From positions 224,001 to 288,000 of the forward strand of contig CAVSCK010000005.1 in the NCBI GenBank assembly GCA_963726455.1: a DNA stretch of 64,000 bases. The letters run 5' to 3'. The notes under the pieces were generated by a model. It did no database searches, was not told where the DNA came from, and saw only the letters and a list, made by a program, of their open reading frames with translations. Source of the DNA: an uncultured bacterium (GTDB taxonomy: Bacteria; Zixibacteria; MSB-5A5; CAIYYT01). Below, in pieces: positions 1-64,000 of this stretch. A program made the translations under genes and the position numbers. Positions within the stretch are counted from its first letter, which is position 1. Every line of letters begins with the position of its first letter.

Positions 1-17
1 TATCGCTTGCATTAACA

Positions 18-3000
18 TTGTCGTTCCTGTTGCTTACGTCGCTGAGCGCAGTTATGGCAACGCCCTTGAATTTGCGCTATCCGGCGCCATCCCCTGACGG
101 ATCGAAAATCTGTTTCTCCTATCTGGGGGACTTGTGGGTGGTTTCTGCCAAGGGAGGCCAGGCGGATCGGCTGACGGTATCACCCAGTTATGATGCGTTC
201 CCCAAATGGTCGCCGGACGGAATCTACATCGCATATTCGTCGCAGCGGAACGGCAACTACGATGTCTATATAATTCCCTCAACCGGTGGCAGCGAATCGC
301 GGGTGACCTATCATTCGGCGGATGATATTGTGACCGGTTGGAGCGCCGACAGCCGCCGCGTGCTCTTCACATCACAACGCGACCACCAGTATCGGCAGGT
401 TTGGGAGGCGCCGGCAGCCGGCGGCCGCGCCCGGCCGTTGACGAATATCGAATCCTTCTCGGGGCAACGCTCCCCTGATGCAAACAAATTGTTGTTCGTG
501 CGCGGCGCGGTTCCATGGTGGCGCGCGGGTTACCGGGGGACGGCGGCGTGTGATTTGATGGTCAAGGATCTGACATCGGGAAGCATCGAACGCGTGACTT
601 CATCTGCGTGCAACGAAATGGACGGTTACTGGGTTCCGGGAGGTGGCGCCGTCGTATTCGTGTCTGACTCCGGTGGCGTCTACAATCTGTATCAGAAAAA
701 TCTGGTGAGCGGCGTAGTCACGCAATTGACAGACCACCGCACCAGCGCTTCGCATCTGTCGGTATCTCAGGATGCTTCACTGGCGGCGTATGAACTGGCC
801 GGCGAAATATATCTATATGACTTCAAGACCGGCCAGGGACGGAAGCTGGAAGCCGACGTGCCGGCATTTCCGCCGGCGGGTGTTGTCGAAAAGAAAGTGT
901 ACGATTCCGGTATTAGTGAATTCGCATTATCTCCTGACGGTAATCTGTTGGCCTACGTTGTTGGCGGACAGGTTTTCTGCCGCGACCTGGCAGGTGCGTA
1001 CCAACAGCAGCTTACGAGTACTATCGACGACGATCAGGGCCTTTCCTGGTCGCCCGACTCGAAGCAACTGGCGCTGGTATCAGACCGGGATCTGAGCTAC
1101 GACGTCTATCTGCTGCGTTCCACGGACCAGAGTCAGCCATCGCTGGCGCGTTCACACGATCGCGAAATAGCTCCGTTTGCTAAGTCGGATGCCTCCAAGC
1201 GGACGCCGCAGATTTCGCCGGATCAGACCAAACTTGCCTATGTCCGGGCCGAGACCGATTTGGTGGTGACGGACATCAAAAGGTTTACGGAACGCGTGTT
1301 GTCAGACAAGGACCCGGTGGGCTCATTTGGCTGGTCGCCGGACGGACGGTATGTCGTATTCACGCGCTTTGACGAGGACTGGGACAATCAACTCTTCATC
1401 GGCGACAGTGAGAGCGGTACCGTCTACAGGATCAACAAGGCATCGGGGAGCTACCTGAATCCACGGTTTTCGCCCGATGGACGATTGATCTATTTCGTCA
1501 ACGACAACGATATCTACTATCTGTACCTTGAGCGCCGACTGGCCGAGATGACGTTTACCCAACGGCGGGAATATGCTACCAAGAACAAACCCAAAAACGC
1601 GCTGGGATTGCCGACGGTCATGATCGATTTCGACGGAATTGCCGAACGAGCGACGCGATTAACAGATCAAGGTAACATCGAGATGGCAGTGATGTCGGCG
1701 AATTCCTCATCGGTAGTCTATATCACGTCCGCAGGCCACATTGAAAGAATCAATCTTGACGGCAGCGAACATAAGTTGATCAGTTGGGCGCTGGACACGC
1801 CGTCACAACCGCAGTTGACGCCGACTGGAGATGCCCTTTATGTCAGGGACCGCAACGGAAAATTATACGAGTTGGATCCCAACGGCGGAGCGCCAATGCC
1901 GGTGCCGTTCAGTGCGGAAGTCCAGATCGATCACCGGCAGGAAATGCTGCATGTGTTCGATCAGGCGTGGGAACTGCTGAAGGAACGTTATTTCGACGCC
2001 ACCTTCAACGGTCTGAACTGGAACAGCGTGCGCGAGACCTTTCTTCCCCGCGTGCAAGCAGCGACGGAAGTAAATGATGTCTACGATATCATCCGGGAAA
2101 TGGCGGGCGAACTGAACTGCTCGCACATAAATATCTGGCATGGCGACCTGCTGGATGACGAAACGGGCCTCCTTGGTATCGTGCCGGATTACGACGACAA
2201 CTCTGCGGGACTGAAAATCAAGTACGTGATCGCTGGATCGCCGGCGGCAAAGTCGCTTTCGCGGCTGCGCCTCGACGACAAGATCACCGCGGTTGAAGGT
2301 CGCAAGCTGGTGACCAACGTTGACTATTACACGGTCTTCGAGAATACGGTAGGCAAGGAAATCAAGCTCGACATTTTCAGCCGCGATGGCATTTCGCGCA
2401 GTGTCCTGATCACGCCGTTTTCATCGGAAGAATACTACAATGCCGAATTCGCGGATCGCGCCGGCAAGGCGCGTGAGACGGTAGATAAACTGTCCGGCAA
2501 GAAGTTCGCCTATGTGCAGCTCAGGCACATGGATCACGATGGGATGGATGGTTTCACGGGTGAGTTGGACGCAGAGCTGACCGGTAAGAAGGGATTGATT
2601 CTGGACATACGCGGAAATGTCGGCGGCGCAAACCACGATCGTCTCCTGGAGTACCTGTCGCGCCGCAATTATATTACTCATAAGCCACGCTATGGAACGC
2701 CGGGACAGGATTCCCCCGGAGCCGTTGATATTCCGATCGTGCTCTTGATCGACGAGTACACAACCTCAGATGCCGAAATTTTCGCGCAGGGATTTCGGGA
2801 ACTGGGGCTGGGAACAGTTTTGGGTACAACGACCTACGGAGCCGTGCTCGGCACGGAACATCACAAACTCCTGGACGGCTCGACACTCACGCTGCCGGCG
2901 GTCGGCTGGTATACGCTTAAGGGGGCCTCACTGGAAAATAGTGGCGTGGCGCCGGATGTGGAAATTCCGAGTAATCTCACACGCCTGGAGAAGGGCGACG

Positions 3001-3050
3001 ACAACCAACTCGAAGAAGCCGTCAAGTTCCTGCAACAGAAGATCAAGTAA
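18..3050 (+). CDS. Tricorn-like S41 family serine peptidase (PD40/TolB-like beta-propellers, PDZ, S41 domain); true start may lie before the window
   Basis: Repeated P.WSPDG propeller motifs; ELNCSH His motif; LILDIRGNVGG, TTSDAEIF (catalytic Ser) and GVAPD motifs of S41. The frame is open back to base 3. Confidence 0.9.
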   Translation: MSFLLLTSLSAVMATPLNLRYPAPSPDGSKICFSYLGDLWVVSAKGGQADRLTVSPSYDAFPKWSPDGIYIAYSSQRNGNYDVYIIPSTGGSESRVTYHSADDIVTGWSADSRRVLFTSQRDHQYRQVWEAPAAGGRARPLTNIESFSGQRSPDANKLLFVRGAVPWWRAGYRGTAACDLMVKDLTSGSIERVTSSACNEMDGYWVPGGGAVVFVSDSGGVYNLYQKNLVSGVVTQLTDHRTSASHLSVSQDASLAAYELAGEIYLYDFKTGQGRKLEADVPAFPPAGVVEKKVYDSGISEFALSPDGNLLAYVVGGQVFCRDLAGAYQQQLTSTIDDDQGLSWSPDSKQLALVSDRDLSYDVYLLRSTDQSQPSLARSHDREIAPFAKSDASKRTPQISPDQTKLAYVRAETDLVVTDIKRFTERVLSDKDPVGSFGWSPDGRYVVFTRFDEDWDNQLFIGDSESGTVYRINKASGSYLNPRFSPDGRLIYFVNDNDIYYLYLERRLAEMTFTQRREYATKNKPKNALGLPTVMIDFDGIAERATRLTDQGNIEMAVMSANSSSVVYITSAGHIERINLDGSEHKLISWALDTPSQPQLTPTGDALYVRDRNGKLYELDPNGGAPMPVPFSAEVQIDHRQEMLHVFDQAWELLKERYFDATFNGLNWNSVRETFLPRVQAATEVNDVYDIIREMAGELNCSHINIWHGDLLDDETGLLGIVPDYDDNSAGLKIKYVIAGSPAAKSLSRLRLDDKITAVEGRKLVTNVDYYTVFENTVGKEIKLDIFSRDGISRSVLITPFSSEEYYNAEFADRAGKARETVDKLSGKKFAYVQLRHMDHDGMDGFTGELDAELTGKKGLILDIRGNVGGANHDRLLEYLSRRNYITHKPRYGTPGQDSPGAVDIPIVLLIDEYTTSDAEIFAQGFRELGLGTVLGTTTYGAVLGTEHHKLLDGSTLTLPAVGWYTLKGASLENSGVAPDVEIPSNLTRLEKGDDNQLEEAVKFLQQKIK

Positions 3051-3090
3051 GTTCACCGAAAGTCGCTACGATCCGACTAGCGATTCCCCC

Positions 3091-3129
3091 TTGACAAACG
3101 TGAACTTTCGAATAGATTAACAGAACAGT
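3091..3129 (+). promoter_or_regulatory. Sigma-70-type promoter TTGACA-N16-TAGATT, followed by AGAACAGT; same layout as the promoter at 5150
   Basis: Perfect -35 and plausible -10; aligns without gaps to 5150-5188. Confidence 0.65.
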
Positions 3130-3213
3130 TCTAAACAAAATTGACCGGGACAGTAAGCGAGCCACGAGGCCATGTGACGCTCGACTGGGTTCTTGTGCAC
3201 AGGAGGTAAAGCA

Positions 3214-4470
3214 ATGAAACAGGCAGTTATTCTGATTGTGGGAATGTTGATGTTGACTTTGCCGACGAACGCGGCGGTAATTCAAGTCCCATTTGATCAG
3301 CCCACCATTCAATCAGGTATCAATGCGGCGACCAACGGCGACACAGTCCTGGTTGCCACTGGAACTTATTTGGGCGCGGGAAATCGTGATCTCGATTTCA
3401 GCGGCAAATTGATTACGGTAAAATCGGTGGCCGGCGCGGCTAACTCGATTATTGATTGCCAGGCCGACTCACTCAATCAGCACTGGGCGTTTTATTTTCA
3501 TTCCGGGGAAGATTCCACGGCAGTCATTGACGGGTTTACGATCAAAAACGCCTATCATTTCGAGGGGGCGGTTCGCTGTTCGTCTGCAGCGGCAACGCTT
3601 CGCAATTGCGTACTGCGGGAGAACGGAGTGAGTGCGCTCTGGGTTCGCGCCGTCATAGGAGTAGTAGCAGAAAACTGCGCCATCACGAAGAATCGCTGGA
3701 CAGGAATCATGCTCAATTACAGCCGGATATGGCTCAACGATTGCGTGATCGACAGCAACAGCAACGACGGTATCTCGGCGTACAACAGCCCGGTCTTCAT
3801 CATTTCGCATTGCCTGTTCAGGGACAACGGCGGCTACGGCATCTCGGCATACATTATGTTTCCAAGATTCCATATCAATAACTGCACTTTCGTAGGCAAT
3901 CAGACAGGATTCATATATCAAGGTGATTGGCCGAAGGCGGCAGAAGCTACCGAATTCCAACTCGATTCCGGCACTGTAAGCAACTGCATCTTTGCCTTCA
4001 ATCGCTCGCGAGGATTTATGACCGATCCTTACGCCGGTTCGTTCTATGCCACCTGCAACGACTGGTACGGAAACCCGGCGGGTGATTTCTACCCGCAGTC
4101 GCCGGTCCCGTATGACACCTCCGGAGATTTCTCGCTCGATCCATTATTCTGCCAGACACAAGGGAACTACTACGGGATATCCAATCTCTCTCCCTGCGCC
4201 CCCACCCAGAACTCATGCCAGACGCTGATCGGCGCTTATCCTGTGTCGTGTTCAGGGACTTATGTCTGCGGCGACGCTAATCGCGACGGGGCGGTTGATG
4301 TATCGGATGCAGTCTATCTGGTGCAGTATATCTTTGCAGGCGGGCCGGCGCCCGTACCGGTCGCTGCCGGCGATGTCAATTGCGACGGCTCGATTGACAT
4401 ATCCGACGCGGTCTACTTGATCGGTTACATCTTCAGCAGTGGGCCGGCGCCGTGCGCGCAGTGTAAGTGA
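3214..4470 (+). CDS. Secreted right-handed beta-helix (pectin-lyase-like fold) protein with C-terminal dockerin-like domain
   Basis: AGGAGG RBS before ATG 3214; signal peptide; VPxDQPTIQxGIxAA..GDTVLVA..GTY entry motif; Cys/Asn ladder repeats; C-terminal CGDANRDGAVDVSDAVYL / GDVNCDGSIDISDAVYL duplex. Confidence 0.85.
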   Translation: MKQAVILIVGMLMLTLPTNAAVIQVPFDQPTIQSGINAATNGDTVLVATGTYLGAGNRDLDFSGKLITVKSVAGAANSIIDCQADSLNQHWAFYFHSGEDSTAVIDGFTIKNAYHFEGAVRCSSAAATLRNCVLRENGVSALWVRAVIGVVAENCAITKNRWTGIMLNYSRIWLNDCVIDSNSNDGISAYNSPVFIISHCLFRDNGGYGISAYIMFPRFHINNCTFVGNQTGFIYQGDWPKAAEATEFQLDSGTVSNCIFAFNRSRGFMTDPYAGSFYATCNDWYGNPAGDFYPQSPVPYDTSGDFSLDPLFCQTQGNYYGISNLSPCAPTQNSCQTLIGAYPVSCSGTYVCGDANRDGAVDVSDAVYLVQYIFAGGPAPVPVAAGDVNCDGSIDISDAVYLIGYIFSSGPAPCAQCK

Positions 4471-4489
4471 TACGCTTCAGTCTGCTTTG

Positions 4490-4524
4490 CCCCCACGCCT
4501 AACCCCTCCCCACACGGAGAGGGG
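4490..4524. repeat. REP-like short palindrome (CCCCTC...GAGGGG) between convergent genes; possible terminator
   Basis: ccccacgcctaacccctccccacacggagagggg resembles the widespread CCCTxxCCCTCTCCC-N-GGGAGAGGG extragenic palindromes. Confidence 0.45.
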
Positions 4525-4548
4525 TATGATTACGAATGTGTAGGGCGA

Positions 4549-4938
4549 TTATAGTTCTCGATCGTCGGAAGTACAATTTAGCAGGCCGGTATTGTCGATC
4601 ACCCAGGTATCGGGAGCGGGATCGCTGTCCAATCCGGGAGCCGGCGCGTCAGCGGTCGCGACGAATGTCGCCGGCGTAATCACAACGCTGTAGTTGTAAC
4701 GCCGATTAGCGGTCAGATCAACACCCAACAGCGTCAGATCGTTACAATACTGGCTGTGTTCCTGGAAGTAGCCGTTTTCGAGCGTGTATATCTGCTTCAA
4801 TATCCCCTGTGCTTCTGCCTGCTTTGCTTTGATCGATGTGCTCATGAATCTTGGTATGGCCAGCGTGGCAAGAACGCCAACGACTATGACTACGATCGCC
4901 AGTTCGAGCAGCGTAAAACCTTTGCTGTCATTCTTCAC
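4549..4938 (-). CDS. Type IV pilin (PilA/PilE-like prepilin)
   Basis: GGAGG RBS before GTG 4938; class III signal KG|FTLLELAIVVIVVGVLATLAIPRF with E5; C-terminal D.W.ID motif; 129 aa. Confidence 0.88.
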   Translation of the reverse strand: MKNDSKGFTLLELAIVVIVVGVLATLAIPRFMSTSIKAKQAEAQGILKQIYTLENGYFQEHSQYCNDLTLLGVDLTANRRYNYSVVITPATFVATADAPAPGLDSDPAPDTWVIDNTGLLNCTSDDREL

Positions 4939-4976
4939 GGTATCTCCTCCATTCCAGTGTTGTTGGCAGTCGATCA

Positions 4977-4992
4977 GGCAAACGGTGTGCCG
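4977..4992 (-). promoter_or_regulatory. Sigma-54 (-24/-12) promoter of the pilin gene
   Basis: Minus strand reads CGGCACACCGTTTGC (GG-N10-GC), about 40 nt upstream of the pilin start. Sigma-54 control of pilin genes is established (PilR/RpoN). Confidence 0.75.
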
Positions 4993-5149
4993 AGTGCGGT
5001 TCGCAAGGATAAGCATGTGTGGCGGAGTCACTTGACAGTTCGGTTATGCCAGTCTTGGGCGCTGCGCTGACGGCAAGTACTTGCAGTACTTTGCGTACAA
5101 ATCCTCTCGACAAATCGGCTGAGTACACGGGCTCGCAGCAATTTCTGCC

Positions 5150-5188
5150 TTGACAAACGTCGACAATAGGCTACATTCGGAGAACAGT
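5150..5188 (+). promoter_or_regulatory. Sigma-70-type promoter TTGACA-N16-TACATT, followed by AGAACAGT
   Basis: Perfect -35; same layout as 3091-3129. Confidence 0.65.
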
Positions 5189-5307
5189 CAAACAACGACG
5201 AGAAGTCGCAAGGTCACTGACAGATTCTGTCAGTGGGAGGCATTATTGTGCACTAAGGGCGTGAAGTGGATTTACGCCCGGACGTGGAATTGACTACTGG
5301 AGGCATC

Positions 5308-8300
5308 ATGAAGAGACAGTTAACGATTCTAATGTTGGGGCTGGTGATAGCAATTGCCGCAATTGGAAACAGTGCAACCATTCGTGTACCCGCGGACCAG
5401 CCGTCAATACAGGCCGGTATCGACGCAGCGGCCGATGGAGATACGGTACTGGTAGCGGCGGGAACGTACGATGAGAACCTGGTAATCTCCGGCACGACAA
5501 CTTTGCTCTCCGAAGCAGGTTACGCTGCGACTTATATACAACCTCAAGTTAGCACTAGCAGACTTGTGCAGGGAAGTGGAAGTCTCACGATAAAAGGATT
5601 TACGTTCCGAAACTGTAATTCGGATTACGGCCTCTACTTTTCCCAGTGCCTTCTCCGTTTCCAGGACAACCTAGTGTCCAATATGCGCACTACCTGGGCT
5701 CCGATGCTGGTCTGGCAGGATTCCTACGCAGATTCAAATTGCTTGGTGGAACGCTGCAAGTTCTATAACAATGCGGCAGGCGGTTCGAGTAACACGGCCG
5801 CACTTTGTCTGATGGATATGAACAAGCCAAGTCTGATTTCAGAATGCGACTTTCATTCTAATTCCGGACAGTATGGTGGAGGAGTCACCCTCTGGAACGC
5901 AAAACAGGCGACAATCGTAAGATGCCTGTTTTACGATAATACTGTGAGCAGAAATGGTAGTGCAGTAAGTGGGGGCGGTTCGGGCGACGTAGTAAATTGC
6001 ACTGTATACAAGAATCGCGCCACTGGTGACGGCGTGGCACTCCATAATCTCGGACTGGTCAAGAATAGCATAATTGCGTCTAATCTTGGTTGGGGCATAA
6101 CCGCACAGATAGCCGATTACAACGATGTATGGGACAACACCATTCTGGACTACGGTTGGGACATGACGCCCGGGGCCCACGACATATCCGCCGACCCTCA
6201 GTTCCTAGATACCGCCGCCCACGATTTTCGCATATCGTCAGTTTCGCCATGTCGCAATGCCGGCGACCCTGCGCTTCAATACAACGACCCCGATGGGACG
6301 AGAAATGATATGGGAGCCCTCTGGAACGATCCGCAGCAGCCGTATGTCTCCAATATGGGTTTTGGGCCTTCCGGCAACGGTGACGAGCTTAACAGTCAGC
6401 CGCCCGTGATATTCTGGCACCTAAATGACTCGCTGTCGGCCCAATCGACGCAATACCATGTTGAAGTCGGAATCGACGAGGACTGGACAACACCTGAAAT
6501 GTGGGATAGCGGCGAGTTAGTTTCCTCTGACTCAAGTGCGCTCTACGCAGGCATTTCGTTCGAAGATCATCGTTATTACTTCTTGCGGATCAGAGTAAGC
6601 AACGGGTCGTCATGGGGAGATTGGGTTAGTTTCAGGTTCCACACGCGCTTCAAGTCGATTGTGCATGTCCCTGCTGATCTGCCGACAATTCAGCAGGGAA
6701 TTGATGCGACAGAGGATGGCGACACGGTGTTGGTTGGGCCGGGAATATATAATGAAAACATCGATCTGCGTGAAAAGAGAGTCACGGTCTTATCCTCCGG
6801 AGGGCGTGACAGCACAGTCATCCGGGCATTCGACGGATATCGGCCGATAATCACGATTCAGTCGGGACAGGACACCACATGCGTTGTTGATGGGTTTACC
6901 GTCCAGAATACAATTAATGCCTCTGGAATATGGATCTATCTAGCCAGTCCCGTCATCCGAAACTGTGACGTCAATAGCTGCGTATTCCCCAGCGATGGGG
7001 GCGGAATCGATGTCTTGTATTCCAGCGGCATCGTCGAAAACAATCGTATACATCACAACCAAGGGGGAAATACTGGCGGTGGAATTCGTGCTCATGGCGG
7101 GAACCCGGATCCCTTGCGAATCAGGGGAAACGAAATCTACCTGAACAACGCCGCCAATGGTCCGGGAATCGGGTGTCCCGACGGCAGTAATCTTCTTATT
7201 GAACGAAACGTCCTTTATCAAAATATGTCAGCCGGAAGCGTGGGAGCGGCTATCTACGCTAACGGGACTGACAACCGGATAATCAACAACACGGTGGTGG
7301 GGAATTCCAACGGCATCATGTTGCTCAATGGAGCGAGGAGTGACGTCAGAAACAATATCATCGTGCTCAATTTTGGTGCGGGGCTAGCAACCGATTTGGC
7401 CACTTTCGATTACAATGACGTCTGGAGCAACGGATGGTCCAACACGCAAAGTCCTCACGCGATTTCAAGCGATCCGCAGTTTGTAAATCAAGCGTTGTGC
7501 GATTACAGGCTGCTCTCGACTTCTCCCTGCATTGATGCCGGTGATCCCGCCACACAATACAGTGATCCTGACGGTTCGAGAAACGACCTGGGGGCCCTTT
7601 GTTACATTCTGAAATATCCGCTTGCTCTAAATCGGGGATTCACTCAGGGTGACACATCTCATCTTATCGACCATGTTCCCACGTTCCGATGGTCATACCG
7701 CAGTACTTCGCCGGGAGGGCAACAGGCGTACCGGATCAGAGTCGGAACAAACTGGACCAGTAGCGATGTTTGGGATGGTGACATGGTGTCGAGTGCTGAC
7801 TCGTCGGCGGTCTACGCTGGAAATCCGCTTGTTGACGGCCACAGGTATTTTGCGGGGATTCGGGTGTACGACGGAGTCACTTGGGGTGACTGGAGCCCGC
7901 TCACTTTTCGCATGAACAGTAAACCGGAGGTACCTGTACTCATTACCCCAATGACCGGAGCGCCTGTTACGAGTCAGCAGCCTACTTTGACTATCGTCAA
8001 TACCAGCGATGCCGAGCAGGACAGTCAGTTGTGCACCTTCGAAGTCTCGCCGGACAGCTTTACCGCGGTCGTCTATACATTCCCCAGGAAACCGAGTGGA
8101 AGCTCAACCACTTCCATTGTTGTGGACTCGTCTCTTACCGAAAACGCCAAATACTGGTGGCGCGTGAAGGCAAGCGACTATTATGAAGAGTCGGCGTACT
8201 CGGAAATCAGAACGTTCTATGTCAATACGGTCAACACTCCGCCGGCGGCGTTTGCGCTGAGCAACCCACCGGACACGGTCGCCGAGCCGTTGGTAACACT

Positions 8301-8748
8301 CCTGCCTCAGTTTACCTGGGCGGCAGCGGCAGACCCTGATCCTTATGATACAGTTTCGTATACCCTCTACCTCGCCACCGATCCACATTTCAACTTTGTA
8401 AAGCCGACGGCCGGGCTCAGGTCGACTTCATACGATTTGGCAGATTCTTTGACCTGGGGCACCCGTTACTGGTGGAAGGTCAGAGCCAATGATCGATCCG
8501 GTGATTCTACTTGGTCGACTCGGGTGTTTTCGTGCCGGACGACTACTCTGGGAGATGCAGACGGGGATGGCTTCGTCACGTTATCCGATGTGGTGTTCTT
8601 GATAAACTACATATTCGCAAATGGAGTCCCTCCCGATCCGATGTCTGCGGGCGATTCGAATTGCGACGGGCTGGTAAACTTGTCCGATGCGGTATATCTG
8701 ATCAACTACATCTTCCGGGAGGGGGCGGCTCCTTGCGCAGTTTTCTAG
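5308..8748 (+). CDS. Large secreted protein: two beta-helix modules, several Ig/FN3-like domains and a C-terminal dockerin-like domain
   Basis: GGAGG RBS before ATG 5308; signal peptide; two VPADxPxIQxGIDA..DGDTVLV modules, each ending SPCxxAGDP..YxDPDGxRNDxGA; YWWRVKA/YWWKVRA FN3-like strands; GDADGDGFVTLSDVVFLINYIF duplex. Confidence 0.85.
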   Translation: MKRQLTILMLGLVIAIAAIGNSATIRVPADQPSIQAGIDAAADGDTVLVAAGTYDENLVISGTTTLLSEAGYAATYIQPQVSTSRLVQGSGSLTIKGFTFRNCNSDYGLYFSQCLLRFQDNLVSNMRTTWAPMLVWQDSYADSNCLVERCKFYNNAAGGSSNTAALCLMDMNKPSLISECDFHSNSGQYGGGVTLWNAKQATIVRCLFYDNTVSRNGSAVSGGGSGDVVNCTVYKNRATGDGVALHNLGLVKNSIIASNLGWGITAQIADYNDVWDNTILDYGWDMTPGAHDISADPQFLDTAAHDFRISSVSPCRNAGDPALQYNDPDGTRNDMGALWNDPQQPYVSNMGFGPSGNGDELNSQPPVIFWHLNDSLSAQSTQYHVEVGIDEDWTTPEMWDSGELVSSDSSALYAGISFEDHRYYFLRIRVSNGSSWGDWVSFRFHTRFKSIVHVPADLPTIQQGIDATEDGDTVLVGPGIYNENIDLREKRVTVLSSGGRDSTVIRAFDGYRPIITIQSGQDTTCVVDGFTVQNTINASGIWIYLASPVIRNCDVNSCVFPSDGGGIDVLYSSGIVENNRIHHNQGGNTGGGIRAHGGNPDPLRIRGNEIYLNNAANGPGIGCPDGSNLLIERNVLYQNMSAGSVGAAIYANGTDNRIINNTVVGNSNGIMLLNGARSDVRNNIIVLNFGAGLATDLATFDYNDVWSNGWSNTQSPHAISSDPQFVNQALCDYRLLSTSPCIDAGDPATQYSDPDGSRNDLGALCYILKYPLALNRGFTQGDTSHLIDHVPTFRWSYRSTSPGGQQAYRIRVGTNWTSSDVWDGDMVSSADSSAVYAGNPLVDGHRYFAGIRVYDGVTWGDWSPLTFRMNSKPEVPVLITPMTGAPVTSQQPTLTIVNTSDAEQDSQLCTFEVSPDSFTAVVYTFPRKPSGSSTTSIVVDSSLTENAKYWWRVKASDYYEESAYSEIRTFYVNTVNTPPAAFALSNPPDTVAEPLVTLLPQFTWAAAADPDPYDTVSYTLYLATDPHFNFVKPTAGLRSTSYDLADSLTWGTRYWWKVRANDRSGDSTWSTRVFSCRTTTLGDADGDGFVTLSDVVFLINYIFANGVPPDPMSAGDSNCDGLVNLSDAVYLINYIFREGAAPCAVF

Positions 8749-8855
8749 CGCGTCGTATTTGGCCGGATGATGAACACACTCGCCGATGCGGACGCGTGCT
8801 CTGGCAAGGCGTGAGGAGAATTTCTGAGGAATTGTCGGGGAGGAAATAGCTAAGA

Positions 8856-10518
8856 ATGCTAATTGCGAGGAAGGGGCAGATCAAGGGGATAGTCTTTGCG
8901 CTGGGGTTCATCCTGTGCTTATCGGCGCTGGCAGTGGCGGACAATGGCGTGCTGCAATTCAGCAGCTACTTCGGCGGTAATGCGAATGACAATATCACTG
9001 ATGTTGTAATCAATCAGCCGGGTGATATCTACCTCACCGGCTTTACCTATTCAGATAACTTTCCCTTGGTGAGACCGATGCAGGACTGGCGCCGGGCCGA
9101 GTGTGATATCATTATTGCCAGGCGAGCTGCAAACGGGGACACGTTGATCTTCAGCACTTATTTTGGTGGCAACGGCAACGACCAGGCATCAGCAATGGCA
9201 CTTGATGATTTCGGAAATATCTGGATTACCGGAACCACCGCGTCCAGTGACTTCCCCACCACTGCACCGCTGCAAGAACATCTACGTGGTACCAGCGATG
9301 CGTTCGTGCTTTGCATCAGCAGCGATGGAGACTCAGTGCTGTTTGCCAGCTACCTGGGTGGCAGCGAAAACGAAAGCGGAATTGATATCGCAATTGACCG
9401 GAATGGTTACGTGTATGTACTCGGCAACACTAACTCGCGGGATCTGCCGGTGTCGAACGCGTTAGTCGACACGCTTGCCGGCGCCGCCAACGACGTCTTT
9501 GTCCTCAAAATGCGTATGTCCGACAGAGCGATACGATACGTGACCTACTTCGGCGGCAGCGGCTCAGAATACGCTGCGGCCCTGACCGTCGACGAAGCGG
9601 GCTCGGTGTACTTCACCGGCAATACAGTCTCGCTGGACCTGTCGCTCGTTAATCAATATGACGACACCTTGAGCGGTGGAATCGACATCTTCCTCGCCGG
9701 CATCGATTCCACCGGAAGCCAGTTGCTTTTGTCAACGTATCTGGGAGGCGCATTCGATGATTTTCCGCAGGCGCTGACGGTTTCCCCTGACGGCAAATTG
9801 CTGGTCGCCGGGAGGATCCTTCTCGGCTGATTTTCCGACTATGACAGAGTTGTCAGATTCGTGCGCCTCATGCCCGATGCAGTCGGATGGTTATGTGACG
9901 GCGCTAGAAAAAACAACCGGAGTGTTGCAGTTCAGCACCTACTTCGGCGGGCAAGGCGAAGACGTCGTGCGCGCGGTTGCTGCCACTACGTCCCAAGGTG
10001 TAGTCCTGATTTCGGGATGGACTACGTCGACGGATTTTCCGTTGGCTTCGCCTTTGACGTATGGTCCGGCGGGCATGGCTGACGCGTTTGTTGCGATAAT
10101 CGATGCCGCAGGAAGCACCGTCCGATTCTCAACTTTGTTCGGCGGCGAGAATAATGATGAAGCGGTCGCCTTATCGGTTGTCGGTAGTGCGATTGTCATA
10201 GCGGGCAAGACGCGCTCGAACGATTTACCCATTCAGAATCCTTTGCAGCAACATTTCGGAGGCGGCCCCTGGGATGGCTTTGTGACTCGCATTGACATTG
10301 ATGACAACTCGCTGTGCGGTGATTTTGACCGTTCGCAGGATATCGATATTGCGGACGTAGTCTATATGGTGCGCTACATTTTTGCCGACGGGAATCCTCC
10401 ACTGGACAGCCGGAAGGGCGACGTCGACTGTGACGGCGCGCCAACGCTATCGGACGCGGTGTATCTCATTACCTACATTTTCGGCGATGGCATGGCACCT
10501 TGTGCAAACTGTCAATAA
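8856..10518 (+). CDS. Secreted SBBP (seven-bladed beta-propeller) repeat protein with C-terminal dockerin-like domain; apparent +1 frameshift near 9815
   Basis: FSTYFGG..D / TG.T.S.DFP repeats run on across ORFs 8856-9830 and 9841-10518. Removing one base from gggaggatccttctcggct restores GRxFSADFPT. Confidence 0.8.
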
Positions 10519-10520
10519 AC

Positions 10521-10579
10521 AGATTGCTTCGTCGCTCCCCTCAACCACGCCTTTCCCCACCTCGCTCCTCGCAATGACG
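10521..10579 (-). repeat. CGTC-family REP-like element (copy 1)
   Basis: Minus strand reads CGTCATTGCGAGGAGCG...GCGACGAAGCAATCT; second copy at 56279-56335. Confidence 0.75.
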
Positions 10580-10640
10580 ATGCGAGAGAGATGGATTTAT
10601 ATAAGTACAATTGAGATGCGATCGGCTGTCTGGCTACTTG

Positions 10641-12815
10641 TTACTGGCGGACGGGACGGAGCTTGGCGTACTTCGCGAGGAGCTTCTTGGTCCCGGCAAA
10701 TATGAAGCGGACTTCAACCTCGGTGCCGTCGCCGGATCCGGAGCGCCCTACAACCGAACCCTCGCCCCAGCGGGGATGATATACTATTGAGCCGACGCGC
10801 AGGAATGTGTAAGGATCGTCAGCATCGGCGAAATCTGACAGCGTGTATGCGGCGTTGATGTTGCCGTGAGCATCGACGACTGTATAGCGCACCGTATCGA
10901 GAACCTCGTCAGGGATTTCGTCGAGGAAACGCGAGCGGAAAGTCTGCTTGTTGCCAAAGCGCGCACGATGCATCGCATAGGTTATAGTCAGCCGTGATTT
11001 GGCGCGCGTCATGCCGACGTAGAAGAGCCGGCGTTCTTCTTCGAGTTTGGCGTCGTCGTCCAGACTGCGCGAAATGGGAAACAAACCGTCCTCCAGGCCG
11101 GTGATAAAGACGGAATCGAACTCCAGCCCTTTGGCGCCATGCAGCGTCATCAACGTAACCGCGTCGCTCTGGCGATCATAGTCATCAAGGTCAGTGTAAA
11201 GTGAGATTTCCTGCAGAAAAGTCGAGACGGATGCCTCGGCGTTTTCCTGCGCATACTCGGTACCGGAACCAATCAACTCTTCAACGTTTTCCAGCCGGGC
11301 TTCACTTTCGACCGGATCGAGCGACTTGAGCTCTGCGGTGATGCCGCTTTTGTCGGCGACGAGTTGCATTAGCTGTCCGAGCGGCAACTTTCCGGCGACT
11401 TTGGTGAAATAGTCAATCACTTGCGCGAATTTGGCAAGTTTACCGGCCGCGCCCGCCGGGATAAAGTCGAGTTGTTCGGGACGCGAGATCAGCTCGAGCA
11501 GCGAACGGGACAGTTCATTGGCTTTCGCTTCCAACTGCGCCAGGGTTGCCTCACCCAGCCCACGCTTGGGGTAGTTGACGACCCGTCGGAAACTGACGTC
11601 ATCGTTGGGATTATCGATCAGCTTCAGGTAAGCGAGCAAGTCTTTGATCTCTTTGCGCTGATAGAAACGGATACCGCCGACGATCTTGTATGGGATAAAG
11701 CGCCGTTTGAGCGATTCTTCCAGCGCGCGCGACTGGGCATTGGTGCGATATAGAATCGCGATTTCGCTACGGGGAATGTTGCAGCGAATCTGATCCTCGA
11801 GTCGCTGCGCCACGCGTTCGGCCTCATCTGCGTCGCTTTCGGTTATCAACAGCACCAGCGATTCACCTTTGTCACCGACCGAGAACAAGGTCTTGCCCTT
11901 GCGCATCCGGTTATTGGCGACCACAGTGGAGGCGGCCTTGAGAATGGTCTGCGTAGACCGATAGTTCTGCTCCAGCCGGATGATCTTGCAGTCGGGAAAA
12001 TCGTGCTCGAAGTTCAGGATGTTGTTAATGTTGGCGCCGCGCCAGCCGTAAATCGATTGATCCTCATCACCGACGGCAAAGATGTTTTTGTGCGCCTGAG
12101 ATAGAATCTTGGCAATCAAGTATTGCGGCTTGTTGGTGTCCTGATACTCGTCGATCAAGAGGTAACGATACTTCTGCTGCAAGCGCGACCTGATCTCGGA
12201 ATCCTGTTGCAGCAATTTGACGGAATTGACAAGCAAGTCGTCGAAATCGAGAGCTCCGGCGGCTTTGAGTTTCTTCTCGTAGCGCGCATATACCTCGGCG
12301 ATCTTCTTGAAGTCGGAACTATAAGCGGTCTTGGCAAACTCTTCCGGACCGACCAGCTCGGTTTTGGCATCGGAAATTCGGTCACGCACGAGTCCGGCAG
12401 TAATCTTCTTGCTGTCGATTTTCAATTCGGTCAGACAGGCCTTGGCAGCGCTCTGGGCGTCGTCCTCGTCGTAAATGGTATAGTTGTGCGGCAGTCCGAT
12501 ACGGTCGCCATACATGCGTAACAGGAGGGCCGAAAAGGAATGGAAGGTCGACACTTGCATGCGCGAGCCGCTGACATCGACCATGCGTTCGATGCGCGCC
12601 TTCATTTCACCGGCGGCTTTGTTCGTGAAGGTCACCGCCAGGATCTGTTCGGGAGCGGCACGGCCGGTGTCGATCAGGTAGGCAACGCGGCTGGTGAGCA
12701 CGCGCGTTTTGCCGCTGCCGGCGCCCGCCAGCACCAACAATGGCCCATCGCCATAGGTAACTGCCTCGAGTTGCGGTGGATTAAGTCCCGCGAGGATTTT
12801 GTCTTGACCGGTCAT
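10641..12815 (-). CDS. pcrA: ATP-dependent DNA helicase PcrA/UvrD
   Basis: AGAGSGKT Walker A, TFTNKAA, DEYQDTN, VGDEDQSIYGWRGA, LEQNYRS, TLHGAKGLEF, EERRLFYVGMTRA and C-terminal Tudor-like H..WG.G domain. Confidence 0.95.
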   Translation of the reverse strand: MTGQDKILAGLNPPQLEAVTYGDGPLLVLAGAGSGKTRVLTSRVAYLIDTGRAAPEQILAVTFTNKAAGEMKARIERMVDVSGSRMQVSTFHSFSALLLRMYGDRIGLPHNYTIYDEDDAQSAAKACLTELKIDSKKITAGLVRDRISDAKTELVGPEEFAKTAYSSDFKKIAEVYARYEKKLKAAGALDFDDLLVNSVKLLQQDSEIRSRLQQKYRYLLIDEYQDTNKPQYLIAKILSQAHKNIFAVGDEDQSIYGWRGANINNILNFEHDFPDCKIIRLEQNYRSTQTILKAASTVVANNRMRKGKTLFSVGDKGESLVLLITESDADEAERVAQRLEDQIRCNIPRSEIAILYRTNAQSRALEESLKRRFIPYKIVGGIRFYQRKEIKDLLAYLKLIDNPNDDVSFRRVVNYPKRGLGEATLAQLEAKANELSRSLLELISRPEQLDFIPAGAAGKLAKFAQVIDYFTKVAGKLPLGQLMQLVADKSGITAELKSLDPVESEARLENVEELIGSGTEYAQENAEASVSTFLQEISLYTDLDDYDRQSDAVTLMTLHGAKGLEFDSVFITGLEDGLFPISRSLDDDAKLEEERRLFYVGMTRAKSRLTITYAMHRARFGNKQTFRSRFLDEIPDEVLDTVRYTVVDAHGNINAAYTLSDFADADDPYTFLRVGSIVYHPRWGEGSVVGRSGSGDGTEVEVRFIFAGTKKLLAKYAKLRPVRQ

Positions 12816-12883
12816 GGGCTGCCCAATATACTTCGCGGCAGTCGCTTAACAAGCGAAACTTGAGGCCACGAAGTGATAACGTC

Positions 12884-13654
12884 ATGAAGATTACTCACGG
12901 TAAACGTCCAAACGATTTCTACGAACAGTTAGCGCCATTGTATCATCTCAAAGTCGATTGGGAGAAACGACTGCCGAAAGAGACGCCACTGTTTGATTTC
13001 CTGTTTTCGAAGGGCGATATCGCGGCCGTTTGCGATCTCGGTTGCGGCGATGGCGGACATGCAGGCGAAATTGCCGGTCGCGGCGCAATGTATTTTGGCA
13101 TCGACAATTCCGCGGAAATGATCAAGACAGCCAAGCGCCATTACCAGAAAATGAAGGGAATTCAATTCCTCAAAAGCGACATGCTGCAAGTCCCGGCGAT
13201 ATACAATCGCATGTTTGATGTTGTCCTGCTTCTGGGAAACACCTTGCCGCACATGCTGACTGACGCGGATATGAAGAAGCTGTTCGCGGCTGCGCACAGA
13301 TTGCTTGGGCCACATGGACGGTTCATTATTCAGTCGGTCAATCCGGGCAAACTGAAATCGGAGCCGGTACATTTCCTGCCGCCGAAGCTGGCGGAGAAAC
13401 GTGTCCTGTTCACGCCGTTGTATGTAAGGCAGCGCGAAGCGTGGGACTTCCTCATGCCCATTTATGTCCTCGAGGAAGGGCGGCTGAAATCGCATTCGGT
13501 GCTGAGAACAAGACTGAGATTCTGGACGCGGTCGGAAGTGGTCAACTTCGCGGGGACCAAATTCCGGTTAAGGCAGACTTTCGGCGACGCGCAATTGTCG
13601 CCGTACCACAGTAAACGTTCGGAGAATATGATCTTGACTCTGGAGCGAATCTGA
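12884..13654 (+). CDS. Class I SAM-dependent methyltransferase
   Basis: DLGCGDG motif I; GIDNSAEMI; FDVVLLLGNTLPH motif. Confidence 0.85.
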   Translation: MKITHGKRPNDFYEQLAPLYHLKVDWEKRLPKETPLFDFLFSKGDIAAVCDLGCGDGGHAGEIAGRGAMYFGIDNSAEMIKTAKRHYQKMKGIQFLKSDMLQVPAIYNRMFDVVLLLGNTLPHMLTDADMKKLFAAAHRLLGPHGRFIIQSVNPGKLKSEPVHFLPPKLAEKRVLFTPLYVRQREAWDFLMPIYVLEEGRLKSHSVLRTRLRFWTRSEVVNFAGTKFRLRQTFGDAQLSPYHSKRSENMILTLERI

Positions 13655-13655
13655 G

Positions 13656-14480
13656 ATGCCGGAACTCCCCGAAGTCGAAACGATTGTCCGCGGACTTAAC
13701 CGCACGATCGCTGGTTGCACCGTTGAACAAATTCGTTACGCCGCACCGCACCTGTTGAAACGCGAACCGAAGCTGCGTAGCTTGGCGGGCGATACTTTCG
13801 AGACATTCACAAGAAGAGGAAAATATATCGTCTCCAACTTGAAGTCGGGACGGCGGCTGATGATTCATCTTCGGATGAGTGGGCGGATTCTGATCGGAGA
13901 CGATCGCCACCGGCAGGACAAGCACGATCATTTAGAACTCAAGTTTCGTGGAGGACCAGAGACGCTGGTGTTTCGGGACGTGCGCAAATTTGGTGTGATT
14001 CAGTTCGTGGGCAAGGAGCAGCAGCGCACCCTTGACTCGCTGGGAATTGAGGCACCCGGAATCAAAGCGGATCAACTTGAAGCCCTGCTCGCCAAACGCA
14101 AACGGCCGATCAAATCGTTGCTGCTCGACCAGAACGTGATCGCCGGACTGGGAAATATTTACGTTGATGAATCGTTGTATCGCAGCCATATACATCCTTT
14201 GCGGCCGGCAGCATCACTGACGCCCGGCGAAATCGGGAAACTGGCGGAAGCGATTCGCTTTATAATGAAGCTTGCGATCAAGCACATGGGAACGACGTTT
14301 AACAGTTATTCTGGCGTAAATGGAGATACCGGACGGTTCCTCCGATACCTTAAAGTGTATCATCAAGAGGGAAGCCGGTGCGGGGTTTGCGGTACAACCA
14401 TAGAGAAGATCAAGGTCGGCGGACGAGGAACGCACTTCTGCCCTCGATGCCAGCGGGCTCCCCGACGCAGAAGACAATAA
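13656..14480 (+). CDS. mutM: Formamidopyrimidine-DNA glycosylase (Fpg)
   Basis: N-terminal PELPEVE, HLRMSG, GLGNIYVDE and C-terminal zinc finger C..C...CPRCQ. Confidence 0.97.
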   Translation: MPELPEVETIVRGLNRTIAGCTVEQIRYAAPHLLKREPKLRSLAGDTFETFTRRGKYIVSNLKSGRRLMIHLRMSGRILIGDDRHRQDKHDHLELKFRGGPETLVFRDVRKFGVIQFVGKEQQRTLDSLGIEAPGIKADQLEALLAKRKRPIKSLLLDQNVIAGLGNIYVDESLYRSHIHPLRPAASLTPGEIGKLAEAIRFIMKLAIKHMGTTFNSYSGVNGDTGRFLRYLKVYHQEGSRCGVCGTTIEKIKVGGRGTHFCPRCQRAPRRRRQ

Positions 14481-14489
14481 GGAGTTGAC

Positions 14490-15392
14490 ATGCGCACACT
14501 GCTTTTCGCGCTAATAGTTTTGACAGCCACTGCATCAGCACAGTCGGTGGCGCCACAGGCATTGAACGAAACGATCAATCTGGCGCCAAGGTATCAGCGA
14601 GGGAATTCTCAGAAGTATAGTCTCGATATCGGTATATTCTTCCTGGATGATCAGGGTAGCCCGCGTGCCGTTAAGCACAATCGGATTGACTATACGCAGA
14701 TCTGCATGGCAAATAATGCCGACAGCGGACTGGTTTACGAAGTAACTATTGACTCGTTTTCGATCGGCAGCAAGGAACCTGCTGAGAAGCCTGATTACCA
14801 CGCCCGGTCGGTGGTGGACACGCTGATGGGACGGCACTTTCGGACACAATTCCGTTCCAAAATTCCGGTCGTCGGCAACTGCTATGACCTGGCTCTGCCG
14901 TTCACCCGGGGGTTTGCATTCGCCGAGGCCTACGAGTTAGTCGACGATTTCCTGTATGCAAAGCTGATCGAGCAGTTGCGCTATACCGTCGGCAGGCAAC
15001 TCAGTAAAGTCGGAGACACGGTGACAATAACCTGGCCGAAACCGATCTGTTACTCGATACCGAAAGTCATCAACGAGTCACGGATCGACCTAAAGCCGCT
15101 GAAACTTCAGCTTACCGGTCTGACAACTTTTCGTAACGAGCCGTGCGCGACCATTTCAATCGGCAGCACGATATCGCCCTACTCGGTAAAGATCTATTCC
15201 ACCGATACAAGTTCGGTCGATGCCGAAGGAACCTCGGAGCTACGAGGCGAATTCCTGGTATCGCTAGGCCGTGGAGAAATTGTCAATTTCAAGCTGAACA
15301 ACCGAGCTGAAACCAAGATTACGTTGCCTGACGGATCGACCAAGGATAACCGGGTTGTAATGAAATTCGAGCTCGCGCCGCGATACTGGTAA
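14490..15392 (+). CDS. Hypothetical secreted protein
   Basis: AGGAG RBS; signal peptide ending ASA; 300-aa beta-rich ORF; no motif recognised. Confidence 0.7.
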   Translation: MRTLLFALIVLTATASAQSVAPQALNETINLAPRYQRGNSQKYSLDIGIFFLDDQGSPRAVKHNRIDYTQICMANNADSGLVYEVTIDSFSIGSKEPAEKPDYHARSVVDTLMGRHFRTQFRSKIPVVGNCYDLALPFTRGFAFAEAYELVDDFLYAKLIEQLRYTVGRQLSKVGDTVTITWPKPICYSIPKVINESRIDLKPLKLQLTGLTTFRNEPCATISIGSTISPYSVKIYSTDTSSVDAEGTSELRGEFLVSLGRGEIVNFKLNNRAETKITLPDGSTKDNRVVMKFELAPRYW

Positions 15393-15436
15393 CGTCGCCC
15401 CCGCGCTTGCAGAATAAGAAATTGGACCCGACAACT

Positions 15437-18427
15437 TTATGCTGCCAGGCGGGCGAGGCGAGACTTAGCGTCTTTGATCGGAGAAATTTCGATGTCCGGA
15501 TTGCTCCAATAACGTAACATCTCGCGATAGTATTTTACCGCCGCCTGCTTGTCCCCCAATGCTTCGTTGGCAATTCCCATCAGATAATTGTCGAGTGGAT
15601 AGTAGTAGCCGGAAACGGTCTGATCGCTCCCCTCGACGAATCGTGTCAGCACTCCCTTGCCCTTCTCGTACCGGCGGGCGAAGATACAGATTTCGCCGAA
15701 TTCGCGTTGGCCGTCGTCGGACATTACAGCGCTTTTCTGAAGCGCTTCCATTGCGTCCAGAATCTTGCCGGTGTCGGCAGCAGCGTATCCATCGAAGAGG
15801 TCGCGCAGCAGAAGGCCAACCGGCGCCAACTCGGCCGGCACGCGGGCTCGAAAATCGTTCAACGCCCGCTCCAACATGGGCCGAACTTCGTTCGCGTACT
15901 TACGGTCGATAGTAACTATATCCACCGGATAATTGATCTTCTGAAACTGAGTGGCGTACGGCAGCGCCTTCTTGAAGGTGTAGTAGGCGCTGTCTTTGAA
16001 TCCGAAATAGTCCTGGAATCGCGAGAGATATTGATAGCCGAGTACTATCCGTAATGAATCCTTGGTGAGAAGAGCATTTCTCACGGCATCATAGCGATAG
16101 GCCAGACTCTGGCGGAATTTGCCTGACCACATTGCCAGATTTGCTTTCAAGCGATAGTACTGATCCAGTTGATAAGGGTTCGACTCATAGGCCTTTCGGA
16201 AATCCTCGGCGTACGAATCGGCTTTGGCGAAATCGCGCTGCAGAATGGCACAGTTGCTCAAAGACATAAGTGCTTCACCGTCGCCTGGGTACTTCTTCAG
16301 AACGCCATCGTAAGTGGCAATTGCCGAAGGGATATCGCCTTTCAGCAGGTAGAGTTGCGCCAGTTTTCGATACGATGCCGGTGAATCGGGGTGATATTGC
16401 TGCAACTGTTTGCCGTACTCGATCGCCTTGTCATATTGTTTGAGACCCTGATAGTACTGAACGACGAAGCTGAGCGCCAATTGGTACTTCGGATCCTGCT
16501 GTAACACTTCTTCATAAAGCTGTCTGGCGCCGGCAGTGTCCTTGAGAAGATCGGAGCGAAGCAACGCATAGACCGTTTTTGATTCCTCGTCGTCCGGATA
16601 CTCGTCAACTAGCGTCTTCATTTTGGCCATCGCCAGATCGAAATTCTGCTTCTGCCAGATTTCGGCGTATACGTCGAGCAGCCCGCGCTCCTTGTTGGGC
16701 AACCGCGATTCGTAGCGCTGTGCCTCGGTAAAATAAGGAACGGCGTCTTGTATTCGCCCGGCTCCAAAAACATAGGACATGCCGATGCGCATGTAAGCCA
16801 GTGCAAAGGAGCTGTCTATGGCGACCGCCTTCTGGAATTCGATTTCGGCTTCGTCATAGAGCTCGTCGAGGAATTTCTGCATGCCGAGATGATAGTACTT
16901 GTAGGCCTCGGTCGACGCTGTCGTCACCTGTGCCACACTTTGATCGGCGCTCGCCAGGCGACGCATGTTGAGGGCGGTGGCCATCCGCACCGCCAGCGAA
17001 TCCACCAGCGTCATTGGATCCTCGCTGACTACTTTCTCTCCCAAAACGATTTTGCCGCTCGTGACATCCTCAAGGCGGGCGTCGATTCTGATTTTGTTTC
17101 CAAGCTTGAAGATTGTCCCCGAGAGCACGTTTACGGCGCCCAGCTTGCGGGAAGCCCTGACTTGGTCTTCGTAAGTGAATTTTGCCAGGTCGTCTCCCTG
17201 CCCACCAAGTTCCTCCACAATGCGCCTGGGACTGATGAGATTAACCGACTGATCTTGCGCCAGGTCAGTGAGCAGAATCTCAGGCAGTCCAGTCTTGAGC
17301 CAGTCAAGTTCGGCATCGCCTGTCTTATTCTCAAAGCCGAGAATCGCGAGCCCGTTGGGGCCGGCCTGAGCAGCGGGCGTAATGTCTACTTGACCGCGAA
17401 AGAGCAAGAGAAATATCATTCCGATGATCGAGAAGAGGACGACGCCGAGAATGGTTTTCGTCGGCATTCCCCGTTTGTCACGATCGCCGCGCGCCAGCTT
17501 GGCGCGAACGCCGACAGACGAGACGCTGCTGGAAATCCCGCTGTCGTATTGGCGGCGCAGATTTCGGAGATCGACGACGAGATCCCGCGTGTCCTGGTAT
17601 CGGTCGTTGGCATTCTTCTGCAGACACTTGTCAATAATGCGTTCAATTTCGGGATCAATGTTGGCGTTCTTCGTGCGCGGCGCCGGGTGTTGGGCTTCCA
17701 GAATCTTCGCCAGGATCGAAACCTGAGTCGAGCCGGCAAACGGCAATTCGCCGGTGAACATTTTGAAAAGCAAAATACCGAACGAAAAGATATCTGACCG
17801 ATTATCGACCGGCTCTCCCCTCACCTGCTCGGGTGACATATACGACACGGTTCCGACAACGGTTCCAGTGGTGGTCAGTTGTCTCTTGATAGTATCGTCA
17901 GTGGGCGCTGCTCCATCCGTCTGCAACGGCTCGATCGCTTTTGCCAGTCCGAAATCGAGAATCTTGGGCTCGCCATGCTCGTCGACAAGGATGTTCTCTG
18001 CCTTGATGTCGCGGTGGACGATGTTCAGGCGGTGTGCGGCAGCCAGCCCGGAGGCAATCTTCTCTGCCAATCGCAACAGCGCCCCGATGTCGGACAAGGA
18101 CGACTTGCCAACCTCTGACAGGGAACGCCCTTGAATGTATTCCATGACGATATAGCCGATGCTCTTGCCCGTCTGTGGATCGACGGCAGTGCCGATGTCG
18201 TAAATTGCCATGACATTGGCATGCGAAATCTGCGCCGCGGTTTTTGCTTCACGCTCGAAACGGTCGCGCCGCTCCTGATTGTCGAAATAGTCGTCTCGCA
18301 GCGTCTTAAGTGCCACGCGGCGGTTGAGTTTGAGGTCTTCAGCCAGATAGACCTCGCCCATACCCCCCTCACCCAGTTTCTGGATGATTTTGAAATGCGC
18401 GAAGTTCTGATCCGGAGTCAACATCAA
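15437..18427 (-). CDS. Hanks-type Ser/Thr protein kinase with TM helix, TolB-N/FlgO-like domain and periplasmic TPR array
   Basis: LGEGGMGEVY, VALK, HRDIKAENI, DFGLA, GTVSYMSPEQ; hydrophobic TM; LAILGFENKTGD..LDW domain; TPR repeats. Confidence 0.92.
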   Translation of the reverse strand: MMLTPDQNFAHFKIIQKLGEGGMGEVYLAEDLKLNRRVALKTLRDDYFDNQERRDRFEREAKTAAQISHANVMAIYDIGTAVDPQTGKSIGYIVMEYIQGRSLSEVGKSSLSDIGALLRLAEKIASGLAAAHRLNIVHRDIKAENILVDEHGEPKILDFGLAKAIEPLQTDGAAPTDDTIKRQLTTTGTVVGTVSYMSPEQVRGEPVDNRSDIFSFGILLFKMFTGELPFAGSTQVSILAKILEAQHPAPRTKNANIDPEIERIIDKCLQKNANDRYQDTRDLVVDLRNLRRQYDSGISSSVSSVGVRAKLARGDRDKRGMPTKTILGVVLFSIIGMIFLLLFRGQVDITPAAQAGPNGLAILGFENKTGDAELDWLKTGLPEILLTDLAQDQSVNLISPRRIVEELGGQGDDLAKFTYEDQVRASRKLGAVNVLSGTIFKLGNKIRIDARLEDVTSGKIVLGEKVVSEDPMTLVDSLAVRMATALNMRRLASADQSVAQVTTASTEAYKYYHLGMQKFLDELYDEAEIEFQKAVAIDSSFALAYMRIGMSYVFGAGRIQDAVPYFTEAQRYESRLPNKERGLLDVYAEIWQKQNFDLAMAKMKTLVDEYPDDEESKTVYALLRSDLLKDTAGARQLYEEVLQQDPKYQLALSFVVQYYQGLKQYDKAIEYGKQLQQYHPDSPASYRKLAQLYLLKGDIPSAIATYDGVLKKYPGDGEALMSLSNCAILQRDFAKADSYAEDFRKAYESNPYQLDQYYRLKANLAMWSGKFRQSLAYRYDAVRNALLTKDSLRIVLGYQYLSRFQDYFGFKDSAYYTFKKALPYATQFQKINYPVDIVTIDRKYANEVRPMLERALNDFRARVPAELAPVGLLLRDLFDGYAAADTGKILDAMEALQKSAVMSDDGQREFGEICIFARRYEKGKGVLTRFVEGSDQTVSGYYYPLDNYLMGIANEALGDKQAAVKYYREMLRYWSNPDIEISPIKDAKSRLARLAA

Positions 18428-18628
18428 GGTTCCCTTATCTCTAAACGCCTAGTATTGCCAATGTTGTTGCGGATTTCAACAATTATTGGTGGCATTGAGA
18501 CTGATTTGCCTCCTCAACACCGAGACAATGCGCTTCGGACAGATTCTGCCCAACATCGATCCGGAACCGCTACGTACCTTGAATGTTGTAGTATTACTGC
18601 CGGAGTGTGGTCGGGCAGGGAAATTGAT

Positions 18629-19021
18629 ATGGAGAACAGCGTGGAAAAGATATCAAGCGAAGATCAGGGTACGACAGAGGCCAAACCCGACATGAACGTT
18701 TACTTGACGCCGGCGGCAGTCACCGAGGTTAAACGCCGACTGCAATCCGATCCGGAGGGCAACCGCAAAATGCTGAGACTGCGGGTGCAAGCAGGCGGAT
18801 GTTCGGGTCTGTCGTATGACATGGATTTCGTGTCGGAACGCAGCCAAACGGACCGCGAGTTCGAATTTGACGGCCTGAAAGTGGTTGTGGACGCTCGATC
18901 GCTTCTTTATATCGCGGGCATGACCCTGGACTATTCCGAGCGGCTGGTAAACGGCGGGTTTGTGTTCACTAATCCGCGCGCCAAGCGCTCCTGCGGCTGC
19001 GGAACTTCATTTTCGGTGTAG
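18629..19021 (+). CDS. A-type Fe-S carrier (IscA/ErpA/HesB family)
   Basis: GGCSGLSY and CGCGTSF motifs; start moved to ATG 18629. Confidence 0.93.
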   Translation: MENSVEKISSEDQGTTEAKPDMNVYLTPAAVTEVKRRLQSDPEGNRKMLRLRVQAGGCSGLSYDMDFVSERSQTDREFEFDGLKVVVDARSLLYIAGMTLDYSERLVNGGFVFTNPRAKRSCGCGTSFSV

Positions 19022-19024
19022 CGG

Positions 19025-19303
19025 ATGGAAGTTCTGGAATTAAAGGATTTCGCCGTCGACGGAGCGTTCTTTGAGGATGAATTTGACGTTCGGTTTCGCT
19101 CATACAACTGGCAGCGTTTCGACGATGAGGCGGTACGAGTATCCAATTGCGGCTTGACCGATGTTCCCGGCTGGGTATATTTGGCGATCGGCATCGAATT
19201 ATCCCGGCGCGCGCGCAAAATCTTTTTTGGTGACGTACACAATCCGCGCAAATTGTTTTCCCGGGAAAAGGACACTTCCAGACGGGTAAATGATGAAACA
19301 TAA
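19025..19303 (+). CDS. Small DUF2480-like protein
   Basis: NWQRFDDEAVRVSNC...VPGWVYLAIG...ARKIFFG resembles, from memory, the DUF2480 DWSQY..V.I.C...IP.WAYM....A..V.FG pattern; coupled to both neighbours. Confidence 0.6.
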   Translation: MEVLELKDFAVDGAFFEDEFDVRFRSYNWQRFDDEAVRVSNCGLTDVPGWVYLAIGIELSRRARKIFFGDVHNPRKLFSREKDTSRRVNDET

Positions 19304-19652
19304 AGTCACGTTTCTGCCGCAAAATGTTACTGTCGAAGTAGACAGCGACGAAACGATCCTGGAGGCCGCCACGCGGGGTAACATCGAACTGGAGCATAAT
19401 TGCGGGGGGAATTGCTGTTGCACAACCTGCCATGTCATTGTGCGCGAGGGTGAGGCCCATCTTTCGGCGATGGAAGAAGAAGAGGCGGACCGGCTGGAGG
19501 AGTGCGCCGAACTGACGGCGACTTCACGGCTCGGCTGCCAGGTTAAGATCCACGGCGATGTGATGATCGAGATTCCCGAGCGCAATCCATTTCGCCTCGA
19601 CGGACTTCTGGAACTGGAGAATTTCGGCGAGGAGCTTTTAAATTCGGAATGA
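19290..19652 (+). CDS. fdx: [2Fe-2S] ferredoxin, adrenodoxin/ISC type
   Basis: CGGNCCCTTCHV...SRLGCQ. Confidence 0.92.
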   Translation: MMKHKVTFLPQNVTVEVDSDETILEAATRGNIELEHNCGGNCCCTTCHVIVREGEAHLSAMEEEEADRLEECAELTATSRLGCQVKIHGDVMIEIPERNPFRLDGLLELENFGEELLNSE

Positions 19653-19685
19653 TCGGGGGACAATGCAACGGGGGCGACTCTTCCC

Positions 19686-20633
19686 ATGTCTGACAGCTAC
19701 GATGTCGTTGTGATCGGTGCGGGGCCGGTCGGCTTGTATGCCGGTTTTTTTGCCGCGCAGAACGGACTTCGCGCGGCCATCGTCGATGCTCAGCCGGAAG
19801 TCGGCGGGCAGCTAACGTCACTCTATCCGCAGAAATTCATATTTGATGTTGCCGGTTATCCTCAGGTGCATGCGACCGAATTAGTGGACGAATTGAAACG
19901 ACAGACGCTGCAGTACAATGTGCCGACCTTTCTGAATTTCAAGGTAGCTGCGTTGACTTCTGATAGCCGCGGTTGTGCAGTTAAAGCCGAAGATGGCCGC
20001 GAAGTGCACGGCAGATTCACCCTGGTGGCGGCCGGTTCGGGAATGATTGTGCCGCGCAAGTTGGAGCTGGCTGACGCAGAGAAGTATCTTGGCCGAGGGC
20101 TCGAATATGTGGTACAGAACATAGAGGACTATCGCGGCAGGAAGGTACTTATCATCGGGGGCGGAGATACGGCGCTCGATTGGGCGAATTATCTCGTTGA
20201 TGTAGCCACACATGTGACTTTGATTCATCGGTCCGAAAGATTTGTCGGTTTCGAGGGCTCCCTGCAACGATTACAGCAGACCTCATGCGATATCTTCACC
20301 AATACGCGACTGATTTCCGTCTCGGGCGCGGACGTCGTACGGGGGGTCGTTATCGCGAACGAAACAGAACATTGGAGCAAAGAACTGGAAATTAATCGGA
20401 TATTGGGCTGTATCGGTTTCACACCAAAGCTCGGATTCATCAAAGCTGCCGGATTCGAGGTGGCGGAAGGTTCGATTCGCGCCGACGCCAGCATGCGCAC
20501 CAATATCGATAACGTTTATGCCGTCGGTGATATCGCCAATCATCCGGGGCGAATCAAGCTGATCTCGACCGGCTTCGGCAACGTGCAGATCGCCGTGCAC
20601 GATATTCTCAGGCGAATCCATCCGACCGACTAA
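19686..20633 (+). CDS. Ferredoxin--NADP+ reductase, thioredoxin-reductase-like (YumC type)
   Basis: GAGPVG; GGQLTSLYPQKFIFDVAG (YumC signature); GGGDTALDWA; no CxxC; AVGDI. Confidence 0.88.
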   Translation: MSDSYDVVVIGAGPVGLYAGFFAAQNGLRAAIVDAQPEVGGQLTSLYPQKFIFDVAGYPQVHATELVDELKRQTLQYNVPTFLNFKVAALTSDSRGCAVKAEDGREVHGRFTLVAAGSGMIVPRKLELADAEKYLGRGLEYVVQNIEDYRGRKVLIIGGGDTALDWANYLVDVATHVTLIHRSERFVGFEGSLQRLQQTSCDIFTNTRLISVSGADVVRGVVIANETEHWSKELEINRILGCIGFTPKLGFIKAAGFEVAEGSIRADASMRTNIDNVYAVGDIANHPGRIKLISTGFGNVQIAVHDILRRIHPTD

Positions 20634-20709
20634 ACAACTTCGCATTCTGCGTTGGATCCACACAGCCCGCAATCACCCGACATCGTCGGCTATTATCTGC
20701 ATTTAATAT

Positions 20710-20738
20710 TTGTCAAACTGGCGCGTCTTCTGTATCAT
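20710..20738 (+). promoter_or_regulatory. Sigma-70-type promoter TTGTCA-N17-TATCAT with extended TG
   Basis: Near-consensus elements upstream of 20813. Confidence 0.5.
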
Positions 20739-20812
20739 AATGCCATTCGAAAGACGGACGAGCGTATTGTTCAGAAAGCCAGAATATTCCCATTTCATGA
20801 GCGGAGGTCAAA

Positions 20813-21829
20813 ATGCAGCGTAAGCTTCTAGCAGCAGTATTATTGTTGGCATTGGTAGTGGTTATGTTTGCAGGTTGCAGCAAGAACTGTGCGACTTGCC
20901 CGGGTAAACCGGCGGTATTGTATCTCAACAAGCATAAGATCGACTTCGGCGCCAGCGGTTTGACATCATCGTTTACGATCAGCAACAAAGGCGAACAGGC
21001 ACTCAATTGGACGGTAACAGTCAACGGCGGTAATTGGCTGAGTGTTTCCGACGCGTCCGGCTCCAACAATGCGACGATAACCTGTACGGCAGCACGCGCT
21101 TCGGTAACGGCACTCGGCATATCGCATGCGTCGATTGTAGTCAGTGCTCCGGGTGCCGCCAATACTACAACCGACAGTATCGAGGTTTACCTTCTCAACT
21201 CCGGCGCCTGGGTGATCCTCGATTCGGGTACGTTCGACAGTTGCGCGGTGCCAACGGCTGACGATTATTATTGGGTCAAACAGTTCGAGCTTCCTGCGGG
21301 AGCAGATGCCATCATGATTGATTCGATCAGCTTCAACTTCTGCGGTGGCGGCGAGGATATTCAGTTGCTCGCCTATGATTTCACGACGAGCCCGCCCCCC
21401 AACCCCGTGCAGTACCCAGGTAGTCTGCTGTACGTCTCGACACCGCCTTACTTCACGACTGAAGCCGGCTGGAATACTTACGCGGTCAACTGGCATATTG
21501 AAAGCAATCCCTTCTATCTTGGCTTCTTCCAAATGGGAATGAATCAGCCGAGTATTCAGATCGACCTTTCTCCGCTCGATACCGACACCACCGGGTGCTG
21601 GACGGCGCGAGATCAGAATCCCAACCCGGATTCCGTATCATTGGCGTGGTATGAGGAAGGTGTCTCCAAGACGTTCGCCGTCAGGGCACACATCTCCCCG
21701 GTATTCCAGTACCTGGTCAAACAGGCCGCGGGTGCATCGGATATGGAAATTCGGACGGCTCTGGAGGCGAGCTACCGTCTGAAAGGAAGTCAGCTACAGA
21801 GCATCGGGCCGTTGCCGCTGCAACAGTAG
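20813..21829 (+). CDS. Lipoprotein with BACON/Ig-like domain
   Basis: GGAGG RBS; lipobox FAG|C; FTISNKGEQALNWTV...WLSVS BACON-like segment. Confidence 0.75.
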   Translation: MQRKLLAAVLLLALVVVMFAGCSKNCATCPGKPAVLYLNKHKIDFGASGLTSSFTISNKGEQALNWTVTVNGGNWLSVSDASGSNNATITCTAARASVTALGISHASIVVSAPGAANTTTDSIEVYLLNSGAWVILDSGTFDSCAVPTADDYYWVKQFELPAGADAIMIDSISFNFCGGGEDIQLLAYDFTTSPPPNPVQYPGSLLYVSTPPYFTTEAGWNTYAVNWHIESNPFYLGFFQMGMNQPSIQIDLSPLDTDTTGCWTARDQNPNPDSVSLAWYEEGVSKTFAVRAHISPVFQYLVKQAAGASDMEIRTALEASYRLKGSQLQSIGPLPLQQ

Positions 21830-21888
21830 TTTGATCTTACACCTGTGACGGTGTTCCGATTGAGAAGATTGTCGCAGAAATAGAATAA

Positions 21889-21924
21889 GCGCCGTCAGGA
21901 AGTGGTTCCTGGCGGCGCCTTTTT
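21889..21924 (+). terminator. Intrinsic terminator
   Basis: GCGCCGTCAGGAA-GTGG-TTCCTGGCGGCGC followed by a T-run. Confidence 0.7.
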
Positions 21925-22178
21925 GCAGCATTCACGATGTTGCGCCGGTACCTGATTTCGCGCTGCTCTTTCGCAAGCCATTGATACAACTGATCCCCCA
22001 GCGCGAAATTGTGAACCGGCGCCATCTCAAGAGTGAGTGTAAGGAACTCTTGGGACAACCTCGAGGTTCCTGACGGCGTCTGGTTGCTGCACCGGTTGAA
22101 TCTTCCATACTCAAGTCGGGACCTATTGCGGTAACGATTTCACTTGCCAGTCGTGACCAAGAGGGCTAAGCTTAGGCC

Positions 22179-23534
22179 GTGCGGATTCTCTGGCGCTATG
22201 TGCTCAAGGAACATCTCGGACCGTTCCTCTTTGCCTTCTTCGTTGTAATTTTTGTCCTGATCCTCGACTTCATCCCCCAGATGCTCGATATGATCATCGG
22301 CAAGAACATCGCCACGTGGACGGTGGTAAAACTCGTCGTCTTCAACCTCGCCTGGATGCTGGCCTTGGCGGTACCGATGGCGGTGCTGGTCGGGACGCTG
22401 ATGGCGTTCGGACGACTGACCGGCGATCGCGAGATTCTGGCAATCAAGAGTCTGGGAATCGACATGGTGTCGCTGATGCTGCCGGTGATAATTGCGGCCA
22501 CTATGTTGGGCGCCGGATTGATCTGGTTCAACAACAATGTGCTGCCGGACGCCAACCACGCCGCCGCCAATTTGCGTTCGGACATCGGGCGATTGCGGCC
22601 AACCTTTCAATTGCGGCCGGGAGTATTTGTTAATGACATTCCGGGCTATGTCATTCTGGTAGATCAAGTGAATTACACGCGCTCAACAATCAAGGGCGTG
22701 GTGATTTATGACCGCACGAATCCAATGGTGAACCGAACGATCACCGCGGACAGCGGCGTAGTCGAGTATTCGCCGCAGGGGGAATCGGTCACGTTCAATT
22801 TGATGGACGGTCAAGTGCACGAACAGGACCTGGGAAAGAAGGACACCTACCGTCTGTCCGAATTCCATTCGCAAACCTTCAAAGTGATGGGACTGGACAC
22901 CCAGCTCAAGGAGACCAAGCAGGACTACCGTGGTGATCGGGAGATGTCGGCCACTGACTTACTTGACAGAGTGCACGGTTTCAAGCGTGAACTGGCGGAT
23001 TACGAAGGAGCGGTCATTCATGACACCGATTCATTGTTCGCCAATGTTCTGAGTGCGCCGACGAAAATAACGGAGAGGCAGGGACGTACCCCGGAGCAGT
23101 TTGAACGGGCGGCGGTGGGACAAGTGTATACTGAAAACATGCAGTTAAGCCGCCTGATGAAAACACGTAAATCGCAATTCTACACCAGCGTCAAGTCGAT
23201 CAATAAATACGACGTTGAAATTCACAAGAAGTACTCGTTGCCGGCGGCCTGCCTGGCGTTCATTCTGATCGGCGCGCCTCTGGGAGTGGCGAGCCGGCGC
23301 GGCAGTATGGCTATGTCGGTCGGAATTTCAATCGGCTTGTTCACGATCTATTGGGCATTTCTGATCGGCGGCGAACAGCTTGCCGACCGGTTGATTATTG
23401 CACCCTGGGTGGCGATGTGGGGCGCAAATATCCTGATGGTCATTGTCGGGCTGGTTCTGCTCTATTGGGTCAAGAGCGAACAGAGTTTTGCGGCGACGAT
23501 GCGTTCGATCTTCTGGCGGAGTAAGAGCGCGTGA
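22179..23534 (+). CDS. lptF: LPS export ABC transporter permease LptF
   Basis: LptF/G topology; GRLTGDREILAIKSLG; EIHKKYSLPAAC..IGAPLG; overlaps lptG. Confidence 0.88.
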   Translation: MRILWRYVLKEHLGPFLFAFFVVIFVLILDFIPQMLDMIIGKNIATWTVVKLVVFNLAWMLALAVPMAVLVGTLMAFGRLTGDREILAIKSLGIDMVSLMLPVIIAATMLGAGLIWFNNNVLPDANHAAANLRSDIGRLRPTFQLRPGVFVNDIPGYVILVDQVNYTRSTIKGVVIYDRTNPMVNRTITADSGVVEYSPQGESVTFNLMDGQVHEQDLGKKDTYRLSEFHSQTFKVMGLDTQLKETKQDYRGDREMSATDLLDRVHGFKRELADYEGAVIHDTDSLFANVLSAPTKITERQGRTPEQFERAAVGQVYTENMQLSRLMKTRKSQFYTSVKSINKYDVEIHKKYSLPAACLAFILIGAPLGVASRRGSMAMSVGISIGLFTIYWAFLIGGEQLADRLIIAPWVAMWGANILMVIVGLVLLYWVKSEQSFAATMRSIFWRSKSA

Positions 23535-24628
23535 ATATTCTTGACCGCTATCTTCTGAAGAGATTCTTCATCACGTTCATCGTGTCGATTTTCTGCTTTA
23601 TCCTGATTTTCGATCTGGTCAACCTGGTCGAGCGGCTCGGTGACTTCTTGGAAGTTGGCGCGTCGTTTACCGACGTGTTCATGTACTATTTCTATTTCAC
23701 GCCGTTCATCGTGGTGCTCACCTGCCCGATTGCAACGCTGTTGGCCTCGATATTTTCCATCGGTTTGCTGGCGCGCGGCAACGAGCTCCTGGCGATGAAG
23801 GCGGCCGGTGTGTCGTTGTATCACATCGTGGCGACGCTGGTATTCGCTGGCATTCTGATAACCGGCGGCCTGTGGGTATTCGGCGAGATGATCCTGCCGG
23901 AGTCGAATAACCGCAAGAACGTCATCGAAACGCAGGAACTGCAGAAGCGTCCTTCCGAAAATGCAGCAGTCTATCATAACCAGATGTTTCAGGGATTGCA
24001 CGGACGCATATTCCAGTTCTCGAACTATATCACGCGATCGGCAACGGGCGAGGATGTTATTATTCAGAGCTTCAACGGTAACAAACTTAGACAGGTTGTA
24101 ACGGCCAAGCGTTTCGTCTGGAAGGATACGGTTTGGGAAGGAAGCGATGTGACGGTCAGGGACTTCGGCGATTTTGAAGCCGATCCGGAGCCGATCAAAA
24201 CGGAAACGCATGCCACGCTGTCCTTTCCTGATTTCCGAGAACGGCCGAGCTACTTCGAGGACTGGTTCAGCAGGCAGGATCCGTTGTCGATGGACTACTT
24301 CAAGTTGAAAAAGTTCATATCCGTCAGTCGGGCGCTCGGGAAGGACGTTTCTTCGCAAATGGTAGATTTGTATAACAAGGTCGCGTTCCCGTTTATCAAC
24401 ATCATCATCATAATCATCGGCGTGTCGCTGGCCTCCAATCCGAGGCGCAGCGGTCTGGGTATCAGTTTCGGTGTCTCGATGGCGATATCATTCGTGTTCT
24501 ACACGTGCGTGAAAATAGCGATTGAGTTTGGCCATGAAGGCACAATTTCTCCGATCCTGGCGGCCTGGGGCACCAACGGAGTCTTCATGCTGATTGGCCT
24601 GATACTCCTGATCAAGACACCGAAATAA
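23531..24628 (+). CDS. lptG: LPS export ABC transporter permease LptG
   Basis: MNILDRYL..F; NELLAMKAAGVS; ISPILAAW. Confidence 0.88.
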   Translation: MNILDRYLLKRFFITFIVSIFCFILIFDLVNLVERLGDFLEVGASFTDVFMYYFYFTPFIVVLTCPIATLLASIFSIGLLARGNELLAMKAAGVSLYHIVATLVFAGILITGGLWVFGEMILPESNNRKNVIETQELQKRPSENAAVYHNQMFQGLHGRIFQFSNYITRSATGEDVIIQSFNGNKLRQVVTAKRFVWKDTVWEGSDVTVRDFGDFEADPEPIKTETHATLSFPDFRERPSYFEDWFSRQDPLSMDYFKLKKFISVSRALGKDVSSQMVDLYNKVAFPFINIIIIIIGVSLASNPRRSGLGISFGVSMAISFVFYTCVKIAIEFGHEGTISPILAAWGTNGVFMLIGLILLIKTPK

Positions 24629-24699
24629 TACAGCTCTGTCACTTCCCAATCGATTCCCTGCTCGCGTCACTCCTCCTAATGACACATTCCTGCCTGTAC

Positions 24700-26001
24700 C
24701 TATCTAACAATGTGCGTGCGAAACGGCGTCGCGCTGTTGCTATCGAAAGTAAACACCGCCGCGCCTGTGAAAGTGCTCTCTCCAGTATCAGCGTGTGCTT
24801 GCGACAGCCATCCGCCGGTGTTGTAGACAGTCACGGGTTGGCCGGCTCCCAATTGAAGTCTCGGAGCGTTGTTGTCACCCCATGATGTCGGCTGATGCGT
24901 GTGGCCCAGGATTATGTATTGCGGCGTCGGGATGTTGAGCGCCAGTTGCTGATTAATTTTGACAATCTCCCGCAAGCTCGCCTGATAGAATCGCGCCAGT
25001 CGTTCGAGAGTTCCCTTGTCGCCCAGAAATTCGGCATTGTACCGCGAAACCGGCAACTCACGCAATTTCCGCAGCAGCCAGTGTTTGCCATACGCCGAGG
25101 CGGCATCACGGATCGCTTCCTCGGGATCGATAATCGAGCGTGCCGGAGTCAGTCGGTCGATCGTGTTGTCCAGGTTGTCGAGATAGCGTTCAACTCGTCC
25201 CAGACGGCCATGCTGAACCTCCTGAACCAGAGTCTGGATTGCTTTTGACAGCAGTCCCGACTGTCCGACACCGGAACAGGCAAGCTGTCCGAGTGGGAAG
25301 TTTAGTGCCACCAGATCGGCAAGATCGAGCGCGTCGCGGTCCGGCAAATCCCCGCCGGCGATCTGGGGCGCCCACTCGCTTGCGAGTGACCAGTACGAAT
25401 CAAGATAATGGCCATGAGTCAGAAGCACGCTGAACTCGTCGGTCACCAGATATGCGTTGGGATATGCCAACACGAACGGCGTGTCGAAGCCGCTGCCATC
25501 CTCGTTTCGGGTGAGCTTGTCGATAAACATGCCACCGTAACCGGTCGGTAGCGAGGGATCGCGATTGATGCCGAGCAAATGCAGAAACTCTCCTGACCGC
25601 TCTTTGCGCGCGTTGATAATGGCTGGAACGGAGAAGCGAAAAGGTCGCGGCGGACGTCCGTTGTTGATGCGGCGGACGATATTGACATCATATTCATAGA
25701 AGTGCCAGATATCGAAATCATGGTTGCCGGGTATATACAGAATCTGCCGCGCGATCTTGTCCTGCTGAATCTGTCGGAAGAACGCTTTGCCGACAGCCAA
25801 TGCCTCAGCATAGGACGCCATCGAAAAATCGAAAATGTCGCCGAGCAGAATCAGAAGATCGTTGTCCTGGCCGGCCGCCTCACGAAAGGCGTCGTAACAA
25901 GGACCGAGAGTCGACTGCTTATCGGCCTTAGTCACAGCAAGGGCGGCCAGTTGACTCAGAGGGTCGCCGAAATGGGTGTCGGAAATTATGGCAAGTCGCA
26001 T
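24700..26001 (-). CDS. Calcineurin-like metallophosphoesterase
   Basis: All five motifs present: SDTH, GDIFD, GNHD, THGH, GHTH. Confidence 0.88.
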   Translation of the reverse strand: MRLAIISDTHFGDPLSQLAALAVTKADKQSTLGPCYDAFREAAGQDNDLLILLGDIFDFSMASYAEALAVGKAFFRQIQQDKIARQILYIPGNHDFDIWHFYEYDVNIVRRINNGRPPRPFRFSVPAIINARKERSGEFLHLLGINRDPSLPTGYGGMFIDKLTRNEDGSGFDTPFVLAYPNAYLVTDEFSVLLTHGHYLDSYWSLASEWAPQIAGGDLPDRDALDLADLVALNFPLGQLACSGVGQSGLLSKAIQTLVQEVQHGRLGRVERYLDNLDNTIDRLTPARSIIDPEEAIRDAASAYGKHWLLRKLRELPVSRYNAEFLGDKGTLERLARFYQASLREIVKINQQLALNIPTPQYIILGHTHQPTSWGDNNAPRLQLGAGQPVTVYNTGGWLSQAHADTGESTFTGAAVFTFDSNSATPFRTHIVR

Positions 26002-26128
26002 TTGGAGTGAATCCTCCCTTCTCTACTTATACCAGCCATCGAAACGTATACTCAGATGGCTTCGTTTAAAATCGGGGGTATAACGAGATTCGGCTTGTAG
26101 CAATTGATATACCATCTATATTTGCCGC

Positions 26129-26696
26129 ATGGTGGCAATCTTTGCAAAGAAGGAGGCACAACCTGCGACCGAAACGCAACTTGCAGAACTTTACGTGAGT
26201 GGCGAAAAGACGGTCTACAAGCAGGTCGACCGCTGGATCAGCCAGGTGACCAACCTTTCTGTCTGGCATTTTATCGATGACGTCGAGGATGTCAACTGCG
26301 TGGTGCATCTCAAGCTGTTTTCAGGACTTAGGACCGGGCGCTTTCGCGGGGAATCGACGTTTCGCACCTATGTTCAGCGGATTACGCGATACACCTGCAT
26401 CGATCAGGTTAGAAGCCAACGGGTTGAGCGCGAGGTCGATCCCGGCGATCTGCCTATGCCGTCAGAAGAGCTGGCGACCGGATGAGATTCAGGAGCAGGC
26501 CGAGGAACGAAAGATTTTCCTGAGAATTTTCCGTGCGATCGGTCCGGAATGCCAGAAAATATGGCGGTTAGTGTTCTCCGAGTCGTTGAACTACAAGGAG
26601 ATAGGCGAGAAACTGCGACTGCCTGAGGGTACCGTCAAACGCAAGGTACATGAGTGCAAGAAGATGGCGATAGAGTTGAAAGAGAAGCTGATTTAG
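26129..26696 (+). CDS. ECF sigma factor; apparent +1 frameshift near 26474
   Basis: Region 2 (FRGESTFRTYVQRITRYTCID) is in ORF 26129-26485 and region 4 (LNYKEIGEKLRLPEGTVKRKV) is in ORF 26277-26696. Confidence 0.85.
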
Positions 26697-26748
26697 TTGA
26701 ACCGTCGGTATCCTGAAGCGACAGTATGGTCGAAAGGAGACCTCTGCC

Positions 26749-27631
26749 ATGAGCCAGAATGAGAATGTAAGCGACCTGATTCCGCTCCTTGTTCAGGGCA
26801 AACTCGCCGAGTCGGAACAGAAGGCGGTTCTTGATCAAATCAGCCGATCGCCCGAATTGCAGCAGGAGTATGAGCTCTGGCAAGGAATCTATAGTATTCG
26901 CCGGGAGCTCGTGCGGTTTGATGCATCCGAGCATCCGTTGCCGGAGACTCTTGACCGATTCGCACAGGAAAAGATCAACAAACTCAGCGGGGAATATTCC
27001 GAAATCGCCGCGCATCTGCAAAGTTGTCCGTCGTGCACAGAGGATGTTGAGCTTATTGCGTCAGGCAATCAAACAAATCCCCGAGGAAGCGTTGAAGACA
27101 GCGCCACAATCCAGCGGCGCCTGGTTGCAGTCGATATTCGGAATGCGTGCGCCACGAATGAGAGCGCTGGCTCCGGTGCTGTCGTTCCTGGTGATCGTGA
27201 TCGGACTCTTCCTGATCTTCCAAAGAACCGGCGAACAGGGCGACATCGCGACGATCCTGCTCAAACCGCAGTTCGAGAAACGTAGCGTGACCGATACTCG
27301 CCACGTCCCGGAGATGCAGGTATTTCTAAAGCAGAGCACCAGCAAAGTGATATTCGAATTCTCGACCGACCGCCTTGAGGTTCCGGAGTACAAGTACGTT
27401 ATCGATCTGACCCCGCGCGCCGGAAGCTCGATGGCGCTGAGCACATCCGATGTTGCCTGCACTACGACGCAATTGACGAACCAGTGCGAATTGACAGTGA
27501 CTGACGCTGGTGTGTTGAATCAACTCAAGCAGGGTGGTAGTTTTTCGCTGTCGATTAAAGAGCAGTTCCCGACGGGTGTACAGCTGGAACCGGCGGAATA
27601 CGAATACTATTTCCGAGTTACGTTGAAATAG
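26749..27631 (+). CDS. Anti-sigma factor (zinc-finger HxxxCxxC, TM helix, periplasmic domain); apparent +1 frameshift near 27056
   Basis: AGGAG RBS; HLQSCPSC ZAS motif in the first frame; TM and C-terminal domain in the second frame; directly downstream of the ECF gene. Confidence 0.8.
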
Positions 27632-27787
27632 ACTCGCTACTTACTCAGTCCTATTCTTGACCAGCCAAGAGCATTCCCTCACAGTTGACGTGAAACCGCG
27701 ATCGCTTTTACGGCGCCGCTCCAGATCATGATCTTGCGAATCGGTTTGCAGGTTAGTTAGGATGGAAGCAGTAAGCACTCGAATTAG

Positions 27788-28660
27788 CTACTGCCGCTCG
27801 CTGTAGAATTTCCGCAGGATAGCCAGGTTCTTCTTGTCGGAATCGTAGTTCTCCCCCTCCTTCGGGGTTTCGAGGAGCTTGGGGATATTGTCCAGCCGTT
27901 CGTCCTGCATGATGAACTTAAACGCATCTTTGCCGATTTCGCCATTGCCAATGTGGGTATGGCGATCGACGCGCGAGCCGAGGGGTTTGATCGAGTCGTT
28001 GAGATGGATGACCCTGAGATATTTGAAACCGATTGTCTTCTTGAAAGCAGCCAGCGTGGCTTCATAGGTGTCCTGCGTGCGAATGTCGTATCCGGCGGCG
28101 AAAATATGGCAGGTATCGACACACACGCTGATGCGATTCTTGTTCTCGACGCCGTCAATCATAGCCGCGATCTGCTCGAATTTGAATCCCAAATGCGAAC
28201 CCTGGCCGGCAGTACATTCGAGGGCGATGCGGGTCTTGGCATCAGGTGTCTTGTCGGTGCAGTGGTTGAGCGATGCGATAATCTTCTTCATCCCGTATTC
28301 TTCGCCCTGATCGAGCGGCGAGCCGGGGTGCAGCACGAGATCGGCAATCTTAAGTTTATCCGCACGCTCTATTTCCTCGATCAACCCCGCAAGCGAACGC
28401 TGATAGATGCCGTCATCCGGCGCGGCGATGTTGATGAGATATCCGGTATGCGCGACCACAGGTGAGATACCGGATTCCTTTTGCGCCGCGAGAAACGTCT
28501 CGGCGTCCTCGTCGGAAATATGCTTGGCTTTCCACTGGTTGGAATTCCGCGTGAATATTTGCAGCGCCGTGCAGCCGGTATTGACGCCATGCTCGATGGC
28601 ATTCTGCAGGCCGCCCGATATTGACATGTGCGCCCCCAGCAGGAGTCTACCTTTAGCCAT
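27788..28660 (-). CDS. nfo: Endonuclease IV
   Basis: LGAHMSISGG, QIFTRN, VLHPGS, LECTAGQG, VDTCHIFAAGYD, HLNDS, DRHTHIG.G, LETP; start moved to ATG 28660. Confidence 0.96.
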   Translation of the reverse strand: MAKGRLLLGAHMSISGGLQNAIEHGVNTGCTALQIFTRNSNQWKAKHISDEDAETFLAAQKESGISPVVAHTGYLINIAAPDDGIYQRSLAGLIEEIERADKLKIADLVLHPGSPLDQGEEYGMKKIIASLNHCTDKTPDAKTRIALECTAGQGSHLGFKFEQIAAMIDGVENKNRISVCVDTCHIFAAGYDIRTQDTYEATLAAFKKTIGFKYLRVIHLNDSIKPLGSRVDRHTHIGNGEIGKDAFKFIMQDERLDNIPKLLETPKEGENYDSDKKNLAILRKFYSERQ

Positions 28661-28748
28661 TATTTGCGTCCCTCTTTCACTCTTATCAAGACTCTTCACC
28701 GCCATGATATTGGTACGTCGAATCCGCGCAGTTCGCAGCCCGGATGAA

Positions 28749-30218
28749 TCACTTCTTGGCGGAAGGATCCTTGAGGTCTTCCTCGATTCCGGCCAACCGT
28801 TTGGCGACGGCGACGGATTTTTCCATTTCGGACGACAACCGGATAAACATCTTGGCGCCATCCGGTGAACCACCGCCATGCATGCAGCCGGGCACGCCGG
28901 CGCCCATCGTCGTCCATTCAACCAATCGCGCAGCACGAGCGCGCGTCTCGGCGGAGGCCGCGGCCTTCATGTATTTCCTGATCAGGTGACCGTAGGTCTC
29001 GTCGTTGAAGTCAACGTAAGACGGCATACAGCCGGTCTCGGCTATTCCACCGGCAATATCCTGCGCGATAATCGAGGTTTCATAAGGTAGCTTGGCCACA
29101 TGCACCTTGTTCACATTCGATAGCAGCATGTCGGGCATCCAGACTCCGGACGGATGTTTCTTGCCCAGCGCCGCCGCGGCAATGCCAACACCATAAGTGG
29201 TTTCATTGTTGACGACCATTTGGGTCAGGCGGTCGGCGAACACCTTCGATGACAGTCCGTTGGCACGCGCGGTCAGAACGGCGGCGCCAAGTTTAATGTC
29301 ACCCTGTCCGGCCACGCAACCGCCGATGGCGGCGCGATACGGCAGAATGAAATTGACAACGGCCTCGCCCGTGAACGCAAATTCACCCGCCATAAATACT
29401 CTCTCATTTGGAATAAAGACGTTCTCGAAGAACAGATATGCCTGTGTGATGCCACCGCTCTTGACGGGAACGTCGAACGATTCCGGAGCTTCTTCCTCGC
29501 GGGTATCGTTCGGGTGGCGGGCCTCGACGATTGTCAGGCCGTCGATGTCACGCGGGATCACGCACGAGACAGACCAGTCGGTATCCTCTTCCTTGTAGCT
29601 GCTGCCCGGCAGAATGAATATCTCATTGGCGGCGGCAATACCGCAAATCATCACTTTGGCGCCTCGCACGACTATACCATCCATGCGGCTCTCGACAATG
29701 CGCAGATTCATGTCGGGATCATCCTGCTGCGACGGTTTGCGCATACGGTCGCCTTTGGGATCGGTCAGCGCACCGGCAATAGTGATGTCGCGTTCCTGCG
29801 CAGATATAAGCCACTTCTTCATGCGGTCATGGTAACTCGTTCCCAGTTTTTGATCCATGTCATAGGTTGTCGCCCAGAGTGAATTGATCGCCGCCCAACC
29901 CGCGCAACGACCGCCGGTGCAGGTGCCGCTCCGATGGAACATCATTCGCTTCATTTTCGAGTTGGCAATCTGTTCTTCCAGAGAAGTGATAATCGACAGA
30001 TAACGGGAAATCGGCTCACCGGTCAGATGAGACTTGGTCGTCACCATGTCCTTCACTTCGGGGTCGTGCTGGGCGCTGTAGATTTGCGCATGCCCCTCGA
30101 CTGTCCAGCGCGTCGCCGGATGTGTGGTAACATCGGCAATCAGTTTACCGAACTTGTGGATGTTAGGGCGCATTGCGCGCAGACTCTGTTTGTATTCATC
30201 AGCGGTCTTTAGTGACAT
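28749..30218 (-). CDS. 4-hydroxybutyryl-CoA dehydratase (AbfD)/HpaB-family Fe-S flavoprotein with a divergent active site
   Basis: ALTDPKGDR, DPD..LRIVE...GIVVRGAK, FENVFIP.ERVF, DIAGG and MHGGGSP motifs; three cluster Cys present. Confidence 0.85.
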   Translation of the reverse strand: MSLKTADEYKQSLRAMRPNIHKFGKLIADVTTHPATRWTVEGHAQIYSAQHDPEVKDMVTTKSHLTGEPISRYLSIITSLEEQIANSKMKRMMFHRSGTCTGGRCAGWAAINSLWATTYDMDQKLGTSYHDRMKKWLISAQERDITIAGALTDPKGDRMRKPSQQDDPDMNLRIVESRMDGIVVRGAKVMICGIAAANEIFILPGSSYKEEDTDWSVSCVIPRDIDGLTIVEARHPNDTREEEAPESFDVPVKSGGITQAYLFFENVFIPNERVFMAGEFAFTGEAVVNFILPYRAAIGGCVAGQGDIKLGAAVLTARANGLSSKVFADRLTQMVVNNETTYGVGIAAAALGKKHPSGVWMPDMLLSNVNKVHVAKLPYETSIIAQDIAGGIAETGCMPSYVDFNDETYGHLIRKYMKAAASAETRARAARLVEWTTMGAGVPGCMHGGGSPDGAKMFIRLSSEMEKSVAVAKRLAGIEEDLKDPSAKK

Positions 30219-30392
30219 GGGATCCTCCGGGCCAGAGCGGTAGTCATCGACAGATAATATACTAAACTTGTACCCGTAGGGGGGCGGCTTTTTTCCGGCT
30301 TACGATGCCGGGCATCCTACACAAACTACGTCAAACACGGCTCAATCGGGACTTCAATTCCCTTGCCAAGCGGACGGTTCGGGCTTACCTTA

Positions 30393-30410
30393 TTGTGACA
30401 TCCGTCACAA
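30393..30410. promoter_or_regulatory. Palindromic operator TTGTGAC-N4-GTCACAA (Rex/CRP-type spacing) at the predicted glnA transcription start
   Basis: Perfect 7-bp arms, immediately after a TTGCCA-N17-TACCTT promoter (30363-30391). Confidence 0.65.
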
Positions 30411-30437
30411 GCGGGGCAACGACTGGAGACGAACGAA

Positions 30438-31850
30438 ATGAAGTTGGAACAAATTCAAAAGCTGGCAAAAGATAAAGGGGTTGAGTTCCTCGACCTGAAG
30501 TTTTGCGATCTGGTCGGGTCATGGCACCACGTGACCTTGCCGATTGATTCGCTGGAACCGAAGTTGTTTGAATCGGGCGTGGGCGTTGACGGCTCGTCAC
30601 TTTCGGGGTTTGCCTCGATCAAGCGCGGAGACATGATCATGATTCCGGATGCCACGACCGCGTTTATCGATCCGTTCTTTGAACGTCCGACGATTTCACT
30701 GCTTGGCAATATCATGGATGTCGACGAAATCGCCGAGCCATTCACTCGCGATCCACGGAGGGTTGCTGCGGCGGCTGAAAGCTTTGTCGGCAAGAACGTC
30801 AAGGGTTCGGTGCCAATTTTCGGGCCGGAGTTCGAGTTCTATCTGTTCGACCGCGTTGTTTACGACCAGCAGCCACAGAGTTCATATTACCAGATCGTCT
30901 CCGAAGAAGGCGGCTGGGTCGAGCCGGGCGAGGCCGACCAACTGGGTTACAAGATCGGCCATAAGCGGGGCTATCACGCGGCGCCACCGTACGACCGCAC
31001 CTATAATCTCCGCAATCAGATCGCGTCAATGTTGGCTGAAGCCGGCGTGGCGGTGAAATATCATCATCACGAGGTCGGAGGCGCCGGGCAGTATGAGTTC
31101 GAGGTTCGGTTTGCACCGCTTCTGAAAATGGCCGACCAGAGCATGCTGGTGAAATATATTGTCAAGAACGCCTGCTTCCGTGACGGGAAGACCGTGACGT
31201 TCATGCCCAAACCGCTGTATAACGAACCGGGTTCCGGCTTGCACGTGCATCACTATCTGACTTCCGCGACCGGCTCGCTGTTTTACGAAAAGAACGGTGC
31301 GCATCGTTTCTCGAAAGAAGGCCTGTATTACATGGGCGGACTGCTCAAGCACGTCGATTCGATTCTGGCATTCACCAATCCATCGTCGAATTCTTACAAG
31401 CGGCTGGTGCCCGGATTTGAGGCGCCGGTAGCAGGTACATTCTCGGTCGGCAACCGCACTGCCTGTATTCGGATACCGGGATATCAGCGCGACCCGAAAA
31501 CCATGCGTTTTGAATTCAGGCCTCCGGATGCCACAATGAATCCGTACCTGGCATTCGCGGCAATTGTCATGGCGGGAGTTGACGGCATCAAGCACAAGAT
31601 CGACCCCGGACCGGCGCTTGACAAGAATCTGGATCAGCTTTCAGAATCCGAGCTGGCAAAGCTGCACCAACTTCCGACATCTTTGGATGCCGCACTGAAT
31701 GGGCTCGAGAAAGACAACAAATACCTGCTGGAATCGGGTGTATTTACAGAAGACTTGCTCGAAAACTGGCTGATTCAGAAGCGCCGCGAGCTTGATACAC
31801 TCCGCCGCCAGCCGACTCCCGGCGAGTACGAGTTGTACTACGGCTGCTAG
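30438..31850 (+). CDS. glnA: Glutamine synthetase type I (GSI-beta-like)
   Basis: DGSS, GPEFEF, HHHEV, TFMPKP, GSGLHVH, SYKRLVPGFEAP, NRTACIRIP, EFRPPD; carries the beta-type insertion. Confidence 0.96.
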   Translation: MKLEQIQKLAKDKGVEFLDLKFCDLVGSWHHVTLPIDSLEPKLFESGVGVDGSSLSGFASIKRGDMIMIPDATTAFIDPFFERPTISLLGNIMDVDEIAEPFTRDPRRVAAAAESFVGKNVKGSVPIFGPEFEFYLFDRVVYDQQPQSSYYQIVSEEGGWVEPGEADQLGYKIGHKRGYHAAPPYDRTYNLRNQIASMLAEAGVAVKYHHHEVGGAGQYEFEVRFAPLLKMADQSMLVKYIVKNACFRDGKTVTFMPKPLYNEPGSGLHVHHYLTSATGSLFYEKNGAHRFSKEGLYYMGGLLKHVDSILAFTNPSSNSYKRLVPGFEAPVAGTFSVGNRTACIRIPGYQRDPKTMRFEFRPPDATMNPYLAFAAIVMAGVDGIKHKIDPGPALDKNLDQLSESELAKLHQLPTSLDAALNGLEKDNKYLLESGVFTEDLLENWLIQKRRELDTLRRQPTPGEYELYYGC

Positions 31851-31989
31851 CGGCATTGCTTCCTTGCTTATCCACCGGCTACCCGACCACCTTGCGCTCT
31901 TCTCACGGATGCCAGTTGGCCTATTATGCGTTCTAAGGAAATAATCTGGTACGAAGTAGGACGGGAATTGCATAGATTGATGTTTGACT

Positions 31990-32982
31990 ATGCCGGAAGA
32001 CATCACGCAAACTCACGTAGATATTATTCAGTTCCTTCGCGATAAGTCTGATTGGGTTTCGACAAAAGCTCTCGCCGGCCACTTCAAACTCACTACCCCT
32101 TCGGTGAACGAATCCTTGCGGGAGCTGCTGCGCTGGGGATATCGATTCGACACAAATCATCGGGGTGAGGTCAAGTTTCTTTCGGCGCCCGATATTTTGT
32201 TTGCACATGAGATTTGCCGCGGACTCAAGACCCAGGTGCTCGGAAAGACGATCTACTGCTTTCGCTCAGCCGGCTCCACCAATACTCTGGCGCAACGTTA
32301 CGCGATCAAAGGCGCACCGGATGGCACGGTCATCGTGGCGGGCAAACAGACTGCCGGACGCGGACGGTTGGGACGAACCTGGATTTCTCCACCGAAAGTC
32401 GGCATCTACATGTCGGTTATCCTCAGGCCCGATATTACTCCGGCACAGGCGCCGGGACTATCATTGGTTGCGGCGCTGGCGGTTGCCGAGGCAATTCGCG
32501 AGTACCCTCAACTCACCGCAACCATCAAATGGCCGAATGATGTTTTGATCAGCGGCAGGAAAGTTGCCGGCGTTCTGACCGAGTTGTCTGCCGAGTTGGA
32601 CCACGTCTTGTTCGTGATAGTCGGTATCGGTATCAACGCCAACCATCAGAAGCAGGACTTTCCGGATACTCTGGCAGACAAGGCGACATCATTGCGAATC
32701 GCGTGCGGTGATGTTGTTGATCGAAGCGCCGTGGTCAGAAACGTGCTGCACCATCTCGAAAAGAGATATCTGCAATTCGTCAAACACGGATTGAAAGACC
32801 AGATCAAGGCTATCAAAGACGCGTCCTCGATACTCAGTCACACGATCAACTTCCAACAAGACGGCAAGACCGCTCATGGTACAGCCGTCGATATTGACAC
32901 CGACGGCGCACTGATCGTCACGAGCGGCAAACGAACCATCAGATTATTGTCGGGCGAAATCACCCTCAAGGAGAACTACTGA
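31990..32982 (+). CDS. birA: Bifunctional biotin--[acetyl-CoA carboxylase] ligase / HTH repressor
   Basis: N-terminal wHTH; STN, QTAGRGRLGRTW, KWPNDV, KVAGVLTE, GIGIN. Confidence 0.94.
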   Translation: MPEDITQTHVDIIQFLRDKSDWVSTKALAGHFKLTTPSVNESLRELLRWGYRFDTNHRGEVKFLSAPDILFAHEICRGLKTQVLGKTIYCFRSAGSTNTLAQRYAIKGAPDGTVIVAGKQTAGRGRLGRTWISPPKVGIYMSVILRPDITPAQAPGLSLVAALAVAEAIREYPQLTATIKWPNDVLISGRKVAGVLTELSAELDHVLFVIVGIGINANHQKQDFPDTLADKATSLRIACGDVVDRSAVVRNVLHHLEKRYLQFVKHGLKDQIKAIKDASSILSHTINFQQDGKTAHGTAVDIDTDGALIVTSGKRTIRLLSGEITLKENY

Positions 32983-32984
32983 CC

Positions 32985-34430
32985 TTGTCCGCCTCGTCCA
33001 AGCGCAACATCCTCTTTGCCTGCGCCGCACTGGTAATTCTGTTCGCTTTGGTTGAACTGACTCTGCGGTTGGTCGTCCAAGTGTCCGTGGATTATCTGTC
33101 GCAAAATGATGATGTCAATTACGAGTATAAGCTCTGGCAGATGCACCTCTTTGACTCGGCGATGGAGATGCAGGAATTTGACCCGGACCTGTTCTGGAAA
33201 ATGAAACCGGGGTACCGGTCGCCATTTGTCTATATCAATAGCGACGGATTTTCGGGACCCGAAATCCGTGAGCGTCAACCCAACGAATTTCGCGTTCTGT
33301 TTCTTGGCGACTCAACACCACTGGGCGTCGGCTTGCCGAAATCGACCGGCTCGTTTGTGTGGCAAACGCGCGCGTTGCTCCAGGATGCCATGCCGGATCG
33401 GGCCGTGGTTGTGATCAACGGATCCGCCGCGGGATACACGAGTTGGCAGTGCCGCAAACTGCTGGAGTTGAAAGGCGATGAATTGAACCCGGATCTCGTG
33501 ATAACCTACTTCGGAAATAACGATGCATCCTACAATGGATATCTTTCTGACCGCGAGCTCTACAATCTGACTCGCCGCTACGGCGCGGTCAACCGCCTGC
33601 TGGCGAAAAGCTACACTTATCAGTTGATCAAGAGCATCGCTTTGAAGGTCAAGTCGGGCGTTCCGGCGGACGCAAAGCTCAAGGAAAGAGTCTCCGTGAG
33701 CGAATTTGGAGATAATCTACAGGCAATCAGGAATTGGTGCGAAAACCACCAATGTAAACTGGCAGTGTGTTCAATACCGACTCCTGATCTCTGGCCGCCC
33801 GGTATTCAATTCAAGGTTTTCACCGGCGGCAAGGATGCTTCCGGCAGACTCGTGATGGCCGAAAGCATGCAGAAGGACCTGGCGGAGTCGTGGAACTTGT
33901 GCCTCGACACTCTCCTGCTTCCGGGAGTGACGGACGTGTGGTCGAGTCTCGTCTACAAGTCGGGTAATGGCGATACAAAGTCGCCCGAACAACTGGAGAA
34001 ATCCTGTCGAGAGCAATTGAGGTCAACTCCCAATGATCCTCGGCTACTGAACAATCTCGGAGTTGCCCTTTGGCGCCAGGGACGGGACTCGCTGTCCTAT
34101 TTTCGACAAGCGCTCGAGATTGACAGTCTGAACCCGGCGCCCTGGTACAACCTTGGGATCGAAGAATATCATTCTGACTCGCAGCAAGCTGTCAGGTGCC
34201 TGGAGCAGGCAAAGGAACTGGATCGATACTCGTTACGCACCAAAGCGGCTTACAATCAGAAACTGCGGGACTTCTGCACTTCCCGTGAGGTCACCTTTAT
34301 CGACCTTGTGAAAGATTTCGCAGGTTTACCGGAGACGGAATACTTCGTAGACCATTGTCATCCGACAGCCAAAGGTCACGCATTGATAGCTCGCGAAATT
34401 GCCGAGGCAGTAACCGGCACGGCGCGCTAA
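32985..34430 (+). CDS. Membrane-anchored SGNH/GDSL hydrolase with inserted TPR repeats
   Basis: N-terminal TM; LGDST, G.ND and DHCHP blocks; NNLGVALW / WYNLG TPR segment. Confidence 0.8.
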   Translation: MSASSKRNILFACAALVILFALVELTLRLVVQVSVDYLSQNDDVNYEYKLWQMHLFDSAMEMQEFDPDLFWKMKPGYRSPFVYINSDGFSGPEIRERQPNEFRVLFLGDSTPLGVGLPKSTGSFVWQTRALLQDAMPDRAVVVINGSAAGYTSWQCRKLLELKGDELNPDLVITYFGNNDASYNGYLSDRELYNLTRRYGAVNRLLAKSYTYQLIKSIALKVKSGVPADAKLKERVSVSEFGDNLQAIRNWCENHQCKLAVCSIPTPDLWPPGIQFKVFTGGKDASGRLVMAESMQKDLAESWNLCLDTLLLPGVTDVWSSLVYKSGNGDTKSPEQLEKSCREQLRSTPNDPRLLNNLGVALWRQGRDSLSYFRQALEIDSLNPAPWYNLGIEEYHSDSQQAVRCLEQAKELDRYSLRTKAAYNQKLRDFCTSREVTFIDLVKDFAGLPETEYFVDHCHPTAKGHALIAREIAEAVTGTAR

Positions 34431-34699
34431 CGTAGTATTCACGATCTACTATCATTCTCGTCAGGATATACCTAATCGCTTGTCAGGTATGGCCCTCTGG
34501 CTCAGACCGCTGCCGGCATACCGGCTGCGCGGCGTCAGTCCCGGCGAAAAAAGTGGTTGACATTGGCCGGACGTTGTATTAAATAGCCCGCTCAGATTTC
34601 GGCGCTGGGACGTGTGTCCGCGGATCTGAGTGGGAGAGTGCTATCGCATTCATTTGATAACGAAAATTAGAAAATTTCAGAGGTACTAAAGGAGAATCT

Positions 34700-35830
34700 A
34701 TGAGAAGGATTTGCCTGCTACTGTTGTCTGTGGCCGCTTTTCTCTTTGTTACGAATCCGTTGTCAGCAGCCGAAACCAAGTTTAGTGGCGTGATTTTCGG
34801 CAACTGGACACTGCATCTTAATGACCAGGGGCTGTCGAAGAATTACAATTACTTCGATATCACACGCGCCCGTCTGATCGTCGATCATCAGTTTAGTGAC
34901 AAGTATTCCGCCAATATGATGCTTGACCTGGTCCCGCGCGACACGGCAGATCCCAGCGCCGATCGATTCGGCCTGTCATATCGTTTACGTTCCGCCTACA
35001 TCCAGGGCGACAAGCTCGTCCGCTATACCACGTTCCGCCTTGGTCTGCAGGGAATTATGTGGTTTGACAAGCTGGAGAATTTCTGGGGCCTGCGCTATAT
35101 CGATAAAGTATCTTTGGACAAGTTTGGTTACCTCGACCGCGCCGACTTCGGCGTTAGCGCCATTATGGATTGCCCGGGCAACTATGGTACCGTAGCACTT
35201 CAGATCTTCAACGGTTCCGGCTATGCCGGTCGCGAGGCAAATCGGAACAAGGATTTTGTCGGCTTCGCGTCGTTCAACCCCATGCCCAAGAATCCTGACT
35301 TCGGCGAATCCAGTGTTTGGTTCCAGTATTACAAGGGCTGGCCGAACATTGCAAACACTGCCCCTGCCGGTGAAAGCTTCCATTCCATTACCAAGAGAGA
35401 CCGTTTGCAGCTAGCGGGCGCCTTCAAGTACCGTAAGTGGGCGACCGCAGTAGCGGAATACTTCCATACGTCGGATGACAATATTCCGACTAATCTTCCG
35501 GGTAACCTAGACGTGCAGAAAGCCAAGGGCGTGTCGCTGCTGGGCAAGCTGAATGTTGCCACTGCGGAGTCCTGGCTTGCCAGAGTCTATATTTTCGCCA
35601 AGTATGATTGGATCGATAAGAACTTGCAGCTTGACAAGTCGCTTGAGCCGTTTGCCTCGCAGGCGGGCGACGCGCGCGGCATTATCGGCGGTGTCGGTTA
35701 CGAGCCGGTCGACGGTTTGAATATCGCCTTGTCAATTTCGCGTTTGACCACCAAGTTGAACGATCGGAACATAGCCGTCGTGGAAGACGAAAGAAACTCG
35801 TTCGTCTTCAATTTCAGCGCAGCTTTCTAG
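34700..35830 (+). CDS. Outer-membrane beta-barrel protein (putative porin)
   Basis: AAGGAG RBS; signal peptide; FDITRARL motif; amphipathic strands; terminal Phe. Confidence 0.75.
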   Translation: MRRICLLLLSVAAFLFVTNPLSAAETKFSGVIFGNWTLHLNDQGLSKNYNYFDITRARLIVDHQFSDKYSANMMLDLVPRDTADPSADRFGLSYRLRSAYIQGDKLVRYTTFRLGLQGIMWFDKLENFWGLRYIDKVSLDKFGYLDRADFGVSAIMDCPGNYGTVALQIFNGSGYAGREANRNKDFVGFASFNPMPKNPDFGESSVWFQYYKGWPNIANTAPAGESFHSITKRDRLQLAGAFKYRKWATAVAEYFHTSDDNIPTNLPGNLDVQKAKGVSLLGKLNVATAESWLARVYIFAKYDWIDKNLQLDKSLEPFASQAGDARGIIGGVGYEPVDGLNIALSISRLTTKLNDRNIAVVEDERNSFVFNFSAAF

Positions 35831-35850
35831 ATTCTCAATCAGGTGATACC

Positions 35851-35887
35851 AAAAGGCCCGGTCAGATTTGACCGGGCCTTTCTTTTT
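35851..35887 (+). terminator. Intrinsic terminator of the porin gene
   Basis: AAAGGCCCGGTCA-GATT-TGACCGGGCCTTT followed by CTTTTT. Confidence 0.85.
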
Positions 35888-35891
35888 GAGC

Positions 35892-35923
35892 AAAAAAAGA
35901 GAGCGGCAAGTGCGCTCTCTTTT
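35892..35923 (-). terminator. Intrinsic terminator of the candidate sRNA
   Basis: Minus strand reads AAAAGAGAGCG-CACTTGC-CGCTCTCTTTTTTT; separate from the porin terminator. Confidence 0.8.
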
Positions 35924-36058
35924 GATGGGAAATAGTCCTGACCCTGTCGTCAGGTCTTCCTTAACAAAACTTGGCTAAATATCAGTGACAGACCCTGTCG
36001 CCTGCCCACTCGTCTTGTCGCTGTTCCCTCCTAGCAAAATGTGAACGTGCTCCCCCGT
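35892..36058 (-). ncRNA. Candidate sigma-54-dependent small RNA (~165 nt) with two identical GACAGG-loop hairpins
   Basis: Has its own -24/-12 promoter (36069-36084) and terminator (35892-35923); repeat GACCCTGTCG at 35940 and 35991; no well-placed start codon. Confidence 0.65.
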
Positions 36059-36068
36059 TATCTATGCA

Positions 36069-36084
36069 TGCAAATTTCGTGCCT
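36069..36084 (-). promoter_or_regulatory. Sigma-54 (-24/-12) promoter
   Basis: Minus strand reads AGGCACGAAATTTGCA, one mismatch to TGGCACG-N4-TTGCW. Confidence 0.75.
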
Positions 36085-36211
36085 CAGAGTTTGCACTCGG
36101 AGTCAAGATACTGATACAATGAGAGTTAGATGCAGAGGGAGGGTTTGGTCACCGACCCGGTTTTCCCAGGAATGTATGCAAAAGCGACGCTGTCTTTCAC
36201 ACTTGCCTGAA

Positions 36212-36227
36212 TTGTCATGCATGACAA
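36212..36227. promoter_or_regulatory. Perfect 16-bp palindrome TTGTCATGCATGACAA; candidate enhancer (bEBP UAS)
   Basis: About 130 bp upstream of the -24 element; an extra TTGTCAT half-site lies at 36279. Confidence 0.55.
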
Positions 36228-36360
36228 CGGATTAATGGTTACCGCCACCGTCGAGAATCCGAACAAGGTTGGCACTGTTTGTCATACGATATAAGTAGAC
36301 ACAGTCACGCGCTGTACGAATGTGCTTGAGCAACGAAATAACGGACGACAAACTGTGGTA

Positions 36361-36789
36361 TTACTTGAACAGGGCTTTGATCTTGCCCCAGGTGGACAGG
36401 CGGACATCCAGAGTGGTTTCGACGCGCAGGTCAATCTTGAGGTTGTCTGCAGTCGGCGAGAACGTGGGCTTGGCGTTTCGCCCGTTCAGCTTGACCTGTA
36501 TTACGTCGGCGATTGACCGATAGCCCTTTATATCGGGCCTGGAAGGGTCGTATTCGGGAATGCGAAGTTCAAAATTGCCGTTATCCTGAGTTTGCACCTC
36601 GGTGATCTTGTCCTCGCCAATGAATGCAGTCAAAGGCAGGCCCTTGTCGGCAGGGCGACCAAGGAATTGAATGGTGCCGGTTACGATGCAGACATTGGTA
36701 AAGAACAGCGCCTTGGCAGCCGCTGAACAGAGTAATGCCAGCATCAGGCACAAAACTACAACTTTGAAGCGCTTTAAGGAATGCGTAAT
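36361..36789 (-). CDS. Small secreted protein with C-terminal STWGKIKALFK tail; start uncertain (possibly ATT at 36789)
   Basis: Signal peptide KRFKVVVLCLMLALLCSAAAKA; beta-sandwich-like body; TWGxIK tail; AGGAG 5 nt before ATT. Confidence 0.7.
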   Translation of the reverse strand: MTHSLKRFKVVVLCLMLALLCSAAAKALFFTNVCIVTGTIQFLGRPADKGLPLTAFIGEDKITEVQTQDNGNFELRIPEYDPSRPDIKGYRSIADVIQVKLNGRNAKPTFSPTADNLKIDLRVETTLDVRLSTWGKIKALFK

Positions 36790-36845
36790 GACTGCTCCTG
36801 CAACTAATCTCCCCTGGTACAAATTACGTGTATGTCCAAAATGTG

Positions 36846-37502
36846 TCAAGTTTTTTTGCGATCGGTCCGGCGGGGCAAATTGTTAACCAGCGAAAATGAC
36901 AGGTACTCCAGTTCCATCGCCATATTCTCGGTGCGAATAAACACATCGTCCGGAACTTTCAACTTGATGGGTGCAAAGTTGAGAATGGCTTTGATCCCGC
37001 AATGCACGACATGGTCTACGATTGCCTGCGCCGATGACGCCGGCACGGCCAATATGACCATCTCGATCTTATTCTCGTTTAGTTGCCGCTCAAGGTCGTC
37101 CATACCCAACACGGTGATGCCCTTGTGATTGGAGCCGATCTTGCGCTGGTCATTGTCGAACAGAATCTTGATATTGAACCCCTGCCGGGAGAATTCCTTG
37201 TAGGATACGAGTGCCGAACCGATATTTCCCACGCCTACCAAGGCTACGCTCCAGGTGCGGTCGATCCCGACGATGCGGGCGATCTTTTCTTTCAATTCCC
37301 TGACCGGATAACCCAGACCACGTGTGCCGAAAGAGCCAAAGAACGACAGATCTTTGCGAACTTGAGCCGGAGTCAGCTTTTCGCGGCGCGCCAATTCCTT
37401 GGAGGAGATGGTGTCGAAGTGTTCACGCTCCAACTGGGTCAGGGCACGGTAATAGTGAGAAAGTCGCTGAATTGTTGACTCAGATATTTTGCGTTCTTTC
37501 AT
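36846..37502 (-). CDS. rex: Redox-sensing transcriptional repressor Rex
   Basis: TIQRLSHY.R.L, QVRKDLSFFGSFGTRGLGY, VGVGNIGSAL, AILNFAP. Confidence 0.97.
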   Translation of the reverse strand: MKERKISESTIQRLSHYYRALTQLEREHFDTISSKELARREKLTPAQVRKDLSFFGSFGTRGLGYPVRELKEKIARIVGIDRTWSVALVGVGNIGSALVSYKEFSRQGFNIKILFDNDQRKIGSNHKGITVLGMDDLERQLNENKIEMVILAVPASSAQAIVDHVVHCGIKAILNFAPIKLKVPDDVFIRTENMAMELEYLSFSLVNNLPRRTDRKKT

Positions 37503-37541
37503 TTACTTCCTCGCATCAGTTTTCGCCGCTAAAGTGGTCTG

Positions 37542-37559
37542 TTGTGAATCCTTTCACAA
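37542..37559. promoter_or_regulatory. Rex operator (autoregulatory)
   Basis: TTGTGAATCCTTTCACAA matches TTGTGAA-N4-TTCACAA perfectly; 40 nt upstream of rex and just downstream of a minus-strand TTGACA (37581-37586). Confidence 0.9.
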
Positions 37560-37681
37560 CAAATAGGACATTTTCACTTCTGTCAAGCCCTATTTTGTTT
37601 GTACGGCTTAACATGCCCTCTATTAGAGAGATTTTTCACAATGCGCAAGACACCCCTGACTGTCAAAGTCGGTGTCAGAGC

Positions 37682-38578
37682 TCAGGGTTTGGCGTGGTGT
37701 CTTTCCGGTGAATGTCCCAGTTCGGTCATGCGCACCAACCATTTCCACTGTGACTCAACATGACTCTGGATTCGACGTATAGTCGTGCTGCTGAGCGAGG
37801 AGAATCGTCCCTGGCGCAAGATGAATTTCGTGACTGGGGTAAAGGTTTCCGGAGTGATGTTGATCGTATATTTCGAGCCGTTTTCGATCTCGTAGAGCGG
37901 GAAGATTCGGCTCTGGACAGCGGCCCGCGTAATTTCCACGGAAAGCTCCGAGGGCATTTCCCAGTGAGTCGGACAGGGCGAAAGGAGCTGCAGGAATCTG
38001 AAGCCGGTGTAAGACAACGCCTTCTTTACTTTGACAGAAAGATCATCGGGATAGGCAACACAAGCGGTGGCGCAATAAGGGATGTAGTGGGCCGCCATGA
38101 TCTGCATGATGTTCTTCTGCGGATGGTAGTTTTGGCGTTGAGGCGCAGGTGTGTTATCTGACAAGTCTGCGGACAGAAAATCGATCTTGGCATAAGGTTC
38201 GTTGTTGTAGCAGACATAGAGAATGTCATCGTTGCGCTCGGCGACCGATGATACGGCGTGAATTCCTGAGTCAAAGGCGCCGGTACCACCCGCCCAGGCC
38301 AGCACACGGACATTGTGTCTTCCTTTGGCCTCAAGGGCGGCACGAATTCCGGCGGCTGCCGCAGCCGTAGTTTCCATCGCAACGTGCAGAATCGGAATTT
38401 TGACTGCCGAATGCGGCCATTGGCCGTCCACGTAGGAGGCACAACACGACGGCACCACCATAATGGTATTCTCGCCGATCGCCTCTAAGACCAGGCGCAG
38501 GCCTAGTGCCTCGCCGCAACCCGGGCAGCCAAGATGGCCGGACTCCATCGGACACTGCGATTCATCGACGCGAGTCAC
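37682..38578 (-). CDS. 2-oxoacid:ferredoxin oxidoreductase beta-like subunit (PorB family) with degenerate TPP motif
   Basis: GHLGCPGCG, LSPCPTHW; GDG is replaced by GTG and NEAYMNTG by NEPYAKID. Confidence 0.85.
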   Translation of the reverse strand: MTRVDESQCPMESGHLGCPGCGEALGLRLVLEAIGENTIMVVPSCCASYVDGQWPHSAVKIPILHVAMETTAAAAAGIRAALEAKGRHNVRVLAWAGGTGAFDSGIHAVSSVAERNDDILYVCYNNEPYAKIDFLSADLSDNTPAPQRQNYHPQKNIMQIMAAHYIPYCATACVAYPDDLSVKVKKALSYTGFRFLQLLSPCPTHWEMPSELSVEITRAAVQSRIFPLYEIENGSKYTINITPETFTPVTKFILRQGRFSSLSSTTIRRIQSHVESQWKWLVRMTELGHSPERHHAKP

Positions 38579-39756
38579 AACCGCACTCCCTCCCAGTATT
38601 GAGTTCCCGGCACATGTTTGCCGTCCGGGTATTTCAACGCGATTTCCCTTATCATCGCCGGCGTAATATCACGTCCACCCAGGCCGAGAGTGATATCGTA
38701 GAGACGAGTTACAGCGGCGGACGAATACAACGCGGCCTTCGTTTCCTGTCCGAGAATTCCACCGGCGCCGAAACTGATATTACGGTCCAGCACAATATAA
38801 CAGCAGGCGGGATTCAGCAATTGTAGCAACTGTTCGACCGGAAACGGGCGAAACATCCGCAGGCGAATCAAACCGACTTTGTGCCCTTCACTCCGCATCT
38901 CTCTCACGGTATGCCTGACAGTTTCCGCCATCGTCGCGTAAGTGATGAACACGACCTCGGCATCGGCAACTTCGTAAGTTTCCAGGCAGGAATACTTGCG
39001 GCCAAAGATTGCGGCAAACTGGCGAAATGTCTCGCCGGCAACCCTCTTGGTTTCGTCCATCGCTTGTTGAATCTTGTACCGGAATTCCAGATAGTAGTCG
39101 GGCGAGGTCAAATTGCCGATTGATCGCGGCCGCTTGGGATCGAGTTGCCACTCGGTTTCAAACGGCGGCAGGAAACTGTCCACTTGATTCGGTTCCGGCA
39201 GCATTACGGGCTCAATAGTCCGCGAAAGGTAGAAACCATCGAGGTTAACCAGTACCGGCAATTGCACAAGTTCGCCGAGCTTGTATGCAATGAGAATCAT
39301 GTCGTGCGCTTCCTGGCTGGTTGACGCGTAAAACTGAATCCAGCCGGTATCGCGCTGGGAAAAACTGTCGTTGTGATCGACCCAGATCGACCAGGGCGCT
39401 CCGAGCGCGCGGTTGACATTGGCAACCACAATAGGAAAACGGTCACCGGCAGCCCAGTGAAGCATTTCGTGCATCAGCGCCAGTCCCTGTGATGACGTCG
39501 CGGTGAAGGTACGGGCGCCTGTGGCAGACGCGCCAATCAGCGTCGACAAGGCGGAATGAGCGGCCTCGACCTTAACCATACGCGCGCGCAAGGAACCGTC
39601 GGCGCTGAAGTCGCAGAGGTGATCCATGATAGTCGAGGGCGGGACGGTCGGATAGACGACAACGACATCGGGTTGGGCGGCTTTGACTGCGTGCGCCACC
39701 GCCTGCGAACCTGAGAGCAAAGCGCCCTGCCCGGATATAGTTACTCTCGGCCTCAA
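38575..39756 (-). CDS. 2-oxoacid:ferredoxin oxidoreductase alpha-like subunit (PorA family) with degenerate catalytic motifs
   Basis: TATSSQGL.LMHE, NRALGAP, QRDTGWIQ, DGF.LS, FRPFP, GLGGRD; YPITP is replaced by YPTVP and ESEH by EAAH. Confidence 0.85.
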   Translation of the reverse strand: MRPRVTISGQGALLSGSQAVAHAVKAAQPDVVVVYPTVPPSTIMDHLCDFSADGSLRARMVKVEAAHSALSTLIGASATGARTFTATSSQGLALMHEMLHWAAGDRFPIVVANVNRALGAPWSIWVDHNDSFSQRDTGWIQFYASTSQEAHDMILIAYKLGELVQLPVLVNLDGFYLSRTIEPVMLPEPNQVDSFLPPFETEWQLDPKRPRSIGNLTSPDYYLEFRYKIQQAMDETKRVAGETFRQFAAIFGRKYSCLETYEVADAEVVFITYATMAETVRHTVREMRSEGHKVGLIRLRMFRPFPVEQLLQLLNPACCYIVLDRNISFGAGGILGQETKAALYSSAAVTRLYDITLGLGGRDITPAMIREIALKYPDGKHVPGTQYWEGVRL

Positions 39757-41432
39757 CGTGGCACCTGTCGCAGTCTAAGGTGAATGGCGTCGCGCGGACA
39801 TTCATGGATACAGATTCCGCAACCTTTGCAGTAATCGTAATCAATCGCGTACTCGTCGTTCGTACGGCTCACGGCATGTTCGGGACAGAACGTCAGGCAA
39901 TTGTCGCAGTGATCGCAGACACCGCAGGAGAAACAGCGCGCCGCTTCGCGCATCACTTCCGGTTCCGAAAGTCCGAGGTGAATCTCGGCGAAAGTGGTCG
40001 TCCGACGGTTGACAGGAATACGCTTCCACTCCACGACCTGCGATCTCGGGAAGTACGCAATATTGATGTCGGACGGCCGCGTCACAATCTGCGGCTTCGC
40101 TTCGACGAAGATATTCATGCCGCGCAGGTATCTATCAATGGCATTTGCAGCGGACATGCCTGAACCGATCGCACTGCCCACGCCCTTGTGTCCATCGGAG
40201 CAGTCACCGGCAGCAAAGATGTTCTTAATGCTGGTCTGATGTGTACCGCCGGTGTTGAGGCCCCAGCTTTGACACTCGATGTCCTTGGGCAAAAAAGATA
40301 AATCGGGATCTTCGCCGAGCGCGACCAGAACAAGGGACACGTTCTGTTCGAATTGAGAGCCGTGGATTGAGACTGTGACGCGCTGGCCAGAAGAATCTTT
40401 CTTGCCGAACATCAGTCGCTGCAAAGTAATTTGCAGATTATCGCCTGCTTTGCGGATCACAACCGGCGCTGTGAGCAAGTGGATTTCAATGTCTTCCTGG
40501 CGTGCCTCTTCTATCAGGTCTGCGAAAGCCGGCATCTCGGCAAGCGAACGGCGGAAATAGACAACCGGCTTGCCGCCCAGTCGTAGTACTGTGCGCGCGC
40601 AGGTAATAGCTGTGTTGTTGCCGCCGACAATTGCGACCTCGCCGGGGACATGATCCCGATGCCCCTTGCTGACATCCGATAGGAAGGTTAGTCCTTGTTG
40701 TACCTGCGGAAGCTCTGCTCCGGGGATTTCCAGGTCGCGTGGTTTGTCGGCGCCCGTGGTAATCAATATGGCACGAAATCGCGAGAGGTCTTCGAGCAGC
40801 ATATCCGTGCCGATCTTTGTCCCGACACAAACTTCAATTCCTCGGTCGATGAGGGAATGGATTTCGGCATCGAGAATTTTGCGAGGTAGTGTGTATTCTG
40901 CGATTCCGGCGCGCATCATTCCGCCCAGTTTGGTCTGCGACTCGAACAGCGTAACACGATAACCCAGATTTGTCAGACGCCACGCCGCCGAGAGCCCAGC
41001 CGGCCCGCCACCCACGACTGCCACTTCGCCGAGCTGAGGATCAAATTCTGCCGGCTGGGTCTTGACATTCTTCAATCCCCAGTCGCCGATGAAGCGTTCA
41101 AGACAACGGATCGAGATAGCGTCATCCAGCTCGCGGCGGTTGCAGTTGGCTTCACAGGGGTGATTGCAGACTCGGCCGCAGATCGCCGGAAGTGGATTAG
41201 TCTGGCGGATCGCGTCGTACGCCTCGCGGAACTTCTTGTCGTCTATGAGCGAAATGAACCTCTGAACATCCCCCCCTGCCGAACAGGCATGGTTACAGGG
41301 CGACAAGTGGTCTTCATGTATCGGATCAAAATAGCGCCAATGTCCGGTCAGATTCCATCCCATCCAACCCTGACTTATTGGCAGAGGCGGCATGACTTTC
41401 GCGGAGGTCAATGTATTCTTCTTGCCACTCAT
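39753..41432 (-). CDS. GltD/NfnB-like Fe-S flavoprotein fused to a PorD-like 2x[4Fe-4S] domain
   Basis: SPCNHAC, CGRVCNHPCE..CNR, GGGPAGLSAA, IFAAGD, EAARCFSCG.C..CDNC...CP, YCKGCGIC..ECP. Confidence 0.88.
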   Translation of the reverse strand: MSGKKNTLTSAKVMPPLPISQGWMGWNLTGHWRYFDPIHEDHLSPCNHACSAGGDVQRFISLIDDKKFREAYDAIRQTNPLPAICGRVCNHPCEANCNRRELDDAISIRCLERFIGDWGLKNVKTQPAEFDPQLGEVAVVGGGPAGLSAAWRLTNLGYRVTLFESQTKLGGMMRAGIAEYTLPRKILDAEIHSLIDRGIEVCVGTKIGTDMLLEDLSRFRAILITTGADKPRDLEIPGAELPQVQQGLTFLSDVSKGHRDHVPGEVAIVGGNNTAITCARTVLRLGGKPVVYFRRSLAEMPAFADLIEEARQEDIEIHLLTAPVVIRKAGDNLQITLQRLMFGKKDSSGQRVTVSIHGSQFEQNVSLVLVALGEDPDLSFLPKDIECQSWGLNTGGTHQTSIKNIFAAGDCSDGHKGVGSAIGSGMSAANAIDRYLRGMNIFVEAKPQIVTRPSDINIAYFPRSQVVEWKRIPVNRRTTTFAEIHLGLSEPEVMREAARCFSCGVCDHCDNCLTFCPEHAVSRTNDEYAIDYDYCKGCGICIHECPRDAIHLRLRQVPR

Positions 41433-41986
41433 TTTGCGCTCCAGATGGCGTGCTCGTAGGCATCGCGAATTGCCGATTGGACCTCCGGAATTTTGTCGGT
41501 TGCATATTCGCCTGCCGACTGTTGGATCTGTGCCAGCGACACTTGATCGAACGCCCTGGCCAACGCCCCAAGTATCGCGAAATTGACATGCGGCAGCAGT
41601 CGTGTACCGAGCCGATGATTAAATGCAATCTGGGCAGCATCGACTGCGGCGATCCTGAAGCTTTCGCGGTACTCGGCCAGAACGGTTTGAGAACCGGTAT
41701 TGACTACCAGCAACCCGTCAGGCGCCAATCTTGAAGTTGCATCTGCGGCTGACAACACGGCGGGATCGAGAAGTATAATGATGTCGGCCTGGTCGATTTC
41801 ACACCTCAACCAGACTTCCTGATTGTCGTAGCGAACAAAGGCCTCTGCAGGAGCACCCTTTTTTTCAGGCCGGAATGCAGGAAAAGCTTGAACGTATCTG
41901 CCGTTCTTCCAGAGTGCATGTGCCAGTGTTGCGGCAGAAGCCAGAACCCCTTGTCCTCCTCGACCACAGAAAATCACTTGCCTCAT
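41429..41986 (-). CDS. 2-oxoacid:acceptor oxidoreductase gamma subunit (PorC family)
   Basis: GRGGQG, QAFP.F.PE..GAP, VVNT, N..ILGA. Confidence 0.88.
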   Translation of the reverse strand: MRQVIFCGRGGQGVLASAATLAHALWKNGRYVQAFPAFRPEKKGAPAEAFVRYDNQEVWLRCEIDQADIIILLDPAVLSAADATSRLAPDGLLVVNTGSQTVLAEYRESFRIAAVDAAQIAFNHRLGTRLLPHVNFAILGALARAFDQVSLAQIQQSAGEYATDKIPEVQSAIRDAYEHAIWSAK

Positions 41987-42026
41987 GACGCCTCTCTCTC
42001 AATGTGGCAGCAGGCAATGCCGTTAA

Positions 42027-42077
42027 AGTATAGCGTTGCATCAAAACCTGTCAAGCCAAATGTGAAAAAAATCACAA
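42027..42077 (-). promoter_or_regulatory. Promoter of the por-like operon (TTGACA-N16-TATACT) with adjacent Rex-type box ATGTGAA-AAAA-ATCACAA (42060-42077)
   Basis: Box has two mismatches to the Rex consensus and sits between back-to-back -35 elements (42049-42054 minus; 42087-42092 plus). Confidence 0.72.
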
Positions 42078-42145
42078 ACTCATAACTTGACATCGGCCGA
42101 AAATGACGTTATGCTGAGTTGATTAGTATGCATTCAGGAGGAAAG

Positions 42146-42970
42146 ATGAAACGATTCTTCTACTTAGGGATAATTCTTCTGGGAATAACGGCAATCGCCG
42201 GGTGCTCCAGGAAAGAGGGACAGCAAAGCTCAGCTCAGCTCAAGCCAACGGACCCGACGACAGGTATTCGCGAGGCCGACTTCGTATGGGGCAAGGAAGT
42301 AATTGGAAATGTCACGCTATTCTATCAGCCAACCGATTCGCTGAAACGTATCGCTCCGGCGATGAAAGACCGGGTCTCGAAGGTGTATCAGAGGATCAGC
42401 GATTACCTTCGATATGCGCAGCCGGAGCCGATCGAATTTTATTGCTACCAGGACACGGCCGCATTGATGAAGTACACCGGTAGAGACACGACTTTCTTCC
42501 TGGGGAATCGTTTCTATTACGGCTACGGCCCGTCGTATGGGCGGGAAATGGCAGAGTTCGTCGTCAGTAAGTTGCCGGGCGGACCATCGAGGTTTGCCTT
42601 CGTTCGTGATGGAATCTTATTTCTGCTCGATTTTTCGGGGCGCAATTATCATCACGCTACTAACAACTTCCTGCAGGAAAAGACTCTGTTACCGGCACAG
42701 GTCCTGGTGGACGATGAGCGATACAACAAAGAACAGGGCCTGCAAAAGTCGGTCGAGGCGGCGTCTCTGTGTGCTTACATAATGTATGATTACGGGTATG
42801 ACAAGTTCATGGAAGTATATCACAGCAAGGACGACTTCCCCACCACGTTGAAGAACGTGTTGGGAATTGATATGAACAAGCTGGAGAAAGACTGGGAAGC
42901 GTTTTTGCCGGAACACACGAATGAAAAAGAGATGGAGCGCGAAAAAGCGGCTGCCGAAGGACGTTCGTGA
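42146..42970 (+). CDS. Lipoprotein with peptidase MA-like fold, zinc motif degenerate
   Basis: AGGAGG RBS; lipobox IAG|C; REMAE where HExxH is expected; C-terminal YG.DKF...LG.DM..LEKDW pattern. Confidence 0.65.
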   Translation: MKRFFYLGIILLGITAIAGCSRKEGQQSSAQLKPTDPTTGIREADFVWGKEVIGNVTLFYQPTDSLKRIAPAMKDRVSKVYQRISDYLRYAQPEPIEFYCYQDTAALMKYTGRDTTFFLGNRFYYGYGPSYGREMAEFVVSKLPGGPSRFAFVRDGILFLLDFSGRNYHHATNNFLQEKTLLPAQVLVDDERYNKEQGLQKSVEAASLCAYIMYDYGYDKFMEVYHSKDDFPTTLKNVLGIDMNKLEKDWEAFLPEHTNEKEMEREKAAAEGRS

Positions 42971-43740
42971 CCGAAGACACTGCGTGGCAAAGCGCGATTA
43001 GCGAGGTTGCCAGAAACGTCATTCGCGTACGCGGCTATGATGTCGCCGAACTGATGGAGAAGATCAGTTTCAGCGATACAATCTATCTCTTGCTCAAAGG
43101 CGATCTACCGGACAAGAATTCTTCCGAGTTGTTCCGCGCGATTCTCGTATCGTGCATCGACCACGGCGTTACACCCTTGTCGGTGCTGGCAACACGCACG
43201 GTGATGTCAGCGGGCAATCCGCTGAACGCGGCGGTGGCGGCCGGAGTTCTGGCGATTGGCGATGTGCACGGCGGGGCGATCGAAGCGGCAGCGAAGATCC
43301 TGCAGGAAGTCGCGGGTCAGAAAGGTGAGCCGCAGACACTGGCAGAAGACCTGGTAAAGAATCTTCATGACCAGAAGCGCAAGCTGCCGGGGTTCGGGCA
43401 CCAATTGCATACGGTTGATCCGCGCACGGTAACACTGTTTGAGATGGCGAAGCGGCTGGGGTTCAATGGCAAACATACGGTGCTGATACTGGAAATTGAG
43501 AAGGCGATTCACAAAGTCACGGGAAAGCAATTGCCGATTAATATTGACGGCGCGATTGCCGCGGTGACGTCGGATATGGGATTTGATTGGCGCCTGGGAA
43601 AAGCATTCTTTATTCTCTCACGCATGGCCGGCCTGGTTGCCCACGCTTACGAGGAGCAAGCCACACAGAAACCATTGCGTAAATTGGGCGACACAAATTC
43701 AGTATACACCGGCCCGGGACACAGGACGATCAAACCTTGA
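42967..43740 (+). CDS. Citryl-CoA lyase-like protein (short citrate synthase family)
   Basis: RGYD, DHG, HGGA, PGFGH, DPR, NIDGA, R.AGLVAH; only 257 aa. Confidence 0.85.
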   Translation: MTEDTAWQSAISEVARNVIRVRGYDVAELMEKISFSDTIYLLLKGDLPDKNSSELFRAILVSCIDHGVTPLSVLATRTVMSAGNPLNAAVAAGVLAIGDVHGGAIEAAAKILQEVAGQKGEPQTLAEDLVKNLHDQKRKLPGFGHQLHTVDPRTVTLFEMAKRLGFNGKHTVLILEIEKAIHKVTGKQLPINIDGAIAAVTSDMGFDWRLGKAFFILSRMAGLVAHAYEEQATQKPLRKLGDTNSVYTGPGHRTIKP

Positions 43741-44615
43741 ATTCCAGAATTTCAATTGTCACCGTGACCATGATCCGACTATGGGCGGCCACGCTGCTCG
43801 CGGTCGGAATAATGTTTCTTTGTGCGTGCGGTCCCAAACCCGCGCCGGCCCCGTCAACGCCGCTACCTTCGAAACCGAGCAAACCGTACCCGGCTCCATC
43901 GGAATTGGAAGCGCGGGTATTTTATCACCGAATCAACCTGACCTGGAAGACCAACCGCTCCGACAGCACAATGATATCGGGCTACAACATATATCTCTGG
44001 AATGAAAAGGAAGCGGCCGACACATCATTGGCTTCTTTCAAAAAAGTTAATCTTGAGCCGTACCCGGGTGATATGAATCCCGACATCGCGCGCGAGTCAT
44101 TTGCGTTGGAGGGTCTGGAAAACGGCGTGATCTACCGGGCGTATGTTACCACTCTATTTCCCAACGGCATCGAGTCGGCCCGGAGCAATATTGTCGAGGC
44201 AATTCCAAGGCCGGAGGGCTGGTTCACTCTGCGGGAGTCGTTTAGAGGCGATGAATCGGGATATTCCTTTCGCAAAACCAAGTCAGTGTCGACTGATGAT
44301 CTCAGCAACGACATCTATCTCGCGACGATCAATGGATCGTTGTACGTCGCTTCACCCCGCCGGATCAACGTTGTCTTTCGAGCGACCAAATTCTATGGAA
44401 TGATCATTTACTCTCAACTGGATGATGTAGCGCCGACGACCGTGCCACCCAAGGCCGACAACGCGCTTGAAGTATACAACGGACAAGTGTTCATGTTGCA
44501 GGACCAGGATAGCTGCTACGCGGTACTGAAGTTCGACGCGGTTGACGTCAAGGGCAAGACCGTGCAGATTTCGTATATTTATCAGCCGCGTCCTTCCACA
44601 CTCGTGTTTCATTAG
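43737..44615 (+). CDS. Lipoprotein with FN3-like domain
   Basis: Hydrophobic segment with LCA|C lipobox; Pro-rich linker; LTW...GYNIY...GLENG..Y...ES..SN FN3 pattern. Confidence 0.72.
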   Translation: MNSRISIVTVTMIRLWAATLLAVGIMFLCACGPKPAPAPSTPLPSKPSKPYPAPSELEARVFYHRINLTWKTNRSDSTMISGYNIYLWNEKEAADTSLASFKKVNLEPYPGDMNPDIARESFALEGLENGVIYRAYVTTLFPNGIESARSNIVEAIPRPEGWFTLRESFRGDESGYSFRKTKSVSTDDLSNDIYLATINGSLYVASPRRINVVFRATKFYGMIIYSQLDDVAPTTVPPKADNALEVYNGQVFMLQDQDSCYAVLKFDAVDVKGKTVQISYIYQPRPSTLVFH

Positions 44616-44621
44616 GTCGAA

Positions 44622-47318
44622 ATGGCCAAAACTGAGACGCACCTGCCGGTAATTCTATATTGTGACATTAAGGCGCCGAACCTGCGTGCGCGAATTTTGA
44701 CTGTCGAGAAGCAGCAGCTTGTCCATGACGAACTGCGCGCGGTCGATACGCTGGTAATTCCAGAGGATCCCGAAGCACCAATTAACCGCGCCCGGACGGA
44801 CAAGTTCTTTCTCGATTTGCAGGAGAGCATCGGGTATCAATTCGTCGATCGTGAAATCATTTCTCCGCACAAGGAATGGAAACGGGTCGGCGAATTTCTC
44901 GCGGGATCGCCACTTGTTGATCTGCGGAAATTGCTGACCATCTTCTTCCCCACCCTCAACGCCAGGGAATTGTCGGATTTCAAGAGAGCATTTCTGCTTG
45001 ATGACAAGCTGACACCGCCGCAGACGATGGCGCAGGTCGCACGGATTGCGTTGAGCAAAGCCGGCAGTTTGCCGGGAAGCGCGATCAGAATACTCCGGCA
45101 GATATTTCGCGCCCTGCCGAAACAGTACGCGGTTTGGCTGGATACAATTCCGGCCAAAGGTTCGGTCGAGAATTACCGCTTCAATCCCGAGTGCTTCGTT
45201 GATCTGGACCGTTTCGAGAACCTCACCGCCGGGACGGAGTTGACATCCGAGAAAGTGAGGGAATTGTTCGGCGGTTCCTCGCCGTTGTTGGCGCAATTTC
45301 CCGGTTACGAAATTCGCAAGGGGCAAGCCAGATATGCAGAAACGATTCTGAAAGGAATGGAGCAACAGGATATCGTGCTGGTGGAAGCAGCAACGGGAAC
45401 GGGTAAGTCAATCGGTTATCTGCTGCCGGCGGTAGCGCGGTGCTTTGAGGAAGAGGCGCGAGCCGTAATTGTCACCCGCACCAAGTCTCTTCAAGAGCAG
45501 TTGTTTCGATCAGACCTGCAGAGGATCAAGAACATTATTCCTACCGGCATGAAGATCGCGTTGCTTAAAGGATTGGCGAATTATCTCTGCCTGCTGAAAT
45601 ACAAACATTTTCTTTCCGACCTGACATTGGCTTCGTCGGAGTTGACACCGGAATATATGGCGGCGCTGGTAGTCTGGGAGATCGACACCAAAAGCGGCGA
45701 TCTGACCGAGACGGAAATATTCGATCAGCCCGATTCGGATACGTTATTGGGTAGAATCACGCTCGACGAGGCAACCTGCCTCGGCAAGGAATGCGCCTTC
45801 TTCTCCGACTGTTATGCCTTTCGCGCGAGAAAGAACGCTGCCAAAGCGAGTATCGTGATAACTAATTACGCTTTGCTGTTTTCCGATCTTCTCGCTGATG
45901 GCACAATTTTGGGCAAATTCTCGCACGCCGTATTTGACGAAGCGCATCGGCTTGAAGCCGAAGCAGTGAGCGCTTTTACTGACAGTCTGGGATTGCAGAC
46001 ATTCGCGCGCACCCTGGACAGAATCAGCAGCGACAGATTCACACGTTCGTTGGCGGGAAGTTTCGGCGACAGCGAGGCCGTCGCGAAAATCGCCATCGCG
46101 ATTCGCGACCTCGCGCCGCAACTGGTCGAACCATTGCGAATACAGGCAGCCAAAGCGCTAAAGCTGATACAGTCCTCGGGCAAAGGTGTCGGCGAACGCC
46201 TGCGATTCAAGACCGGCCAGCCGTTGCACGGTTTGGTGTGCCAGATCTGGAAGAACAACGAATTATTGCTATCTGATCTTCGCGAAACTTTGAAGTCGCT
46301 GCAACAATTGTCGGCGCCGACTGATCGCGAAATGGGAGAGTGGGAATCGGTAGTCGATATCAGAAGACAACTCGCTTTGGCGATCCGCAACATTGACCTG
46401 CTGGAATCAATAGCCGGCGCCGTCGACGAGCGCACCGTGATGTGGGGACAAGCATACGATTCGGGTGAAGTAGTAATCACAGCCGCGCCGTTTTCGGTGG
46501 GCGGGCTGTTGGTTCAAAAGCTGTATGCGCGATACAATTCGGTGACTTTGACTTCAGCGACGCTCGATTCCGAGGACGATTTCCAGTGGATTTCGGCACG
46601 GCTGGGTTTGCGGGAGAGTCGGGATTTGGAGCCGGTGAAACTCAAAGTACGCTCACCATTTCCCCTGGCGGAACAGTTGAAGATCGGAGTGGCGCGTTAC
46701 TTGCCGCCACCGGCGGCAGAACAATACACGGCGCGGCTGGGCCAGCTTATTCTTAAGTTGCGTTCCTCCGTGCGACTTCCTACCTTGGTGCTCTGCACTT
46801 CGTATCGAATGATCGACGCGCTGTCAAAGGCGCTTCAAACAGATAAACGGGTGGCGGCAGACTTGCTGATACAAACTCCTGAGAGTGTGCCGCAGATACT
46901 TCTCAATCGCTTTCGCCAGATGCCGAGTCCGCTGTTGATCGGCACTGAGGCGTTCTGGGAAGGAATCGATTTGCCGGGGCGATTGCTGCGACTATTAGTG
47001 ATGACGCGGCTGCCTTTTCCGGTGCCGGACGATCCGCTGGAATTGGCCAAGCAGGAACAGGCGGAAGCGCGCGGCGAAAACGCCTTTATGAACGTGTCGC
47101 TGCCGACGGCGGTGCTGAAATTCCGCCAGGGAATTGGCCGGATGATCAGGAACTCCTCGGACTGGGGAGCGGTTGTAATTACGGATTCGAGAATGGGAAC
47201 GAAGAATTATGGCCGGATATTTTTTGATGCGGCCCCGGCGCCTGTGGAGGCGTACGAGCATGAGAGTCTGCTGGTCAAAGAGATCGCCGGTTGGCTGACT
47301 CAAATGGGAGACAGGTAG
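44622..47318 (+). CDS. dinG: DinG/YoaA-family Fe-S helicase with degenerate N-terminal exonuclease-like region
   Basis: EAATGTGKS, LQEQL, KG..NYLC, DEAH, TSATL, FWEGIDLPG, RLPF, QGIGRMIR. Confidence 0.9.
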   Translation: MAKTETHLPVILYCDIKAPNLRARILTVEKQQLVHDELRAVDTLVIPEDPEAPINRARTDKFFLDLQESIGYQFVDREIISPHKEWKRVGEFLAGSPLVDLRKLLTIFFPTLNARELSDFKRAFLLDDKLTPPQTMAQVARIALSKAGSLPGSAIRILRQIFRALPKQYAVWLDTIPAKGSVENYRFNPECFVDLDRFENLTAGTELTSEKVRELFGGSSPLLAQFPGYEIRKGQARYAETILKGMEQQDIVLVEAATGTGKSIGYLLPAVARCFEEEARAVIVTRTKSLQEQLFRSDLQRIKNIIPTGMKIALLKGLANYLCLLKYKHFLSDLTLASSELTPEYMAALVVWEIDTKSGDLTETEIFDQPDSDTLLGRITLDEATCLGKECAFFSDCYAFRARKNAAKASIVITNYALLFSDLLADGTILGKFSHAVFDEAHRLEAEAVSAFTDSLGLQTFARTLDRISSDRFTRSLAGSFGDSEAVAKIAIAIRDLAPQLVEPLRIQAAKALKLIQSSGKGVGERLRFKTGQPLHGLVCQIWKNNELLLSDLRETLKSLQQLSAPTDREMGEWESVVDIRRQLALAIRNIDLLESIAGAVDERTVMWGQAYDSGEVVITAAPFSVGGLLVQKLYARYNSVTLTSATLDSEDDFQWISARLGLRESRDLEPVKLKVRSPFPLAEQLKIGVARYLPPPAAEQYTARLGQLILKLRSSVRLPTLVLCTSYRMIDALSKALQTDKRVAADLLIQTPESVPQILLNRFRQMPSPLLIGTEAFWEGIDLPGRLLRLLVMTRLPFPVPDDPLELAKQEQAEARGENAFMNVSLPTAVLKFRQGIGRMIRNSSDWGAVVITDSRMGTKNYGRIFFDAAPAPVEAYEHESLLVKEIAGWLTQMGDR

Positions 47319-47710
47319 ACTGAAGTCAAACAGCGTGCAGAACCGGCGAGCCAATCAGGGGTCAGCCTGCAGCAGACAGTGCACCTGCTGCGCGAAATTT
47401 CGCGGACTGCAATCAAAGTGCGCATTCACTAAGTCAATGTTATATATCGAGGTACACGTTTGGGGATGCAGCGAGAACGCAAGTTCTGCGGGTGAGGAGT
47501 TGTGAATCGCAAACCACCCGAATCCGGTTCGCCAAGTTGTTGTGGCACACGAGGTTATTGGCGCAGAAAACTCTGCCGTTCGGCACGAAGTTTGGATATC
47601 ATGGGAAAGGTGAGTGGCATTCATACCGATTTTGGTATTTCCAGACCATCTTCACGGGAAGAAGTAAATGATTCGATTGTATAAAGTTCGGCCACGATAC
47701 GGGAGGAGAT

Positions 47711-47908
47711 TTGGCAAACGTAGAGCAGGTTATTAGCTATTTATCGATCGGACTCGTCTTATTTGTCGGGATCCTGATCGTGGCGGGTTCGTTCGGTTTT
47801 ATCGAGCCGCTCTACCGAATCTTGCTGGGAATTCTGATTGTTGCGTACGCCGGTGTCCGCCTGGTAATGCTGGAATCGGCGAGAAGACGCGGGAGCAAAA
47901 AATCTTGA
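47711..47908 (+). CDS. Small two-TM membrane protein
   Basis: GGAGGAG RBS before TTG; two hydrophobic helices and a basic tail. Confidence 0.6.
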   Translation: MANVEQVISYLSIGLVLFVGILIVAGSFGFIEPLYRILLGILIVAYAGVRLVMLESARRRGSKKS

Positions 47909-47976
47909 CTGAGTGGTCGAGCAAGGATATATTGAAAATCTTTAGTCGCAACCCTGTGTGCGAACGGAGCCAATTG

Positions 47977-49792
47977 ATGAAACTCAGATTAGTGCGCTTC
48001 TTAATGGTAATTCTCGCGATTACCATGTGCGCCTCGCTCTACGCCGATACGGCTACGGACGCGCAGGCCATGATCAAGCAACGCCAGTATGACAAGGCCG
48101 TCACCTTCCTGAATGAAGCCATTCAGAAGGATCCCAGCTACGCTGACCTCTATTTCTATCTGGGCCAGGCCTACTACTTCAAGAACGATTACGCAAGCGC
48201 CAAGGAACAGTTTCAGAATTGTCTGGATCGTAAGAGAAACTACGAAGATGCCAAGGCCTATCTGGCCTTGACTTACGTCGCATTGAAAGACTATCCGAAG
48301 GCCAAGGATATCCTTGACGAGGGCGTTGCCAAGAGCAAGACTCGCAAAGGATTATTCCAGGACATTCTCGGCAAATACTACCTGGCTCAGGGACAGTTCT
48401 CGGACGCCGATTTGGCGTTCAGGAAGGCCCAGATCGAAGAACCCAATAATCTTGCCTACAAGCGCGACCTGGCAGATCTGAATTTCGAGAACAAAGTTTA
48501 CGAGGTCGCGATTCAGGGTTACAAGGAAATTCTCGCCGCCGATTCGACGGACATCCTGACGCAATATCGGTTGGCGCGAGCGCTTTATTTCCAACAGAAG
48601 TTCGGCGAGGCGATGAAATCCCTCAATACGGCAATTGCGCTGGATTCTAGTTACTGCGGACGCTTACCAATTGGCCGGCGACATCTACATGATTCTGGGA
48701 TTGGCGGCTACGAATGCGGGGACGAATGGTGATGCTGGCGAGTCAAGCAATCAGGCGCCCGATTTCTTCAAGAATGCAATCTGGATGTATGACCACATGC
48801 TGAAATTAGGCGGCAAAGAAACACTCGACGTCGATTATCGCATGGGACAGGCATACTACAACGTAAACGGATTCCCGTCCGCGGTTGAGTATCTCGATAA
48901 GGCTATTGCCACAGGCAATGCCAAGGCGAACGCCTATGCCTTGAAAGCCAAGGCGCTGTTCCGGATGAAGCAGTACGATCAGGCCGAAGCGGCGTTTAAC
49001 GACTACGAGATGAAGGTGACCAAGGGAGATCCGAACTATCAGTGGTCGGCCAGTGATTTTGACTATTTCAGAGAGCGCTCACTCACTTATTTCCAGCTCT
49101 ATTGGGAAGGCAAGCGCGAAGGCCAGGCGGATAGTACGCTTTTGGAGAAGGCCATTCCCTTTTATTTGAAGGCGATTCAGGTTAGAGATACGTCTCTGGC
49201 GCCCGATGCGACTTTGTACGATCAGTTGGGTATTGCCTATTACTACGTCAACAAGTATCAGGAGGCAATTCCCTGGTTCGAGAAGAAGGTTGCCGTCGAC
49301 ACTCTGGCAATCAAGAGTTATCAGAACCTGGGCAATTGCTATATGAAGCTGAACAATCCGGAAAAGGCGATGGAGTACTTTAACAAGGTATTGCAACTCA
49401 ATCCCAGTGCTTGTTCGATTTACATTACGATGTTCAGCTACTATCTTGGTGAACGCAAGGACAGGAAAGAAGCGGCCAATATCGCACAGAAGTGGGCACA
49501 ATGTGACTCGGCCGGATATCAGGCCTACAAGTGGCTGGGGTTCTTCGCAATCTCGGACAAGCCACCTCGGAAGGACGCCGCGATCGAATACCTATTAAAG
49601 GCATATCGGCGTATGGAGGCACAGGGCGTCGATCCTTGCAAAGAAATCGATATTACCATTTGGATAGCGCAGGCATACGACATGTATGAGGATGACGCGC
49701 ATAAGAAGCAGTCGGTGGATTGGGCCAAGAAGGGCCTGAAATGTGACCCCAACAACAAGACGCTTAAAGATATTATCGAAAACTATCAGTGA
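47977..49792 (+). CDS. Secreted multi-TPR protein; apparent +1 frameshift near 48655
   Basis: GGAG RBS, signal peptide, continuous TPR repeats across ORFs 47905-48732 and 48635-49792. Removing one T from agttactgcggac gives SY-ADAY. Confidence 0.82.
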
Positions 49793-49813
49793 TGAATTAA
49801 GAGGTGACGCTAG

Positions 49814-50506
49814 ATGGCGGATGAAAAACAGGTTAATCCCGAGGAGCGATATCGATATATCGGTTTCGAGGTCTTCGGCGACAAACCTCAGAAATTTTGG
49901 CAGAACGACGATGAGCGAAAGAGCTACATCCAGCGGGTCAAAGCTGAGATCGGCTCGCTCTATCGCAATTCGGTCGTTTATGCATCGGTAATCAGTCGCA
50001 CCGATCGGATATTCATTATCATTGCCAGCGCGCTGATGATCCTGGCGCCGTTCTTCCCCTGGATGAGCGTCAAGACGCTCTACGGTTCGGAATCCTTTCT
50101 GGGGATCACCGGTCTGTTCAGCATGGGCGGGTTCTGGTTTTATGTCTCCAAAATGGGAGGCATGATAGTACCTCTGTCCCTGTATCTGCTGGCGCTGCTG
50201 GCCTACCTGTCGCTGGTATTCGGTGTCTGGACGCTGTTGACGGTGTTCAGCAAGGCGCCGTCGCAAGAAGCCTACCTGGCAAAGCTCAAGAAGGTGCTGC
50301 GCCTCAACATGATTCCGGCAATCGTGTTCCTGCTGATCGTGCTGTTAGGGCTGATCGGCCAGCGGATTCCCTTCGGTCCCTATCTGGGCATCGACGGATT
50401 GGGCGGCCATTACTCGATCGTTACCCTGATTCAGTTTTCCAGCATCGGGCTGTGGATGTCGTTCTTTGGTTTCATGCTGAATTTCAACAAGTCGAAAGAA
50501 TTCTAG
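49814..50506 (+). CDS. Hypothetical multi-pass membrane protein
   Basis: GAGGTG RBS; about four hydrophobic segments; lies between the TPR gene and exbB. Confidence 0.75.
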   Translation: MADEKQVNPEERYRYIGFEVFGDKPQKFWQNDDERKSYIQRVKAEIGSLYRNSVVYASVISRTDRIFIIIASALMILAPFFPWMSVKTLYGSESFLGITGLFSMGGFWFYVSKMGGMIVPLSLYLLALLAYLSLVFGVWTLLTVFSKAPSQEAYLAKLKKVLRLNMIPAIVFLLIVLLGLIGQRIPFGPYLGIDGLGGHYSIVTLIQFSSIGLWMSFFGFMLNFNKSKEF

Positions 50507-50562
50507 CATTAGTTTGGAAATAAATTCTTTGATCTATAACAGAAACTCGGAGGATTGATTCG

Positions 50563-51318
50563 GTGAAACAGTCGATTTTCATTACCGTGATTACGATTAC
50601 AGCGATCGTGCTGGGATATGTGATCTGGATGTTATTGGGCAGCCAGCCGGTAGGCACGATTACGCACTCGGTACACCAGGGTGGGCCGCTGGTAGTCATC
50701 CTGATTGCCGTTCTCTTCATGCTGTTGTGTTTCGTGGTTGAGCGCTTCCTGTCGTTGCGCGTCGCCAAGGGCACGGCCTCGGTACAGGTTTTCTTCAAAA
50801 GCTTAATTGAGATGCTGAGAAACCGTGACTATGAAGGCGCTTTGGCCGCCTGCGACAAGCAAAGAGGCACCACCGCCAACGTGCTGCGCGCCGGTATCGA
50901 ACGCTATGTGACCGTGAAGGACAACAAGGCCCTTGACGGCGACAAGAAGATTTCGCTGGTACAGGCCGCCATTGAGGAAGCCAACGCGCTGGAAGGACCG
51001 CTATTGGAGCGCAACCTGATCGCCATGTCAACGATCGCTTCGATCGCCACCATGATCGGTCTGCTGGGTACCACGATCGGTATGATTCGTGCGTTCGCCG
51101 CAACCGGTTCGGCTGCCGGCGGCGTGATTGACGCCACCCAGCTTGCGACCGGTATTTCCGAGGCATTGGTGAATACCGCAGGCGGACTGATCTCCGGTAT
51201 TCTGGGTATCTTCTTCTATAACTTCTTCGTCAACAAGGTCGACGCCTTCAACTACACGACAGACGAAGCTGTTTACGAAGTCATCCAGCTCTTCAAGGAG
51301 CAGGGAGGCGCTGCCTAA
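50563..51318 (+). CDS. exbB: MotA/TolQ/ExbB proton-channel protein
   Basis: ATMIGLLGTTIGMIRAF...GISEALVNTA.G. Confidence 0.92.
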   Translation: MKQSIFITVITITAIVLGYVIWMLLGSQPVGTITHSVHQGGPLVVILIAVLFMLLCFVVERFLSLRVAKGTASVQVFFKSLIEMLRNRDYEGALAACDKQRGTTANVLRAGIERYVTVKDNKALDGDKKISLVQAAIEEANALEGPLLERNLIAMSTIASIATMIGLLGTTIGMIRAFAATGSAAGGVIDATQLATGISEALVNTAGGLISGILGIFFYNFFVNKVDAFNYTTDEAVYEVIQLFKEQGGAA

Positions 51319-51795
51319 ATGGCAAACATCAAGAAGAAACGGCGGATAGCCATCCGGATCGATATGACGCCGATGGTCGACATCGCCTTTCTGCTGTTGA
51401 TTTTCTACATGTCGACCACGCAATTCAAGCCGCCGGAGGCCAAATCCGTGAGACTGCCATCCTCGCACTCGCAGATTCAGCTGCCGGAAAAGGACAAAAT
51501 CGTAGTTACCGTTACGCCGGATGATTCGGTCTTCGTAGATTATATTGAAAGAGTCGAAAAAGAGGTTGAGGGCAGGACAATTTCGACCCTTGAGAGAGTC
51601 TACGTGGAAACCACGCCTGAGGCGGTGGGTAATGAGATCAACAAGATTCGAGCGCACAACCTCAGAGCGTTGGTAGTAATAAAGGCCGACAAAGACGTGA
51701 AGTACGGTACCATGGAAAAGATAATGAACACCATGGTGGAATCTAACCTGGCTCGATTTCAGATCGTCACTGAGCTGAAATCGGAGCGGCTGTGA
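51319..51795 (+). CDS. exbD: ExbD/TolR protein (1)
   Basis: IDMTPMVDIAFLLLIFYM; IKADKDVKYG. Confidence 0.92.
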   Translation: MANIKKKRRIAIRIDMTPMVDIAFLLLIFYMSTTQFKPPEAKSVRLPSSHSQIQLPEKDKIVVTVTPDDSVFVDYIERVEKEVEGRTISTLERVYVETTPEAVGNEINKIRAHNLRALVVIKADKDVKYGTMEKIMNTMVESNLARFQIVTELKSERL

Positions 51796-51809
51796 GGAGG
51801 TGATCGTCC

Positions 51810-52430
51810 GTGGCTGATATACAAATGAAAGAAAAATCCGGCGGGAAGAAGGGCTTACGTCGTCCAAAGCGCCGCGTCGGTATTCGTATCGACATGACTC
51901 CCATGGTCGACATCGCTTTCCTGCTCCTGATCTTCTACATGGTGACCACGATTTTCGCGGCGCCACAGGCGATGGAAATCAACCTGCCACCCAAGCAGGA
52001 AGACTCATTGCCAGCTGAAAAGGTTAAGGAAAGTAATCTTCTGAGCGTCTTTGTGGACAAGGCCGGAGACTTCTATTACACCATTGGCAACGAGTTGAAG
52101 TCAACCCAGAACATTAAGATTCCCTGGCGGATACCTGCCGATTCGATCCGCGATCTGTTCATGAGATACAACTGGGCACGGCCGAAGCTCAACACGCTGT
52201 TTATCATCCATCCGCAAGCCAAGTATTCGCGGATGGTGGACTTGCTGGATGAAACTGAAGTTGTAGAGGCATTGCTTCGAACTAACCAGGATTTCCTGAA
52301 AGCATATTTGGCGGAAAACAAAGATGCCAAAACGTTCAGTTACCGATATGCGCTACGCCCGTGGGGTGCAAGGGATGACAAGACGTTTGAGAAAGTTTAC
52401 AATCCCGGGGCAGGAGGTTTATCGCCATGA
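51810..52430 (+). CDS. exbD: ExbD/TolR protein (2)
   Basis: IDMTPMVDIAFLLLIFYM; AKYSRMVDLLDE. Confidence 0.9.
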   Translation: MADIQMKEKSGGKKGLRRPKRRVGIRIDMTPMVDIAFLLLIFYMVTTIFAAPQAMEINLPPKQEDSLPAEKVKESNLLSVFVDKAGDFYYTIGNELKSTQNIKIPWRIPADSIRDLFMRYNWARPKLNTLFIIHPQAKYSRMVDLLDETEVVEALLRTNQDFLKAYLAENKDAKTFSYRYALRPWGARDDKTFEKVYNPGAGGLSP

Positions 52431-53167
52431 CAGCAATAAGTCATTCGGTTAGATGGTCTCCGATCGGCGCCATTGAACTTAAGCGTACCTATCAGCGGAA
52501 TTTCCGTAACGCCACGTTCCTGGTGCTGGCGGCCTGGGCTGCGGTTATTCTTCTCGTAGTCATCGTAAGATTGATTATGGGCAGTGACACCGCCAACATT
52601 CCGACTCTGGTAATTCGAGACATTTCGCAACTGGGTCCGCCGCCGTCGGTAGCATCGAAGCCGGCACAGGTGAAGGTCACGCAGGAAATTGCGGCGCCGA
52701 AGTTTTCGCTGCCGGAAGCCGTTCCTGACGAGGAAGTCACCGAGGATTACACCGTGGTTTCGCAGGAGCAGTTGGCGGAGATGACAGCCCCTGCGGTCGG
52801 CGAAGGCGAAGGTGCAGGCGGCAATGTCAGAGTTGACATTCCTCTGGAAGAGTACTTGCCACAGCCGGACGAATTTGTCGCCGTCGAAGAACAGCCGGTT
52901 GCCATTCAACTTCCGGTTGCGAAGTATCCAGAGATGGCTAGAAAAGCCGGAATCGAGGGCAATGTTTGGGTGAAGGTACTGGTTGACAAGACCGGTAACG
53001 TGCGCGACGCTGTCATAGTCAAAGAGTCCGGTGCTAGCGCCGGATTTGAAGAGGCCGCATTGGAGGCAGCGAAGCAGGGTAAGTGGAAACCGGCGATGCA
53101 GAACAAGCAGCCGGTCGCAGTCTGGGTCTCCTACGAGGTCAAGTTCCAGCTAGGAAAATCGAGGTAA
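52427..53167 (+). CDS. tonB: Energy transducer TonB (1)
   Basis: GAIELKRTY N-terminus, TM, Pro-rich linker, YPEMARKAGIEG.V.V.VLVDKTG...WKPA C-terminal domain. Confidence 0.9.
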   Translation: MTAISHSVRWSPIGAIELKRTYQRNFRNATFLVLAAWAAVILLVVIVRLIMGSDTANIPTLVIRDISQLGPPPSVASKPAQVKVTQEIAAPKFSLPEAVPDEEVTEDYTVVSQEQLAEMTAPAVGEGEGAGGNVRVDIPLEEYLPQPDEFVAVEEQPVAIQLPVAKYPEMARKAGIEGNVWVKVLVDKTGNVRDAVIVKESGASAGFEEAALEAAKQGKWKPAMQNKQPVAVWVSYEVKFQLGKSR

Positions 53168-53173
53168 TCATCG

Positions 53174-53203
53174 AAAAGGCCGACGAAAGTCGGCCTTTTT
53201 TTT
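53174..53203 (+). terminator. Intrinsic terminator of the exbBDD-tonB operon
   Basis: AAAAGGCCGAC-GAAA-GTCGGCCTTTTTTTT. Confidence 0.9.
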
Positions 53204-53484
53204 GTTGCGTGTTCCCCCACATCTCACGATCCCCCATCGGCAGTAGGATAAGCATTCTTGCTTGTCCCTGTTCGATGCTGTCACTTGAACGGATGGGTGA
53301 AAGGACAAACAGGAATGTTCGTCCTGATAAAGAAAAACGCCTACAAGGCGCTGCACCACGGGAATATTGTCTTTGAAAAGCGGTATGTCCTCTGGATGAG
53401 GAAAACGTTCTCATTCGCAGTAAGGACGGGCGGCAAACCAGCATACAGGTGCTGTACACGCCGTTTGGGAAGGAGGAACAAGAA

Positions 53485-54240
53485 ATGACCAATGTTTATG
53501 CGCAGACTGCTGTCTATGCTCATCGAGCATGGTCGCCGATCGGTGCGATCGAGTTGAAGAGCAAGTACCACGCGAATATGGGGAAAGCGGTTGTTGCTGT
53601 GATCGTCCTGTTTGGAGCAGTGATCGGCGGAGTGGCGTTGGCGAAAATGCTTATGGAACCAGTGCCGACGGATGGAATCCAATCCGTGGACTACGTATAC
53701 GAGATTGCAGATCTGGGACCGCCACCATCGTTGACAGAAGAACCGCCGCAGATTTCAATTACGCAGGAAATACAGAAGCCGATATTCACGATTCCGGTGC
53801 CGGTGCCGGACAACGAAGTGAGCGTTGAATACAAACTGCCGTCTCATGAAGAACTAGCCACCTATAATCCCGGCAAGATCGACCTGAATGGCGACCTGAG
53901 CGGCATCGCGATCCGGATTCAGCCGGACACTGAGATCATGGAGCCGACAATAGTGTTCGTGCCATTCGACGAGAAGCCGATTTCTGTCAAAATGGTGACC
54001 CCTAAGTATCCCCAGATGGCGCGGACCACACAACTTGAAGGGACAGTGACGCTTAACATACATATCGACACCAAAGGCACTGTGGACCAGGCGCTTGTTT
54101 CAAGCTGCACAACCCCAAATGTCGGATTCGAGGAAGCGGCTATACAATCTGCTCTACAGGGCAAGTGGAGACCTGCCATGCAGAACAAACAGCCGGTGGC
54201 GGTATGGGTTTCGTATCCAGTAGTGTTCAGATTGAAGTGA
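53485..54240 (+). CDS. tonB: Energy transducer TonB (2), full length
   Basis: AAGGAGG RBS; shares WSPIGAIELK, LGPPPS and PAMQNKQPVAVWVSY with TonB1. Confidence 0.88.
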   Translation: MTNVYAQTAVYAHRAWSPIGAIELKSKYHANMGKAVVAVIVLFGAVIGGVALAKMLMEPVPTDGIQSVDYVYEIADLGPPPSLTEEPPQISITQEIQKPIFTIPVPVPDNEVSVEYKLPSHEELATYNPGKIDLNGDLSGIAIRIQPDTEIMEPTIVFVPFDEKPISVKMVTPKYPQMARTTQLEGTVTLNIHIDTKGTVDQALVSSCTTPNVGFEEAAIQSALQGKWRPAMQNKQPVAVWVSYPVVFRLK

Positions 54241-54428
54241 CTCCACGTGAGGCAAATTGATCGGGAAGCATATAGAATGCCCAATGAAATCAAAGAATTT
54301 TCGAAGTTATTGTGGACACAACCGTTGACGACGTATATACTGTGAGTGGACCTTGCGTCCCGGTTCCCCGCCGGGATGAGCCCACAGGTCCGAACGGCAT
54401 CCTATATTGATGGATCAAGGAGGCAAGC

Positions 54429-54890
54429 ATGGCTAACCAGCTTTTGCGTCTGCTTTTCGCCGCAGCAGTGACAGCGGCATTATTGGTCACTTTCTCGATC
54501 GGTACTCAGAATTCGGCGTGGGCGGGAACCAGTTTGACAGTGGCTGAGAATACCGGCAACGACACGGCGAAGGTCGTTGACAAGAAGTTACCCTCGCCCG
54601 ATGATTTCATCGCCTACGAGACCGCACCGGTTAAGTTGAATGAGCCGGTAGCAGCGTACCCGGACTCGGCGATGAAGGCCGGAATCGAAGGCCGAGTATG
54701 GGTGAAGGTCCTGATCGACAAACAGGGCACCGTCAGGGACGCCCTGATCGTCAAGGATTCCGGCAAGAAGGTCGGTTTCGAAGAATCAGCGTTGACTGCA
54801 GCGAAACAGGCGACGTGGAAACCGGCTACGCAGAAGGGCGAGCCCATCGCGGTATGGGTGTCATACGAGGTGAAGTTCGCGCTGAAGTAG
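54429..54890 (+). CDS. TonB C-terminal-domain protein (3) with signal peptide
   Basis: AAGGAGG RBS; signal ending AWA; YPDSAMKAGIEGRVWVKVLID..G...WKPA. Confidence 0.85.
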   Translation: MANQLLRLLFAAAVTAALLVTFSIGTQNSAWAGTSLTVAENTGNDTAKVVDKKLPSPDDFIAYETAPVKLNEPVAAYPDSAMKAGIEGRVWVKVLIDKQGTVRDALIVKDSGKKVGFEESALTAAKQATWKPATQKGEPIAVWVSYEVKFALK

Positions 54891-54979
54891 CTCGTTCGAT
54901 TCTTCCTGCGATCGAACTTGCTATTCGTGACATCAGTTAGCATTTTGCCTCTGATACGTTACCGTTTGAGAGGGACAGA

Positions 54980-55444
54980 ATGCTTATACTTCGAACTGCC
55001 GTCATGGTAGTCGCCGGCACTTGCTGCTTATTGATGGGTTGTGCCGCGAGTTCAACATCAAACTCGACCGGCACGACCCTTACAGCTAAAGCCACAGTCA
55101 ATTCACCCCAATCGTCGACCAGCTCCCCGAGTCCCGATTCCGGCCTGTCAAATTCTGATAGCGTGCAGGTCGTAGATGAGATGCCGGCCTTCCTCTATGG
55201 GCCACGCCCTCATTACCCGGAGATCGCAAAGAGAAAGAAGGTTGAGGGTTCAGTCTGGGTCAAGGTTCTGGTCGGGAAGGACGGCAGGGTTCACAAAGCA
55301 GTCGTTTCCAAGCCGTCGAATACGGGAGTAGGATTTGAGGATGCGGCCCTGCAGGCGGCCAGACAGGGGACTTGGAATCCGGCTACGTTGAAGAGCAAGT
55401 ATGTTGACGCGTGGGTAACATACGAGATCAAATTCGAGCTCTAG
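54980..55444 (+). CDS. TonB C-terminal-domain lipoprotein (4)
   Basis: Lipobox LMG|C; Ser/Thr linker; YPEIAKRKKVEGSVWVKVLV..DG. Confidence 0.82.
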   Translation: MLILRTAVMVVAGTCCLLMGCAASSTSNSTGTTLTAKATVNSPQSSTSSPSPDSGLSNSDSVQVVDEMPAFLYGPRPHYPEIAKRKKVEGSVWVKVLVGKDGRVHKAVVSKPSNTGVGFEDAALQAARQGTWNPATLKSKYVDAWVTYEIKFEL

Positions 55445-55646
55445 AAGTTTGAAATTTAGCTTGACGCGTTATTTAGTGTATGCTATCTTATTATGGTTCT
55501 GAAGATTCGTTTGACACTCGATCCGGAATGACAGCCAACGGTTTTGATGTGTCGGCCCAGTCTGCCTGAGTCGACTCCATGGCGCATAGGCCCGTTTTTG
55601 TGAGGTTATGGCCTGTGTTGGATCGTAGTGAGAGGAGGAGAAGGCG

Positions 55647-56159
55647 ATGAAATTGGATGTTGCTTCGAACCTGCTAGTGGCGTTCGCGGTTGGCATTCTG
55701 TTGGCCTTCGCGATTTCATTTCTGCCGACGCATTCTGCTTATGCCGGTGAGGTCTACGCGGCCGGTCTGAGCGGCGGCAAAACCAAACCCCTGGTCGACA
55801 TCGAGAACAAAGTTGTTGCTCCGCCCAAGGAACGGCCCATCAAGGAAGCGCCGTTGGCGTCAACCAAGCCGGGACAGAACGACAGTTCACGCGCTATCGA
55901 AGATGCCGACAATTATCAGCTTTACATTGAGCCGGCTTATCCTCGTAAGGCGCGGTTGGCGATGAAGCAGGGTCAAGTCGACGTGCAGATCACGTTCGAC
56001 AAGGAAGGCAAGATGAAGGATGCTCGTGTCGTGCACTGTTCGACCCCGGGATGGGGATTTGAGCAGGCGGTGCTGGCTGCATCGCTGGAAGCGCGTCTTA
56101 ACGGTCATCCCGATCGCGAGGTCACAGTAAAGGCCACGTTGAAATTCCAGCTCGAATAG
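55647..56159 (+). CDS. TonB C-terminal-domain protein (5), divergent
   Basis: AGGAG RBS; signal ending AYA; PAYPRKARLAMKQGQV.V....D..G. Confidence 0.8.
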   Translation: MKLDVASNLLVAFAVGILLAFAISFLPTHSAYAGEVYAAGLSGGKTKPLVDIENKVVAPPKERPIKEAPLASTKPGQNDSSRAIEDADNYQLYIEPAYPRKARLAMKQGQVDVQITFDKEGKMKDARVVHCSTPGWGFEQAVLAASLEARLNGHPDREVTVKATLKFQLE

Positions 56160-56278
56160 CAGCGGGACACAAGTCCGTCCCCTCAACCATCCCTCTAACG
56201 CTCGCAGGCAGCGTTAATCGAGCATTATAATTCCTGCCATAGCTGTGGCGCTATCGGTGTTGCACTTGCTATGGGAAT

Positions 56279-56335
56279 AGATTGCTTCGTTGCCGCTATC
56301 ACGACTCCCACTTTCCTCATGCTCCTCGCATTGAC
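56279..56335 (-). repeat. CGTC-family REP-like element (copy 2)
   Basis: AGATTGCTTCGT...GCTCCTCGCATTGAC ends match those of 10521-10579. Confidence 0.72.
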
Positions 56336-56531
56336 TAGCTCAACCAACCAGAACAACCTTTCCAAACATTGCTGCCAGTCTGCATAAGACGGCGGTCACT
56401 TTTGCCGCAGAATGATCGCAACAAACCAGTGGACAAACAGGGAAATCGGGTGCATTTTTGGCGCGTATAACCCTAGAGGTTACGGAGAATAATGAATTGA
56501 TAATTTTTCTGTAGATTGCGAGGAGGAAAGA

Positions 56532-58460
56532 GTGGCAGACAATTTGGCCTACAAAATTCTCAAGGAACACCTGGTCGATGGCGAGATGAAGCCGGGAAGC
56601 GAAATTGGAATTCGGATCGATCAAACGCTGACGCAGGATGCGACCGGCACGATGGCCTATTTGCAGTTCGAAGCGATGGGATTGGATCGCGTCAAGACCA
56701 AGATTTCCGTGTCCTATGTCGACCACAACATGTTGCAGACGGGATTTGAGAACGCCGATGATCACATGTATTTGCAGACGGTTGCCGCGAATTACGGCAT
56801 CTATTTTTCTAAGCCCGGAAACGGCATTTGTCATCAGGTGCATCTGGAACGTTTCGGCGTGCCGGGCATGACGTTGCTGGGATCCGATTCACACACACCG
56901 ACCGGAGGCGCACTGGGAATGATTGCCATCGGCGCAGGTGGTCTGGATGTCGCCGTGGCAATGGGTGGCGGCGCGTTCTATCTCCCCTGCCCTCGCATTG
57001 TTGGTGTGCATTTGACGGGCAAACTGCAACCGTGGGTGAGTGGCAAGGATGTTATACTGGAAGTACTGCGGCAATTGACGGTCAAGGGCGGAGTCGGCAA
57101 CGTGATCGAGTATTTCGGCGAAGGCGTTAAGTCCCTTTCGCTGACACAGCGCGCGACCATCACGAACATGGGCGCCGAACTCGGAGCAACCTGCTCTGTA
57201 TTTCCAGCGGATGAAAATACCCTGCAATACCTGAAGGCGCAGAACCGCGAAAAGGATTTCAAGCCGTTGGCGGCCGATCCGGGCGCAACCTACGACAAGA
57301 CCATAGAGATTGATCTGGCCAAACTCGAACCGATGATTGCCAAGCCGCATTCACCTGATAGCGTGGTCAAAGTCCGTGACGTTGCCGGCACCAAGGCACA
57401 GCAGGTTTGCATCGGTTCCTGCACGAACTCGTCGCTGTACGATCTGGAAATCTCGGCCGCAATTTTGAAAGGCAAACAGGTATATCCGGAGACCAGTGTG
57501 ACCATCACTCCGGGCTCAAAGCAGGTCTACAAGATGGTTTCTGATTCGGGTGCAATGGCGGAAATGATTGCCGCGGGTGCGCGCATTCTGGAATCTGCCT
57601 GCGGCCCCTGTATCGGCATGGGACAGGCGCCGGCGTCGGGCAGCGTGTCCGTGCGGTCGTTTAACCGCAATTTCGAGGGGCGCTCCGGCACCAAAGATTC
57701 GTATGTGTATCTCGCGTCGCCCGAAACTTGCGCCGCAACTGCCTTGAAGGGCGTGATTACCGACCCGCGCGATCTGGGGACACAACCGACGCTGCATCTT
57801 CCGGACAAGTTCTATATCGATGATCGCAGTGTGTTGCCGCCGGCCAAGGACGGCGACCGTCCGAAGATCGTCCGGGGACCGAACATCAAACCGCTGCCGA
57901 CGCGCGGGGCGATGGCTGACAAACTGAACGGCAAAGCGCTGCTAAAGCTGGGCGACAATATTTCGACCGACCATATCATGCCGGCGGGCGCCAAGATTCT
58001 GCCGCTGCGCTCCAATATTCCGGCGATTTCGGAATTCGTGTTTTTCTACGTCGATCAGAATTTCCCGAAGCGCGCCAAGGAAGCTGGAAGTTTCGTGGTG
58101 GTCGGTGGCGAGAACTACGGACAGGGCTCTTCGCGTGAACATGCGGCACTGGCGCCGATGTACCTCGGTCTGCAATTCGTGCTGACGAAATCTTTTGCCA
58201 GAATTCACAAGACCAATCTCGTGAATTTCGGAATTCTGCCGCTGACTTTCGCCAATCCTGCCGACTATGACAAACTCAAACAGGATGACCAACTGGAAAT
58301 TCCGAATGTGCGCGAAATGTTGCCGAAGGGCAACCGCGTCACGATCAAGAACATCTCGCAGGGATACGACTTTGATGCTCAGTTTGACCTCTCTCCTCGC
58401 CAGGTGAAGATTCTTCTGGCCGGTGGGTTGTTGAACTTCACCAAAGCAGGTGGAAAGTAG
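56532..58460 (+). CDS. Aconitate hydratase (short 642-aa type)
   Basis: QDATGT, DHN, GICHQVH, DSHT, GSCTN, CGPCIG, NRNFEGR, STDHI.PAG, YGQGSSREHAA. Confidence 0.93.
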   Translation: MADNLAYKILKEHLVDGEMKPGSEIGIRIDQTLTQDATGTMAYLQFEAMGLDRVKTKISVSYVDHNMLQTGFENADDHMYLQTVAANYGIYFSKPGNGICHQVHLERFGVPGMTLLGSDSHTPTGGALGMIAIGAGGLDVAVAMGGGAFYLPCPRIVGVHLTGKLQPWVSGKDVILEVLRQLTVKGGVGNVIEYFGEGVKSLSLTQRATITNMGAELGATCSVFPADENTLQYLKAQNREKDFKPLAADPGATYDKTIEIDLAKLEPMIAKPHSPDSVVKVRDVAGTKAQQVCIGSCTNSSLYDLEISAAILKGKQVYPETSVTITPGSKQVYKMVSDSGAMAEMIAAGARILESACGPCIGMGQAPASGSVSVRSFNRNFEGRSGTKDSYVYLASPETCAATALKGVITDPRDLGTQPTLHLPDKFYIDDRSVLPPAKDGDRPKIVRGPNIKPLPTRGAMADKLNGKALLKLGDNISTDHIMPAGAKILPLRSNIPAISEFVFFYVDQNFPKRAKEAGSFVVVGGENYGQGSSREHAALAPMYLGLQFVLTKSFARIHKTNLVNFGILPLTFANPADYDKLKQDDQLEIPNVREMLPKGNRVTIKNISQGYDFDAQFDLSPRQVKILLAGGLLNFTKAGGK

Positions 58461-58465
58461 TTTTT

Positions 58466-58527
58466 GTAGGTTCGAATTTATTCGAGCACAAGCATAGATT
58501 TGACAAGGGCGACCATACGGTCGCCCT
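58466..58527. repeat. Two GTAG-type REP-like palindromes, possibly acting as a bidirectional terminator region
   Basis: GTAG-GTTCGAAT-TT-ATTCGAGC (58466-58487) and AGGGCGACC-ATAC-GGTCGCCCT (58506-58527), between convergent genes. Confidence 0.55.
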
Positions 58528-58548
58528 AATGTTTTTCTGACTCGTCAA

Positions 58549-61500
58549 CTACGGGCAACTCGCGCAGGGAGCCGGACCGCCAGAGAAGATATAGCTTATC
58601 AGATAGACAACATCGGAGATGTCGATCGAGCCATCGCAATTTGAGTCACCGGCCGAGAGCGGATCTGGTGCCGGGCCGTTGGAGAAGATGTAACCGATGA
58701 GAAAGACGGCGTCCGAGATGTCAACTGCTCCGTCGCCATTGGCGTCGCCACAGATATAAGCGGGCACACACCCGACATCCAAAGCGCCGATCAACGACAC
58801 ACAGGTGTTATTTTCCGGAGCGCAGGGTGAGGCCGGCGTCAAGCCGAAGTCGCCAGCGACCGTGTCACAGAATAAGGGATCAGCCGAAATATTCCCTTTG
58901 ATGCCTAGTTGACCGGCGAAACCTCCGATCCAATCCCCACCGGCATTTCCAAAGAGGTCGCAGCAATTCATTTGTGGCATGTAGTACTGGGCATCCACGG
59001 CCGGGCCGAAGGTCGAGAAAGTTACGAGACAGTGATCCAAATTGAGTAGCGCCCCCTGCTCCAGGACGGCACTTTGATTTAGCGCGAAAGTGCAGCCGGA
59101 CAAATTCACTATGGCAAAGCTGCCGTGAACGCCCAGTTGATTGCTGACAAAAACGCTATTAGACACAAAGGCCTGGGACGCCGACTGCGGGGACTTGTAT
59201 CCGGAAATCATCACACCATAACTAGTCTGATTCTTGAAGATACAATTGTTGACGTTAATCTTCCCCCATTCCAGAGCCAATCCGCCGTTATTGTTCAGGA
59301 ATGAACAATCCGTCACCATCACCGAATCACCAGACAAATCTGCTGCCCAGCCGATATTAGACTGGAACTGACAGTTCGCTACCCGGATCGGTCCGTTGCG
59401 ACTGACTCCCACCAGTCCCGCGTCAGAGTTACCCATGAATGTGCACCCGATGATGGTGGCTGAACTGCCGGCTAGATTAACGCCACCCCCCGTGCTTGCC
59501 GAATTTGAATCAAACGCGCACGACAATATCTTCAGCGAAGTTCCTTCCGCGTAAATGCCGCCTCCGTAGCTGCCTCCTGTGTTGCCGCGAAACACGCAGT
59601 TGCTAATCCTGGGTGATGAGAGAAAGCAATACATTCCTCCACCGCACGGAGCCAGGTATGCTGAGTGGTCCGGCAGTCCAAAGCCGCCGGCGATCGTAAT
59701 GTCCTCGACAATCGAGGTGAAATCCTCGCAGCCACCAAAGTAAAATCCTCGACGCGGATTATCAACTGTACCCTGGCAATCAATGACAGATTGTGCTGCG
59801 CCGTGCTGCGACTTGAGGACAATTGCCTTCCCGCGAAACTCGATGTTACGATTGCCGACGCCGGTGAAGACGCCGTCAGCAACTATTACCGTGTCCCCGT
59901 GTATCGCGGAATCAATCGCGGCCTGAATTGTAGGCGCCTGACCGCTGCCGTCGGGATTGACCAGCCAGGTGCGATTCTGCGGAGAACAGCCCACACCGAG
60001 CGCTCCGATCAATACGCCACAACTGTTTTGTCCTGCGGCACAAGGGGAGTCATCCATGAGGCGGTAATCTCCGGCGTCCGCTCTGCAGAATCGCGGATTG
60101 AGCGAGAAATTCCCGTCGATGCCGATACGGTTGGTGGCACTATCGCCCGAGAAATCTCGCCTATCGGGAATTACGTCACTGCAAGTCAGCGTGAAACTAC
60201 TGAGCGCGTCACAGGTGATCGCGCTGCTATTCACGATAGTGATTATGCATCTTGCCAGCGTCGGAGACGAACCTTCCGCGAAACTTACAACTCCAAAATC
60301 GGACGGATTTCCGGTCATGGTGCAGTTGGTGATTTGTGGAGAAGATGATTGGCAATAGATGGCCGCGCCATCGCCGAGACCGTTGCCTGTGAAGAGACAA
60401 TTTGAGATGACGGGAGAGGAGTTAGTGCAATAGATACCGCCTCCCTGATAGCCCGCCGTTGATGCCAGCGTCGAGTTCTGTTTGAAATGGCAGTTTGCAA
60501 TTGTGGGGGAGGAATTGCCGCAGTAAATAGCGCCACCTTTCTCGGCAAAGCCACCCTGTATAGTGAATCCGTCGATGACCGTGCCGGCGCCTTCGCCGAA
60601 GTGTATGTAAAATCCTCGGCGCGGTGTAGACAAACTTCCCTGGCACAGGATCACCGTGGAATCCATTCCGTGCTCCGACCGGACGACGATGGCCTTGCCG
60701 CCGAGGTCGAGATCGCGATTGCCGTAACCCGAGAATGCCCCGGAGGCCACCAGCACAGTGTCTCCGGCGGCACTTGAATCAATCGCCGCCTGAATCGTCG
60801 GCGCGTCTCCCGAACCATCGGCCTTGACATGCCAGACCCTGCCTCCGGGATAGCAGGCAATTCCCTTAGCGCCGATGAGAACGCTACAACTGTTGTTGGC
60901 CGGAGCACAGGGAGAGGCACTCGATACTGTATAATCATGGTTCTGCACGTTGCAGAAGCTCGGAGCAGACGAAAAATTTCCGTTTACACTCCCCTGTCCC
61001 GCGATACACCCGATCCAGTCGCCGCCGGCACAGCCATAAATGTCAGTGCAAAAGAACGTGGGTTGACAGGGATCACCCGGGCACTCGAATGCAGAATAGT
61101 ACTGAGACCAGGCAATGATCGAGTTCTTGATCACCGGGTTGCTCCCATTGCAGTAAAAAGCATCTCCAATAATGGTGCAATTGGTGAAGACCGGGGCGGA
61201 CGGAGTCCCCAAGAAAATCTGGTACGGCACATTACTACTTCCATTTTCGTAGAAGACACATCCAGTTACCCTCGGCGCGCCACTGTCGCAACCAAGAGCC
61301 CCCTGGTCGTTCAACGTGAACAAACAACTGTCTATCCTGGCGTCGGAACTCCTGCAGAAAACACCGGCTCCATTGGTGCCGAGGTTCGAAATGAATTGGC
61401 AGTCAACAATTTGTGGCGACGCGCCGAGACAGAGGATACCGCCTCCTATCTCCCAGTACTCTTGCACGATAGAGGCATATCCGTTTGTGATGGTAAATCC

Positions 61501-61857
61501 CCTCACAACCGAATTACTATCCTCGCCTGAGTGAAAGTAGAATGCGCGATGAGGATCCAGGTTGGTGCCTTGACAATCAATTGTGGTTGCTGTCGGACCG
61601 GCAATTGATTTGACCACGATCTGCTTCCCCAGGAAGTCGAGGTCGCGGTTTCCCGTCCCGGTATATGTCCCGCCGGCCACGATAACGGTGTCGCCAATCT
61701 GGGCCGCATCAATGCCTCCCTGAATCGTGGCTACATCGACTGGAACGCGAATGACGGAACCGAAGAGATCCGAGAAATGTGATGAAAACAGCAGGATTGA
61801 GAGGATCAGCGCCCAAGAGCGCCGGAACCGATTCGATGTCGGCATGCTACGGTGCAC
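58549..61857 (-). CDS. Secreted protein with three tandem beta-helix modules and a C-terminal dockerin-like domain
   Basis: AAGGAG RBS before GTG 61857; three TIQ..ID.A..GDTV.VA.G...G.GNR modules, each ending GNxSxxPxFC...SPCA..N.C..LIGA; CGDANGDGAVDISDAVFL duplex. Confidence 0.85.
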   Translation of the reverse strand: MHRSMPTSNRFRRSWALILSILLFSSHFSDLFGSVIRVPVDVATIQGGIDAAQIGDTVIVAGGTYTGTGNRDLDFLGKQIVVKSIAGPTATTIDCQGTNLDPHRAFYFHSGEDSNSVVRGFTITNGYASIVQEYWEIGGGILCLGASPQIVDCQFISNLGTNGAGVFCRSSDARIDSCLFTLNDQGALGCDSGAPRVTGCVFYENGSSNVPYQIFLGTPSAPVFTNCTIIGDAFYCNGSNPVIKNSIIAWSQYYSAFECPGDPCQPTFFCTDIYGCAGGDWIGCIAGQGSVNGNFSSAPSFCNVQNHDYTVSSASPCAPANNSCSVLIGAKGIACYPGGRVWHVKADGSGDAPTIQAAIDSSAAGDTVLVASGAFSGYGNRDLDLGGKAIVVRSEHGMDSTVILCQGSLSTPRRGFYIHFGEGAGTVIDGFTIQGGFAEKGGAIYCGNSSPTIANCHFKQNSTLASTAGYQGGGIYCTNSSPVISNCLFTGNGLGDGAAIYCQSSSPQITNCTMTGNPSDFGVVSFAEGSSPTLARCIITIVNSSAITCDALSSFTLTCSDVIPDRRDFSGDSATNRIGIDGNFSLNPRFCRADAGDYRLMDDSPCAAGQNSCGVLIGALGVGCSPQNRTWLVNPDGSGQAPTIQAAIDSAIHGDTVIVADGVFTGVGNRNIEFRGKAIVLKSQHGAAQSVIDCQGTVDNPRRGFYFGGCEDFTSIVEDITIAGGFGLPDHSAYLAPCGGGMYCFLSSPRISNCVFRGNTGGSYGGGIYAEGTSLKILSCAFDSNSASTGGGVNLAGSSATIIGCTFMGNSDAGLVGVSRNGPIRVANCQFQSNIGWAADLSGDSVMVTDCSFLNNNGGLALEWGKINVNNCIFKNQTSYGVMISGYKSPQSASQAFVSNSVFVSNQLGVHGSFAIVNLSGCTFALNQSAVLEQGALLNLDHCLVTFSTFGPAVDAQYYMPQMNCCDLFGNAGGDWIGGFAGQLGIKGNISADPLFCDTVAGDFGLTPASPCAPENNTCVSLIGALDVGCVPAYICGDANGDGAVDISDAVFLIGYIFSNGPAPDPLSAGDSNCDGSIDISDVVYLISYIFSGGPAPCASCP

Positions 61858-61970
61858 AAATGCTCCTTTGAACGACGACGAAAATTGTTTGGTCTTGAAC
61901 CAGTAGCAGTCGAATCGGTAAGAATTACTCCGGTGCCAGGGAAAATCTAATAGTAGATTCTTGCATCGAC

Positions 61971-61998
61971 AGTATACACAATGGGGCATAATTGTCAA
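61971..61998 (-). promoter_or_regulatory. Sigma-70-type promoter TTGACA-N16-TATACT
   Basis: Near-consensus; the ORF-track TTG start at 61998 falls inside its -35 element. Confidence 0.7.
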
Positions 61999-62168
61999 GT
62001 GAAAACTGTTCGGGACGCTTCAACAGCTATCAAGGCCACCGGCAGGCAGTCGCGTCGGGCAAGTCCAAAAAGCGGTTGACGGCGGTTAGCGCTTTGGGTA
62101 ATATGAGTGCCAATCTTTAGCGGGGCCGTACGTAGTATTTTTTGCACTTCAACGCCGAGTAGAAGGTT

Positions 62169-63266
62169 ATGACAAACATAAAGAGCACGCCGTTCACCAG
62201 AATTAACGAGCAAGCCGGCGCCAAGATGGTCGAATTTGCCGGCTACAACATGCCGATTCAGTACCGTTCGATTAACCAGGAACACCTCAAAGTCCGCAAG
62301 AGCGTGGGACTGTTCGATCTCTCACACATGGGAGAGTTTTTCGTTAAGGGTGACAAGGCGCTGGAGTTTATCCAGAAGATGACGACCAACGACGCGGCAT
62401 CTTTGCGAATGAATCAGGTGCAATACTCTTCACTGCCGTATCCTGAAGGTGGATTGGTTGATGACTTGTTGGTCTATCGCTTGCCTGATCAGTACTTGCT
62501 GGTGGTGAATGCCGCCAATATTGATAAGGATTGGGCGTGGCTGGTGGAGCATAAGCCGGCAGGAGTGGAACTGACGAATCGCTCCGATGACTTCGGTCTG
62601 CTGGCTATTCAAGGGCCCCACGCCGAGCCGGTTATGGCGAAACTGACCGACTACGATTTGAGCAAAATTGGCTTCTACGAGTCCGCTTTGTCCAGGATTT
62701 GTGGCAAAGAAACGTTATTCAGCCGCACCGGTTATACTGGAGAGGATGGCTTTGAAATTTACTGCGACCCGTCGATCGCCGAGGAGTTGTGGCAACGGGC
62801 GATGGCAGCCGGAAAGCAGTTTGACGTTGAGCCGATTGGTTTAGGCGCCAGGGACAGCTTGCGGCTGGAGATGCGTTACATGTTGTACGGCAACGACATA
62901 GACAGGACGACGAACCCCATCGAGGCAGGCTTGGGCTGGATCTGCAAGCCGGAAAAAGGCGAGTTTATCGGGCGGGACAAGATCGTGGCAATGAAAGAAG
63001 ACAAGCCCAAGCGCAAGTTGCAGTCTTTGGTATTGAAGGAGAAAGCCATCCCACGGCACGGCTACCCGATTTTTGTTGGCAACGAGAACGTTGGCCACGT
63101 AACTTCGGGTTGCTTCAGCCCGTCACTGGAGATGGGCGTCGCCTTAGGATATGTTGACAGCAAGTTTGGCAAAATCGGGGAGACGGTGGACATTGACATT
63201 CGCGGCAAGCGTGTAGCCGCTGAAGTAGTTAAAGGCGCCTTCTACAAACAAGGCACCCACAAGTAG
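62169..63266 (+). CDS. gcvT: Glycine cleavage system aminomethyltransferase T
   Basis: FAGYNMPIQY, GLFDLSHMGE, LVVNAAN, QGP, RTGYTGEDGFE, GLGARDSLRLE. Confidence 0.97.
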   Translation: MTNIKSTPFTRINEQAGAKMVEFAGYNMPIQYRSINQEHLKVRKSVGLFDLSHMGEFFVKGDKALEFIQKMTTNDAASLRMNQVQYSSLPYPEGGLVDDLLVYRLPDQYLLVVNAANIDKDWAWLVEHKPAGVELTNRSDDFGLLAIQGPHAEPVMAKLTDYDLSKIGFYESALSRICGKETLFSRTGYTGEDGFEIYCDPSIAEELWQRAMAAGKQFDVEPIGLGARDSLRLEMRYMLYGNDIDRTTNPIEAGLGWICKPEKGEFIGRDKIVAMKEDKPKRKLQSLVLKEKAIPRHGYPIFVGNENVGHVTSGCFSPSLEMGVALGYVDSKFGKIGETVDIDIRGKRVAAEVVKGAFYKQGTHK

Positions 63267-63271
63267 GACTG

Positions 63272-64000
63272 ATGAAAGTTAAGCTATATTTCACACCAAC
63301 GCCTTTGACAGAGGCGAAACTCAGGGGCAGAACCACGATTGTGGTGGACATTCTGCGCGCGTCCACGACGATCTGTACAGCAATCCAGAACGGCTGCCGG
63401 GAGATAATCCCCGTGGCAACCGTCGGCGACGCGGCAGCAATTCGCGCCAATCTGGACCGCGACAGCGTGCTGGTTTGCGGCGAACGCGAAGGCATGAAGA
63501 TTGAAGGTTTCGATCTGGGCAACTCCCCTGCCGAATACAGCGAGCAGGTCGTCAAAGGCAAAGTCCTGGTGTTTGCTTCCACCAACGGTTCACGCGCCAT
63601 CCTCAAATGTGCGCCATCCGCCGCTACTTTCGTCTGCGGATTCGTCAATCTCAACTCGGTTGTGGATATCACGCGCAAGTTTGACCGTGATGTGGCGATT
63701 GTCTGCGCGGGCAAACTGGGCAACTTCTCGCTGGAGGACACCTTCTGCGGCGGCGCCATTATCGAACGACTGCAGCAGGGCGGCAAATATGAGGTCGCCA
63801 ATGATGCGGCGCAAGTGGCACTAATGTTGTATAAGAATCAAGGCCAGCCCTTGGAAGCGGTGATCCGTCAGGCGGATCACGCCCGTTATTTGATCGGCCT
63901 TGGATTTGAGAGCGACATCGCGACAGCAGCGGCGCTGGACACAATCAATGTGGTGCCGGTGCTGAGCGGAAACAAGATAGTGGACGCTCAAAAGCACAAA
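63272..64000 (+). CDS. comB: 2-phosphosulfolactate phosphatase family protein (runs off the window end; missing from the ORF track)
   Basis: ATG 63272; VVDILRASTTI, CGEREGMKIEGFDLGNSP, STNGS, FSLEDTFCGG; frame open to 64000. Confidence 0.9.
   Translation, partial: MKVKLYFTPTPLTEAKLRGRTTIVVDILRASTTICTAIQNGCREIIPVATVGDAAAIRANLDRDSVLVCGEREGMKIEGFDLGNSPAEYSEQVVKGKVLVFASTNGSRAILKCAPSAATFVCGFVNLNSVVDITRKFDRDVAIVCAGKLGNFSLEDTFCGGAIIERLQQGGKYEVANDAAQVALMLYKNQGQPLEAVIRQADHARYLIGLGFESDIATAAALDTINVVPVLSGNKIVDAQKHK

Follow-up and report, generated by a model that had tools for sequence, protein, structure and literature searches.

Qrr (LuxO) and CrcZ (CbrB) are enhancer-activated small RNAs that are transcribed with sigma-54 and have terminators of their own. 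The locus described here is predicted to encode an RNA of this kind, but it differs from both in that homology was not detected, Hfq was not found and no repeated set of A-rich or GGA motifs is present. A second point of comparison is provided by GlmY and GlmZ of the Enterobacteriaceae, sigma-54 small RNAs for which the available text of the source describes an NtrC-type regulator acting on TGTC-N10-GACA palindromes, which lie over 100 bp upstream of the promoters and are separated from them by IHF sites (PMC3045617). Sigma-54 promoters of small RNA genes are common to both cases, and the same text places the two RNAs under one activator. However, our RNA has no sequence or Rfam match to GlmY/GlmZ, the spacing of the comparable sites is N9 in a sister genus and N6 here, and no regulator gene adjoins it: only in one subgroup does an NtrC-type gene lie as near as 3.5 kb. 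GlmY is a protein decoy; there is no hint of such a role here.

The third relevant system is the cis-regulation of PEP-CTERM genes in Proteobacteria, which, as given in the available text of Haft et al. 2006 (PMC1569441), consists of a 17-nt motif and a sigma-54 motif, in that order, with 32-92 nt between them. In Desulfovibrio vulgaris, DVUA0057 bound PEP-CTERM genes in a DAP-chip experiment, and the accessible part of that report contains no link between PEP-CTERM genes and small RNAs (PMC3333781). The PEP-CTERM regulon known so far consists of protein genes. Judging from the full-text literature on Zixibacteria and small RNA, apparently no small RNA of this uncultured lineage has been described.

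In the window (the whole 64-kb stretch of DNA that was analyzed), we found a predicted stand-alone small RNA gene of ~167 nt, which runs on the minus strand from about 36058 to 35892 between convergent genes. We propose that it is probably an enhancer-activated sigma-54 gene for a non-coding RNA that works by base pairing in trans and is tied to the PEP-CTERM programme. The features of the locus are as follows.

34700-35830, plus strand: 376-aa gene, convergent neighbour of the small RNA gene
35852-35881, plus strand: separate terminator of the convergent 376-aa gene, a 13-bp stem then a T run, marking the locus end
35892-35923, minus strand: intrinsic terminator, AAAAGAGAGCG-loop-CGCUCUCUUUU within the U7 run
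35923-35935, minus strand: unpaired, nearly invariant CUAUUUCCCAUCA, the proposed seed
35937-35954, minus strand: 6-bp hairpin CCUGAC-GACAGG-GUCAGG, a longer alternative of the core hairpin
35943-35954, minus strand: core 5' hairpin CCUG-ACGA-CAGG, a tetraloop hairpin
35955-36055, minus strand: genus-specific 5' extension, holding AGGAGG, CGACAAG, hairpin 1 and UAUUUAGCCAA
35971-35981, minus strand: UAUUUAGCCAA, in the 5' extension
35987-36006, minus strand: hairpin 1, GGCAGGC-GACAGG-GUCUGUC, its stem kept in the genus and its loop not
36014-36020, minus strand: CGACAAG
36027-36032, minus strand: SD-like AGGAGG
36056-36060, minus strand: predicted transcription start, ~12 nt past the -12 GC, from promoter geometry
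36069-36084, minus strand: predicted sigma-54 -24/-12 promoter AGGCACGAAATTTGCA (GG 36082-36083, GC 36070-36071)
36104-36116, minus strand: IHF-like site TATCAGTATCTTG, exact WATCAR-N4-TTR, ~27 nt upstream of the -24 GG
36212-36227, no strand assigned: perfect palindrome TTGTCATGCATGACAA (TGTC-N6-GACA), its centre 136 nt upstream of the -24 GG; candidate enhancer site
Upstream of the small RNA gene: 162-aa gene

The first-pass annotation of this DNA had already placed the palindrome, promoter, hairpins, CGACAAG and U7 terminator on the minus strand, and each was recovered at the same position.

Promoter, distribution and core of the small RNA gene

The sequence AGGCACGAAATTTGCA is the sole match in the 64-kb window to TGGCACG-N4-TTGCW at one mismatch or fewer, and this match alone is within chance, since 47 of 100 shuffles reach the same. 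A sigma-70-like promoter was not found in positions 35500-36700. The presence of rpoN, on which the original proposal depended, was confirmed (its DNA-binding domain scores 197 bits), and sigma-54 interaction domains were found in ~20 ORFs of the genome. The IHF-like stretch noted earlier does contain an exact site, taking the consensus WATCAR-N4-TTR as given in the available text of PMC3045617, but the window holds 3 such matches against 3.46 expected, and an exact consensus was not found at the equivalent place in relatives. Two HU/IHF-family genes are present in the genome, one of which is nearest to the IHF models yet under their cut-offs.

The palindrome is likewise present and perfect, but it is not conserved within the genus, TTGTATCCCATGATGA or a similar sequence standing there in three same-genus genomes. 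Its pattern, TTGTCA-N4-TGACAA, occurs at three sites in the genome, the other two lying in a coding region and in a terminator hairpin; we rejected it as a regulon marker because no other site is at a promoter. The half-sites resemble those of the TGTC-N9-GACA box described below, with a spacer 3 nt shorter. We also rejected TGTCG-N7-CGACA genome-wide: its counts are 3-nt periodic across spacings, which is typical of coding sequence, and no copy lies within about 300 nt of the strict sigma-54 pattern anywhere in the genome. Taken singly, several features of the locus are within chance; the locus as a whole stands above chance because it is conserved in other genomes.

Using a covariance model (R2), we found one copy of the RNA in 17 of the 21 genomes of the family, with scores of 50-104 bits, including all four genomes of this genus and all 13 of the sister genus; the genome under study also has a single copy. 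No convincing copy was found in 130 other genomes of the class, and five matches outside the family (26-33 bits) were rejected as plain terminators after coding sequence. The strict pattern GGCA-N7-TGC stands upstream on the same strand in 15 of the 17 genomes, the background being 24 occurrences in 102,620 nt with these 15 counted among them, and in the two exceptions (G012 and G013) GGTG replaces GGCA. When compared with G003, identity amounts to 49% upstream, 78% in the promoter, 58% in the 5' extension, 80% in the core and 38% downstream. Comparison of the genomes thus shows that the gene, its promoter and its core structure are conserved, and the earlier proposal of an unannotated stand-alone small RNA with a sigma-54 promoter and its own terminator is borne out by the retention of promoter, core and terminator in 17 genomes. 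Rfam 15 gave no match in the window at the gathering threshold, as expected if the RNA is new; at E values up to 10 it gave terminator-type partial matches only, far under the thresholds, and there was no match in seven loci of relatives.

Judged from the alignment, the conserved part is a 3' core of ~70 nt, which comprises the hairpin CCUG-RYGA-CAGG, the unpaired CUAUUUCCCAUCA and a covarying terminator. All lettered cells of the core hairpin are paired in the 17-sequence alignment, with one gap cell, and its changes are one compensatory U-A to C-G (G010) and one U-G. The 6-bp alternative CCUGAC/GUCAGG is also possible in this genome and in most of the sister genus; it shows one-sided changes only and is absent from three same-genus relatives. 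A first covariance model with the 6-bp hairpin (R1) was replaced by the 4-bp-hairpin model after divergent members surfaced. A single compensatory event is seen in helix 1.

The terminator, with arms AGAGAGCG...CGCUCUCU and then U7 to 35892, varies on both sides at four of its nine pairs among the 17 genomes. For the two helices together, pairing holds in 98.6% of cells, and both sides have changed in 5 of the 13 pairs, in an alignment that was fitted to the covariance model and whose 17 related genomes correspond to about six lineages. Neither the paired fraction nor the covariation score was reached by any of 500 shuffles, the changed-pair count by one. RNAalifold on the same alignment returned the same two helices and left the middle CUAUUUCCCAUCA unpaired. 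Within this stretch, 16 of the 17 genomes share UCCCAUCA, the exception being G014 with UCUCAUCA. The base ahead of the motif is U in 15 genomes and A in G008 and G015, and the seed variants are UUCUCAUCA in G014 and AUCCCAUCA in G008 and G015; the linker ahead varies in length and sequence.

According to the reading that we prefer, sigma-54 RNA polymerase, which would need an enhancer-binding activator, would start near 36058, and transcription would end at the U7 terminator at 35892, giving an RNA of about 167 nt. The working core would be the 3' ~70 nt with CCUG-RYGA-CAGG, the unpaired CUAUUUCCCAUCA and the terminator, and the 5' part of 100 nt, to which the second GACAGG hairpin belongs, would be a genus-specific add-on. 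The RNA may then work in trans, base pairing through its unpaired C-rich stretch. Transcription itself, base pairing and the existence of any target are what we infer here.

The PEP-CTERM programme and a possible activator

Ten of the 13 sister-genus genomes have an exact TGTC-N9-GACA whose centre lies 85.5-87.5 nt before the GG, and further sites of this type occur in that genus at 161.5-162.5 and 198.5 nt. The sister-genus RNA promoter and PEP-CTERM genes have the same 17-nt TGTC-N9-GACA boxes at the same distances. We searched the 21 genomes with a combined pattern of box and sigma-54 promoter and obtained 44 matches, compared with 1 for the reversed control. These matches include 10 promoters of the conserved small RNA, nine promoters of a second small RNA (six of the nine were inspected) and five sites that precede genes with a PEP-CTERM tail. 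In the genome under study, eight of ten PEP-CTERM ORFs have a sigma-54 promoter, and seven of these eight have the N9 box (one mismatch or fewer) 75-199 nt upstream. This genome also encodes an exosortase and a PrsR that scores 557 bits against a cut-off of 502.6 and adjoins a PrsK-like kinase; PrsR is above the cut-off in 19 of the 21 genomes.

The genome comparison thus shows that the box is shared, and we infer that the RNA family belongs to the sigma-54 programme for PEP-CTERM (exosortase-sorted) surface proteins, with PrsR as the putative activator. The PrsR link rests on the other genera, because the RNA promoters of this genus lack TGTC-N9-GACA: no such site, allowing one mismatch, was found within 260 nt of the promoter in this window or in three same-genus genomes. 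As far as the PrsK/PrsR/PrsT system is described in the available text, the sister-genus RNA and the PEP-CTERM genes resemble it in having a 17-nt motif, in some cases in more than one copy, followed at a distance of some tens of nucleotides by a sigma-54 promoter, and this genome has PrsK/PrsR, an exosortase and boxed PEP-CTERM genes. However, the product here is a predicted non-coding RNA, the lineage is not proteobacterial and the RNA promoter of this window has no box. Proteobacterial motif 1, according to the available text, ends in TTTACA, whereas the box here, which PrsR would bind, is TGTC-N9-GACA.

We also considered an NtrC-type regulator that is encoded with a kinase 3.5 kb from the RNA in one subgroup of the sister genus. 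It was rejected as an adjacent cognate activator, given that in this genome the orthologue is 160 kb off and that G008, G012 and G010 carry it on other contigs. No further box or promoter was found in the 15-kb regions concerned.

In two genomes of a third genus (G009 and G007), a homologous stretch, CAUACAU..CUUAAG..CUCUAUUUCCCAUUAAG plus a terminator, lies past the stop codon in a PEP-CTERM gene, which is itself driven by the box and a sigma-54 promoter. A wider reading, which we put forward tentatively and would not call probable, is that the PrsK/PrsR programme has an RNA arm, comprising at least two box-fired sigma-54 small RNAs, and that the present RNA was born from a PEP-CTERM gene and provides Hfq-free tuning through CUAUUUCCCAUCA. 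Its origin would lie in the promoter and the 3' untranslated end of such a gene minus the coding part; it would still be a 3' end in one genus and stand alone in another, and in this genus it would have grown longer through duplication and lost its connection to the box. Surface or exopolysaccharide genes might then be tuned post-transcriptionally. If the link through the PEP-CTERM box is true, a post-transcriptional layer would be added to a widespread, poorly understood system of surface-protein sorting and biofilm formation. The comparative series, in which the stretch is found as a 3' UTR, as a short stand-alone gene and as an extended one, also bears on the origin of bacterial small RNAs.

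The position of the homologous stretch in G009 and G007, at the 3' end of a box- and sigma-54-driven PEP-CTERM gene, can also be taken to mean that the locus is a remnant, namely a PEP-CTERM promoter and 3' untranslated end left after loss of the coding part, or a cis element with a role in mRNA 3'-end stability or termination. It would fit such a history that the genus keeps an SD-like AGGAGG, not followed by a start codon, ~30 nt past the predicted start, and that the length of the 5' part ranges from 18 to 115 nt. We nevertheless regard this explanation as unlikely, given that promoter, hairpin, unpaired stretch and terminator are kept in 17 genomes of two genera while the flanks have 38-49% identity, and that a purely cis role would have no upstream coding sequence to act on.

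The 5' extension and its hairpins

The non-coding RNA reading that we prefer treats the 5' extension as secondary. In this genus, 112-115 nt separate the promoter GC from the core hairpin; the corresponding sister-genus values are 18-20 nt in six genomes, 32 nt in G010, 43 nt in G008 and G015, and 61-62 nt in G017 and G004, and in G012 and G013 the variant promoter is just 9 nt from the core hairpin. The genus keeps the blocks GUCACAUUU, GAGGAGG, ACGAGURGGCAGGC, GUCUGUC and UAUUUAGCCAA. The MFE and centroid folds both contain the two hairpins and the terminator; a further 5' hairpin proposed earlier, AACG/CGUU, can be written but is in neither fold. The whole 169 nt folds at -51.7 kcal/mol, compared with -43.3 +/- 3.7 kcal/mol for shuffles (z = -2.26), and 3 of 200 shuffles were as good.

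A 10-nt direct repeat, CGACAGGGUC, is common to both hairpins, with its copies 51 nt apart, and GACAGGGTC occurs in the window at these two places only (0.43 expected; at least two in 7 of 100 shuffles). If the AUAUUU behind it is included, hairpin 1 is similar to the core module (CGACAGGGUC..AC..UAUUU); when the two were aligned, 1 of 2000 shuffles reached the score. By its sequence, the GACAGG repeat here appears to have arisen when a single module was duplicated internally.

The first-pass annotation had taken the same hexaloop on two stems as a sign of selection for a repeated protein-binding loop, and had suggested a protein sponge or multi-seed RNA in which the GACAGG hexaloops and CGACAAG titrate an RNA-binding protein or several targets. 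We hold this to be very unlikely. It is true that the RNA of this genome has CGACAGGGUC twice, each time in a hairpin, and that csrA, the presence of which had been in question, is encoded in the genome, in which respects the RNA is like CsrB/RsmY; moreover, GACAGG stands after CCUGRY in 12 of 13 sister-genus genomes, G016 having GAC-GG. However, GACAGG across the family is the 3' half of CCUG-RYGA-CAGG, half loop and half stem, and outside this genome there is one GACAGG element per RNA. Neither hexaloop is kept in three same-genus genomes, in which the loop of hairpin 1 is ACUAGC and hairpin 2 reads CCUG-AUGA-CAGG or CCUG-AUGA-CGGG. Of what had been expected in relatives, covarying stems were found in the core hairpin and the terminator, but invariant hexaloops were not, and neither the selected loop nor the sponge is supported. 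The GGA motifs are also not kept (CAGGCC in same-genus relatives, ACAGUU in G012). Unlike CsrB/RsmY, the repeat here is not conserved, has two copies only and is not a GGA loop; known sponges have many repeats.

Neighbouring genes, possible targets and occurrence in other records

The RNA 3' end is 11 nt from the convergent gene's own terminator, the 376-aa gene is also the neighbour in G003 (58% identity), and in G012 a crude ORF finder places the next same-strand ORF right against the RNA 3' end. On these grounds the RNA might be a cis-antisense or read-through regulator of the 376-aa gene, or the leader of a downstream gene, but we give this hardly any credence: two strong terminators lie between the RNA and the 376-aa gene, this gene is a common neighbour within the genus only, the neighbour protein in the sister genus is unrelated (E = 0.43), and a gene 3' of the RNA on the same strand is absent in most genomes. 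For the 376-aa protein, neither a Pfam/NCBIfam family nor a paralogue was found. Conserved synteny was rejected, since this neighbour is within-genus only, and duplexes of the whole RNA with its 5' region are meaningless. The neighbour genes are not the same between the two genera; therefore, the RNA unit is conserved on its own. A small-protein gene is extremely unlikely, because the GTG that lies 17 nt beyond the SD-like AGGAGG of the 5' extension and would open a 19-codon frame is GTA in three same-genus genomes, the short sister-genus form has no ATG, and no ORF of at least 30 aa was found on the RNA strand inside the RNA in this window.

What speaks against the trans-acting RNA that we favour is that seed-duplex energies at 11,529 candidate start regions were no better than those of five shuffled seeds, and PEP-CTERM 5' regions were not enriched for seed pairing (-10.2 vs -9.4 kcal/mol). 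Conserved target sites were not found in the seed scan, among the single-genome matches or in the PEP-CTERM 5' regions. There are five TGATGGGAA sites near gene starts; the one ahead of a CDP-alcohol phosphatidyltransferase-like gene (read from sequence) was rejected as lying within the end of the upstream gene. We also rejected an 11-nt match in the lptB-rpoN spacer, which is present in this genome only among 20 loci (one of them cut), and one of 10 nt that spans the start codon for a predicted lipoprotein of 384 aa and is kept in G003 with a 3-nt bulge but absent in four sister-genus genomes. Two further seed matches, in repeats beside a transposase-like ORF, were set aside. Using Pfam models to which control genomes respond, we found neither Hfq nor ProQ in this genome, which is rated 100% complete; the customary RNA chaperones, among them the Hfq for which the first-pass annotation had proposed a check, are thus missing from it.

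Finally, we scanned a collection of named genomes with the seed pattern and obtained 109 stretches, of which seven are genuine, the hairpin motif lying no more than 45 nt upstream of them; the remaining stretches were taken as chance without individual inspection. Among named records, the RNA occurs in entries labelled Zixibacteria, Ignavibacteria or 'uncultured bacterium', and the covariance model and the promoter pattern are directly usable for annotation.

Layout and distribution of the RNA locus

Two convergent genes flank the RNA locus, which lies between their 3′ ends, and every feature named in the first-pass annotation is present on the minus strand at its coordinates. The features of the region are as follows.

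36361-36849, minus: 162-aa ORF, no Pfam or NCBIfam family, behind a Rex-type repressor gene
36212-36227, read on the minus strand: palindrome TTGTCATGCATGACAA
36104-36116, minus: IHF-like site TATCAGTATCTTG, an exact match to WATCAR-N4-TTR, the IHF consensus used for comparison (PMC3045617)
36069-36084, minus: sigma-54 promoter AGGCACGAAATTTGCA
35987-36006, minus: hairpin 1, GGCAGGC-GACAGG-GUCUGUC
35937-35954, minus: hairpin 2, CCUGAC-GACAGG-GUCAGG
35892, minus: U7 end of the RNA's terminator
35852-35881: terminator of the 376-aa gene itself, separate from that of the RNA
34700-35830, plus: 376-aa secreted protein with a signal peptide; no Pfam or NCBIfam family

The promoter and IHF matches are each within chance expectation for 64 kb when judged singly. 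Folding of the 169-nt RNA gave z = -2.26 against shuffles, and both hairpins and the terminator were common to the minimum free energy (MFE) and centroid folds; the proposed 5′ hairpin AACG/CGUU appeared in neither. Hairpins 1 and 2 share a 10-nt direct repeat, and GACAGGGTC is confined to them, with no further copy in the 64-kb window.

We found no match to the locus in Rfam at gathering thresholds, as had been expected of a novel RNA, and searches with E up to 10 returned terminator-like partial matches only. The stretch is single-copy in its own genome. BLAST matched all three other genomes of the genus over window positions 36044-35891 (73% identity) and eight of the 13 genomes of the sister genus over the last ~50 nt only. 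A first covariance model, from 12 sequences, detected the RNA in 16 of the 21 genomes of the family, and a second, which used 15 sequences and a revised 5′ helix, in 17 of 21 at 50-104 bits, namely 4/4 in this genus and 13/13 in the sister genus. The second model gave weak partial matches only in both genomes of a third genus and no match in the two single-genome genera of the family; another 130 genomes of the class yielded only five matches (26-33 bits), all of which proved on inspection to be ordinary terminators after coding sequence. Identity to the same-genus genome G003 was 49% in the upstream region, 78% in the promoter, 58% in the 5′ part of the RNA, 80% in the core (the 3′ ~70 nt) and 38% beyond the terminator. 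The genes flanking the RNA are unrelated between this genus and the sister genus, and therefore the RNA unit itself is the conserved item. The locus is a new RNA family of an already known kind, outside every Rfam family. As for the neighboring 376-aa protein, it shows 58% identity to its counterpart in a same-genus genome, and a sigma-70-like TTGACA-N17-TATTAA lies upstream of its gene at ~34558.

Conserved core and repeated loops

In an alignment of 17 sequences, the conserved unit consists of a small hairpin CCUG-loop-CAGG (loop most often RYGA), a linker whose length ranges from 0 to ~22 nt, the almost unvarying C-rich CUAUUUCCCAUCA (variants AUUCCCAUCA, AUCCCAUCA and UUCUCAUCA) and the terminator. 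Pairing was kept in 98.6% of cells and 5 of 13 pairs had changed on both sides, figures to be read with the alignment having been fitted to the model, the genomes being related and the small hairpin depending on one compensatory event. Among 500 column shuffles, none equalled the alignment in paired fraction or in covariation score, and one did so in the number of pairs changed on both sides; slid controls scored far below the observed pairing. The terminator contributes four covarying pairs and the small hairpin a single compensatory change, CCCG/CGGG in the sister-genus genome G010. RNAalifold on the same alignment gave identical helices, with the C-rich stretch unpaired.

The occurrence of the same hexaloop on two different stems had been taken as a sign of selection on RNA structure. 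This is refuted by the three same-genus genomes, in which the loops differ: hairpin 1 keeps its stem with the loop ACUAGC. Because hairpin 2 of these genomes is a plain CCUG-AUGA-CAGG or CCUG-AUGA-CGGG, GACAGG is, from the comparison of sequences, part of the conserved small hairpin, namely the 3′ half of its loop plus its 3′ strand. The alternative 6-bp stem, which the following GUCAGG makes possible in this genome and in most sister-genus genomes, showed one-sided changes only. Hairpin 1 with the following AUAUUU was more like the core module than 1999 of 2000 shuffles, and we read the 5′ part of the RNA as a probable internal duplication within this lineage. Nor does the locus qualify as a protein sponge, the function first proposed for it.

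A sister-genus promoter architecture shared with PEP-CTERM genes

The predicted sigma-54 promoter was borne out: GGCA-N7-TGC lies on the correct strand in 15 of 17 genomes, with GGTG in the other two, against a background of 24 occurrences in 102,620 nt of RNA loci, a count that includes the 15 promoters. The sister-genus promoter lies 18-20 nt before the conserved part, and therefore the predicted RNA there is only ~80 nt. An rpoN gene is present in all 21 family genomes. The window's own genome encodes one CsrA and two HU/IHF-type proteins; neither Hfq, for which a check had been suggested, nor ProQ was detected in it. The centre of the window's palindrome is 136 nt upstream of the GG of the -24 element; the palindrome is not kept in the same-genus genomes and occurs at no other promoter in its own genome. 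Three TTTGCATGCAT-like 11-mers lie at 36064-36074 (-12 region), 36172-36182 (108 nt upstream) and 36217-36227 (left half of the palindrome).

The sister-genus RNA promoters carry a box, TGTC-N9-GACA, at fixed positions upstream of GG. Its centre is 85.5-87.5 nt from GG (exact in 10 of 13 genomes), 161.5-162.5 nt (exact in two, one mismatch in four) or 198.5 nt (exact in one, one mismatch in two). A search of the 21 family genomes for the combined pattern of this box, then 65-95 nt, then GGCA-N7-TGC gave 44 matches, whereas the reversed control gave one. Ten of the 44 were promoters of this RNA, nine belonged to a second short RNA locus (six inspected, three assigned from the matched text alone) and five preceded genes with a PEP-CTERM tail, a sixth such gene being cut by a contig end; inspection covered all but nine of the rest, and 10 of the 44 were apparent chance matches in or near coding sequence.

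A regular expression identified 10 PEP-CTERM ORFs in the window's own genome, eight of which carry a strict sigma-54 pattern at a distance of 30-120 nt upstream of the start codon (C2:9760(-), C3:27366(+), C3:699122(-), C4:671436(+), C4:769044(-), C4:961072(+), C4:1003853(+) and C5:6612(-), as contig and start codon). Seven of these eight also have the N9 box, with at most one mismatch, 75-199 nt upstream of GG; of the spacings tested there (5-12), those other than 9 matched only twice. The boxes fall in two zones, 75-130 and 184-199 nt upstream.

The closest system in promoter architecture and genomic company is the PEP-CTERM box regulon. Haft et al. 2006 described it in Proteobacteria, where a 17-nt motif is followed, after a 32-92-nt spacer, by a sigma-54 motif, and tied it to PrsR/PrsK/PrsT by phylogenetic profile (PMC1569441). 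The proteobacterial motif described there ends in TTTACA; the box in this family is TGTC-N9-GACA, and that of the PEP-CTERM genes resembles a non-proteobacterial form of the PEP-CTERM box. The other closest system is GlmY/GlmZ, sigma-54 small RNAs with IHF sites, controlled by an NtrC-type regulator whose binding site is TGTC-N10-GACA (PMC3045617).

The window's own genome encodes an exosortase, a PrsR (557 bits against the NCBIfam cut-off of 502.6) and, adjoining it, a PrsK-like kinase (284 bits, the ORF being cut by the locus end); 19 of the 21 family genomes have a PrsR above this cut-off. We infer, for every genome, that PrsR would bind the box, and an RNA arm of the PrsR regulon is possible. 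The N9 box is absent from the RNA promoter in all four genomes of this genus; the window's promoter has half-sites TGTCA/TGACA with a spacer 3 nt shorter than that of the N9 box.

Related RNA loci and the search for targets

The second short RNA consists of AUCUUGGCCAGUAGUGUCUU, then UAUCCACU, then a terminator, conserved in all six inspected loci, and stands behind a TGTC-N9-GACA box and sigma-54 promoter in nine sister-genus genomes and the window's own genome.

C4 ~358840-359030, minus: second RNA in the own genome, outside the window
L238, L218, L219, L224, L241 and L230 (loci from relatives), just past position 1600, in the promoter's orientation: second RNA

The copy in the own genome has a TGGCAGGGTTTTTGCT promoter with a one-mismatch box ~81 nt upstream. 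No Rfam match was obtained for the three loci searched (L238, L224 and L241).

In the third genus (G009 and G007), the weak model matches fall in the 3′ untranslated ends of PEP-CTERM genes with a box and sigma-54 promoter; these ends are homologous to the core of the RNA, the likeness extending over ~50 nt plus the terminator.

L232:681-1445(-), plus ~125 nt past the stop codon: third-genus PEP-CTERM gene
L150:513-1575(+): third-genus PEP-CTERM gene

No internal sigma-54 promoter was seen. Of most interest for further work are this progression, from a 3′ end to a gene that stands alone, and the possible RNA arm of the PrsR regulon.

The RNA would act in trans as a base-pairing regulator with CUAUUUCCCAUCA as its seed, a role assigned to this stretch because it is the most conserved part, unpaired and directly before the terminator. 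Seed scans of candidate start regions, single sites and PEP-CTERM 5′ regions found no target. TGATGGGAAA occurs 2-17 times per genome versus 0-4 times for the letters reversed (21 family genomes), and of the sites examined in the own genome, most correspond to in-frame ..MG[KN].. codons; the excess may reflect a codon or stop-codon effect and not an enrichment of targets.

A Shine-Dalgarno-like AGGAGG at 36027-36032(-), ~30 nt past the predicted start, persists across the genus as GAGGAGG, with no start codon following. This motif may be a remnant of an earlier 5′ leader or an internal partner of the UUUCCC seed; in the MFE fold the seed pairs not with AGGAGG but with the G run near the 5′ end (36052-36056).

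An 11-nt perfect seed complement lies in the lptB-rpoN spacer (C5:498840-498850(-)), 73 nt upstream of the rpoN start codon, and overlaps the lptB stop codon. Feedback on rpoN through this match would be an attractive idea but was rejected, as none of the 18 other complete spacers examined contains it. At C4:1165745-1167223, ~42-nt tandem repeats (GCGCACTGCCGTGCGCGACTAC...) lie on both sides of one ORF, which we read as an IS200-like/REP-associated transposase, and two of these repeats contain an 11-nt complement to the seed.

Follow-up and report, generated by a model that had tools for sequence, protein, structure and literature searches.

The operon described here raises the question of what becomes of a four-subunit 2-oxoacid oxidoreductase (OFOR) when the site of its thiamine diphosphate (TPP) cofactor is replaced and the rest of the complex is kept. 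It lies in a window of 64,000 nucleotides (the whole stretch of DNA that was analysed) and comes from uncultured bacteria of sediments, a small group made up of one Zixibacteriota genus and its relatives in metagenomes.

The preliminary description had proposed an uninterrupted operon with 4-nt overlaps, directly upstream of rex. The open reading frames, their order and their junctions were all confirmed: the gamma, flavoprotein, alpha and beta genes are joined at ATGA, TTGA and GTGA, each a 4-nt overlap (Table 1). A review (PMC13768988) gives the matching order porC-porD-porA-porB for four-subunit OFORs. Using Pfam and NCBIfam, gamma was assigned to POR domain III (PF01558, 1.5e-23; TIGR02175, 129.3 bits vs a cut-off of 81.1), alpha to POR_N and PFOR_II (PF01855, 7.3e-65; PF17147, 1.5e-27), and beta to TPP_enzyme_C (PF02775, 43.7 bits, cut-off 21.9). 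The 559-aa protein is made of Fer4_20, an FAD/NAD(P) oxidoreductase and a C-terminal PorD-like dicluster domain; its N-terminal two-cluster domain matched PF14691 (4.7e-22) and its delta part, residues 505-553, matched TIGR02179 (60.2 vs a cut-off of 60.05). The equivalog models were all under their cut-offs (PorB 255.3 vs 405, PorA 452.6 vs 550).

Table 1. Positions of the operon, its altered motifs and its regulatory sites in the window.
Feature	Position	Strand	Remarks
Gamma subunit (OFOR domain III)	41429-41986	minus	185 aa; FRPEKKG at 41855-41875
GltD/NfnB-like Fe-S flavoprotein fused to delta (2x[4Fe-4S]) domain	39753-41432	minus	559 aa
Flavoprotein, altered second Rossmann motif GGNNTAIT	40602-40625	minus	
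Alpha subunit (domains I+II)	38575-39756	minus	393 aa, TTG start
Alpha, YPTVPPS	39634-39654	minus	
Alpha, EAAH	39556-39567	minus	Ala66 where the TPP-activating Glu is expected
Beta subunit (domain VI)	37682-38578	minus	298 aa
Beta, AWAGGTGAFDSG	38264-38299	minus	Gly98 at the place of the GDG Asp
Beta, YNNEPYAKIDF	38177-38209	minus	
rex, redox-sensing repressor	36846-37502	minus	218 aa; NF003995 266.4 bits vs cut-off 126
Operon sigma-70-like promoter TTGACA-16-TATACT	42027-42054	minus	11/12 consensus matches
Rex-type box TTGTGATTTTTTTCACAT (minus-strand reading)	42060-42077	no strand	2 mismatches
Perfect Rex box, putative autoregulation site upstream of rex	37542-37559	no strand	0 mismatches

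We aligned alpha and beta residue by residue to the solved OFORs 9bt4, 5c4i and 1b0p, and the TPP-motif replacements claimed for the two subunits were all borne out. In beta, AWAGGTGAFDSG is opposite G(G)DG, with the Asp changed to Gly so that it reads GGT, and YNNEPYAKIDF is opposite DNEAYMNTGIQ, which replaces the NTG active-site loop. The GDG...N motif for Mg and diphosphate is absent from beta, though its Asn (N126) is kept. In alpha, YPTVPPS is opposite YPITPQT, and VEAAHS is opposite VESEFS, GEGEH or QSE, with the second Glu changed to Ala. This Ala66 aligned with the Glu of 9bt4, 5c4i, 1b0p and 7plm; alpha has no TPP-activating Glu (the residue at N1' of the pyrimidine). The other OFOR hallmarks are present, i.e., domains I and II in alpha, the TPP-binding fold and the four proximal [4Fe-4S] cysteines in beta (C18, C21, C45/46 and C202) and, as indicated by domain matches, domain III (the domain of the CoA site in OFORs) in gamma and two [4Fe-4S] clusters in delta. 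The AF2 model of beta, made with a deep alignment, has a mean pLDDT of 87.7 and is poor only at residues 1-3, 128-131 and 135-146. Among 150 representatives of the wider PorB family, 123 have GDG, seven have a variant triplet with the Asp and 14 are unaligned there; the other six, this clade's representative among them, have no triplet of the GDG type.

The closest solved relatives are the four-subunit pyruvate/2-ketoisovalerate:ferredoxin oxidoreductases, e.g., the PFOR of Methanosarcina acetivorans (PDB 9BT4), which has the same domains. It gave the best sequence match for beta (E 3.1e-46; 6.4e-93 for alpha) and the best structural match to the beta model (9bt4_C, TM 0.81/0.83). Unlike such PFORs, the complex studied here has no activating Glu, GDG Asp or NTG loop, and its delta forms one protein with a GltD-like flavoprotein. 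Next best in both structure and sequence was the Moorella thermoacetica oxalate oxidoreductase (PDB 5C4I), an OFOR that does not require CoA. That this enzyme dropped CoA shows that the OFOR scaffold is plastic, but it keeps TPP, GDG and the Glu (its GEGEH aligned with VEAAH of the window). The phenylglyoxylate:NAD+ oxidoreductase PadEFGHI of Azoarcus/Thauera (as cited in PMC5109826) is likewise a flavoprotein-coupled OFOR that passes electrons to pyridine nucleotide; it is a working TPP enzyme, in contrast to the state predicted here. We rejected an identity with Pad, whose models scored far under their cut-offs (PadE 90.3 vs 300, PadG 281 vs 700, PadI 172.1 vs 700). Literature searches found no TPP-less OFOR.

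Canonical operons with the same architecture (gamma, GltD-delta fusion, alpha, beta) occur in Zixibacteriota, Desulfobacterota, Acidobacteriota and others. Their flavoprotein family is NCBIfam NF009410, and we know of no characterised member of operons of this type. All four genes were found in 43 of 60 genome-contig loci (42 canonical, and the variant L017) and in 13 of another 14 loci from the phylum. Unlike the variant, the canonical operons all keep GDGG, DNEAYMNTG[IVM]Q, YPITPQ, VESEHS and FGxERRG, and they have GGGN[TV]AxD wherever that stretch aligned.

The altered motifs of the two remaining subunits were present in the window as described, and their meaning is less clear-cut. In the variant clade the gamma motif is F[RQ]PEK[KR]G, where canonical operons have FGxERRG. 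The basic pair and the GAP are kept, which makes FRPEKKG a conservative change and not the erasure that had been suggested. The flavoprotein resembles NfnB/GltD-type flavoproteins (PDB 9N5U, 4YLF, 5JCA and 6S6S; E-values 2.6e-81 to 7.5e-49) in its overall fold, its FAD Rossmann motif and an N-terminal domain with two clusters. The window and ten clade members retain its FAD GxGxxG and Fe-S cysteine motifs, with one Cys-to-Gly change in P0394; together with the beta alignment, this agrees with the earlier claim that the Fe-S cysteines are retained. The second Rossmann motif for NAD(P)H, GGGxxAxD in general and GGGNTAMD in the NfnB/GltD-type proteins, reads GGNNTAIT here, and the NAD(P)H domain has other residues in place of conserved Asp, Glu and Tyr. 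The motif GGGN[TA]A[IMVL]D is found in 103 of the 109 canonical flavoprotein rows; its Asp is gone in 11 of 11 clade flavoproteins, along with Y293F (11/11), E306Q (10/11) and the loss of D277 (11/11). The third position varies within the clade (N in seven, S in two, G in two), so the replacement stands and a loss of NAD(P)H binding does not follow from it.

The variant is not confined to the window. It occurs in six independent loci (the window, L016, L017, L076, L077 and L078), and over 20 proteins from metagenomes share it. Among 120 listed beta homologues, 21 (window included) lack the canonical GDG/NTG, with GG[ST] in 20 and GAN in P0021; 98 are canonical, all with an invariant NTG loop, and P0052 is a separate degenerate sequence. 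Among 120 alpha rows, ESEH is found in 101, one row is partial, and 18 have the Glu replaced (Ala in 16, Ser in one, Pro in one), i.e., all of the 18 full clade members. The clade includes 11 of 120 flavoprotein homologues. Trees were built from 70 of the 120 beta rows, and in them a single branch sets the variants apart (SH-aLRT 98 for 21 rows). When the motif columns were removed, there was still one change of state, with a support of 99 (20 rows), or 78 with P0024.

The preliminary description had made its reading depend on whether orthologues keep GDG/ESEH and on whether dN/dS is near 1. The closest orthologues have the same replacements, and dN/dS (Nei-Gojobori, unsaturated pairs) was 0.11-0.25 in alpha (6 pairs), 0.14-0.22 in beta (6 pairs), 0.14 in the flavoprotein (1 pair) and 0.21 in gamma (1 pair). 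These substitution ratios indicate that purifying selection is acting on all four genes. All four ORFs are intact among relatives at 64-70% identity, for which dS to the window is saturated; the flavoprotein gene of L016 has a frame-changing deletion, and the near-identical P0394 is full length. Compared with canonical sequences, constraint is almost as strong in alpha (omega about 0.15 vs 0.10) and weaker in beta (about 0.15 vs a canonical median of 0.064). We then contrasted columns that are at least 95% conserved in canonical sequences. In alpha, 97 of 110 were kept and only four switched (T38, T41, E66 and M70), and the Arg of NVNRA, aligned to the substrate-carboxylate Arg, was kept in 18 of 19 variant rows. 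In beta, 62 of 94 were kept and 28 switched, clustered at 98-109 and 125-154 plus G205H. In the flavoprotein, 98 of 111 were kept; the eight that switched all lie in 180-353, seven of them within the NAD(P)H domain.

Both the near-consensus promoter and the Rex-type box claimed for the operon were recovered, the latter with an N4 spacer and flanked by the operon promoter and a divergent one (42087-42115). We used the operator consensus TTGTGAA-N4-TTCACAA, as stated in PMC2883068. With at most three mismatches, it matched seven times in the whole window vs 2.69 expected, and seven was reached in two of 100 shuffles; a pattern with a 6-nt spacer did not find the boxes of the window. The same gamma-upstream box is also present in the variant loci L017 and L076 and in the canonical sister L018/L131, and the five other variant loci have boxes with 0-1 mismatch upstream of rex. 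The gene itself is directly downstream of all six variant operons, and no other copy was found in the genome of the window. Where the downstream flank was covered, rex adjoined no canonical operon (0 of 58 other genome-contig loci and 0 of another 14 from the phylum). A predicted Rex operator in the promoter region, conserved in relatives as is the adjacency of rex, agrees with the proposed Rex control and points to membership in a Rex regulon.

The nearest canonical relative, G017, is from the same bacterial family, shows 54-56% identity and occupies the same genomic position. Variant operons share with canonical G017 and G199 the upstream neighbours encoding a 283-aa protein, a citrate-synthase-C-domain protein and an fn3 protein. 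Because this relative has the same position and the same Rex box, it appears that no duplication preceded the loss of the TPP site from a Rex-controlled, NAD(P)H-linked OFOR. Each genome of the genus carries a single beta copy. The suggestion that the complex partners an active paralog found no counterpart in the window's own genome, where the search for PorB-type betas gave one match only and the other OFORs are of other subtypes.

We lean, if not strongly, towards a TPP-independent flavin/iron-sulfur redox complex that is no 2-oxoacid decarboxylase; the four-protein complex probably serves a different redox role than OFORs. The locus is the positional orthologue of a four-subunit 2-oxoacid oxidoreductase that is linked to NAD(P)H and controlled by Rex. 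Dismantling the TPP site (activating Glu, GDG Asp and NTG loop) would have ended 2-oxoacid decarboxylation by TPP chemistry; the sites for FAD and for five Fe-S clusters are kept. The complex would be made when a high NADH/NAD+ ratio releases Rex, and may shuttle electrons between its flavin and the clusters of delta and beta, with ferredoxin or a different one-electron partner; the well-conserved alpha and gamma would be a scaffold or ligand-binding part. Some observations fit this reading poorly. Alpha is almost as constrained as its canonical counterparts, which is unexpected without a substrate, and its near-complete conservation, including the aligned substrate Arg, argues against a mere passive scaffold. 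The Mg-motif Asn and the gamma basic pair are also retained, and the varying glycine of the NAD(P)H motif leaves more than one partner conceivable for the flavin.

It is possible, though not very probable, that the pocket by the proximal [4Fe-4S] cluster was rebuilt for another cofactor, metal or substrate, giving a new enzyme with direct redox chemistry via the Fe-S chain and an alpha that still binds a carboxylate ligand. The conservation of alpha and the consistent remodelling of the NAD(P)H domain would fit, as would new beta residues (S99 in 19 of 21, S104 in 18, N125 in 20, D133 in 18, H135 in 18, H205 in 17); these conserved crown-group residues could reflect a remodelled rather than an empty pocket. 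However, none is invariant in the deeper clade, where P0019, P0021 and P0024 differ, and the window beta itself has L135, K131 and N150. Loop 128-146 is variable in sequence and length and modelled with low confidence, which looks like relaxed constraint.

Continued TPP-dependent oxidation of 2-oxoacids, with the cofactor bound and activated in an unorthodox way, seems improbable. The enzyme glyoxylate carboligase works with TPP and has no activating Glu, and in the complex studied here such an activity would suit the purifying selection, the TPP_enzyme_C score above its cut-off and the retention of the fold, the Mg-motif Asn, the substrate Arg and the basic pair of gamma. Yet the activating Glu and the GDG Asp, both near-universal, were lost along with the NTG loop, a GDG-type triplet is rarely absent from the PorB family, and the PorB and PorA equivalog scores fall short. 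Highly improbable, in our view, is a regulatory pseudoenzyme that would bind a 2-oxoacid, CoA or pyridine nucleotide but not convert it, and would gate electrons or signal the redox state, possibly with Rex. Ligand-site residues of alpha and gamma are conserved where catalytic ones are absent, and rex adjoins every variant locus, but nothing points to a Rex contact, a canonical sister operon is already under Rex boxes and would need no new partner for regulation, and the adjacency may be a simple rearrangement. A slowly decaying relic, or a sequencing or assembly artefact, is scarcely credible and largely refuted: weaker constraint on beta and the L016 deletion would suit decay, but the same substitutions recur across independent assemblies and metagenomes, ORFs, overlaps, promoter and Rex box are conserved, omega is 0.11-0.25, and the L016 flavoprotein has near-identical copies of full length.

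If the TPP-independent reading is true, the OFOR superfamily would have here its first member that works without thiamine. We suggest, tentatively, that such a member might keep the four-subunit scaffold, five Fe-S clusters and the flavin around a cofactor pocket that was emptied or rebuilt, and might act within the Rex NADH response, either as an Fe-S/flavin enzyme of a new kind or as a module for redox sensing or ligand-gated electron transfer whose alpha and gamma still bind 2-oxoacid or CoA.

The operon of the window comprises four genes for a 2-oxoacid:ferredoxin oxidoreductase (OFOR)-like complex, followed by rex. The flavoprotein scored 492.2 bits with NF009410, below the cut-off of 516 (NCBIfam), TIGR02179 matched its residues 505-553 of 559, and the PorA, PorB, VorB and Pad equivalog models of NCBIfam all scored under their own cut-offs. 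The overlaps and the position directly upstream of rex given in the preliminary description hold: the first four genes are joined by 4-nt overlaps (ATGA, TTGA, GTGA) and rex follows after a gap of 179 nt. We placed the start of alpha at the TTG at 39756 because homologues have 393 aa, the variant locus L017 has an ATG at the same place, and this start creates the 4-nt overlap. The stored gene call for alpha (P0270) is shorter, with 374 aa (95% coverage).

Coordinates of the operon, its regulatory sites and other features of the window
Feature	Coordinates	Strand	Description
Five consecutive genes	36846-41986	minus	ORF calls
gamma	41429-41986	minus	185 aa; OFOR domain III (Pfam/NCBIfam)
Flavoprotein-delta fusion	39753-41432	minus	559 aa; Fer4_20 + Pyr_redox_2, i.e., GltD/NfnB-type Fe-S flavoprotein; C-terminal PorD-like two-cluster domain
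alpha	38575-39756	minus	393 aa; TTG start; POR_N + PFOR_II
beta	37682-38578	minus	298 aa; GTG start; TPP_enzyme_C
rex	36846-37502	minus	Rex, NF003995, 266.4 bits (cut-off 126)
Operon promoter	42054-42027		TTGACA-16-TATACT, 11/12 match
Rex box, two mismatches	42060-42077		just upstream of the operon promoter
Rex box, perfect	37542-37559		before rex
Divergent promoter-like site	42087-42115	plus	TTGACA-17-TATGCT, 10/12; faces the 283-aa gene
257-aa protein	42967-43740	plus	citrate synthase C-terminal domain only (PF00285, 1.5e-44)
Rex-like box, two mismatches	30393-30410		between the next two genes
HpaB/4-hydroxybutyryl-CoA-dehydratase-family gene	28749-30218	minus	
Glutamine synthetase	30438-31850		
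Rex-like box, two mismatches	34306-34323		upstream of the porin-like gene
Porin-like gene	34700-35830		

The motif replacements first noted in beta and alpha were recovered in HMMER alignments to solved OFOR structures. Beta AWAGGTGAFDSG aligns with G(G)DGS/GDGGA of 9bt4_C and 5c4i_C, which puts Gly98 at the Asp of GDG, and YNNEPYAKIDF lies opposite DNEAYMNTGIQ or DNESYANTGIQ. In alpha, YPTVPPS is found opposite YPITPQT, and VEAAHS opposite VESEFS (9bt4), GEGEH (5c4i) and QSEAG (1b0p, 7plm), which places Ala66 at the second Glu. By alignment to the solved structures and from established work on OFORs (D. africanus numbering Glu64, Thr31, Arg114, Asp963 and Asn996), the positions replaced here are those of the Glu that activates TPP, a Thr that binds the substrate, the Asp that holds Mg and the diphosphate, and the Asn of the active site.

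The changes are unevenly spread over the subunits. Among the columns at least 95% conserved in canonical proteins (those with the TPP-site motifs), the variant clade keeps 97 of 110 in alpha and switches four (T38, T41, E66, M70). The 28 switches in beta, where 62 of 94 columns are kept, fall at residues 98-109 and 125-154, with G205H next to the final cluster Cys. The flavoprotein keeps 98 of 111 and switches eight: Y180F and, within the NAD(P)H domain, seven others (G272, D277, Y293, M300, E306, R350, P353). As had been noted, no Fe-S cysteine motif is lost, with two clusters at the N-terminus of the flavoprotein, two in delta and one in beta, and the flavoprotein retains the GxGxxG motif for FAD and the AAGDC motif. 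The change reported in the gamma motif is present, but the basic pair is kept (ERRG to EK[KR]G), as is GRGGQG; G39, R42 and a few other positions changed, in a comparison of three variant rows with mostly Desulfobacterota canonical rows.

The AF2 model of beta built from a 122-row alignment had a mean pLDDT of 87.7, with only residues 1-3, 128-131 and 135-146 below 50; it replaced a model from a 14-row clade alignment (mean pLDDT 43.8), which was discarded. Its top structural match was 9bt4_C (E 4.1e-27, TM 0.81/0.83). Clade members differ in both the sequence and the length of the loop that follows NNE. A new metal site formed by His and Asp residues was considered and down-weighted, since these residues are incompletely conserved and two of them are missing in the window.

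The preliminary description had asked whether orthologues share the substitutions, and they do across a clade. Among the 120 top-ranking beta homologues, the window and 20 others lack the canonical motifs, GDG being replaced by GG[ST] in 20 and by GAN in one (P0021); N is found at residue 125 in 20 of these 21 and D at residue 133 in 18. The canonical motifs (GDGG, DNEAYMNTG.Q) are present in 98, and P0052 is a separate degenerate sequence. In alpha, the Glu is replaced in 18 of 120 rows (Ala 16, Ser 1, Pro 1), the Thr mostly by Val, Met or Ile, while 101 rows have YPI[TS]P/ESEH and one is partial. The matching flavoprotein clade accounts for 11 of 120 rows. In beta trees using 70 of the 120 rows, the variants fall on one side of a branch (SH-aLRT 98 for 21 rows). 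One change of state was still enough after removal of the motif columns, with a support of 99 (20 rows), or 78 with P0024 added.

The clade is narrowly distributed. Two loci from genome records, L016 (from a Zixiibacteriota MAG) and L017, carry all changes in all subunits, and all 57 other genome-record loci where the beta motif could be read are canonical. Scanning metagenome contigs for the motifs at the DNA level gave only four stretches: L076, L077 and L078 joined the variants, and L079, which had no OFOR genes, was dropped. Among 285 genomes of the phylum, full-length variant copies were found in two other genomes of the window's genus, which apparently correspond to the L016 and L017 records; a third genome of the genus has only a C-terminal piece, and the sister genus gave a match in none of its 13 genomes. 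The next relative, G017, is 54-56% identical and canonical. The wider PorB family, sampled by 150 representatives, has GDG in 123; another seven have a variant triplet that retains the Asp, and 14 are unaligned there. Of the six lacking a GDG-type triplet, one is the variant clade's own and the other five stand for clusters of 1-3 members. The Zixibacteriota variant clade has 25 members in one of its 90%-identity clusters alone. PorB-like proteins outside the clade that lack such a triplet (P0052, P0132, P0142, P0171, P0223, P0230) occur only in clusters of 1-3 and have long branches; they may be independent decays or rare additional TPP-less lineages.

The variant operon shares its surroundings with canonical ones. 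Divergent upstream genes, encoding a 283-aa protein, the 257-aa protein with a citrate synthase C-terminal domain and an fn3 protein, flank the operons of the window, L017 and L076. All three flank that of G017, and the first two that of another canonical genome of the phylum (G199). This common flank makes the variant the positional orthologue of the canonical enzyme, and the change of its TPP site occurred without duplication. The genome of the window has a single PorB-type beta, as does each genus member. The suggestion that the complex is a regulatory partner of an active paralogue was rejected, a second PorB-type gene being absent from this genome. The 257-aa protein adjoins variant and canonical operons in five loci and is possibly citryl-CoA-lyase-like.

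All four genes (gamma, GltD-delta fusion, alpha, beta) were present in 43 of the 60 genome-contig loci, the remainder being cut before gamma (6) or cut elsewhere or different (11), and in 13 of 14 further loci of the phylum. L017 is the sole variant among these complete loci. Canonical operons with the GltD/NfnB-fused delta (L018-L075, L118-L131) are widespread in Desulfobacterota, Zixibacteriota, Acidobacteriota and others. They seem to form a still uncharacterised family of NAD(P)H-linked OFORs, undescribed as far as our searches show.

All four variant genes are under purifying selection, and the expectation of a dN/dS (omega) well below 1 was borne out. Approximate Nei-Gojobori values from the unsaturated pairs among L016, L017, L076 and L078, drawn from few full operons of the clade, were 0.11-0.25 for alpha and 0.14-0.22 for beta (six pairs each), 0.14 for the flavoprotein and 0.21 for gamma (one pair each), against canonical medians of 0.100, 0.064, 0.21 and 0.105, respectively (27-39 Desulfobacterales pairs of similar dS). 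The constraint on beta is relaxed around 2.4-fold. The values for rex were 0.07-0.11 (six pairs). Pairs with the window were unusable because dS was saturated (pS 0.68-0.83), and a frame-changing deletion in the L016 flavoprotein gene excluded pairs with it (omega 0.42). This deletion (L016:1-1340) falls after the AAGDCA motif and before the delta domain, and is probably an assembly or strain defect; a near-identical flavoprotein (P0394) is full length, with 559 aa.

The near-consensus promoter and the Rex-type box described upstream of gamma were both found, the box with a 4-nt spacer. A box with a 6-nt spacer gave just two weak matches, no more than chance. A single rex was found in the own genome, and rex lies directly downstream of beta in all six variant loci; this adjacency was not found in the other 58 genome-contig loci, nor in the 14 further loci of the phylum. 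A Rex box is predicted upstream of gamma in L017, L076 and the canonical G017, and, at up to two mismatches, is absent there from 13 other Zixibacteriota loci and from seven canonical loci (six of Desulfobacterota/Acidobacteriota, one of Methylomirabilis). Since variants and G017 have this box in common, Rex control would be older than the loss of the TPP site. The box of the window stands between two divergent promoters and could act on both.

The overall pattern is a surgical loss of TPP-specific residues, with the NAD(P)H domain remodelled in a consistent way. Selection still acts on the electron-transfer chain, flavin, fold, operon structure and redox regulation. The proposed loss of TPP-dependent decarboxylation is probable, given the replaced TPP-activating Glu and GDG Asp. 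A pure electron wire leaves the conservation of alpha unexplained. On balance, and with slightly better than even confidence, we favour a complex that would be produced at a high NADH/NAD+ ratio and persist as a TPP-independent flavin/Fe-S redox module. Because alpha is strongly conserved, and 18 of 19 rows keep the Arg that aligns with the substrate Arg, two other readings are alive, in which the complex is a neo-functionalised enzyme or a ligand sensor. Residual use of TPP, in a site with these Glu and Asp residues replaced, is unlikely. A relic or an artefact is essentially excluded by motif losses that are common to a conserved clade and not found in the window alone.

OFORs are textbook TPP radical enzymes, and to our knowledge every characterised OFOR uses TPP. 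The four-subunit POR and VOR resemble the variant operon in scaffold and gene order, but use TPP; the direct parent is the uncharacterised canonical GltD-delta-fused operon. PadEFGHI is flavin-coupled like the variant but belongs to a different family by model scores, and oxalate oxidoreductase is a precedent for dropping CoA, not TPP. Neither a TPP-less OFOR nor any mention of an OFOR-flavoprotein fusion was found in the literature searched, whose coverage leaves out most subscription journals. A November 2026 PFOR review gives the gene order of four-subunit enzymes as porC-porD-porA-porB, and contains none of the terms GltD, glutamate synthase or flavoprotein (PMC13768988). Outside the window, the own genome also encodes a one-subunit nifJ-type PFOR (G000:C4:1057446-1060993) whose reading frame falls into eight or more pieces, with TGA, TAG and TAA stops; either it is a pseudogene or the assembly is locally faulty. 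In the family, a match above the model cut-off and free of internal stops was found in 18 of 20 other genomes, many of these matches being full length.

The variant genes carry public names such as "thiamine pyrophosphate-dependent enzyme" or "pyruvate/2-oxoacid:ferredoxin oxidoreductase beta subunit". Hence, metabolic reconstructions would wrongly credit these Zixibacteriota with a pyruvate/2-oxoacid oxidoreductase. The TPP-activating and anchoring residues were removed while the electron chain, the flavin, the subunit interfaces and the redox regulation were long kept, which would show that selection can act on the OFOR scaffold for a function other than 2-oxoacid chemistry. This natural and defined set of substitutions, for which a canonical positional orthologue provides the control, could serve to dissect the contribution of each part of an OFOR.
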